Source: an uncultured Bacilli bacterium (lineage in GTDB: Bacteria; Bacillota_I; Bacilli_A; RF39; UBA660). Taken from it: a stretch of 31,300 nt of DNA. A program made the position numbers and the translations under genes. A model generated the notes under the pieces. It was not told the origin of the DNA, searched no databases, and saw nothing but the letters and a program-made list of their open reading frames with translations. Positions within the stretch are counted from its first letter, which is position 1; every line of letters starts with the position of its first letter. Shown in pieces: positions 1-31,300 of the stretch. The stretch spans positions 1 to 31,300 of the forward strand of contig CANRNO010000010.1 of the NCBI GenBank assembly GCA_947632065.1, read 5' to 3'.

Positions 1-96
1 AAGTAAAATTATTATACTAATAAATAAATGATTTGCAACTTCATCTATTTACTAATCAGTATTATACGTGTTATAATGAATTTGGGTGGATAGTTT

Positions 97-399
97 ATGA
101 AAAGATTTGTTAAAAGAGATGAGGAGTTTATTTGTGATAAGTGTGGTAGAAAAGTTTTAGAGTTAAATTATACTACAAGAGATCATTGTCCTTATTGCTT
201 ATATTCTAAACATGTAGATATTAATCCTGGAGATAGAAGTAATACTTGTTTAGGACTTTTAAGACCTATTGGAGTTGAAAAATATAAAGATACTTTTAAA
301 ATTATTTATAAATGTGATAAGTGTGGAGAAATTCATAAGAATATAATTGCGAAAGATGATGATATGAATAAAATTATTGAAATTTCTGTTAATAATTAA
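97..399 (+). CDS. RNHCP-domain zinc-ribbon protein
   Basis: 100-aa ORF with two CDKCG pairs and a TRDHCPYCLYSKHVD motif typical of the RNHCP domain. GGGTGGA SD lies upstream of the ATG. Extended -10 TGtTATAAT at 69-77. Confidence 0.7.
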   Translation: MKRFVKRDEEFICDKCGRKVLELNYTTRDHCPYCLYSKHVDINPGDRSNTCLGLLRPIGVEKYKDTFKIIYKCDKCGEIHKNIIAKDDDMNKIIEISVNN

Positions 400-429
400 T
401 ATAATATTATTGAGCAAGTTGTTAAAAAC

Positions 430-458
430 TTGTATTTTTAATGATTTTATGGTATAAT
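430..458 (+). promoter_or_regulatory. sigma-A type promoter (TTGTAT -17- TATAAT with TG extension)
   Basis: TTGTAT at 430-435, TGgTATAAT at 450-458, 17-nt spacer. Located upstream of the surface-protein gene. Confidence 0.55.
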
Positions 459-484
459 ATAAGCCATTAAGGAGGGATATGGTT

Positions 485-1759
485 ATGAATAAGAATTTAA
501 AGAAGTTATTGTTAATTGTCTTAGTAGGAATTTTTGCATTTTCTGCATTAAATGTAAGTGCTGCATTTAGTGGTAAAGAGGAAACTACTCGTATTGGGTA
601 TGATATTACACAATTAAATGTATTTATATTTAATGATACAGGAATGACTCAAACTCAAAAAGAAGCTACTGATGGAAATATTAAAAGATTTGAGGTTTCT
701 GGAATTAATTTAAATCCAGTTACTGAAGTTAAAGATGTAGATGGTTACTCTTTAGTTTCTGTTAAACTTAATGCTGATGGTGGTCTTGCTAGATTAAAAG
801 AGACTGCAGAAAATATTGCAAGTACTAACAAGGATTCATTAAGTGGTGGAAGTAATGGAAAATATCTTATTACTTTCTCAGTAAAATATAAACTTGATTT
901 ACCTGAAGGTATTGCTTCTGTTTATGATAGTGATTATGCTAATGTATTTAGTGGAGATCAAAAATTACTAAAAGAAGAAACTCAAGCTAATGCTGGTGCT
1001 GGTTTAGATCAAATGATAATTGCTGGTGTTTATGATTCAAATACTGATACAGTTGATTGGTCTAATCAAGCACAATATACATATCATACTGAAGTTGGAG
1101 ATCATATATTTACATCACGTTCTAATTTAATGCCTGATTTTGATCAATATTTAATATTTGAAAATGTTAAAAAACCTGGGGATCAAGAAATTGGAGATCA
1201 AGCTACATATTCTATGAAATCTAATTATGGTGAAACATATAGATTTATGATGTATGAAAGTGAATTAGGTTCACCAATTCAAGATGAACCAGCAACTGAT
1301 GATCCTTCAGAAAGTCAACCTGGTCAAGATGATCCTGAAATTGTAGATCCTACACCAACTAATCCATCTAATCCAGATGATAGTAAAGATGATAATATTG
1401 ATGATAATAAACCAAGCGATGATGAAAACGATAAGGATAAACCTGAAATTGTAGATCCTGCTCCAAGTGATCCTAGCGATGATGAAGATAATAATAACAA
1501 TGATGTAGTTATTCCAAATGATGATAATAACAATAATGACAATAACAATGATTCTAATTCTGCTGGAACAGGAGATACAGTTGTAACTACTACTTCTTCT
1601 ACTACTAATGGTAATAGTGGTAAAAGTAGTACTGGTCAAACAGTAAGTGTTCCAAACACTGGTGCTAATAGTAATGTAAATATAACTTTATTTGGTATAT
1701 TATTACTTGCTAGTGGATGTGGAATTGTAATGTTAACTAAAAAAGAAAATTCAATTTAG
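485..1759 (+). CDS. Cell-wall-anchored surface protein with VPNTG sorting signal and a D/N/P-rich linker
   Basis: Signal peptide MNKNLKKLLLIVLVGIFAFSALNVSA. C-terminal VPNTG (1649-1663) followed by a hydrophobic stretch and a KKENSI tail. The ORF track starts at 479, but AAGGAGG (469-475) is only 3 nt from that ATG and 9 nt from the ATG at 485. Paralog of 4760-5716. Confidence 0.75.
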   Translation: MNKNLKKLLLIVLVGIFAFSALNVSAAFSGKEETTRIGYDITQLNVFIFNDTGMTQTQKEATDGNIKRFEVSGINLNPVTEVKDVDGYSLVSVKLNADGGLARLKETAENIASTNKDSLSGGSNGKYLITFSVKYKLDLPEGIASVYDSDYANVFSGDQKLLKEETQANAGAGLDQMIIAGVYDSNTDTVDWSNQAQYTYHTEVGDHIFTSRSNLMPDFDQYLIFENVKKPGDQEIGDQATYSMKSNYGETYRFMMYESELGSPIQDEPATDDPSESQPGQDDPEIVDPTPTNPSNPDDSKDDNIDDNKPSDDENDKDKPEIVDPAPSDPSDDEDNNNNDVVIPNDDNNNNDNNNDSNSAGTGDTVVTTTSSTTNGNSGKSSTGQTVSVPNTGANSNVNITLFGILLLASGCGIVMLTKKENSI

Positions 1760-1775
1760 AATTTCCTTTTTTTTG
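1741..1775. terminator. AT-rich hairpin between convergent genes (possible bidirectional terminator)
   Basis: aaaagaaaattc (1741-1752) pairs with gaatttcctttt (1759-1770), 12 bp with one mismatch and a 6-nt loop, followed by a T-run. The stem is weak and all-AT-rich. Confidence 0.35.
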
Positions 1776-1777
1776 TT

Positions 1778-2128
1778 TTAATTTTTTGGTTTGAATATAA
1801 CTGCAAATATAAATGAAAAAATTATTGCAGAGGTTATTCCTGATGCTGTTAGATCAAACATTCCCATTACTATACCTAATGGTCCCATTGTTGATGCTTT
1901 AGCAAGTGCTCCATGAATTAATAGATGTCCAAAACTTGTTATAGGAACCATTGCCCCTCCACCTACTACTTCTACTATTTTGTCATATATACTAAAAGTA
2001 TCTAAAGCACTTCCTATTACTACAAAAATACTTGTTATATGTCCTGGTGTTAATTTTGTATTATCAAGAATAATTTGAGCAAGAGCACATATTGCACCCG
2101 CAAATAAAAATGAATTAATTAATAACAT
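1778..2128 (-). CDS. spoVAE: Stage V sporulation protein AE (SpoVAEB-type membrane protein)
   Basis: 116 aa with LTPGHITS...VPITSFGH...SGITSAIIF..FKPK, matching the SpoVAE family. Overlaps spoVAD by 1 nt. Confidence 0.9.
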   Translation of the reverse strand: MLLINSFLFAGAICALAQIILDNTKLTPGHITSIFVVIGSALDTFSIYDKIVEVVGGGAMVPITSFGHLLIHGALAKASTMGPLGIVMGMFDLTASGITSAIIFSFIFAVIFKPKN

Positions 2129-3123
2129 TATTTAGCCTCCAAACTTACTGCATGAGCAATACTTAAAATGTTTTCTTTTTGGAATACTGAAGTTGGTGAA
2201 AACAATGCTCCTGTTGTAATTAAAAGAACTCTTTTTAATTTCTTTTCTTTTAATAATTTATAAACATAACTATAATTTACTAGAGCACTACATACTGGTC
2301 CACTTCCTCCTGCCATTACTTCTGTTTGATTTTCTAAATCATAAAGCATTACTCCACAATCGTTATAATTTTTTGTTGTTAGTTTTATTTTATATTCTTC
2401 TTTTAAATAATCTGTTAAAATTTGTTTACCAAAGTATCCTAAATCTCCTGTTAAAATTAAATCATAATCATCTATAGTTCTATTTAAATCATTTAGATGT
2501 GTTATTAGAGTATCTGCAGCTGCTGGTGCCATGACTGCTCCCATATTATTTGGATCAGTTTGTGCAAAATCTACTATTCTTCCAATGGTTGCACTTTCTA
2601 CTTTAATATCACTTTTTTTATTTGTAAGAAGAATAGATGCTCCACCTGTTGAAGTAAAGGTTGCAGTTTTAGGCTTTGGTCCTCCATATTCTGTTGGATT
2701 TCTAAATTGTTTTTCACTTGTCATATTATGTGAACTAGTAGAAGATATACAATTATTTATTTTTTTACCATCTATTAAACAAGATCCTATTATTACTCCT
2801 TCCATACTGGTTGCACAGGCATTATAAAGACCTAAAAATGGTGTATTCATCCAACTTGATGCGTATGTTGATGAGGTAATTTGATTATTTAAGTCGCCTG
2901 ATAAAACTAATTCTATATCATCTTTTGTTAGATTTGTTTTTTTAAGTAAAATTTGAATACTATCTTTTAACATTCTTACTTCTGCTTTTTCTATAGTTTT
3001 CTCATTACAATATAAATCATCATATTTTTTATCAAAGTATTTTTTTAATGGTCCATTTGCTTCATATGTATTGGTAACTGTAGCAGTATTTTCAACATAA
3101 ACATTATTAAACTTAAAGGTCAT
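2128..3123 (-). CDS. spoVAD: Stage V sporulation protein AD (thiolase-fold DPA-binding protein)
   Basis: 331 aa of the right size, sitting between spoVAC and spoVAE. Thiolase-like motifs are present (NACATS, GGSGPVCSA). Confidence 0.9.
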   Translation of the reverse strand: MTFKFNNVYVENTATVTNTYEANGPLKKYFDKKYDDLYCNEKTIEKAEVRMLKDSIQILLKKTNLTKDDIELVLSGDLNNQITSSTYASSWMNTPFLGLYNACATSMEGVIIGSCLIDGKKINNCISSTSSHNMTSEKQFRNPTEYGGPKPKTATFTSTGGASILLTNKKSDIKVESATIGRIVDFAQTDPNNMGAVMAPAAADTLITHLNDLNRTIDDYDLILTGDLGYFGKQILTDYLKEEYKIKLTTKNYNDCGVMLYDLENQTEVMAGGSGPVCSALVNYSYVYKLLKEKKLKRVLLITTGALFSPTSVFQKENILSIAHAVSLEAK

Positions 3124-3127
3124 TTTA

Positions 3128-3565
3128 TCACTCTCCTATTAATAGTCTAATCATTCCAAAAAACCATGCTGATACTATTCCATATATAATAACAGTTCCA
3201 GCAAGTTTAAACATATTAGCACCTATTCCTGTTACTAATCCTTCTTTTCTATAATCAAGTGCAGCACTTGTCATTGAATGTGCAAAACCTGTTATGGGAA
3301 TTAAAAGACCACATCTTGCATAATTTACTAATTTATCAAAAAATCCTAAGGCTGTACATAAAGATGCAATAAATATTAAAGTAATCATCATATAAGAAGA
3401 AGCTTCACTTCTAGAAATGTGAAATTTATAACAAAATAACTCTATTAATCCTTCTCCTATTACTCCAATTAATCCACCTATTAAAAATGCCATAAAAGCA
3501 TTTAAAGTACGATTTTCATTTGCTTTATACTTATTTACTATTTTTTCGTATTTTTCATTTTTCAT
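3128..3565 (-). CDS. spoVAC: Stage V sporulation protein AC
   Basis: Membrane protein with AFLIGGLIGVIGEG and PITGFAHSM motifs. I prefer the start at MKNEKYE (ATG 3565) because it has a GGTGA SD. The track start at 3613 lies inside the upstream terminator hairpin. Confidence 0.88.
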   Translation of the reverse strand: MKNEKYEKIVNKYKANENRTLNAFMAFLIGGLIGVIGEGLIELFCYKFHISRSEASSYMMITLIFIASLCTALGFFDKLVNYARCGLLIPITGFAHSMTSAALDYRKEGLVTGIGANMFKLAGTVIIYGIVSAWFFGMIRLLIGE

Positions 3566-3579
3566 ATAATCACCAGTAT

Positions 3580-3608
3580 TATTATGAAATAAATAAAAAA
3601 AAATATTC
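3580..3608 (-). promoter_or_regulatory. Possible forespore (sigma-G/F type) promoter GAATA-17-CATAATA
   Basis: On the minus strand, GAATA (3608-3604), a 17-nt spacer, then CATAATA (3586-3580). This fits the GHATR-N17/18-CATxxTA consensus. The predicted transcription start would fall almost on the SD, so confidence is low. Confidence 0.3.
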
Positions 3609-3625
3609 CACAATTTTGTGGAATA
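3591..3625 (-). terminator. Rho-independent terminator after sigF
   Basis: Stem tattccaca / tgtggaata (3604-3625) with a 4-nt loop, followed on the minus strand by a long T-run (plus-strand A-run 3591-3603). Confidence 0.7.
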
Positions 3626-3646
3626 CTTTAATTATAAGTTTTTTTA

Positions 3647-4291
3647 CTAAAGTCTTGTTTTTAATTTTTGAAGAATCTTTTTTTCTTTTCTTGATACTTG
3701 AACTTGATTCATTCCTAAGCTATCAGATATCTCACTTTGTGTTAGATCTTTATAATATCTATCATAAATAATAGATTTTTCTTCATTTGATAGTTTATTT
3801 AACTCTACTTTTAAATCTATAATATCACTATTTAAATTTTTATCTTCTGTTTTTATATAGTTATATAAATTCATTGATGATTCTTCTTGATTATTATCTA
3901 AACTTTCTATTGGACTTGAAATAACTTTAGCCTCTTCTATTAGTTTTTCATCTATTTCTAAGAAGTTTGATAATTCTTTATCTGTAGGTATTCTTTGTAA
4001 TTTTTGACTTAGTACTTCTCTTGCTTTTTCTAATGATTTATTTAACTTCAATAATTCTTTATTTACTTTTATACCACTATTTTCTCTTATATATGAACAT
4101 ACTTCTCCTTTAATATAGAAATATGCAAAAGTAGAAAATTTTGTATCATAATTTTTATTATATTTTGTATATGCTTTAGCGAGCCCTAACATACCTGCTT
4201 GATATAAGTCTTCTTTATCATAATAATTTATATATCTTTTTATAATATCATATACTAATCTTTCATAATCTAATATGCTGTTCATTATCAT
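3647..4291 (-). CDS. sigF: Sporulation sigma factor, sigma-F-like (SigB/F/G family)
   Basis: 214 aa. Region 4 RYYKDLTQSEISDSLGMNQVQVSRKEKKILQKLK is nearly identical in pattern to B. subtilis SigF. Region 2 has FSTFAYFYIKGEV. The gene sits between a STAS gene and the spoVA genes, as in the canonical spoIIA-spoVA synteny. Confidence 0.8.
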   Translation of the reverse strand: MIMNSILDYERLVYDIIKRYINYYDKEDLYQAGMLGLAKAYTKYNKNYDTKFSTFAYFYIKGEVCSYIRENSGIKVNKELLKLNKSLEKAREVLSQKLQRIPTDKELSNFLEIDEKLIEEAKVISSPIESLDNNQEESSMNLYNYIKTEDKNLNSDIIDLKVELNKLSNEEKSIIYDRYYKDLTQSEISDSLGMNQVQVSRKEKKILQKLKTRL

Positions 4292-4300
4292 TATCCTCTC

Positions 4301-4639
4301 TTATATATGTAAATAGTTAAATGCTTCTATTTCATTTGTTATAAATTTTAAATTATCATTTCCACAATCTATTTTTTTAATATCTTCTTTGTTTAAACCA
4401 CATAAAACAACTTTTCCACTAGTAAGACATATTTCAATTAATTTATTTTGAATTTCTGATAATAGTTTTTTATTTTTTATTTCTAAATCATCAAAATTCA
4501 GGACAAAGTAATTCATTCCTTGATTATATAATAAATAATTTATTTCTTTAGAAAATTCACAAAAGTTTTTCTTATCTAGTGTTCCTTGTAAAGTAATAAA
4601 AAGTATTCCTTTATTTACTTTAGTAATTATTTTAAACAT
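4301..4639 (-). CDS. STAS-domain anti-sigma-factor antagonist-like protein (SpoIIAA-like, lacks DSSG phospho-site)
   Basis: 112 aa that aligns by eye with SpoIIAA (VLNFDDLE.., VVLCGLNKEDIKK). It lies immediately upstream of sigF. GGAGGAAAT SD present. Confidence 0.6.
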   Translation of the reverse strand: MFKIITKVNKGILFITLQGTLDKKNFCEFSKEINYLLYNQGMNYFVLNFDDLEIKNKKLLSEIQNKLIEICLTSGKVVLCGLNKEDIKKIDCGNDNLKFITNEIEAFNYLHI

Positions 4640-4692
4640 AATTTCCTCCTTGCATTATCAATATAGAATAAAAATAAAATAATTTATACCTT

Positions 4693-4699
4693 TTCGACA
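4693..4699 (-). promoter_or_regulatory. Spo0A box (TGTCGAA) upstream of the STAS-sigF operon
   Basis: Minus strand reads TTTGTCGAAAAGG, a perfect 7-mer 0A box about 55 nt upstream of the ATG at 4639. Confidence 0.5.
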
Positions 4700-4734
4700 A
4701 AGAATTACAAAAGTTTTAAAAGTCATTTTTCTAC

Positions 4735-4761
4735 AAAAAAAGATTACGAAATTCGTAATCT
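4735..4761 (-). terminator. Rho-independent terminator of the 4760-5716 gene
   Basis: agattacga / tcgtaatct, a 9-bp perfect stem (4741-4761) with a 3-nt loop, followed by a T-run on the minus strand (4735-4740). Confidence 0.75.
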
Positions 4762-5716
4762 AATTTTCTCTTTTCTTTTTTAATTGTAATAATATTATTG
4801 CACTTCCTATCATTAAGATAGAAGATCCAAATAATAATCTTGCAGTGTCATTGGATGCGGTATTTGGTACGTTTATTTTTTGAGCACTTACGTAAGTTTT
4901 TTCTGCTTGTTGTTCTGTTGATTGACTATCATCATTTAAATCAACATCTTCTAAGAAGAAAGGACTTTCTTCTAGATTTGAAATGTCATGCATCATAAAT
5001 CTATATGTTTCTAATCCAGCAGTAATATTTTCATTTTGAAATAACATATATTCATCGAATAATGGTATTTCTAATCCTCTAGAAGTTGCGACTTTAGTAC
5101 TATCATATGTCATTGTAGCACCTTCTGTATCAGAAAAACTTTGTTGCGTTTTATTATAAATTTCTGTATATATCATTTGTTGTAATCCAGGATCACTATT
5201 AGCATCTGTAACATCACTTGGTTCTTGTTCTGTATTAAATACATTTTTGTAATCATAATCACCTATGTGAGTTGTACCATTTGGTAAAGTTTTTAATTTA
5301 TATATTACTGATATAGAACAAAAATAATTTTCTCCTGTTCCACCTGAAAGGCTATCTTTTAGTGCTGTTACTTTTTCTTCTAGTACTTTCTTTAATTGTG
5401 CTTTTCCACCTTCTACATTTAGTTTTACTGTAATAAGTTGTTGTCCTTTTTTCATTGTATATATTTCTGCAGGACTTGGATTTATGGTAATATCATTATC
5501 TATACTTTCTTCCCATAACTTACTATTATCTGCTGATGACTTAAAATCTTTTAATCCTTCATCATTACGTACGAATACACGTATTCCTTCAATTGAATAT
5601 TCTAGTCCTGTTTGTGTATCTTTTCCTGTTCCATTTTTAACTTCTGCTTTGACATTAATTGCAAAAGTAGAAATTAATACTGCTACTATTAATAGTATGT
5701 TTTTAATTTTTTTCAT
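4760..5716 (-). CDS. Cell-wall-anchored surface protein with VPNTA sorting signal (paralog of 485-1759)
   Basis: Signal peptide MKKIKNILLIVAVLISTFAINVKA. Blocks shared with the paralog include SLSGG..Y..S..YKL and ETYRFMM. VPNTA (4856-4870) is followed by a TM segment and KKKREN. Start placed at 5716 (AAGGAG SD), because the track start at 5791 lies inside the promoter. Confidence 0.75.
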   Translation of the reverse strand: MKKIKNILLIVAVLISTFAINVKAEVKNGTGKDTQTGLEYSIEGIRVFVRNDEGLKDFKSSADNSKLWEESIDNDITINPSPAEIYTMKKGQQLITVKLNVEGGKAQLKKVLEEKVTALKDSLSGGTGENYFCSISVIYKLKTLPNGTTHIGDYDYKNVFNTEQEPSDVTDANSDPGLQQMIYTEIYNKTQQSFSDTEGATMTYDSTKVATSRGLEIPLFDEYMLFQNENITAGLETYRFMMHDISNLEESPFFLEDVDLNDDSQSTEQQAEKTYVSAQKINVPNTASNDTARLLFGSSILMIGSAIILLQLKKKREN

Positions 5717-5762
5717 TTTTTTATTCTCCTTTTTAATTATATTATGGTCTACTATTATCTTG

Positions 5763-5791
5763 ATTATAAGGCAGAATAGCAATTTATTCAA
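5763..5791 (-). promoter_or_regulatory. sigma-A type promoter TTGAAT-17-TATAAT
   Basis: Minus strand has TTGAAT (5791-5786), a 17-nt spacer, then TATAAT (5768-5763). Confidence 0.6.
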
Positions 5792-5821
5792 TGTGGATAT
5801 ATTTATTTTACATTTTATTTA

Positions 5822-5845
5822 CAAAAAAAAGCCTCTATGAGGCTT
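5822..5845 (-). terminator. Rho-independent terminator of the 5835-6470 gene
   Basis: aagcctc-tat-gaggctt hairpin enclosing the stop codon, followed on the minus strand by a run of 8-9 T. Confidence 0.65.
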
Positions 5846-6470
5846 CTACTAATACAAGTTTTTTACCTTGATGAACAAATTTTAATGTTGCTTCTTGTGG
5901 ATATCCCATATCTTTATCATTTTTATATTCTAATGTTGCTTTTACAGTATAGGCATCTGAATCTATTTCTTCTCCATAAGTAAATTCTTCTTGTTTTACA
6001 CTTTCTATTTTTACATCTGTAACTGTTGGTAAGGTTTGTTTTCTATTATTATATAAGTCACTTTCTAAGTATTTATATACTGTATCTTCACTTTCTTCTA
6101 GAAAATCTGTTACTGCATCACTATGTACAAAGTCTACTCCTCCAACATCGGTTTTAGCAAGTTTTTCATCTAGAGAATAGTAATCAAGTAAAAACATTCT
6201 GGAAATTAATTTTACATATTTTTTTTCATTTACAGGTTTTTCTTTTAAGACTTCATCTAATTTATAAAATAATTTTTTATATTGCTTACTTTTTGAGTCT
6301 TTTAAAACATATCCATAACCTTTAATTTTATGTTCTACTTTTACTTCTTTTCTTTCTACTGGTTTAAAGAAGAAATAATATACTCCTAAACCTATTCCTA
6401 TAATAAGTATTATAGAAACTATAATTAAAGTTATTTTAACCTTCTTTTTCATCTTTTTTTTCTTTTTCAT
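5835..6470 (-). CDS. Membrane-anchored hypothetical protein
   Basis: 211 aa with a Lys-rich N-terminus, one TM helix and an extracytoplasmic domain. No motif recognised. Abuts ltaS, so probably the same operon. Confidence 0.6.
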   Translation of the reverse strand: MKKKKKMKKKVKITLIIVSIILIIGIGLGVYYFFFKPVERKEVKVEHKIKGYGYVLKDSKSKQYKKLFYKLDEVLKEKPVNEKKYVKLISRMFLLDYYSLDEKLAKTDVGGVDFVHSDAVTDFLEESEDTVYKYLESDLYNNRKQTLPTVTDVKIESVKQEEFTYGEEIDSDAYTVKATLEYKNDKDMGYPQEATLKFVHQGKKLVLVEAS

Positions 6471-6472
6471 AA

Positions 6473-8596
6473 CTATTCTCCTTCATTGCTGAATTTTTCT
6501 TTTTCTTGTTCTTCTTGTTTTTTGAATAAATCAAATACTATTATATCATCTGATACAGCTAGTAGTTTTTCTGTATACTTATTATTCTTTTCGATATAAT
6601 TTTCATCTATTGCTTCTTCTTTTAATGCTAGATATTGTCCTTTTTGACTATTATAATAGATATTATTTGTTACCCAGTTACCATTAGGGAATACTACTAT
6701 GTTATTTTCTTTTATATTAAATATATCGTGTCCTAGAGCATATTTATTTGAGAATCCTAACATATTTCCTAAAGTAGGCATTACATCATACATACCCATA
6801 ACATTAGTTATTTCTTGATTTAATTTTGTACCTTTCATATCAGGTGTCCAGATAATGAATGGTACTTTACGGTTTAATTCATATTGATAATCATCAAAGT
6901 TGAAATATCCTTCATCTTCTTCTGTTTTTACTTTATCTGTTGCGGCATCATAATTATATAATTTATTATAATCTTTTTTAGGAAGTCTTCCATCATGATC
7001 TCCATAAAGAACAAATACTGTATTATCCATTAAACCATTATCTTCTAATGCTTGAATAAATTCTCCTAAAGCTTCATCTGCATAATGGATTGATTTAAAG
7101 TAATTTCCAAGTTTAGTTCCTTCCATGTATGGAGATGGTATATCTTCTCCTGTTTCTTCATCTTTTAGACCACCATTTTTAATATCTACATCATATTCAC
7201 CATATTTTTCAACATCTGAGAATGGTGTATGATTAGTTAGTGTTATTAACAGACCATAGAATGGTTTTCCTTTATTATTTAATTTCTTCATTTTTTCTAT
7301 TGATTGTTTGAAGAATTCTTTATCAGAAATACCAAGACCAATGGTATTTTCTTTTGTTACTTTATAAGTTTCTTTACTATAGAATTTATCATATCCTAAG
7401 TTCTTATGCATAGTACGTCTATTCCAGAAGTCAGCATTATTACCATGCATACTAAATGTATAATATCCTTTATCTTTTAAGAATTGTGGAGTTGCATAAT
7501 ATTTTCTATCAAAATAACTTACAAATACTGTTCCATTTTGTGCTGGCATTAGTGAAGTATTAAATGTGAATTCTGCATCACTACTTGTTCCTACACTAAC
7601 TTGTGAGTAAAAGTTTGAAAAATACATTCCTTCACTTGCAAGTTTATTTAATGTTGGTGTTGTTTCTATATCATTAAACTTTCTATTGATAACATTATTT
7701 TGAATACTTTCTCCATGAATAACAATTACATTTTTACCTTCAAAAATATTTGAATATTCATTTTTTGGTTCTTCTTTTTTATCTTTAAAGTATTCTTTAA
7801 ATTCTTTCATAGCATTATCATATCCAAACATGGAATTTATTTTAGGTTGAAGTGATACGAAAGCATCATTAAATTGATAAATATATATTCCAAATCTCAT
7901 AACTATATATTCACGATTCCATTGTTTAGCAAAACGTCCAACTTCTAGGGATGATAATGTTACAGTGAAAATGACTGCTAGAAGGCATCCTACTACTAAA
8001 GTAGAAAGTGCTTTCTTTTTTCTTTCTTTTTTTAAATCTATTTTATTATAGTAGTGTTTCTTTTTTAATTTATAATGGACAAATATTAAAATAAGAGGTC
8101 CTAAAACATATAATAAATCTTTTAATTCAAATACATTTTCTGTTACTGCATCTCCTACTTCTCCTATATATTGAGTAAGAGATAACATAGAAACTGATGC
8201 AAATGATGTATAGAATGTATAATATATTGAATTTATCATACATATTGCAGTAAAGAAAACATCAAATATGAAATAATATATAAATCTATATTTTGGTTTA
8301 AATAAATAACCAAAGGATCCAACTATAGTTAAGACTGCAACGTCTGCTAAGATAGGTTTAAAAGCTAAATAGTTTTCTGTTGTATGCATAGTAAAAAATC
8401 TAAGCATAGTAGAATTAATTACGCAAGTTATTACAAAAGTAAGAAATAATACATTATTTTTTAGATATTTTTTAATTAAATGTTCTTTTTTTACCACTTT
8501 AAAAAAATGTATAGTTTTCTTTTTTAAATCTACCATAGTTTTTTTTATTTCAAATTTATTATTGTTTTTTTCTTTTTTCTCTTTTCTTAATATCAT
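6473..8596 (-). CDS. ltaS: Lipoteichoic acid synthase family protein (LtaS-type sulfatase)
   Basis: 707 aa with about five N-terminal TM helices plus an extracellular sulfatase-like domain (GTSSDAEF, HTPF, YGDHDG). Confidence 0.85.
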   Translation of the reverse strand: MILRKEKKEKNNNKFEIKKTMVDLKKKTIHFFKVVKKEHLIKKYLKNNVLFLTFVITCVINSTMLRFFTMHTTENYLAFKPILADVAVLTIVGSFGYLFKPKYRFIYYFIFDVFFTAICMINSIYYTFYTSFASVSMLSLTQYIGEVGDAVTENVFELKDLLYVLGPLILIFVHYKLKKKHYYNKIDLKKERKKKALSTLVVGCLLAVIFTVTLSSLEVGRFAKQWNREYIVMRFGIYIYQFNDAFVSLQPKINSMFGYDNAMKEFKEYFKDKKEEPKNEYSNIFEGKNVIVIHGESIQNNVINRKFNDIETTPTLNKLASEGMYFSNFYSQVSVGTSSDAEFTFNTSLMPAQNGTVFVSYFDRKYYATPQFLKDKGYYTFSMHGNNADFWNRRTMHKNLGYDKFYSKETYKVTKENTIGLGISDKEFFKQSIEKMKKLNNKGKPFYGLLITLTNHTPFSDVEKYGEYDVDIKNGGLKDEETGEDIPSPYMEGTKLGNYFKSIHYADEALGEFIQALEDNGLMDNTVFVLYGDHDGRLPKKDYNKLYNYDAATDKVKTEEDEGYFNFDDYQYELNRKVPFIIWTPDMKGTKLNQEITNVMGMYDVMPTLGNMLGFSNKYALGHDIFNIKENNIVVFPNGNWVTNNIYYNSQKGQYLALKEEAIDENYIEKNNKYTEKLLAVSDDIIVFDLFKKQEEQEKEKFSNEGE

Positions 8597-8614
8597 ATTA
8601 ACCTCACATACTAA

Positions 8615-8643
8615 ATTATATCACTTAATATTTTCGATTTCAA
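8615..8643 (-). promoter_or_regulatory. sigma-A promoter TTGAAA-17-TATAAT for ltaS
   Basis: Minus strand has TTGAAA (8643-8638), a 17-nt spacer, then TATAAT (8620-8615). Confidence 0.6.
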
Positions 8644-8662
8644 TAAATTAAGTAAAGCCTTT

Positions 8663-9511
8663 TTATTTTTGATTTTCTTTTTCTTGTTTTTTATTTTCTT
8701 TTAAATCACTTACAACATTATAAGCATTTAGTGCCATACCTACTACAAATATATATGAAAGTATATATACCCAAAGTAGTAAAATTAAGATATTTGAAAT
8801 ACTTCCATAAAATATATCATAATTAGTAAAAGTTCCTATATAAAAGGCATATATTTCTGTTGAAATTATCCAAGCTATTGTTGTAAACATTGCTCCAAAA
8901 CTTGTAGATTTACTTGGTACTTTATCATCTGGTGCGATTACATATAGAAGTTTAATATTAAAATATACAACTAATATTGATACTGGATATTTTAATATTT
9001 GATATACTTTATAGAAAAAATCTACTGCATTTGTATTATTACAATAATTATATATTATTGTAAATATATAATCTCCAAATACAGGAACTAATAGAAGGAA
9101 GAATAAAAGTCCAACTAATATAAAAGTCATTAAAATAGCTTTTACTCTTCTTCTAATAACATCACTATCTTTTATTTTATATATTTCATTAGAAGTAATA
9201 ATCATAGAATGAGCACCATTGGATGCTAAGATAAATGATGATATAAAGAAAACTATAATATTAAAGTTTAACCCTTGTCCTGATATTCTATCTATTACTA
9301 CATTTGCGATTTCTGTTGGCATACTAGCTGAAATACTATTACTAAGTGTTTCAACAGATATAGAAAACGCTGAGGCAACACCTCCAACTAAGGCAATTAA
9401 TGGAATAAGTGATAATACAAAGAAAAAAGCAAGTTGTCCAGGTAGTACTCTCATTTCAGGTTTTCCAATAATCTCAAATGTTTTTCTTAAGAATAGCCTA
9501 ACTTGCTTCAT
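8663..9511 (-). CDS. YihY/BrkB (ribonuclease BN-like) family membrane protein
   Basis: 282 aa, polytopic. The N-terminal ...LPGQLAFFFVLSLIPL.. signature is typical of the YihY family. Confidence 0.75.
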   Translation of the reverse strand: MKQVRLFLRKTFEIIGKPEMRVLPGQLAFFFVLSLIPLIALVGGVASAFSISVETLSNSISASMPTEIANVVIDRISGQGLNFNIIVFFISSFILASNGAHSMIITSNEIYKIKDSDVIRRRVKAILMTFILVGLLFFLLLVPVFGDYIFTIIYNYCNNTNAVDFFYKVYQILKYPVSILVVYFNIKLLYVIAPDDKVPSKSTSFGAMFTTIAWIISTEIYAFYIGTFTNYDIFYGSISNILILLLWVYILSYIFVVGMALNAYNVVSDLKENKKQEKENQK

Positions 9512-9522
9512 ATAATCACCCT

Positions 9523-11559
9523 TTATTTAAAGTCTTCTTTATTAGTAATCATTTCTAACGTTGCTTCGTTTATTGCATCATCTATTGTTTTTATTTCATC
9601 TTCAATCATACTATATCCGACTCCAGCTCCAAATTCATGTGGTAAGTTTTTAAATTCTTTACTAAGTTTTTTAACATATGTAGATATTTGCTTATCATTA
9701 TATCCAACTAAGTAAATTAAAAATTCATTACCATCTGTTCTAATAATTTCAGAATTTTCAAGTTGAGTATTTACTAAGACACCTGCGGCTTTAACAATAA
9801 GTTGATCTCCTTCTTCATGACCATAGTTATCATTTACATATTTAACATTATTTAAGTCTGCGATAACAATTGCTTGAGGGAATACTTTTGAATCTTCCCA
9901 TTCTTGTATTTTAGCATTTAAATAGTTTCTATTTTTTAAAGAAGTAAGCATATCAGTATATTTATGTCTATCATCAATTCTGATTTTTTTCTTTGTCTTC
10001 TTTCTCTTAAATATAAAGTATAAAATTATAAATATTAATATTGGCACAAATATAATTAATAATATATCTATATATATTTCAGAGAATGATTTATCTTTTA
10101 AGAAACTAGAATCTAAATTTTCTATTCCACTATTTTTATAATTATAATAAGAATTAGTATTCATTATATAATTAAATAAATTATAGAATGATTTATCACT
10201 CTTTTTAACCATGAATTTATAATCATTCATCATAGTATCAGTAAATAAAACTGTATAATCAGAGAATAATTTTTCTCTATAATAGTTATATACTTCTTTA
10301 TCTAATACTAATATTTTATTTTTAGCTTTTTTAGTTAATTCTTCTACATTATTTACTGTTTTTATGTTAGCTCTAGAATTAGTTTTTACATATTGATATA
10401 AAGAATTTCCTTTAATCATTAATATATCTTCGCCTTTTAGACTTTCAAAGGAATTGATAATATGATTATCTTTACTTCTTCCTAGAATAACATAATCTTC
10501 TATAAATGTTGAACGTGTTGATAAATATTTAGAACTTTTTACTCCATAATAATCGAAATAAAAATCTATTTCACCTTTATTAATAGCTTTTTGTAATGAC
10601 TTTTTATTTTTGTATTTTTTATATTCAAATTCAATATTAGTAAGTCTAGATATTCTATCTACATATTCTGCAGCAATACCTTTTAAATGACCATTTTTAA
10701 ATACTTCATATGGACTGTTCTCTATATATCCATAAACGTATACTTTAGATGTTAAATCATTTTTTTCTTTAGCACTTAATTTCTTTTCTTTAACATAATA
10801 ATCTAAGTATGCATCATTATATTCACTGACATATTTTGTAGCTTTCCATTTTTTATAATATTTACGAACTATATTATTTAGTTTATCTTCTCCACCTAGT
10901 GTTAAAACAATACGTTTTCTTAGTTCAGTAAAATAATAATTAATTGAATATTTACTATTATCAATAGTACGATTTAAATACATAATATTTGGAACTATTA
11001 TCATGTTTACTTCATTATTATCTAGTGCATTAAATAAAGAATCTATATCTTCATAAGTTTTAAAAGATAAATTATTTCCTGATTTTAGATAATATCTTAC
11101 GTCATCACTTTCTTTTTCGAAAACTCCAAATGTTAAGTTTTTCATATCAGAAATATGATTTATTCTTTGATAATCTTTTCCGATTGCTACATAGTAATCT
11201 TCAAATAATAGTAAATCATTATTTGTTAATTTTTCATTGTTACCTAATATACGAAAACTAAAAGATGAAGAGTTTGGTTTTTCATCTTTTAAATAAGATA
11301 TTTTATTAAAATCTAATCCTATATCTTTTTTAAAATCATTTAAGAATGTAAAGAAAACTCCTTTTCCATTTAGTCCATATAATGGGTAATCATTAATAAC
11401 TTCAAAGTCAACTGATTCTCTTCCATTATCTTGAATCCATTTTTTCTCAGTAACAGTTAATGTAGTTGTGCTATCTTCTTTATTGTAATATCTATAGACT
11501 CCAACAAAGGCAATAATTGCGATTATGGCTGGAATCATGATAACTAATTTCTTTTTCAT
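9523..11559 (-). CDS. Membrane sensor: tandem periplasmic solute-binding-like domains, TM helix and a degenerate GGDEF domain
   Basis: 678 aa. N-terminal anchor, about 480 aa extracytoplasmic, a TM helix (ILLIIFVPILIFIILYFIF), then LTSLKNRNYL...ADLNNVKYVNDNYGHEEGDQ...RTDGNEF. The motif at 9721-9735 reads DGNEF instead of GGDEF. Confidence 0.75.
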   Translation of the reverse strand: MKKKLVIMIPAIIAIIAFVGVYRYYNKEDSTTTLTVTEKKWIQDNGRESVDFEVINDYPLYGLNGKGVFFTFLNDFKKDIGLDFNKISYLKDEKPNSSSFSFRILGNNEKLTNNDLLLFEDYYVAIGKDYQRINHISDMKNLTFGVFEKESDDVRYYLKSGNNLSFKTYEDIDSLFNALDNNEVNMIIVPNIMYLNRTIDNSKYSINYYFTELRKRIVLTLGGEDKLNNIVRKYYKKWKATKYVSEYNDAYLDYYVKEKKLSAKEKNDLTSKVYVYGYIENSPYEVFKNGHLKGIAAEYVDRISRLTNIEFEYKKYKNKKSLQKAINKGEIDFYFDYYGVKSSKYLSTRSTFIEDYVILGRSKDNHIINSFESLKGEDILMIKGNSLYQYVKTNSRANIKTVNNVEELTKKAKNKILVLDKEVYNYYREKLFSDYTVLFTDTMMNDYKFMVKKSDKSFYNLFNYIMNTNSYYNYKNSGIENLDSSFLKDKSFSEIYIDILLIIFVPILIFIILYFIFKRKKTKKKIRIDDRHKYTDMLTSLKNRNYLNAKIQEWEDSKVFPQAIVIADLNNVKYVNDNYGHEEGDQLIVKAAGVLVNTQLENSEIIRTDGNEFLIYLVGYNDKQISTYVKKLSKEFKNLPHEFGAGVGYSMIEDEIKTIDDAINEATLEMITNKEDFK

Positions 11560-11560
11560 A

Positions 11561-12046
11561 CTAACTCTCCGCTTCTGTTTGTTCTGCTGTTTCTTCTCTA
11601 TCTTTTGTAAAAATAAATCCTTCTTTAGAATGATGTTTATATCCTATAATAGGGAATTGTGCACTATCGTTTGATTTGTCTATTATGACTTGTACATCAA
11701 AATATTCTTTTTGATCTTTTTTTAGTTTTTCTAATACGATATTAGCAAGTCCTTTAGCATCTTCTAAACTCACTCCATCATCAATTGTCATTAAAACATT
11801 TATTATCTTTCCTTTAATAACAACTTTGGCTTCTTTTACAGTTTCTTGTTCATTAAGAGCATCTGTAATTTTAGAGATTTCTTTGTTTGTTGGTTTTACT
11901 TCATCTCTTCCATCAAGTCTATCTCCGTATATAGCTCCTCCTTCACTTGGAAAGAAGATATTTTTAACCTCTACTGCAACTAGCATAATTGCTAGAAAAC
12001 AGATAATTGCAATAATTGTAAATTTATTCTTTTTTATAAATTTCAT
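11561..12046 (-). CDS. Membrane-anchored hypothetical protein (possibly YhcN/YlaJ-like)
   Basis: Start preferred at MKFIKKNKF (AAGGA SD). Single TM helix, then a domain with KEAKVVIKGKIINVLMTIDDGVSLEDAKGLANIV that recalls spore-lipoprotein YhcN/YlaJ repeats. The family assignment is tentative. Confidence 0.5.
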   Translation of the reverse strand: MKFIKKNKFTIIAIICFLAIMLVAVEVKNIFFPSEGGAIYGDRLDGRDEVKPTNKEISKITDALNEQETVKEAKVVIKGKIINVLMTIDDGVSLEDAKGLANIVLEKLKKDQKEYFDVQVIIDKSNDSAQFPIIGYKHHSKEGFIFTKDREETAEQTEAES

Positions 12047-12098
12047 TTTTTTCACATCCTTAGTATTTATTTTATTATACACTATACTAGGTTAATAA

Positions 12099-13547
12099 TC
12101 AATTGATGATTTTTCTTTTCTCTAAAGATTTTTGTAATGTTTGTGATGCTAACTTAGGATTAACAGTTCCTTTTGTTTCTTTCATTATTTGTCCCATTAA
12201 ATATTTAAGTGCTCTATCATGTCCATTAATATAGTCTTCTACACTTTCAGGATTAGCATCTATTATTTTTTCTACTATTTCTTCTATTAAAGTTTCATCT
12301 TTAATATTTTGTATACCAGAAGATTTTAGTATTTCATCTATACTTGTATCTTCTTCCATTAGTTTATCTAAAATATCTTTAACATTTTTATTTGTTAGAG
12401 TTTTATCACTTATTTTGTTTATTAAATCTATAAATCTTTCTTTAGTAAGTGTTGTATCATAAATACTTTTTTCTTTTTCGTTTAAGTATTTAGAAATATC
12501 TCCTAATAGAAGATTGGATGCTACTGTAAAGTCTATATTACTATCAAGTAATGTATTTAGATAATCACTTAATGGTTTATTTTGAATTAATTTCTTTATA
12601 TTTACATCACTTATATTTTTCTCTTTATAAAGTTTTACTCTTTCATCTGGTAATAAAGGAATAGTATTTATTACTTTTTCTATTTGTTCTTCTGTAAGTA
12701 CTAGTTTTGGAATATCTGGTTCTGGGAAATATCTATAATCATTTCCTGTTTCTTTAACACGCATTAGAATGGTATCATTTGTTTTATTATCAAATCTTCT
12801 TGTTTGTTCTTTAAAAGTTTTTCCGGCATCTAAAAGTTTTATTTGTCTTAAAGACTCTTTTTCAAGACTTAATTTAACATTGTTAATAGAACCTATATTT
12901 TTTATTTCTACTTTTGTACCGAATGGATCTTCTTTATGTTTTCTTAGGGAAATATTAGCATCACATCTCATTGATCCTTCTTCCATCTTACAATCACTTA
13001 TATCAGCATAAAGAAGTAAGCTTCTTAATTTTTCTATATAAAGTTTTGCTTCTTCTGGTGTTTCTATACATGGCTTTGTAACTATTTCTATTAATGGTAC
13101 TCCAGCACGGTTAAAATCTAGTAAAGTAACATTTTTTCTATGAGTACTTTTACAAGTATCTTCTTCTATGTGCATTTCTTCTATTTCTATTTTTTTAGTT
13201 TTTCCATCTACTTCTATTTCTACATATCCATCATAACCAATTGGTGTTCTAAACTGAGTTATTTGATAGTTTTTAGGATTGTCTGGATAAAAGTAGTTTT
13301 TACGATCAAAATACATTTCACGTCTAATATTACAATTTAGTACTTTACATGCTTTTATAGCTAGATTTACTACTTCTTTATTTAAAGTCGGAAGTGTTCC
13401 AGGATAACCTAAGTCTACTAAGTTAGTAAGTGAGTTTGCACTTTCTCCATATCCATTTGTAGAATTTGAAAATATTTTAGTATTTGTTTTTAATTCAACA
13501 TGTACTTCTATTCCAATTGTTTTTAAATAATTACTCATCTTTATCAC
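12099..13547 (-). CDS. gatB: Asp/Glu-tRNA(Asn/Gln) amidotransferase subunit B
   Basis: 482 aa with IGIEVHVEL, PGTLP, RCDANISL and a C-terminal GatB_Yqey-like tail. Part of the gatC-A-B gene order. Confidence 0.95.
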   Translation of the reverse strand: MIKMSNYLKTIGIEVHVELKTNTKIFSNSTNGYGESANSLTNLVDLGYPGTLPTLNKEVVNLAIKACKVLNCNIRREMYFDRKNYFYPDNPKNYQITQFRTPIGYDGYVEIEVDGKTKKIEIEEMHIEEDTCKSTHRKNVTLLDFNRAGVPLIEIVTKPCIETPEEAKLYIEKLRSLLLYADISDCKMEEGSMRCDANISLRKHKEDPFGTKVEIKNIGSINNVKLSLEKESLRQIKLLDAGKTFKEQTRRFDNKTNDTILMRVKETGNDYRYFPEPDIPKLVLTEEQIEKVINTIPLLPDERVKLYKEKNISDVNIKKLIQNKPLSDYLNTLLDSNIDFTVASNLLLGDISKYLNEKEKSIYDTTLTKERFIDLINKISDKTLTNKNVKDILDKLMEEDTSIDEILKSSGIQNIKDETLIEEIVEKIIDANPESVEDYINGHDRALKYLMGQIMKETKGTVNPKLASQTLQKSLEKRKIIN

Positions 13548-14991
13548 CTTCTTTTGGTTCTAAATCTAAGTTTAAAGTTTTTTCGATAAAACTTCCTAGT
13601 TTGTATATTTGAGCTTCATTAAATGGTGCGGCAATTATTTGCATACCTATTGGTAAGTGTCCTTCTCCAAAGCCTATTGGAAGTGACATTCCTGGAAGTC
13701 CTGCCATATTAACAGGTATTGTTAAAATATCATCTAAGAAACTTTTAACAGCATCATCTAAGTCTTCTCCTAAAGGATAAGCTTTGGTTGTAGTAGTTGG
13801 TCCGATAATTAAATCATAGTCTTGGAATACTTTTAAGAAATTATTTCTTACTGCATTTCTAATTTTTAATGCTTTATTATAATAAATATTAGCATTATCT
13901 CCACTAAGTAAGTAACTACCTATCATTATTCTTCTTTTGACTTCACTTCCAAATCCTATTTTTCTAGTTTTTAAATATAAGTCATCAAAGTCTTTTGGGT
14001 TTTCATATGAATATCCATAACGTATTCCATCAAAACGAGCAAGATTACTACTAGCCTCTCCCATCGCAATAATTTGATATAGTAAGACACATTGTTCTAT
14101 ATAGTCAATATCTACATAATCAATTGTACATCCATTATCCTTTAATATGTTTATTACACTTTTTAATTTGTCTCTTATTTCTTTATCAATATTTTCATTC
14201 ATATAAAATTTTGGTATAGCAATTTTCATACCTTTTATATCTTCTCCGATAAGTCTTGTAAAGTCTTCTTTTTCTCTTTCTATGCTTGTTAAATCTAGAT
14301 TAGAAGGTCCAACTATTTCATTTAGTAGTAAAGCATTTTCATAAACATTTTTAGTCATTGGTCCGATTTGATCTAGGCTTGATGCGAAAGCGATAAGTCC
14401 ATTTCTAGATACACGACCATAAGTTGGTTTAAGTCCTACTATTCCACAGAAGGATGCTGGTTGTCTGATACTTCCTCCTGTATCACTACCTAAAGCAAAT
14501 ACTGCGATACGACTACTTATACTACTTGCACATCCTCCACTTGATCCTCCTGGGACAAGAGTTTTATTCCAAGGATTTTTAACTGGTCCAAAGTATGATG
14601 TTTGATTACTAGAACCCATAGCAAACTCATCCATATTGGCTTTACCAATTATAATCATATTTTTATTTTTTATTTTTTTAATTACATCAGCATCTTCTAT
14701 AGGTATAAAGTTCTCTAACATTTTAGATGCTGCGGTTGTCCTTAAATCTTTAGTATTTATATTATCTTTAATAATTATAGGCATACCAAAAAGTAGAGAA
14801 TCTACTTCTTTTTTGTCTAACTCTTCAGCAGTTTTTATTGCCTCTTCTTTATTTAAAGTAATAAAACAATTTAAATCTTTATTTTTTTCTATTTTTTCAA
14901 ATGATTCATTTATTAAGTCAATAACTTTTATTTCTTTTTTCTTTAATAATTCATTTATTTCTTTTACTGGTAAATTTAAATAATTAGTCAT
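13531..14991 (-). CDS. gatA: Glu-tRNA(Gln) amidotransferase subunit A
   Basis: 486 aa with the amidase signature GGSSGG...GSDTGGSIRQPA. Confidence 0.95.
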   Translation of the reverse strand: MTNYLNLPVKEINELLKKKEIKVIDLINESFEKIEKNKDLNCFITLNKEEAIKTAEELDKKEVDSLLFGMPIIIKDNINTKDLRTTAASKMLENFIPIEDADVIKKIKNKNMIIIGKANMDEFAMGSSNQTSYFGPVKNPWNKTLVPGGSSGGCASSISSRIAVFALGSDTGGSIRQPASFCGIVGLKPTYGRVSRNGLIAFASSLDQIGPMTKNVYENALLLNEIVGPSNLDLTSIEREKEDFTRLIGEDIKGMKIAIPKFYMNENIDKEIRDKLKSVINILKDNGCTIDYVDIDYIEQCVLLYQIIAMGEASSNLARFDGIRYGYSYENPKDFDDLYLKTRKIGFGSEVKRRIMIGSYLLSGDNANIYYNKALKIRNAVRNNFLKVFQDYDLIIGPTTTTKAYPLGEDLDDAVKSFLDDILTIPVNMAGLPGMSLPIGFGEGHLPIGMQIIAAPFNEAQIYKLGSFIEKTLNLDLEPKEGDKDE

Positions 14992-15280
14992 GAATCATCA
15001 CCGGTACCTTTATAAAATCGCCACTTTTATTAGGAGTATTTTTTAATGCTTCTTTAGGGTCTAACATTTCTCCTTTAACATCATCTCTTAATGTTACTTC
15101 TTTATCAAGTGGTGCGATTAATATATCTTCGTTATCAACTTCTAATTCATTCATTTTTTCTATATCATTTAATATTTGTTTTAATTTTATTTTATAGTTT
15201 TCTAGTTCATCTTCATCTATTTCTATTCTAGCTAAGTGTGCTACATGATAAACTTCTTCATCTGTTAGTTTTTCTTCCAT
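14984..15280 (-). CDS. gatC: Glu-tRNA(Gln) amidotransferase subunit C
   Basis: 98 aa with VAHLARIEI..EE motif. Overlaps the gatA start. Confidence 0.9.
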   Translation of the reverse strand: MEEKLTDEEVYHVAHLARIEIDEDELENYKIKLKQILNDIEKMNELEVDNEDILIAPLDKEVTLRDDVKGEMLDPKEALKNTPNKSGDFIKVPVMIHD

Positions 15281-15305
15281 TGGAGTCCCTCCTTTTACAT
15301 ATGAT

Positions 15306-15334
15306 ATTATACCATAAATAGATTTTATTCTAAA
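15306..15334 (-). promoter_or_regulatory. Promoter of gatCAB (TTTAGA-17-TATAAT with TG extension)
   Basis: Minus strand has TTTAGA (15334-15329), a 17-nt spacer, then TGgTATAAT (15314-15306). Confidence 0.55.
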
Positions 15335-15399
15335 GAAAAATAATTATTGTGTATGAAATAATTTATAAAAATGTTATATTTATTATAGAGGTGATTATT

Positions 15400-16242
15400 A
15401 TGTATAAGAAAATAGATAAAGATAATGAAATATTTAAAAATGAACATTCTCCTTTTTTTAAGGATAGATTTATGTTTAATATAATGCTTAAAAATTTAGA
15501 TAGTGAAGATCTTGAACTTTATAGTGATGAAGAAAACTATATAATATGCAGAGGAAGTAAAGATTATCCAACTTGGATATGGACTAAAGATAATTTTGAT
15601 AAGACTAAACTATTTGAGATAGAAGAACTTATGGATATGTATTTAACTGATAAAGAAAAGGATAAATTTACTTGTAAAAAAGAATTATATGATTTATTAG
15701 TTTATGATAATTTTTCTAAATTAAATAAGGAAGATTATTTTGAAATGGGATTTTTACTTTGCAAGACAGCACAAAAACCTGAAGAATGTGATGCTTTTCT
15801 TTCTAAGCCTACTATAGATGATAAAAAGACTTTAATTAAATATTGGAAAGATGATACTGATGAAATGAATGGTGTTGATTCCATTACTAAAGAAGAGGCT
15901 GAAAGAGATGTAGATAGATTTATAAATAGTGATAGTTTTTATGTTCTTAGAAACAAAGATAATAAAATTGTTTGTATGGCAAGTTATAGTGTTAAATATG
16001 GACAAGCAAAAATAAATGATGTGTATACTCCTGATGATGAAAGAAGAAAAGGGTATGCTGTTAATTTAATTTATTTAATGACAAAAGAGTTATTAGATAA
16101 AGGTTTGACTCCACTACTTTATACTGATTATGAATATAAAGCATCTAATGATGCTTATGAAAAAGCTGGATATGAAAGACAAGGAAAGCTTATTAATTTT
16201 AGTTGTAGTAAAGAAAAGAATAAAGGTTCTATTTCTCTTTAA
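15400..16242 (+). CDS. GNAT-family N-acetyltransferase
   Basis: C-terminal acetyl-CoA-binding-like block DDERRKGYAVNLIYLM...NDAYEKAGYE. Start preferred at ATG 15400 (AGAGGTGA SD). The track start at 15349 is a GTG without an SD. Confidence 0.7.
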   Translation: MYKKIDKDNEIFKNEHSPFFKDRFMFNIMLKNLDSEDLELYSDEENYIICRGSKDYPTWIWTKDNFDKTKLFEIEELMDMYLTDKEKDKFTCKKELYDLLVYDNFSKLNKEDYFEMGFLLCKTAQKPEECDAFLSKPTIDDKKTLIKYWKDDTDEMNGVDSITKEEAERDVDRFINSDSFYVLRNKDNKIVCMASYSVKYGQAKINDVYTPDDERRKGYAVNLIYLMTKELLDKGLTPLLYTDYEYKASNDAYEKAGYERQGKLINFSCSKEKNKGSISL

Positions 16243-16288
16243 AAATTTTCTGATTGAAAATCAATTTTATTTATGATAATATAGATAT

Positions 16289-16385
16289 ATCAGATATAGA
16301 TTACATAAAATAAAAATGGAAGGCTCAAGTTATTGAGACTTACCTAATAAAGTTTTGGTTTGCACTCAATTTGAGTGCTTTTTTT
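16289..16385 (+). ncRNA. Putative antitoxin sRNA, copy 1
   Basis: Promoter TTGAAA (16254-16259), 17 nt, then TGaTAATAT (16274-16282). Terminator gcactca/tgagtgc (16362-16378) plus T7 (16379-16385). It ends 1 nt before the convergent ORF's stop codon. There is no conserved ORF. Confidence 0.6.
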
Positions 16386-16386
16386 A

Positions 16387-16455
16387 TTAATTATAAATAA
16401 TCAATAAAATAATGACTACTATAAGTAATACAACTAATAAATCTTTCTTACTCAT
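16387..16455 (-). CDS. 22-aa hydrophobic peptide, putative type I toxin, copy 1 (MSKKDLLVVLLIVVIILLIIYN)
   Basis: ATG at 16455 preceded by AAAAGGAGGTGA SD. Charged N-terminus followed by an 18-residue all-hydrophobic helix. Convergent with sRNA 1. Confidence 0.6.
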   Translation of the reverse strand: MSKKDLLVVLLIVVIILLIIYN

Positions 16456-16608
16456 AGTATCACCTCCTTTTAAACCCCCTCTTTGGACTTTAAAAGGCAA
16501 ACGCTCATTTGAACCTTCATTTATTATATACTAGAAAAAATTAGAATTTTTGCACTTTTTATAAATTTACTGATTGAAAACTGTTTTTATTTATGGTAAT
16601 ATGAATAT

Positions 16609-16709
16609 ATCAGATGTAGATTACATAAAATAAAAAAGGAAGGCTCAAAGTCATGTTGAGCGCTTACCGTATGTTGTGTATGCACTCAAGATGTGAGTGC
16701 TTTTGTTTT
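16609..16709 (+). ncRNA. Putative antitoxin sRNA, copy 2
   Basis: TTGAAA (16574-16579), 17 nt, then TGgTAATAT (16594-16602). Terminator hairpin 16682-16700 followed by TTTTGTTTT. The T-run overlaps the stop codon of the convergent ORF. Confidence 0.6.
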
Positions 16710-16776
16710 ACTTAAATACAATTAATAAAACAATAATAATTAGGAGAAAGAAAATTAGTATTTCGTTTTTTCTCAT
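16708..16776 (-). CDS. 22-aa hydrophobic peptide, putative type I toxin, copy 2 (MRKNEILIFFLLIIIVLLIVFK)
   Basis: ATG at 16776 with AAAGGGG SD 8 nt upstream. Possible TATAAT at 16836-16831. Confidence 0.6.
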   Translation of the reverse strand: MRKNEILIFFLLIIIVLLIVFK

Positions 16777-16931
16777 ATTATCAGCCCCTTTCTATTTGAA
16801 ATAGGGCAAGCGCTCAAAATTGGGTCTCCAATTATATAATAGAAAATTTCTATTTATTAGCGCTTTTTTATAAAAAAAATTAAAAAAATTTACTGATTGA
16901 AAATCAGTTTTATTTATGATAATATGGATAT

Positions 16932-17029
16932 ATCAGATGTAGACTACATAAAATAAAAAGGAAGGCTCAAAGTCATGTTGAGCGCTTGCCTTGTTGGTGT
17001 TGCACTCAAGATGTGAGTGCTTTTGTTTT
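16932..17029 (+). ncRNA. Putative antitoxin sRNA, copy 3
   Basis: TTGAAA (16897-16902), 17 nt, then TGaTAATAT (16917-16925). Terminator hairpin 17002-17020 followed by TTTTGTTTT. Confidence 0.6.
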
Positions 17030-17096
17030 ATCTAAATACAATTAATAAAACAATAATAATTAGAAGAAAGAAAATTAGTATTTCGTTTTTTCTCAT
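17028..17096 (-). CDS. 22-aa hydrophobic peptide, putative type I toxin, copy 3 (MRKNEILIFFLLIIIVLLIVFR)
   Basis: Differs from copy 2 by one residue (K to R at the C-terminus). Same SD and layout. Confidence 0.6.
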   Translation of the reverse strand: MRKNEILIFFLLIIIVLLIVFR

Positions 17097-17212
17097 ATTA
17101 TCAGCCCCTTTCTATTTGAAATAGGGCAAGCGCTCAAATTGGGCCTCCAATTATATATAATAGAAAACTTCAATTTATTAGCGCTTTTTTATGAAAAAAC
17201 TTAGATATTTTA

Positions 17213-18625
17213 TTAATCTAAGTTATCAATCATATCTATTAGAGTTTGTAATAGTCTTTTACAAGAATCTAAATATAAAGTTTCATTTGGAGTATGAACA
17301 TCTTTAATATCGGGTCCTAAAGATATCATATCTAAATGTGGTAGTTTCTCATAAATCATTCCACATTCAACTCCAGCATGTATAGCACAAATATTAGGAT
17401 TATCATCATGATATTTTTTATATGAATTAATATATACCTCTTGTAATTTAGAATTAGGATTATACTTCCATCCTGGATATTCTCCATATTCTTCTATAGA
17501 AAATTCTAAATTATGTGCTAAGGTATTATTTTCTTTTTGATATAATTTTCTTTTATTGTCATCACTTGATCTTAATGATTCTTTTATAATACAAACATCT
17601 TTATCTATTTTTACTACTCCGATATTTCCTGATGTTTCTACAAGATCTTTTACATCTTTACTATATTCAATAACATTTTGTTTTAAATTATTTATAAGAG
17701 TTAGAATATTTTTACTTTCTTTATTACTAATTGCTTGATAATTATTATTCTCTACTTTTTTGCAAGATACTTTCATATTAGAATCTTCTTTTGTAATTTT
17801 AATATTAGATAATTTTTCTTTTACTATATCATTTACTAATTTAGTAGTTGTGAAAACTACTTTAGTACTATTTGCGATAGCGTTATCTTTGTTACCACCT
17901 ATAAAAGAAATTATTTTTATATCGTCTATATCTTTTAAAATATTTGCCACTAAAAGATTAGAATTTATTCTTCCTTTATTAATATCTACTCCTGAATGTC
18001 CTCCATAAAGATTAGAAATGGAAAGTTCATATACCTCATTATCTATAGGATATCTTTCTAATTCTTTTTTATATTCTATAGTTATTCCTCCTGCACATCC
18101 TACTATAGCAGTATTTTCTTCTTCTCCATCTAAGTTAATTAGATAACTTGCATTTATATCAGAATAATCAAAACATCTTGCACCATTCATTCCTATTTCT
18201 TCTTCTGTTGTGAATAGACATTCAATATCAGGATGTTTTATATCTTCATCATCTAAAAGTAACATTAGAAAAGCTACTCCTATTCCATCATCTGCTCCTA
18301 ATGTTGTATCTTTTGCATGTAATGTATTTGTTTTTTCAATTATTTCTATTTTATCTTTTTTAAAGTCATGATTACTATTTTCTTTTTTTTCACAAACCAT
18401 ATCAGTATGTGCTTGAAAAAGAATAGTTTTTTTATTTTCATAACCTTTACTTGCTTTCTTTTTTATTAATACATTATTAAACTTATCTTTTCTATAATAT
18501 AAATTTCTTTTATTTGCGAAAGTACATAAAAATTCTGCGATTTTTTCTTCTTCTTTTGAATTTCTAGGTATTTGAGAAATTGTTTTGAAATATTCTAATA
18601 TTTTATTATATTTTTCGTCTATCAT
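17213..18625 (-). CDS. pepD: Aminoacyl-histidine (Xaa-His) dipeptidase, M20 family
   Basis: 470 aa with HTDMV, GADDGIG, TTEEEIGMNGA and NLDGEE motifs characteristic of PepD. Confidence 0.85.
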   Translation of the reverse strand: MIDEKYNKILEYFKTISQIPRNSKEEEKIAEFLCTFANKRNLYYRKDKFNNVLIKKKASKGYENKKTILFQAHTDMVCEKKENSNHDFKKDKIEIIEKTNTLHAKDTTLGADDGIGVAFLMLLLDDEDIKHPDIECLFTTEEEIGMNGARCFDYSDINASYLINLDGEEENTAIVGCAGGITIEYKKELERYPIDNEVYELSISNLYGGHSGVDINKGRINSNLLVANILKDIDDIKIISFIGGNKDNAIANSTKVVFTTTKLVNDIVKEKLSNIKITKEDSNMKVSCKKVENNNYQAISNKESKNILTLINNLKQNVIEYSKDVKDLVETSGNIGVVKIDKDVCIIKESLRSSDDNKRKLYQKENNTLAHNLEFSIEEYGEYPGWKYNPNSKLQEVYINSYKKYHDDNPNICAIHAGVECGMIYEKLPHLDMISLGPDIKDVHTPNETLYLDSCKRLLQTLIDMIDNLD

Positions 18626-18673
18626 TTCTTTCTCCTTTTTTATTTTATAATTAAAAGGAGTTTTTATACTCCT

Positions 18674-19327
18674 TTATCCGATAAATGCATCTTTTATAAT
18701 TAATTTATTTGGCGATGTCTTAGTTTGAACACTATATTTATCTACAGTTCCTAAAACTACTACATCTGTACCAACTATATTATTGATTACATCTTCTCCT
18801 TTAGCCATTTTACATATTATTTCTAAAGTATACTTTTCGTCTTTATCTGTATATTTTATTATGGCTTCATTAGCATCTAAATCAACTTCATCTAACTTTG
18901 CAGTTATTTTTAGAAAACGTCCTTTATATTTATCATAACTTTTATCTGGATTATCTCTAAATTCTAAAGCTAAATCTATTGGCTCTACTGAAGTTGGAGA
19001 TGTTGAATATCTTAGAAACCAACTTCCCATTTGTGTATCTCTTCTTCCTTGAGTTTGATTATATTTTATAACTTTATAACCAAGTCCATAATACACTTTA
19101 GTTCCACCATCGTTATATGTAGTAAATGGTATTGCGAAATATGGTCCTTTATTATATTTTTTTACACAAATACTATCAATAGTATTTACTATTGTTACTA
19201 TAATAATTATTATAATTAATACATTTATTATTTTTAAAATTATTTTTTCATTATTTGATTGAAAAGTAATTTCATTAATTTTAGTAGTATCGTCTTGACT
19301 TTTTTTAAATAAATTCACACGCCTCAC
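18674..19327 (-). CDS. Membrane-anchored hypothetical protein
   Basis: 217 aa with one N-terminal TM helix (IINVLIIIIIIVTIV) and an extracytoplasmic beta-rich domain. No recognised motif. Confidence 0.55.
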   Translation of the reverse strand: MRRVNLFKKSQDDTTKINEITFQSNNEKIILKIINVLIIIIIIVTIVNTIDSICVKKYNKGPYFAIPFTTYNDGGTKVYYGLGYKVIKYNQTQGRRDTQMGSWFLRYSTSPTSVEPIDLALEFRDNPDKSYDKYKGRFLKITAKLDEVDLDANEAIIKYTDKDEKYTLEIICKMAKGEDVINNIVGTDVVVLGTVDKYSVQTKTSPNKLIIKDAFIG

Positions 19328-19373
19328 CTCTTACTTCTATAGTAAATAGTATACAATATTTATTTATTTTTTT

Positions 19374-21694
<2,321 letters not shown>

Positions 21695-21714
<20 letters not shown>

Positions 21715-22828
21715 CTTTTCTCCTTGATTCTTTTTGATAAAAGTATCTTTCTACTAATCTTTGCATCTTCCTTTTAGATCCATAATTAAATCCATATTGA
21801 TATGTTGAGATACTTGAAAAAGCACTTTGTAGAGATATTCTATTATGGTCATATAAATATCTTACTTCTTTGATTCTTCTTTTAACTCTTCTTCTGGTAT
21901 CACCAGCAACATTTATTATTGTTTTATTATTTATTATTCTGAATCTATATCCACAAAATGTAAATCCTTCTTTAATATTAGTAATATTTGTTTTCTTTTT
22001 ATTGACTTTTAATTTATATTTTTCTTCTAATATTTTTATTATTTCATCTCTTCTTTGTTTTAATTCATCTAAATCATCCCAAAGTATTAAGAAATCATCC
22101 ATATATCTTATAAAATATTTCATATGAAAGTCATGTACTATTTTATGATCTAATTCATTTAAGTAATATACTGCGAGAAATTGACTTGTCATATTTCCGA
22201 TTGGAAGTCCTTTATCTTTTTCATAGAGAGGAATTGCTTTTATTTCATCTAGTCTTTCATTTGATCTAGAAAGTTCTAGATTTTTTAAATTTTCTATTTG
22301 TTTATTTATATAAGGATAATTGGTACTGTTTATAACTACTTCTACCATTTTAAATTCATCTTCATCTAATTTATCTCTAATCATATCTTTTAATACTTTA
22401 TGGTCTATACTATAAAAGTATTTAGAAATATCTAATTTTAAAGCATAACAATTCTTTTTTCTTTTGAATTTTTCTAAATATTTTTTTAATAAGTCAATAG
22501 AATAATCTCTTCCCATATTTTTTCTAGTTGCGGCATTTCTCATATCTAAATATCTTTCTAGTTTAGGCATTAGTATATATCTTGCGACATAATGATTGAT
22601 AAGTTTATCTTTTATATTTAAAGACATTATAATTCTATATTTAGGATATTTTATAATAAATATATTATATTTCATAAAGTGATAGAGATTATTATTTATT
22701 ACATAACAAATTTTTGTGATATTTACTGATAAGTATCTTTCAAATCTATATATTTTTCTTTTATTTTTAGTGTTCTTTTTTATTTCATTATTAAATAAAT
22801 CTAGAATAGTTTCATAATTAACTTGCAT
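21695..22828 (-). CDS. Reverse transcriptase, diversity-generating retroelement (DGR) type
   Basis: 377 aa. RT motifs PKYRII, LDISKYFYSIDH, LPIGNMTSQFLAVYYLNELDH (22181-22201, the I/LGxxxSQ hallmark of DGR RTs) and YMDD (22094-22105). No maturase or endonuclease extension. Confidence 0.85.
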
Positions 22829-23159
22829 CGCTTTTTACCCAACCATAAATCATTTTTTGCATTTCTTCTAGTTGTCTACATCCTTTGTTAAGTTTTTTTT
22901 CACTTATGCATAATTTATGATAACTTTCTTCTAAATAAAAATCTATCATACTTATTTTTGAAAGCATTAATTTTTGATTATCTAGTTTTTCTTCTATTAA
23001 GTTAGTAATAAATATTAATTCTAATAAGTCATAACTTGTATTTATTATTCTATCTTTTAATATAAATTCTTTTCTGGGATAATTTATAATTATTTCGTTT
23101 ATAAAAACAATAAATTCTTTACATTTTGTGATTAGTTTAAATCTATCATTTTTATTCAT
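22818..23159 (-). CDS. avd: Avd-like accessory variability determinant (four-helix-bundle, 23S-rRNA-IVS protein family)
   Basis: 113 aa, predicted all-helical. FINEIIINYPRKEFILKDRIINTSYDLLELIFITN parallels the Bordetella phage bAvd ..YPIAQSIPRK.. segment. Overlaps the RT start by 11 nt. Confidence 0.7.
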   Translation of the reverse strand: MNKNDRFKLITKCKEFIVFINEIIINYPRKEFILKDRIINTSYDLLELIFITNLIEEKLDNQKLMLSKISMIDFYLEESYHKLCISEKKLNKGCRQLEEMQKMIYGWVKSDAS

Positions 23160-23529
23160 ATATTACCTCATTGATGTATTCCATTATTTTTTTTATTTTA
23201 TAACTTGGAAGACTTTTTATTTTTTCAATTAAATCTTCTTCTCTTTTTTTATCTTCACAAGATTTAATTCCTCTTTCTAGATACTTTTGATATTGATTAA
23301 CATTTTTATAATCTTTTTTTTCTACTTCTTCATCTTTTTCTATTATCACATAGCTTATCTTTTTATCCTCTAGAGTATTTTGGACTTTTCCTAAAACATT
23401 TATTGGAAATCCAACTCTTCCTTTACTTATTTTGTAATTTGCGATTGCATGAAGTACATAGGCATCTTTTTCGTATGCAGTATAGAATTTACCTTGTCTT
23501 CTAATCTTTACATGCTCTTTCATAAACAC
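23152..23529 (-). CDS. MutS domain I-like small protein (MSL-type DGR accessory)
   Basis: 125 aa. RRQGKFYTAYEKDAYVL....GRVGFPINVLGKVQNTLEDKKISYVIIEK aligns by eye with the MutS mismatch-binding domain (GDFYELF..DA...AGIP.....YL.KL...G..VAICEQ). Overlaps the avd start by 8 nt. Confidence 0.6.
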   Translation of the reverse strand: MFMKEHVKIRRQGKFYTAYEKDAYVLHAIANYKISKGRVGFPINVLGKVQNTLEDKKISYVIIEKDEEVEKKDYKNVNQYQKYLERGIKSCEDKKREEDLIEKIKSLPSYKIKKIMEYINEVIYE

Positions 23530-23584
23530 TTTCTCTCTTTCTTAGTATTTTACTACTTGATTATTTAAAATCCTTACTACGATA

Positions 23585-23651
23585 CATTAAATAAAACAAA
23601 ATAAGACTAATGATCTTTGGTGCGAATATGACCTAGATCAATAGTCTTATT
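23585..23651 (-). terminator. Long hairpin plus T-tract downstream of the surface-protein gene
   Basis: 23600-23616 pairs with 23635-23651, 17 bp with one A-A mismatch and an 18-nt relatively GC-rich loop. On the minus strand it is followed by TTGTTTTATTT. Confidence 0.55.
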
Positions 23652-23657
23652 AATAAT

Positions 23658-25583
23658 TTATTTTATATTTGTATTTGTAGTCATAATTGTTGATAAGTTA
23701 CCATTCTCACTTTTATCTTTTACTCCATTATCTTTTATTTTTAATGAAAGTCTTCCTTTAACTGAGAATCCTTTTATAGAGAAAATGTATTCTTTTCCAT
23801 TAGTAATGTTTTTGGTAGTAATTAGTCTTTTAGCATCAGGTGTTACTTTTGCAGTATCTACTAATATTTCTAAATCATCTTCTGTTAGATTTTTACTAAT
23901 AGATTTACTTGTATCTGTACAATCTATTACTACTTCTACTTCATCATCAACACTTATATTCTGTGGTGTTATACTTTTAATGTAGCATATAGGATTAGTT
24001 GTATCGACTGCTTTGACATAATATGTAGTATCATCACTTATTTTTATTGTTCTTTTTTCTTTAGTTCCAGTTGTTTCATTTTTATCTAAGGTAAAGAATT
24101 TATCATTATATCCAGGTTGTGAATTAATAAGTGGTAGAATTATACTACAACTATCTTTATTTTGATTTATTATACAACTATCTTTTTCTTTTGCGATACT
24201 TTTTACTCCATCTGTTTTTTCGTAATTTATTACTACTTTTCTATAAGTTAGAGCATAATATGTTTTGCTTTCACTTACAGAAATGGTTGCTCCTGGTAGG
24301 TCTCCACTGACTGCTTTATCATAAGTTGACCAATAACCAGTGTATCCATCTTCTGCATCTATTGTTGGTAGAGTAATATCACAGCTATTTGCACCAACAG
24401 CTTTACTACAAGTTAATGTATCGTTACTGCCAATCGAACTCACCTTCGCACCTTTGATAAGTTTGACCGTTACTACTTCATTACTACTTACGATAACAGT
24501 TCTTGCAACACCAGCGATGTTATTATCATTATCTTCTACTACATATTTTATTAAGTATTCTCCATCTTGTTTAGTATTTACATTACCTAATGTTACAATT
24601 TTTTCAGTTAAATCATTAGAATTAGAATCTGTTGCGACTGCGCCAAGTTCTTCATATTCTTCATCTTGATTAACATAAACGATTGCTGAACCGTTTAATT
24701 TTATAGTGGGTGGTATTATACCTTTTTTATGTACGTTTACTGTTCTTACTGCGACTGCGGTATGCCCACTATCATCTGTTACCTCATACTTAATATAATA
24801 CACTCCAATTTTAGAAGTGTCAACATTTTGAACTTCTTCTAATTTTTCTCCATCATAAAATTCATATGTTTTTTTAACATTTTCTACATTAATAGTCTTA
24901 TCATCATCTTGGATACTTTCTATTCCTTCATCAATGAATTCTTCTCCTTGTTCAATGTTTATATCTTGTTTTCCTTTTAGTTTGATAATTGGTATTTGGT
25001 CTACATGTTTTTCAAAATTAAGATTATCTTGAATTGCTTCTACTACTATTTTTGATCTATATTCTTTGTTTTTACCTTCGTTCCCTACATTTTCATCTAT
25101 CCAAAGTTTAATACTATAATTTATTTTTTTACCGTCTCTTAAATTTTTATCTTGTACTAATATAAAGTTTGGTACTGATGATAAAAGGGCAGGTTTACTC
25201 CAAGTTCCATCTTCTTCTTTAATACTATATTTTATTTGACTTGCGGTTAGTCTTTTATTTGTATCTATAGTTTGATCTTCTTCTAATCTTATTAGATAGT
25301 TTGCAGAAACATCTCCTGTATTAGATATAGTAAAGTCATATGATTTACTGTTCATTCCCTCTTCGTCTATTACTGGTTTAGCATTATCAAGAGATATTGC
25401 ACTTCCTTCTGAAAAATCAATATTAAAATTTCCTACTACTACTGTTTGAACATCATTAGTTTCTTCGCTTACCGCTAAAAGACCATAACTTGTAGCAAGA
25501 AATGTTATAGTAATTATTGAAATAAGACCTAAAAGAAGAAATGTGTTTTTAATATTTCCTATTTGTTCATTTCTTTTTTCCAT
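23658..25583 (-). CDS. Large secreted or anchored surface protein with Ig-like (DUF5011-type) and Listeria/Bacteroides-type repeats
   Basis: N-terminal anchor FLLLGLISIITITFLATSYGLLA. A TasA/camelysin-like N-terminal module (tentative). Two DUF5011-like repeats (..IKL.G....V..G..Y.E.G..A.D......YYIKY.V.D..G....A.RTV.V). Two GY.G.W../GY..KFF repeats. Start preferred at MEKRNE (AAGAGGG SD); the track start is 25604. Confidence 0.7.
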   Translation of the reverse strand: MEKRNEQIGNIKNTFLLLGLISIITITFLATSYGLLAVSEETNDVQTVVVGNFNIDFSEGSAISLDNAKPVIDEEGMNSKSYDFTISNTGDVSANYLIRLEEDQTIDTNKRLTASQIKYSIKEEDGTWSKPALLSSVPNFILVQDKNLRDGKKINYSIKLWIDENVGNEGKNKEYRSKIVVEAIQDNLNFEKHVDQIPIIKLKGKQDINIEQGEEFIDEGIESIQDDDKTINVENVKKTYEFYDGEKLEEVQNVDTSKIGVYYIKYEVTDDSGHTAVAVRTVNVHKKGIIPPTIKLNGSAIVYVNQDEEYEELGAVATDSNSNDLTEKIVTLGNVNTKQDGEYLIKYVVEDNDNNIAGVARTVIVSSNEVVTVKLIKGAKVSSIGSNDTLTCSKAVGANSCDITLPTIDAEDGYTGYWSTYDKAVSGDLPGATISVSESKTYYALTYRKVVINYEKTDGVKSIAKEKDSCIINQNKDSCSIILPLINSQPGYNDKFFTLDKNETTGTKEKRTIKISDDTTYYVKAVDTTNPICYIKSITPQNISVDDEVEVVIDCTDTSKSISKNLTEDDLEILVDTAKVTPDAKRLITTKNITNGKEYIFSIKGFSVKGRLSLKIKDNGVKDKSENGNLSTIMTTNTNIK

Positions 25584-25644
25584 TTTAATACCCTCTTTTA
25601 TCATTACTAACTTTGGTAAAATTATCCAATTATATTCTATTTTT

Positions 25645-25673
25645 ATTTTATAAAACTTTGACTAAAAGGTCAA
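25645..25673 (-). promoter_or_regulatory. sigma-A promoter TTGACC-17-TAAAAT for the surface-protein gene
   Basis: Minus strand has TTGACC (25673-25668), a 17-nt spacer, then TAAAAT (25650-25645). The -35 lies within the palindrome TTGAC-N6-GTCAA (25658-25673). Confidence 0.55.
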
Positions 25674-25713
25674 TATTTTTATAGAATTTTAGGAAAATTT
25701 GTCATAAAGTGTC

Positions 25714-25744
25714 AAAAAAAGATATCAAATTTTATTTTGATATC
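25714..25744 (-). terminator. Rho-independent terminator of the BI-1 family gene
   Basis: gatatcaaa / tttgatatc, a 9-bp stem (25721-25744), followed by T7 on the minus strand (25714-25720). Confidence 0.75.
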
Positions 25745-26385
25745 TAATCATTACTATCTCCAATTAGTTGTAGTAAATCAATAAATATATTTATGAAATC
25801 TAAATATAGTTGAAAAGCACAATAAACGGCTGCTTTATCTTCACCTACGTAATCTGCAATTTTTTCTATTGAATTCATATCATAGGCTATATATCCTAAG
25901 AATATTATAATTGAGATTACATTTATAGTAGCAGCAAACATACTATTTTGAACAAATATTCCTATTATTCCAGCAACTATTATTCCAATTAGTCCCATAA
26001 ATAAGAAAGTACTCATTCTGCTTAAATCTCTTTTTGTATATTTTCCATATAATCCAAATATTAAGAATAATATTGAAGTTATAGCAAACACACTTATAAT
26101 TGATGTTAATTTATAAGCTAAGAATAGTAAGGAAAATGTAAGTCCTGTTATAAATGAATATGCTAAGTAGCAGATGAGTGCTGTTGTATAATTCATTTTT
26201 TTAATTCTAAATCCTAAGAACATTGCAATTCCTAATTCTGCGATTACTACTATCCAGTACATTCCACTGCTGATAATATTTTCTACCATTACTTCATTCA
26301 TTGATAGAAAAAATCCTGTTCCAAAAGTAACTGCAAGGCCTACAAAAAGCCATAAGAATACTTTTGAATAAATTTCATTTCTCAT
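25744..26385 (-). CDS. Bax inhibitor-1/YccA family membrane protein
   Basis: 213 aa with about seven TM helices. The C-terminal ..YCAFQLYLDFINIFIDLLQL.. pattern is typical of the BI-1/YccA family. Confidence 0.75.
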   Translation of the reverse strand: MRNEIYSKVFLWLFVGLAVTFGTGFFLSMNEVMVENIISSGMYWIVVIAELGIAMFLGFRIKKMNYTTALICYLAYSFITGLTFSLLFLAYKLTSIISVFAITSILFLIFGLYGKYTKRDLSRMSTFLFMGLIGIIVAGIIGIFVQNSMFAATINVISIIIFLGYIAYDMNSIEKIADYVGEDKAAVYCAFQLYLDFINIFIDLLQLIGDSND

Positions 26386-26403
26386 ATTTTTTATATCTCC
26401 TTT

Positions 26404-27384
26404 TTATATCTTTTTATTATAAAGTTTTGAGTTGTTTTTTTTTATATCACTGTATAAGTCTTTTTGATATACTCCTGCTTCTACTAAATATTCAATAGAT
26501 TTTTTAAAAGGTGCTAAATCTTTTCTATTAGTAATTCCATACCATTTAGAAGTTGTTGGAACATTTTTAACTCTTATTTCATTATTGTTCATCATTATAT
26601 CTATTGTGTTTGGAAGTAGTGATTCTGTATCAGGAATATTTAAGTTTTCTTCACAAAATTCCATTGGCATTTGTTTTCTAATTGTTTCAAACATTCTAGT
26701 ATCTGCAGTATTTAAAAGCATTGATGCATATGTATTTGGTCCAGCAATAAAACTTTCTGATCCATCTAATGGATTACATGTTATTATTCCTGTTTTTTCA
26801 TCTTTTACGATTTCACTTTCAATCATTCTGTTTAAGTATTCACCATCTAAATCGCAAACACCTCTTTTTACTGTACCAGAATCTGATAATGTTTCATTTA
26901 ACTTATATCCAATTATAGCATAATCATCACTATTTCTCATATGATCAGCTGCTTTTTGTAGAGCATCAGATCCATAGAAATCATCTGCTGAACAAATTGC
27001 AAATTTACCATTAATTAGATGTCTTGCACACCATAGAGCATGAGCAGTACCTAGTGGTTTAGTTCTTCCTTCTGGTATTTTTACTCCTTCTGGTACATCT
27101 TCCATATTTTGATATGCATATTCTACTTTGATATATGGTTCAACTCTTGCACCAATTGTTTCATGAAAAACTTCTTTAATATCTTCTCTAATGATAAATA
27201 CTACTTTATCAAATCCAGCTTTTATAGCATCATGTATTGTATAGTCTATGATAAATTCTCCATTAGGTCCGACTGGTTCGATTTGTTTTAGACTCTTTCT
27301 TTTAGCTCCTTTATTGAACCTACTTGCCATTCCTGCTGCTAAAATTACTAAAGTAAGTTCTTCTTCATTTCTTTCTTTTGTCAT
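26404..27384 (-). CDS. Sugar-phosphate nucleotidyltransferase family protein
   Basis: N-terminal LVILAAGMASRF plus PLGTAHAL are NTP_transferase fold signatures. Substrate unknown. Confidence 0.7.
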   Translation of the reverse strand: MTKERNEEELTLVILAAGMASRFNKGAKRKSLKQIEPVGPNGEFIIDYTIHDAIKAGFDKVVFIIREDIKEVFHETIGARVEPYIKVEYAYQNMEDVPEGVKIPEGRTKPLGTAHALWCARHLINGKFAICSADDFYGSDALQKAADHMRNSDDYAIIGYKLNETLSDSGTVKRGVCDLDGEYLNRMIESEIVKDEKTGIITCNPLDGSESFIAGPNTYASMLLNTADTRMFETIRKQMPMEFCEENLNIPDTESLLPNTIDIMMNNNEIRVKNVPTTSKWYGITNRKDLAPFKKSIEYLVEAGVYQKDLYSDIKKNNSKLYNKKI

Positions 27385-27394
27385 TTTAAACCTC

Positions 27395-29491
27395 CTATAT
27401 TTTTGACAATTTCTTGTGGTTTTTCATTAATTTTTTAACACCATAAGGATGCTTAAATGCAACACTTACTAAGGTGTTAGTGACCTCTACTACTTTTCCT
27501 TGTCCAAAGGTCTCATGGAATACGAAATCTCCTACTTGATAATCAACATCTTCTTTTCTAAAGACTTCTTCATCTGAGATTTTTTCTTCCTTTTTATTTT
27601 CTTTTATATCAATATTACTTTCCAGTAATTCGCTTCGTATTTCACTTATGAATCTACTTGGTGGATTTATTTGATCTTTTCCAAATAGTGTTCTTCTTCT
27701 AGCATTTACTAGCCATAAGTTTTCTTTAGCACGTGTTATAGCAACATAGCATAATCTTCTTTCCTCTTCTAATTCTGATTGGTCCATAAGAGAATTTATA
27801 TGAGGAAATAGTCCTTCTTCTAGACCTATTACAAATACTTTAGAAAACTCTAGTCCTTTAACAGAATGTACTGTCATTAGACTTATTCTATTATCATCTT
27901 CTTTGTATTCTTCTACATCACTTACTAGGCTTATTTCAAGTAAGAATTCTTCTAGTGAAACTGAACCTTCTCTTTCTTCAAAACTTTTAGTAATTGATTT
28001 AAACTCTTCTAAGTTTTCAAGTCTTATTTCACTATCTAAACTTTTTTCTTGTTCTAGTGCTTTTTTCATTCCTGATGTTTCTAATACTTTATCAATAAGT
28101 TCTGTTAGTGTTATGGACTCTGCGACTTTTTTTAAATCTTCAATCATTTCTTTAAAAGTAAGTTCTTTTCCACTATCTATGGCATCATAAATACTCGTGT
28201 TCTTATTATCTGCTTTTTCGGTTAATTTGTCAATAGTCTTAAGTCCTATACCACGTTTTGGAACATTTAGAACTCTAAGAAGACTTACATTATCTTTAGA
28301 ATTATGAATAAGTCTTAGATATGCGATTAAGTCTTTTATTTCACGTCTACTATAGAAATAGAAACTTCCTACTACTTTATAAGGTAGATTTTCTTTTAGC
28401 ATTTCTTCTTCCATAACTCTGGATTGAGCATTTACTCTATAGAGTATCGCTATATCTTTATATTCTACTCCTTTATTTACTAATTCTTTTATTTTTCTAA
28501 TTACATATTGTGCTTCATCTCTTCCATTATATGCACGATAATATTTTATTTTATCGCCTTTACCTAAAGCAGTCCAAAGATTTTTTTCTTTTCTTTGTTT
28601 GTTGTTTTTTATAACATCGTTGGCTGCCTCTAGTATGGTTTCTGTTGAACGATAATTTTGTTCTAGGAGTATTGTTTTTGCTTCTTTGTAGTCTTTTTCA
28701 AAGTTTAAGATATTTTTATAGTTTGCTCCACGCCATGAATAAATACTTTGATCTATATCTCCTACTACACAGATATTTCTATATTTAGCACTTATCATTT
28801 TTGACATAATATATTGTGCTTCATTTGTATCTTGATATTCATCTATTAATATATATTGAAATCTCTCTTGATATTTTTCTAAAATACTTGGATGTTCTCT
28901 AAATAATTTTATTGGTAGTAATAATAAATCATCAAAGTCTACTGAATTATTCTTTTTTAGTTTTTCTTCATACCTTTTATATACATCTAATACTACCTTT
29001 TCATATTCACTAGCAACATATTTTTCGTATGAAGATGGACTCATCATTTCATTTTTACAACTACTTATTTTTGATCTAATAGCTTTAGGATTAAACATCT
29101 TTGGATCTTTGTTTATTTCTTTTAATATTTTTTTAACAACAGTTAGACTATCTTCACTGTCCATAATAACAAAGTTGTTGTCGTATCCTAAGGCTTTGAA
29201 GTTTTCTCTTAATATCTTTACTCCAAAACTATGAAATGTTGATACTTGTATATATTTAGAAACATCTCCAATTAGAGAATATAATCTATCTTTCATCTCT
29301 TTTGCAGCTTTATTAGTAAAAGTAATAGCTAAGATATTATAAGGACTAATATCACAATCTTCTACTAAATAGGCTATTTTTGTAGTTAGAACTCTTGTCT
29401 TTCCACTTCCTGCTCCTGCTAGAATAAGGATTGGTCCTTTTTGTTCTAAAACTGCTTCTTTTTGTTTATCATTTAATCCATCTAAATTCAT
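27395..29491 (-). CDS. pcrA: ATP-dependent DNA helicase PcrA (UvrD family)
   Basis: 698 aa with LNDKQKEAV, AGAGSGKT, DEYQDTN, VGDIDQSIYSWRGA, YRS and VHSVKGLEF helicase motifs. Confidence 0.93.
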   Translation of the reverse strand: MNLDGLNDKQKEAVLEQKGPILILAGAGSGKTRVLTTKIAYLVEDCDISPYNILAITFTNKAAKEMKDRLYSLIGDVSKYIQVSTFHSFGVKILRENFKALGYDNNFVIMDSEDSLTVVKKILKEINKDPKMFNPKAIRSKISSCKNEMMSPSSYEKYVASEYEKVVLDVYKRYEEKLKKNNSVDFDDLLLLPIKLFREHPSILEKYQERFQYILIDEYQDTNEAQYIMSKMISAKYRNICVVGDIDQSIYSWRGANYKNILNFEKDYKEAKTILLEQNYRSTETILEAANDVIKNNKQRKEKNLWTALGKGDKIKYYRAYNGRDEAQYVIRKIKELVNKGVEYKDIAILYRVNAQSRVMEEEMLKENLPYKVVGSFYFYSRREIKDLIAYLRLIHNSKDNVSLLRVLNVPKRGIGLKTIDKLTEKADNKNTSIYDAIDSGKELTFKEMIEDLKKVAESITLTELIDKVLETSGMKKALEQEKSLDSEIRLENLEEFKSITKSFEEREGSVSLEEFLLEISLVSDVEEYKEDDNRISLMTVHSVKGLEFSKVFVIGLEEGLFPHINSLMDQSELEEERRLCYVAITRAKENLWLVNARRRTLFGKDQINPPSRFISEIRSELLESNIDIKENKKEEKISDEEVFRKEDVDYQVGDFVFHETFGQGKVVEVTNTLVSVAFKHPYGVKKLMKNHKKLSKI

Positions 29492-29561
29492 ATTTTGTCT
29501 ACCTACTTCCTAAAATAATTATATCTTATATCGTAAGTTTTGAAAAGATGAATTATTTTAT

Positions 29562-30569
29562 TTAACTAATACTTTTATATAAATCTTGTAACTCTCCAAG
29601 TTTACTTTGTACTGCCATACTTTGTCTTCTATCTTCATCACTTATTACTACATCACGAGTTTGTTCTTTGATTTTTTCTTTTTGTGCTTTTAATAAGTTA
29701 AGTAATAGTTTGTAGTCTTCTAATGTTAATGCTTCTTCGTATGCTAACATTTCTTTTGTTTTGATAACTTTCTTTTCTTCTTTTGGTTTTTCTTCTACTA
29801 TTACTTCTTTTTTCTCTTCTTCTTTAGTGATTGGTATTATTACAGGTTCTGCTTTAGTAATAGTTGGTGCGATAGCAGGTTTTGGAGTATATCCTCTTCT
29901 AATAAAAGCAGGTGCTTCAACAAAATCTATTTGATTTTTTTCTTTAGCTAATACAGGTTCATTTGTATATACTACTACTTGATTTAATTCCATACCTTTT
30001 CTATTATAAATTACTTTTCTTACTATTTTATAAATTATAGTAAATATTATCCAAGTAATAAATATTACACTACTAATTGTTATTAAAGCTTTTGCTTGTT
30101 CATTTGTATAAATAGAACTTTGTGAGAATATATCTAATTTATTTTTATGAATTGTAATTAATAGTAAAATCATTAAATAATGAAGTATTACAAAGATAGA
30201 ACTATTTACTATTTTAGTTGTAGTATCTTCTTTACCATTTAATGTTGTTATCCACAAGATTATATTTGTTATTATTATGGCGGCAAGGTAAGATGCTAGA
30301 TTTGGAAAACATAATATTACAAATAAATTATTCATCATATAATCAAACATAGTAGATAAATCTTTATAATATATTCCTATTAGGGCAACTACTGTGATTA
30401 AGTAAAACATTATATAAAATTTTCTTTTCATTTTTACATTCATTCTAGTAGTTCTACTTATGAACATTATTAGAAATAATCCAATAACTATCATAACTAT
30501 ATATAAAGCTGAGGATGTAACTATATCTTTTAAAATATTTAAATTTTCTAACATAGTTAATGGTTTCAT
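29562..30569 (-). CDS. Polytopic membrane protein with a Lys/Glu-rich cytoplasmic tail, unknown function
   Basis: 335 aa with about six TM helices, then EEEKKEVIVEEKPKEEKK and a coiled tail. Its ATG overlaps the sortase stop codon by 1 nt (TAATG). Confidence 0.6.
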   Translation of the reverse strand: MKPLTMLENLNILKDIVTSSALYIVMIVIGLFLIMFISRTTRMNVKMKRKFYIMFYLITVVALIGIYYKDLSTMFDYMMNNLFVILCFPNLASYLAAIIITNIILWITTLNGKEDTTTKIVNSSIFVILHYLMILLLITIHKNKLDIFSQSSIYTNEQAKALITISSVIFITWIIFTIIYKIVRKVIYNRKGMELNQVVVYTNEPVLAKEKNQIDFVEAPAFIRRGYTPKPAIAPTITKAEPVIIPITKEEEKKEVIVEEKPKEEKKVIKTKEMLAYEEALTLEDYKLLLNLLKAQKEKIKEQTRDVVISDEDRRQSMAVQSKLGELQDLYKSIS

Positions 30570-31300
30570 TATGATTCCTCCTTTTCTACTTTAGTGTTTT
30601 CAAGTAAGTATATTGTTTGTGCTGTATCATTTTCAAATGTACATGTAATTAATGTTAATGTTCTTTTTTCATAATTTCTATTTATTGTTATTGTACCTGT
30701 TTTGGGTTGTTGTTCTATATTTACTATTTTATATGTATATACATATCCTTTATATGTTACTTTAGCAATATCTCCTATTTTTAATTTATAAAGATATTTA
30801 AAGAATGCTTTGGGTCCTGTACCAGAGTGTCCAGCAATAATTAAGTTTCCTTTTTCTACGTCTGGATAATCTGACTCTTTTAAAACTAATATATTTCTAT
30901 CTACATTATTATATTTAGAATTTCTATCTAAGAAACCTTTACTTAATTTTATAGCTGGAATATCTAAGAATCCAATATATTCATATTTTGTTTCTTCTTG
31001 TTGTACAGGTTGTGATTGTTGTTTTGGTTCTTCTTTTTTCTTTTCTGCTTTAGCAATATCTTTTGGTTTTATTTTTCTATTCATTGTATCGAATGCTAAT
31101 TCATGTTTAGTTTGTATATAATTATATGAGATACAAAATAGACCGATCATTATACAAAGTGTTGATATTAAAACTAAAGTATTTAATCTAAATAAACTTC
31201 TCATTTTCTCTTTAGGTTTAATAAACTTTTTTGGTGATACTTCTACATGCATCTTAGGTGTAGGTTTATTGGATTTCTTTTTCCTTCCTATAAATTTCAT
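30569..31300 (-). CDS. Sortase-family transpeptidase (class not assignable)
   Basis: N-terminal TM anchor, LIIAGHSG (catalytic His) and TLTLITCT (catalytic Cys). The ATG sits at the last bases of the window, so the true start could lie outside it. Confidence 0.75.
   Translation of the reverse strand: MKFIGRKKKSNKPTPKMHVEVSPKKFIKPKEKMRSLFRLNTLVLISTLCIMIGLFCISYNYIQTKHELAFDTMNRKIKPKDIAKAEKKKEEPKQQSQPVQQEETKYEYIGFLDIPAIKLSKGFLDRNSKYNNVDRNILVLKESDYPDVEKGNLIIAGHSGTGPKAFFKYLYKLKIGDIAKVTYKGYVYTYKIVNIEQQPKTGTITINRNYEKRTLTLITCTFENDTAQTIYLLENTKVEKEES

Follow-up and report, generated by a model that had tools for sequence, protein, structure and literature searches.

This lineage has lost the canonical SpoIIAA/SpoIIAB/SpoIIE phosphorylation partner switch, which in the textbook account of endospore formation couples asymmetric division to the onset of cell-specific gene expression. 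The analysed window, a stretch of 31,300 nucleotides, contains a gene for a SpoIIAA-like STAS protein followed by a gene for a SigF-like sigma factor. Neither SpoIIAB nor SpoIIE was found and the phospho-serine is lost, hence sigma-F cannot be under the canonical phospho-partner switch. We regard it as probable that this is a kinase-less spoIIA–spoVA locus with a Spo0A-induced STAS–sigF bicistron, in which the STAS protein would act as a phosphorylation-independent accessory of sigma-F.

All of the features described below are located on the minus strand. The 5′ boundary of the STAS–sigF unit is marked by a terminator-like hairpin at the end of the upstream surface-protein gene (4741–4761), which consists of a 9-bp stem followed by a T-run. 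Two putative Spo0A boxes, recognised by their similarity to the B. subtilis 0A-box consensus TGTCGAA, precede the STAS gene. The distal heptamer TGTAGAA (4729–4735) corresponds to TGTCGAA and TGTCAAA in the congeners G001 and G002, respectively. The proximal heptamer is a perfect TGTCGAA (4693–4699), is unchanged across the three species of the genus and lies within a conserved promoter block of about 75 nt. The STAS gene (4301–4639) encodes a protein of 112 aa; it is preceded by the ribosome-binding site AGGAGG (4645–4650) and ends with the stop codon TAA at 4303–4301. Directly 3′ of this stop codon follows GAGAGG (4295–4300), which reads as the ribosome-binding site of the sigma gene (3647–4291; 214 aa). 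The sigma gene begins with an ATG at 4291 or with an alternative, better spaced ATG at 4285. The gap between the STAS and sigma genes is thus only 9–15 nt, depending on the sigma start, and leaves no room for a SpoIIAB of about 145 aa. The earlier sequence-only reading had placed the STAS stop 9 nt before sigF, with no space for SpoIIAB, and its coordinates proved to be exact.

The sigma gene is followed by a terminator-like hairpin (3600–3629) and by spoVAC (3128–3565; TIGR02838, 166.3 bits, above the cut-off), the probable start of which is Met17 of the listed open reading frame. The genes spoVAD (2128–3123; TIGR02845, 420 bits) and spoVAEb (1778–2128; TIGR02839, 135.3 bits) are located further downstream. 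The motif GAATA-N17-CATAATA (3580–3608) in front of spoVAC resembles the established sigma-G/F promoter consensus and may be a forespore-type promoter; GGATA-N17-CATACTA is found at the equivalent place in G001. Promoter-like motifs of the form GAATA-N17/18-CA... precede both spoVAC and spoIIR.

The assignment of the 112-aa product to the STAS family is weak by sequence profile. The protein matches the Pfam STAS profile PF01740 with 24.6 bits at a cut-off of 22.6 and does not reach the cut-off of the spoIIAA equivalog TIGR02886 (24.7 versus 114.75 bits). The assignment is made firm by matches in the PDB and by an AlphaFold2 model. In the PDB sequence search the best matches were SpoIIAA structures (1TH8_B, E 4e-4; 1AUZ). 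The model (pLDDT 92, pTM 0.83) displays the STAS fold of a beta-sheet and four helices, and the SpoIIAA chains 1TIL_B and 1TH8_B were its top Foldseek hits in the PDB, with a TM-score of 0.79. The position of the gene directly 5′ of the sigma and spoVA genes is the same as in the canonical loci L004 and L006. By its sequence matches, its predicted fold and this positional orthology, the STAS protein is homologous to SpoIIAA.

Ser58 of B. subtilis SpoIIAA, the phosphorylatable serine, belongs to a DSSG motif located at the N-terminal end of helix 2. The STAS protein was aligned to 1AUZ and 1TH8 with HMMER and to four canonical SpoIIAA proteins of class relatives, which carry FMDSSG[LI]G, with MAFFT. 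Both alignments are gap-free through the phospho-site and place N56-K57-K58-L59 of the STAS protein opposite D-S-S-G. The absence of DSSG and the lysine at the position of Ser58, which had been proposed from an alignment by eye, are thereby confirmed. A phosphorylatable residue is also not conserved at this position in the family: only 4 of the 27 STAS family members have serine or threonine in the Ser58 column of the alignment, and none of the 27 has either residue in the Ser57 column. All four of the canonical class relatives possess Ser-Ser at this site.

The genome carrying the locus is a metagenome-assembled genome with a completeness of 85.6% and a GC content of 26%. Since it is incomplete and the sigG region is missing from it, the absence of a gene from this genome is weak evidence by itself and rests on the relatives. 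The sample of the order comprised 101 genomes including this one, 100 of which are at least 90% complete and 86 of which are sigma-positive. No SpoIIAB (TIGR01925, PF13581) above the cut-off was found in the own genome or in this sample, nor in a set of 24 genomes of the family and one other genome of the order. The sole match to HATPase_c_2 and TIGR01925 in the own genome is a histidine kinase of 338 aa adjoining an OmpR-type regulator and was rejected as a hidden SpoIIAB. The best SpoIIAB-like matches in the order (50 bits, in G083 and G103) were rejected as well; they are HisKA- and HATPase-containing kinases adjoining regulators. In the search for a SpoIIE-type PP2C phosphatase (PF07228), the own genome yielded no match at E ≤ 10 and the 101 genomes of the order none above the cut-off. 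Searches for a second STAS gene in the own genome with phmmer, Pfam and a family HMM recovered the gene in the window alone. Among alternative anti-sigma factors, Fin (PF10955) was above the cut-off in none of 31 genomes, and Gin/CsfB (PF10764) only in one genome of the family, which does not belong to this genus.

The sequence-only reading had offered two alternatives, namely that the phosphorylation-based partner switch is not used, or that the kinase and a second STAS protein are encoded elsewhere. The former is supported by the lack of SpoIIAB and SpoIIE in 101 genomes and by the loss of the phospho-serine. The latter finds no support, with neither gene found in the own genome and no SpoIIAB above the cut-off in the 101. 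A related explanation is that the switch is intact and that the searches missed SpoIIAB and SpoIIE because the two are strongly diverged, split or unassembled. The gaps in the own assembly are in line with this explanation, as is the fast evolution of these lineages, in which SigF reaches only about half of the NCBIfam cut-off. However, neither protein exceeded the cut-off in any of the 101 genomes, nearly all of them at least 90% complete, and the best SpoIIAB-like matches are ordinary histidine kinases next to response regulators. Moreover, the identical profiles detect SpoIIAB at 150–190 bits in class relatives with equally small, AT-rich genomes, and the phospho-acceptor serine is gone, as is expected without an acting kinase. 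An undetected switch is therefore extremely improbable, and the explanation is close to refuted.

The product of the sigma gene was recognised by Pfam in regions 2, 3 and 4. It scores 157.5 bits with the SigBFG profile, 155.8 bits with the SigF profile and 98–108 bits with the SigG profiles, so the best profile class is the SigF type, a group-3 sigma. In this fast-evolving lineage the score of 155.8 bits stays below the cut-off of the SigF equivalog TIGR02885 (321.45 bits). Position 42 of the SigF/SigG profile PRK05572 aligns to residue 10 of the sigma factor; the helix preceding region 2 is lacking and about 30–40 N-terminal residues are missing. The N-terminal shortening by about 40 residues that had been described earlier is thus real, but it is not wholly peculiar to kinase-less loci. 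The SigF proteins of class relatives that retain SpoIIAB are only 207–241 aa long, so that a short sigma is in part common to these lineages in general. The notion that the short N-terminus results from the loss of SpoIIAB is for this reason only partly supported, although the sigma clade of the order is consistently trimmed nearest to region 2 in comparison with the SpoIIAB-bearing class relatives. The SigF proteins of genomes without the STAS gene showed no consistent sequence change by eye. The idea that one forespore sigma replaces both SigF and SigG was rejected, as both congeners and most genomes of the order encode an additional sigma that resembles SigG. A blastn comparison found nothing in the present assembly that corresponds to the sigG neighbourhood of the congeners, which is missing as a whole; the lack of SigG is thus attributed to an assembly gap.

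The STAS gene adjoins sigF in 26 of 29 evaluable loci, and in 21 of the 24 loci of relatives with both genes the distance from the STAS stop to the sigma start is −16 to +12 nt. The dN/dS values within the genus are 0.20–0.29 for STAS and 0.09–0.14 for sigma, and nine further pairs gave 0.08–0.58 for STAS; the Nei–Gojobori method used is crude at 26% GC, and several pairs have dS values close to saturation. By these values, purifying selection acts on the STAS gene within this genus. The gene is absent from 10 of the 86 sigma-positive genomes (G023, G066, G075, G076, G096, G110, G126, G127, G129 and G046, the last with a SigG-like sigma match only), which are spread over at least six genera, and it contains internal stops in G055 and G117. 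These losses fit a dispensable and possibly decaying gene.

The STAS gene might be a decaying relic that has been without function since the loss of spoIIAB and is kept only by its position before sigF, where it could, for instance, act as a leader cistron in coupled translation. The losses and internal stops speak for a relic, as does the fact that the STAS protein is the fastest-evolving in the cluster, with a mean Kimura distance of 1.56 versus 0.87 for sigma and 0.53 for SpoVAC. The loop that once held the phospho-site is drifting without constraint, with an indel within the genus. In genus g50, which has one STAS-less member, dN/dS reaches 0.40–0.58. Most pairs, however, are at 0.08–0.30, similar to sigma, and the reading frame of about 110 aa is intact in 76 of the 86 genomes over a deep order. 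Conserved blocks outside the loop and the confidently modelled STAS fold point to a folded, selected protein, and constraint on the amino acid sequence is not expected of a mere leader cistron. We therefore consider the relic unlikely. Covariation of the evolutionary rates of STAS and sigma, controlled for SpoVAC, was not significant (partial Mantel r 0.13, p about 0.10), and no STAS fusion proteins were found among longer proteins in a Rosetta-stone search, which is a weak test.

Much of the sporulation gene set is present. In the own genome, Spo0A (265.6 bits), SpoIIR (160 bits), SpoIIGA, SigE, SigK and SpoVAC/AD/AEb are at or near the curated cut-offs. We know of no cultured or observed spore-former in this order. 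Sporulation could thus be defunct or repurposed and the sigF module a remnant or part of another developmental or stress programme, in which case the missing switch would be without consequence for spores. The small genomes of 0.8–1.4 Mb would agree with this, as would the 15 of the 101 genomes without the sigma and cases of decay such as the truncated 135-aa sigma in G062. On the other hand, the own genome carries the sporulation genes listed above, the sigma is under strong purifying selection in the genus, and RF39 has been predicted to be spore-forming (PMC10868615). Defunct sporulation is in our view very unlikely.

The explanation we favour is that this is the spoIIA–spoVA locus of an uncultured gut lineage with a reduced genome, which belongs to the class Bacilli and most likely to the order RF39. 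In this locus, spoIIAB has been deleted from its place between spoIIAA and sigF. The STAS–sigF pair would form a terminator-bounded bicistron, whose transcription may be turned on by Spo0A~P through the two conserved 0A boxes. Translational coupling of the two genes is likely from their sequence arrangement, and the STAS protein and sigma-F would then be made together. The downstream logic is retained with SpoIIR, SpoIIGA, pro-SigE and SigK, and with SigG in the congeners. Since it is under purifying selection, the STAS protein is probably still functional in this genus. Most likely it would serve as a phosphorylation-independent accessory, which may bind sigma-F directly or counter some inhibitor. 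Its role appears to be non-essential, because the gene is missing from roughly one in nine of the related species that carry sigF. In a more specific and rather doubtful version, the serine-less SpoIIAA would have become part of a two-protein switch that works without a kinase. As a co-translated, stoichiometric holder or chaperone, it would attach directly to sigma-F or RNA polymerase, and release in the forespore would be independent of SpoIIE and phosphorylation. If this were true, the order would be the first endospore lineage with sigma-F activation uncoupled from the SpoIIE/SpoIIAB circuit.

The locus shares with the spoIIAA–spoIIAB–sigF and SpoIIE system of B. subtilis, Geobacillus and the Clostridia the genes at both ends of the operon, the SpoIIAA fold, the SigF-type sigma, the putative upstream Spo0A boxes and the presence of SpoIIR, SpoIIGA and SigE. 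Like the spoIIA operon of Clostridia and Turicibacter, it has the spoVA genes (spoVAC–AD–AEb) downstream. It differs in the lack of SpoIIAB, the SpoIIE-type PP2C and the phospho-serine, in its degenerate DSSG motif, in the sigma without the pre-region-2 helix and in the likely direct coupling of STAS and sigma. Canonical spoIIAA–spoIIAB–sigF(–spoVAC) operons occur in four other families of the class. The small-genome relatives with the loci L004–L007, such as the 0.9-Mb G030, resemble the present lineage in genome size, AT-richness and the flanking order SpoIIAA ... SigF–SpoVAC, but retain a SpoIIAB of 143–149 aa and the FMDSSG[LI]G motif. A reduced genome is thus not enough by itself to abolish the switch. 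A STAS antagonist gene adjoining a group-3 sigma is also found in the RsbV–RsbW–SigB and M. tuberculosis RsfA/RsfB–UsfX–SigF modules, and RsfA is a precedent for a STAS antagonist regulated without phosphorylation. To our knowledge all of these modules need a GHKL anti-sigma, RsbW or UsfX, whereas no such protein was found here.

The bare absence of spoIIAB and spoIIE is already known: one sentence of a gene-content survey (Microb Genom 2024, PMC10868615) states that both are reduced or absent in RF39. That survey is limited to KO presence and absence and is silent on the retained serine-less SpoIIAA, its selection, its repeated loss and the operon structure. With the absence already in one paper and the organisms uncultured, the value of the present finding for now is to define a testable system and not a new principle. 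The loss of SpoIIAB, SpoIIE and the phospho-serine in about 100 related species implies that the textbook sigma-F switch must run differently here, and it provides a natural experiment on the role of a STAS antagonist once its anti-sigma partner is gone. In a whole order of bacteria that are abundant in the gut, sigma-F, SpoIIR, SpoIIGA/SigE, SigG, SigK and SpoVA persist without the kinase, the phosphatase or the phospho-site. It follows from this gene set that either compartment-specific sigma-F activity is achieved by other means, or minimal sporulation needs no cell-specific activation.

The STAS gene (112 aa; 4639-4301, minus strand), the sigma gene (214 aa; 4291-3647, minus), spoVAC (3565-3128, minus), spoVAD (3123-2128, minus) and spoVAEb (2128-1778, minus) form one compact minus-strand cluster. 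As the sequence-only reading had stated, no spoIIAB lies between the STAS gene and sigF. The STAS stop codon is separated from the sigma ATG by 9 nt, or by 15 nt from a better-spaced second ATG, and the GAGAGG ribosome-binding site of the sigma gene begins immediately past this stop. One terminator-like hairpin comes shortly before the STAS promoter region (4761-4741, minus) and another shortly after the sigma gene (3629-3600, minus). Judged by these flanking hairpins and the tight gene spacing, the STAS-sigma pair looks like a self-contained bicistron. Flanking the sigF-spoVA cluster are two paralogous genes (479-1759, plus; 4760-5791, minus) whose products are cell-wall-anchored surface proteins and have sorting signals of VPNTG/VPNTA type, and a homologous gene of 317-343 aa lies ahead of STAS in the congeners as well as in loci L015 and L018. 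LPXTG-type surface proteins are present in the window organism; sortases are lacking in RFN20 and ML615J-28 (PMC10868615). Together with a gene content that agrees with the same paper, these proteins suggest RF39 as the order. The window is located on contig 10 of G000, a very AT-rich 935-kb MAG (31 contigs, GC 26.5%, estimated completeness 85.6%). The closest public relatives of the window are rabbit-gut MAGs.

Regions 2, 3 and 4 were detected in the sigma factor. Among NCBIfam profiles it scores highest with the SigB/F/G subfamily (157.5 bits) and SigF (155.8 bits), followed by SigG at 98-108 bits. All of these scores are under the curated cut-offs, as is expected for a fast-evolving lineage. 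SigF of B. subtilis has 255 aa, and the deficit of roughly 40 residues that had been noted against it is mostly a lineage trend, since SigF of the canonical relatives is also only 207-241 aa long. An extra trim is seen in the order: the N-terminus of the clade's SigF extends 4-10 residues ahead of the first region-2 helix, and the canonical relatives are 10-25 residues longer there. One may speculate that this trim is tied to the lost SpoIIAB contacts.

The STAS protein is barely over the Pfam cut-off (24.6 versus 22.6 bits) and scores 24.7 bits with the spoIIAA equivalog profile, the cut-off of which is 114.75. Of all PDB sequences, the SpoIIAA proteins of Geobacillus and B. subtilis match it best (1TH8_B, E 4e-4; 1AUZ). 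The AlphaFold2 model, built from a 31-sequence alignment, has STAS topology (pLDDT 92, pTM 0.83), and its best Foldseek matches are the SpoIIAA chains of SpoIIAA-SpoIIAB crystal structures (TM 0.79, 21% identity). These matches, the model and the place of the gene ahead of sigF and spoVA show that the STAS protein is orthologous to SpoIIAA by position and by structure.

The HMMER alignment of the STAS protein with SpoIIAA of B. subtilis and Geobacillus has no gaps through the phospho-site. The MAFFT alignment with four canonical SpoIIAA sequences of class relatives outside the family, all of which read FMDSSG[LI]G, is gap-free as well. The corresponding loop of the window protein is I-K-N-K-K-L-L-S. 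Both alignments place Lys58 at the phosphorylated Ser58, so that the absence of the DSSG motif, first aligned by eye, holds. Among 27 clade members the Ser58 column contains Lys in eight, Asn, Asp, Gly and Tyr in three each, Ser and Thr in two each, and Ala, Arg and Glu in one each; Ser or Thr is thus found in 4/27 there and in none of the 27 in the Ser57 column. The loop differs in each of the three species of the genus, with an indel. The flanking Asp and Gly (ID..G) are retained in one subgroup of the clade, which in the alignment looks like a stepwise decay of DSSG.

No match to the SpoIIE PP2C domain (PF07228) was found in G000 at E<=10, and no second STAS gene was detected there by Pfam, phmmer or the family HMM. 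The sole SpoIIAB/HATPase_c_2-like match in this genome is a 338-aa histidine kinase adjoining an OmpR-type regulator, and it was rejected. Because the MAG is incomplete, relatives were tested. SpoIIAB was not found over the cut-off in any of the 24 same-family genomes or in the single genome from a second family of the order. It was found at 150-190 bits in four genomes from other families of the class, one of only 0.9 Mb, in canonical spoIIAA-spoIIAB-sigF loci, two of which (L004 and L006) continue with spoVAC. Of 101 genomes drawn evenly from the order, 100 reach a completeness of 90% or more. Among the 101, neither SpoIIAB nor a SpoIIE-type PP2C was found over the cut-off (0/101 each), and the sigma factor is present in 86. 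The two best SpoIIAB-profile matches in this sample are HisKA kinases. The alternative that the kinase and a second STAS protein are encoded elsewhere is therefore unsupported, and the loss characterises the order as such rather than G000 or its assembly. Kinase, phosphatase and acceptor residue are all missing, which shows that the phosphorylation-based partner switch, whose use had already been doubted, cannot operate. The bare absence of spoIIAB and spoIIE in RF39 has already been published, in a paper that mentions neither spoIIAA nor sigF (PMC10868615). Turicibacter, which belongs to a related order and is a cultured spore-former, has SpoIIAA as well as SpoIIAB (PMC13492147).

One of the 30 best sigma loci ends at a contig edge, and the STAS gene of that genome lies at another contig end. 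A STAS ORF adjoins the sigma gene in 26 of the 29 remaining loci, with a gap of -16 to +12 nt in 21 of the 24 loci in which both genes were measured. Across the order sample, the family profile detected STAS in 80/101 genomes; 76 have both genes, ten have sigma without STAS, and four, G060 and G062 among them, have STAS without an intact sigma. The main rival explanation is that the STAS protein is a slowly decaying relic, and the pattern of loss and the rates of evolution bear on it. Genomes without STAS include some in genera whose other species retain it, as well as the entire genus g61, where the locus is rearranged; two STAS genes are interrupted by an internal stop. In G062 the sigma factor is shortened to 135 aa, with region 2 fused to region 4, the STAS frame lacks a usable start codon, and spoVAC is kept (L088 1689-2977, G062:C52). 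This is an operon in decay. G060, a 0.7-Mb genome with no detectable SigF, encodes an intact 115-aa STAS protein with IDTSG at the phospho-site, followed by a prepilin-like 338-aa gene in sigma's place (L087 1010-2414, G060:C24). The STAS protein evolves about 1.8x as fast as sigma and 3x as fast as SpoVAC. Within the window's genus, STAS has a dN/dS (Nei-Gojobori) of 0.20-0.29, and sigma one of 0.09-0.14. The STAS values in nine further pairs are 0.08-0.58, with the maximum in a genus that also holds a STAS-less species. The picture is of a protein under selection in most lineages, the window's included, yet dispensable and lost repeatedly. Several relatives have a short second ORF (78-99 aa) away from sigF whose match to the STAS profile is limited to its N-terminal two thirds (G043:C44:2573-2779, G116:C4:115157-115384, G059:C3:58965-59159, G077:C27:3740-3940 and G054:C8:28370-28582). 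These ORFs may represent a small paralogous family; none was found in G000.

G000 encodes Spo0A (265.6 bits), SpoIIR (160 bits), RpoD, a SigK-like sigma that carries a pro-sequence, and SpoIIGA, after which comes a pro-SigE-like sigma. A 211-aa ORF (G000:C2:77202-77789, L056) gives a weak but end-to-end match to the SigH profile (63.6 bits, cut-off 294.8) and could encode either a diverged SigH or a fifth sigma factor of ECF-like type. Both congeners and most genomes of the order have a second, SigG-like sigma, which the G000 assembly lacks. The entire 3.6-kb sigG neighbourhoods of the congeners (L044 of G002, L045 of G001) have no blastn match in G000, which identifies an assembly gap and not gene loss. 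The window's genus yielded neither Fin nor Gin, which are the remaining small anti-sigma proteins known from the forespore line. In one family member, a 69-aa ORF exceeds the Gin/CsfB cut-off of Pfam (30.6 bits; L085, G004:C4:19079-19186).

The stretch of about 75 nt ahead of the STAS gene is nearly invariant across the three species of the genus and contains a perfect Spo0A box, TGTCGAA (4699-4693, minus). A degenerate second box (4735-4729, minus) is perfect in G001. Directly before spoVAC, GAATA-N17-CATAATA (3580-3608, minus) overlaps the post-sigma terminator in the 3′ arm and T-run; its G001 equivalent in the same place is GGATA-N17-CATACTA. It looks like a putative forespore promoter of sigma-G/F type. 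The similar GAATA-N18-CACTATTA in the short gap before spoIIR (G000:C2:5603-6067; L055 about 1993-2030, minus) is a possible sigma-F-type promoter. Read by sequence, both motifs resemble the forespore sigma promoters of B. subtilis.

To our knowledge, sporulation has never been observed in the order. We propose that sigma-F production would be switched on by Spo0A~P and that STAS and sigma-F would be co-translated. The downstream cascade would be conventional, from SpoIIR through SpoIIGA to SigE, and then SigG and SigK. Once phylogeny was accounted for, the evolutionary rates of STAS and sigma did not covary significantly (partial r 0.13, p about 0.10), and a search of longer proteins found no STAS fusions. 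Over the decaying relic we favour a role of the STAS protein as a phosphorylation-independent accessory of sigma-F, acting through direct binding or through antagonism of a putative inhibitor, since the two genes are tightly coupled, STAS is under purifying selection and its fold has been kept. The order-wide variant of the textbook system is real.

Follow-up and report, generated by a model that had tools for sequence, protein, structure and literature searches.

[quoted passage not shown] The toxins of the Bacillus subtilis systems txpA/RatA, bsrG/SR4 and bsrE/SR5 have 59, 38 and 30 aa, respectively; the Ibs toxins of E. coli have 18–19 aa. In a typical type I system the toxin has 20–60 aa, its mRNA 150–400 nt and the antisense RNA 60–200 nt (PMC8594479), and in every Gram-positive type I system the two RNAs are reported to overlap at their 3′-ends (PMC4147584, PMC8594479). 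This is the case in the three B. subtilis systems, which lie in accessory or mobile DNA and whose toxin mRNA and antisense sRNA are convergent; in bsrG, moreover, a stem encloses the ribosome-binding site. RatA has no complementarity to the ORF or to the initiation region, and repression depends on RNase III, which degrades the duplex (PMC4147584). In the Gram-positive Fst/RNA II (par of pAD1) and SprA1/SprA1AS systems the antisense RNA also lies 3′ of the toxin gene, off the ORF (PMC8594479), although productive pairing takes place outside the overlap, at the 5′/initiation region of the toxin. A published strategy for finding type I toxins uses as its criterion short transmembrane ORFs that are duplicated in tandem between genes; chromosomal Fst homologues are found in tandem, and Ibs/Sib copies occur in tandem in one intergenic region (PMC2887945). 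In the Gram-negative hok/Sok and aapA/IsoA systems, the full-length mRNA is closed by a 5′–3′ interaction with its Shine–Dalgarno (SD) sequence sequestered (PMC6733600) by a distant 3′ element; once 3′-trimming has activated the mRNA, its 5′ part or ORF becomes the target of the antisense RNA.

The DNA analysed here (a stretch of 31.3 kb, henceforth the window) comes from an uncultured gut Firmicute and is very AT-rich (25% GC). The 970 bases at positions 16243–17212, from the stop of a GNAT acetyltransferase gene (16242) to that of pepD (17213), are wholly occupied by three collinear tandem units of ∼320 nt each, with start-to-start spacings of 320 and 323 nt. In each of them, a putative sRNA of ∼100 nt is framed by a plus-strand promoter and terminator, and a 22-codon ORF with an SD sequence lies convergent with it on the minus strand. 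The original prediction of three collinear units, each with two parts, was thus borne out, all the elements it listed being located where it had placed them. Units 2 and 3 are ∼94% identical, so features common to both are not independent. In contrast, the mini-ORF DNA of units 1 and 2 is only 68% identical, yet has equal length and no indels, these being present in the flanking non-coding parts. Judged by these features, the three copies probably represent a previously undescribed family of type I TA-like modules following the usual Gram-positive plan. This reading is favoured by the convergence, within each unit, of two putative transcripts with signals of their own, the conserved hydrophobic ORF with its synonymous bias, the tandem copies, the strong structure predicted for the mRNA, the predicted sequestration of its ribosome-binding site and the predicted 3′ overlap.

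The near-consensus plus-strand promoter that had been proposed (TTGAAA, 17 nt, extended −10 TGnTAATAT) was found in all three units. Those of sRNA-1 (16254–16282) and sRNA-3 (16897–16925) consist of a TTGAAA −35 box, a 17-nt spacer and the extended −10 box TGATAATAT, while that of sRNA-2 (16574–16602) reads TTGAAA-17-TGGTAATAT. All three occurrences of the full pattern TTGAAA-N14-TGNTAATAT in the window fall in this gap, whereas 0.22 occurrences were expected from shuffles (three were reached in 1 of 100 shuffles). Plus-strand terminator hairpins (GCACTCA..TGAGTGC) followed by T-runs are present at 16362–16385, 16682–16704 and 17002–17024; the region contains five terminator-like sites as against 0.4 expected. 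A hairpin and T-run had been announced ∼100 nt after the promoter; both are there, although the hairpin begins ∼80 nt past the −10 box. Promoter and terminator signals together delimit putative sRNAs of 98–101 nt. Predicted sRNA-1 (∼98 nt; 16289–16386, plus strand, its start site being inferred from the position of the −10 box) would have an A/U-rich 5′ tail, a hairpin 1 (16318–16344) and a terminator hairpin 2 (16362–16378) followed by T7. In predicted sRNA-2 (∼101 nt; 16609–16709, plus strand), hairpin 1 would lie at 16638–16668 (GGAAGGCUCAA / UUGAGCGCUUACC) and the terminator at 16682–16700, followed by a T-tail; in predicted sRNA-3 (∼98 nt; 16932–17029, plus strand) the corresponding elements are at 16960–16990 and 17002–17020, again with a T-tail. 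The predicted sRNA folds are mildly better than those of shuffles (z = −1.5 to −2.1). RNAalifold, run on the six sRNAs from the two genomes carrying the units, returned no compensatory pairs, the 5′ arm being invariant and indels disturbing the alignment; no base pair showed a clean double compensatory change in this set of paralogues from two lineages that are 95% identical. As anticipated, plus-strand reading frames are not conserved between units. A conserved plus-strand peptide within the sRNA was considered and rejected, the candidates having 20, 13 and 6 aa in the three units.

The minus-strand mini-ORFs were confirmed to encode exactly the three peptides given originally, each preceded by an SD sequence (AAGGAGG or AAGGGGC) 7–8 nt upstream of the ATG. 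They are MSKKDLLVVLLIVVIILLIIYN (mini-ORF 1, 22 aa plus stop; 16387–16455), MRKNEILIFFLLIIIVLLIVFK (mini-ORF 2, 22 aa; 16708–16776) and MRKNEILIFFLLIIIVLLIVFR (mini-ORF 3, 22 aa; 17028–17096). Their stop codons abut or overlap the plus-strand T-tails, in agreement with the contact between stop codon and sRNA terminator originally noted. In the peptides, a hydrophobic core or helix of 16–17 residues comes after a short charged N-terminus (MSKKD or MRKNE); they lack Trp, end in one N, K or R residue, and have their sole acidic residue at position 5. The peptide frame, as had been claimed, is kept in all three units (22 aa and no indel, despite 68% DNA identity). It is also kept in the orthologous locus of an uncultured Bacilli genome assembled from rabbit gut (L003), conservation in homologous repeats elsewhere having been proposed as a check. 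Between the two loci the mini-ORFs differ by six synonymous and four conservative replacement changes, a synonymous share of 6/10 when the expected fraction is 0.22 (binomial P = 0.011). When ∼110 kb were scanned on both strands for ATG-initiated ORFs of 18–35 aa with at least 15/16 hydrophobic residues and an SD-like motif, only these mini-ORFs and their orthologues were recovered. Against this, as a general matter, the T-rich strand of 25%-GC DNA, when open, tends to encode hydrophobic residues.

The original remark that the peptide family could not be recognised still holds: neither the peptides nor the RNAs matched any entry in Pfam, NCBIfam, Rfam, PHROGs or PADLOC. In the window, no Rfam family reached its gathering score, and positions 16150–17300 gave only chance-level matches (E > 1) to unrelated families. 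The 37-aa extended ORF had no match when searched with phmmer against 1.8 billion representatives, and an exact look-up returned no record. NprX_fam gave a weak, non-significant hit (E = 0.045; score 13.6 bits, cut-off 33). The precursors of SHP and of the enterococcal inhibitor peptides have a basic N-terminus and a hydrophobic remainder. The 22-aa peptides described here resemble them in both respects and, with the NprX_fam hit also in favour, could be precursors of secreted signals (pheromones of the SHP/Rgg or PrgQ/iCF10 type), with the convergent RNA acting as an Anti-Q-like attenuator. This is most improbable. The shp genes adjoin rgg, and a conserved Asp or Glu is the first residue of the mature C-terminal peptide (PMC3679016). 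No RRNPP/Rgg-type domain was detected in those ORFs of the window that were scanned with Pfam, the neighbours being pepD and the GNAT gene; the only D/E residue, at position 5, would imply an implausible mature peptide of 18 residues; and a triple tandem with cognate antisense RNAs is foreign to SHP.

The best-conserved part of the units is the sRNA promoter together with the 5′ ∼40 nt of the sRNA: over this 94-nt block identity across unit types is 82–87%, compared with 68% in the ORF. A peak of conservation at the promoter and the 5′ third of the sRNA would also suit a trans-acting sRNA. The units might then specify three paralogues of a trans-acting sRNA, forming a multicopy family comparable to Qrr or LhrC, with the invariant single-stranded 5′ region as seed, the minus-strand ORFs being untranslated by-products of A-rich terminator-distal sequence. 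The near-consensus promoters and canonical terminators agree with this, as does a toxin promoter that is weak on paper. It is nonetheless distinctly unlikely, given that ORF frame, length, SD and start have been kept across 32% DNA divergence with the synonymous bias described above. In addition, the invariant A-tract and hairpin 1 are equally well explained as the complement of a minus-strand terminator, and 250 nt outside the sRNA are also constrained and strongly structured.

Under the type I reading, the minus strand would give rise to an mRNA of ∼200 nt for each 22-aa peptide. Predicted toxin mRNA 1 (∼210 nt; 16307–16516, minus strand, both ends of the model being inferred) contains the SD sequence AAGGAGG (within 16453–16469), an anti-SD CCUUUUAAA, a 5′UTR element UGAGCGUUUGCC (16496–16507), and a terminator hairpin with its U-tract at 16307–16344 (folding z = −5.7). 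Predicted toxin mRNA 2 (∼200 nt; 16627–16826, minus strand) has a 5′UTR element UGAGCGCUUGCC (16805–16816) for which the 3′-end of the same RNA, GGUAAGCGCUCAA, would be the pairing partner; its SD lies in a predicted hairpin (GCCCU/GGGGC), and its terminator is at 16627–16668 (z = −5.8; closing-helix probability 0.77). In predicted toxin mRNA 3 (∼196 nt; 16950–17145, minus strand), the 5′UTR element (17125–17136) has a perfect 13-nt complementarity to the 3′-end, and the terminator is at 16950–16990 (z = −5.4; closing-helix probability 0.88). The minus-strand terminators are interrupted 10–11-bp hairpins, each directly followed by U5–6AU4. Upstream of the three mRNA models, candidate −10 boxes (TATAAT) can be read at 16523–16528, 16831–16836 and 17150–17155 (minus strand), the first lying inside the conserved TTTTCTAGTATATAAT with no convincing −35. 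The conserved TATAAT is all that could be recognised of a toxin promoter; no −35 box was discernible, and the promoter scan did not list it. Co-transcription with pepD as the sole source of mini-ORF mRNA was rejected, since pepD has a weak terminator of its own (CTTAGAT..ATCTAAG plus T6; 17194–17222, minus strand). This terminator overlaps the stop codon of pepD, sets the gene apart from the modules and is conserved in position in relatives.

Folding z-scores for the mRNA models ranged from −5.4 to −6.7 in all six copies of the two genomes. Against this as evidence for the mRNA, strongly negative values hold for both strands of the same DNA. The SD sequence is predicted to be ∼70–90% paired in every modelled state, and the anti-SD/SD pair differs between unit types (CCUUUU/AAAAGG as against GCCCU/GGGGC). 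The predicted 5′–3′ helix has an ensemble probability of 0.74–0.88 in units 2 and 3 of both genomes; in unit 1 it is 0.40 in the window, where the helix is weak, and 0.78 in the other genome. The corresponding 5′–3′ duplex was better than those of shuffles in units 2 (P = 0.016) and 3 (P < 0.002) only. When native codons were compared with synonymous recodings, the native sequence gave a stabler fold and a more deeply buried initiation region in unit 1 (P ∼ 0.01–0.02) and unit 2 (P ∼ 0.05); unit 3 did not pass this test.

The two predicted RNAs face each other in a compact manner. Transcription of the minus-strand mRNA probably continues across the complement of the sRNA terminator and, to judge from the terminator signal there, most likely stops at the complement of sRNA hairpin 1. 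Since this end lies past the sRNA terminator, the RNA–RNA overlap is likely to be ∼75–80 nt rather than limited to the sRNA terminator, as initially implied; the sequence signals, the ORF conservation and the 3′-overlap layout on which the original type I interpretation was based all stood, while its implied terminator-only geometry did not. Because the RNAs converge with each terminator lying inside the body of the other, the 98–101-nt plus-strand RNA would be perfectly complementary to ∼75–80 nt of the mRNA 3′UTR. The predicted overlap stops at the ORF stop codon and leaves the ribosome-binding site outside. A single bidirectional terminator serving both RNAs, as the original description implied, was rejected: the minus side of hairpin 2 has no U-tract, and the minus strand has a terminator of its own elsewhere. 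A second, trans pairing site of the sRNA at the toxin initiation region (in the style of Fst/SprA1) was likewise rejected; duplex energies between the sRNA and the non-overlapping mRNA did not go beyond those of shuffles (P = 0.03–0.25 for the whole sRNA, 0.05–0.25 for its 5′ part).

Compared with the described systems, the 22-aa ORFs and the 196–210-nt mRNA models fall within the type I size ranges (PMC8594479), and the layout, with convergent promoters and the terminator of each strand inside the other predicted transcript, matches the Gram-positive 3′-overlap plan (PMC4147584). The units resemble txpA/RatA, bsrG/SR4 and bsrE/SR5 in this layout, in the predicted burial of the ribosome-binding site (as in bsrG) and in their accessory location, but show no sequence or covariance-model similarity to them. 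The B. subtilis toxins are longer, and the T1TAdb scheme extends the antisense overlap into their ORFs (PMC8594479), whereas the overlap predicted here excludes the ORF beyond its stop codon. A further difference from the txpA/RatA type is that the overlap is made of two face-to-face terminators and that the mRNA 5′UTR carries a copy of the sRNA hairpin arm. In Fst/Ldr toxins, the transmembrane helix is followed by a conserved Trp and then by a cluster of charged C-terminal residues (PMC2887945). The peptides lack this signature, and no Fst or Ldr family of Pfam or NCBIfam was matched at E ≤ 10, nor any Rfam family; unlike Fst and SprA1, the units have no significant extra complementarity outside the overlap. 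Ibs/Sib provides a precedent for a very short hydrophobic toxin, although in a proteobacterial host and with neither sequence similarity nor an Ibs Pfam match to the peptides; Sib is antisense to the entire ibs ORF (PMC8594479), while the predicted antisense RNA stops at the stop codon. The 5′–3′ closure and the SD sequestration of hok and aapA mRNAs are both predicted here, with two differences: the SD would be held by a local hairpin, and the antisense RNA would bind the 3′ element of the closing helix.

The GNAT gene and the three modules together form an insertion of ∼1.85 kb (15340–17193; boundaries approximate) between the pepD terminator and the gatC promoter. It is absent from two relatives (loci L014 and L015), in which pepD is directly followed by gatCAB with a spacer of ∼94 nt. 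A scan of genome contigs for the conserved sRNA motifs returned one true orthologous locus (L003) and one chance match. The same scan of metagenome contigs gave four chance matches inside unrelated genes and no true copy; two patterns run against viral contigs, and blastn of one unit against plasmids and phages, gave no match. Nor did nhmmer with the six units find a further copy in the fetched loci or the rest of the window. A pepD homologue at 92% identity belongs to the same lineage as L003, and those at 69–74% identity lack the module; identity among GNAT homologues falls from 100% to 68%, with differing neighbourhoods. The units were thus found in only two closely related lineages. This distribution, the near-identity of units 2 and 3, and the insertion itself might suggest that the region is a tandem repeat devoid of function, or what is left of a mobile insertion, with features carried along by duplication rather than by selection. 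Such an explanation is highly unlikely: despite its divergence in the ORF, unit 1 keeps all the signals, the ORF length, the terminators and an SD/anti-SD pair that differs from that of units 2 and 3; intergenic divergence between the two genomes is 4.9% as against ∼7.5–11% at third codon positions of the flanking genes, i.e. about half the synonymous rate of the neighbours; and changes in the ORF are biased towards synonymous ones.

The same RNA architecture might also serve a non-toxic single-pass membrane peptide (e.g. one modulating a transporter, a sensor or a sporulation protein), tuned by a cis-antisense RNA. The sequence evidence for this is identical to that for a toxin, and some of the tandem candidates of Fozo et al. 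were harmless when overproduced (PMC2887945). It is nevertheless unlikely, since three tandem copies in an accessory insertion fit less well with a housekeeping regulator than with a selfish or addictive module, no gene for a partner membrane protein is linked to the units, and the several layers of predicted silencing (SD hairpin, pairing of the start codon, 5′–3′ closure) are typical of dangerous products.

If the units are type I modules, the peptide, by analogy with Ibs, Fst, BsrG and TxpA, would be presumed to insert into the membrane and damage it when overmade. Its mRNA would be intrinsically hard to translate: the upstream anti-SD would hold the SD in a local hairpin, the start codon would pair with codons 10–17, and a helix between the 12–13-nt 5′UTR element and the 5′ arm of the mRNA terminator would close the molecule in the manner of a hok/aapA-type 5′–3′ lock. 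An abundant ∼100-nt sRNA made from the strong plus-strand promoter would pair with the mRNA 3′UTR, and the long duplex might be cut by a double-strand-specific RNase, removing the mRNA as in RatA/txpA and SR4/bsrG. Both the sRNA and the mRNA 5′UTR carry UUGAGCGCUU(A/G)CC. A more ambitious proposal, which we regard as doubtful, is that this new type I family has the shortest toxins yet proposed for a Firmicute (22 aa), and joins a hok/aapA-style lock, familiar from Gram-negative bacteria, to a Gram-positive 3′-overlap antitoxin with interembedded terminators; the sRNA would mimic the toxin mRNA's own 5′UTR element, the two competing for the 3′ terminator arm GG(U/C)AAGCGCUCAA, and sRNA binding would release the lock as well as target the mRNA for duplex-specific cleavage. 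The biological role is likely to be the stabilisation of (or addiction to) the inserted segment, or a response to stress or phage.

The modules, if genuine, would enlarge the small set of Gram-positive type I TA families by one, with an unusually short putative toxin; in their lineage, an uncultured spore-former of the gut with 25% GC, no type I TA system has been described. No current concept is challenged, the overall design being already well known. The compact layout, with its interdigitated terminators and a 5′UTR copy of the antitoxin hairpin arm, would suit the study of how pairing at the 3′-end controls a toxin mRNA. It would also be an example of such modules travelling with small accessory insertions, here alongside the GNAT gene. 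This gene (end at 16242) has no terminator of its own, and its mRNA therefore probably also ends at the sRNA-1 terminator.

The gap between the stop codons of GNAT (16242) and pepD (17213) was found to consist of three collinear units of ~320 nt each. A promoter scan placed sRNA promoters (TTGAAA-17-TAATAT, with TG before the -10) on the plus strand at 16254-16282, 16574-16602 and 16897-16925; all three occurrences of the full pattern in the 31.3-kb window fall within the units, against 0.22 expected from shuffled sequences. The sRNA terminators (GCACTCA-loop-TGAGTGC plus a T-run), identified by terminator scan and from the sequence, lie on the same strand at 16362-16385, 16682-16704 and 17002-17024, the unit region containing five terminator-like sites against 0.4 expected. 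ORF calling returned minus-strand mini-ORFs of 22 codons at 16387-16455, 16708-16776 and 17028-17096, each preceded by AAGGAGG or AAGGGGC. The original prediction of three such units was borne out at these coordinates, with peptide sequences exactly as it gave them and a Shine-Dalgarno (SD) sequence before each. It had also described the stop codon as meeting the sRNA terminator, and the sRNA T-tail indeed touches this codon without entering the ORF. Conservation of plus-strand ORFs between units was looked for and none was seen, again as anticipated.

Hydrophobicity alone means little here, since a T-rich strand in 25%-GC DNA readily encodes hydrophobic residues. Three other results weigh more. 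When both strands of ~110 kb of sequence were scanned for ATG ORFs of 18–35 aa that combine ≥15/16 hydrophobic residues with an SD-like motif, the mini-ORFs and their orthologues were the only ones returned. The ORFs of units 1 and 2 share 68% DNA identity, with equal length and no indel, whereas the non-coding stretches flanking them differ by several indels. The orthologous locus L003, from a rabbit-gut MAG labelled uncultured Bacilli bacterium, was the one match in the genome collection and is 95% identical to the window across 5.2 kb. Its mini-ORFs differ at 10 sites, six synonymous and four conservative replacements (V8I, V9G, I19V, R22K), a synonymous bias (expected fraction 0.22; binomial P = 0.011) drawn from a shallow comparison of two lineages, L001, L002 and L017 belonging to these same two. 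The 970-nt region diverges by 4.9% between the genomes, and the third codon positions of neighbouring genes by ~7.5–11%.

The predicted sRNAs (~98–101 nt) comprise an invariant A/U-rich 5′ tail (..UACAUAAAAUAAAAA), a first hairpin with arms GGAAGGCUCAA / UUGAGCGCUUACC and two bulges (hairpin 1), and the terminator hairpin (hairpin 2). Hairpin 2 did not hold up as a terminator for both RNAs: on the minus strand its complement is followed by AUACACAAC or AAACCAAAAC, with no U-tract, so termination is not expected there. Separate minus-strand terminators, detected by terminator scan and from the sequence, lie at 16307-16344, 16627-16668 and 16950-16990, where the complement of hairpin 1 forms an interrupted stem of 10–11 bp running directly into U5-6AU4. 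Because the U-tract follows the complement of hairpin 1 rather than that of hairpin 2, the most likely mRNA 3′ end lies within the sRNA gene, which would give an overlap of ~75–80 nt with the terminator of each RNA embedded in the opposite transcript. The same DNA would encode the minus-strand terminator, which explains why neither the A-tract nor the 5′ arm of hairpin 1 varies among the six copies (three units in two genomes). The sole conserved promoter-like element upstream of the mini-ORFs is TTTTCTA(G/T)TATA(TA)TAAT; no convincing -35 was found for it, and for this reason we infer the mRNA 5′ ends. Just upstream of the toxin -10, in the minus-strand sense, units 2 and 3 carry a conserved TTAGCGCTTTTTT (16857-16870 and 17178-17191), with a weak counterpart in unit 1; its A-tract, read on the minus strand, may serve as an UP-like element. 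A long-loop hairpin followed by T6 could form on the plus strand between AAGCGCT (16809-16815) and AGCGCTT (16859-16865), possibly a second terminator insulating the units.

All six copies of the mRNA (models of 196–210 nt) gave folding z-scores between -5.4 and -6.7; because the opposite strand would fold well too, it is the signals and the ORF, rather than the fold, that assign the strand. In the predicted structure, the SD lies within a local hairpin, paired to an upstream anti-SD (CCUUUUAAA/UUUAAAAGG in unit 1, GCCCU/GGGGC in units 2 and 3), and stays ~70–90% paired with a free, a blocked or a removed 3′ end; the start-codon region pairs with codons 10–17. Compared with synonymous recodings, the native codons are predicted to fold more stably and to bury the initiation region more deeply in unit 1 (P ∼ 0.01–0.02) and unit 2 (P ∼ 0.05), but do no better in unit 3. 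The 5′UTR element UGAGCG(C/U)UUGCC duplicates the 3′ arm of hairpin 1 of the sRNA, which makes it complementary to the 5′ arm of the terminator in the same mRNA. In unit 3 this 5′-3′ match is 13/13 (inverted repeat I7), and in unit 2 it is 12/13 with an additional G-U pair (inverted repeat I6). The duplex exceeds shuffles in units 2 (P = 0.016) and 3 (P < 0.002), with no such excess in unit 1 (P = 0.11); the modelled ensemble probability of the closing helix is 0.74–0.88 in units 2/3 and 0.40–0.78 in unit 1. The predicted helix resembles those of hok and aapA, whose antitoxin, however, binds the 5′ part of a 3′-trimmed mRNA (PMC6733600). Duplex energies of the sRNA with the non-overlapping part of the mRNA showed no significant excess over shuffles. 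Intrinsic structure would keep the toxin mRNA silent, and the mRNA would be removed once an abundant sRNA had paired with its 3′ end. RatA represses txpA via RNase III, leaving the initiation region untouched (PMC4147584).

On balance, the units are probably three tandem type I toxin–antitoxin-like modules of a new family. Class sizes, convergent signals, predicted 3′ overlap and peptide constraint speak for the type I reading originally proposed; the bidirectional hairpin 2 that it implied does not stand. The predicted modules fit the T1TAdb description of the class (toxin of 20–60 aa, mRNA of 150–400 nt, antisense RNA of 60–200 nt, on the 3′ side in Gram-positives; PMC8594479). Overlap at the 3′ end is common to all Gram-positive type I systems (PMC4147584), and short transmembrane ORFs repeated in tandem within an intergenic region have been published as a criterion for finding such systems (PMC2887945). 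The peptide family had not been recognised originally, and the peptides indeed had no match in Pfam, NCBIfam, PHROGs or PADLOC, nor the unit RNAs any in Rfam, which excludes the putative modules from any curated toxin or antitoxin family. No homologues of a 37-aa extended form of the ORF were detected among 1.8 billion protein representatives, and no further unit copies in the genome (beyond L003), metagenome or viral collections, or in plasmids or phages. An SHP/Rgg-type pheromone was considered and rejected: such systems are defined by an adjacent rgg gene and a short mature peptide beginning with an acidic residue (PMC3679016), whereas the window ORFs scanned with Pfam gave no Rgg-type domain and the peptides' only acidic residue, at position 5, would yield an implausible mature form of 18 residues.

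In two relatives (L014 and L015; PepD 72–74% identical), pepD is directly followed by gatCAB across a spacer of ~94 nt containing the pepD terminator and the gatC promoter. Given this adjacency, the GNAT acetyltransferase gene (15400-16242) and the three putative modules (~15340-17193) read as a ~1.85-kb insertion between those two elements; the neighbourhoods of other relatives have different neighbours and lack the module. The pepD terminator (17194-17222, minus strand, from the sequence) is weak and occupies the same place in relatives. Both insertion ends are flanked by a short T-rich motif (TTTTTTC / TTTTTC), indistinguishable from chance in AT-rich DNA. The sRNA-1 promoter begins 12 nt past the GNAT stop codon with no GNAT terminator before it, so transcription of GNAT probably stops at the sRNA-1 terminator, which would give its mRNA antitoxin sequence as a 3′UTR. 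The conserved gatC promoter (TCTATTTATGGTATAATATCATATGTAAAAGGAGG, 15285-15340, minus strand) is similar to the promoters and start region of the sRNAs (TTTATTTATGGTAATATGAATATATCAGATGTA, 16584-16620, plus strand); a TRTG-extended -10 consensus general to the organism is a more probable cause than homology.

Despite a GC content of 25%, the uncultured host is a Firmicute that forms spores and bears a wall, since Pfam matches at 2128-4291, 6473-8596 and 9523-11559 include SpoVAD, SpoVAC/SpoVAEB, a sporulation-type sigma-70-family factor and an LtaS-like sulfatase-domain protein, together with a GGDEF protein with a solute-binding domain. The minus strand at 21695-25604 looks like a diversity-generating retroelement, with a reverse transcriptase (RVT_1, Pfam; 21695-22828), a bAvd-like accessory protein (22818-23159; Pfam 30.9 bits, under the cut-off of 40), a 125-aa ORF (23152-23529) and a 648-aa protein with a bacterial surface Ig-like domain (Pfam; 23658-25604). 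Neither repeat search nor short-word blastn revealed a template/variable repeat pair for it. L015 likewise has a reverse transcriptase, adjoining ligA.
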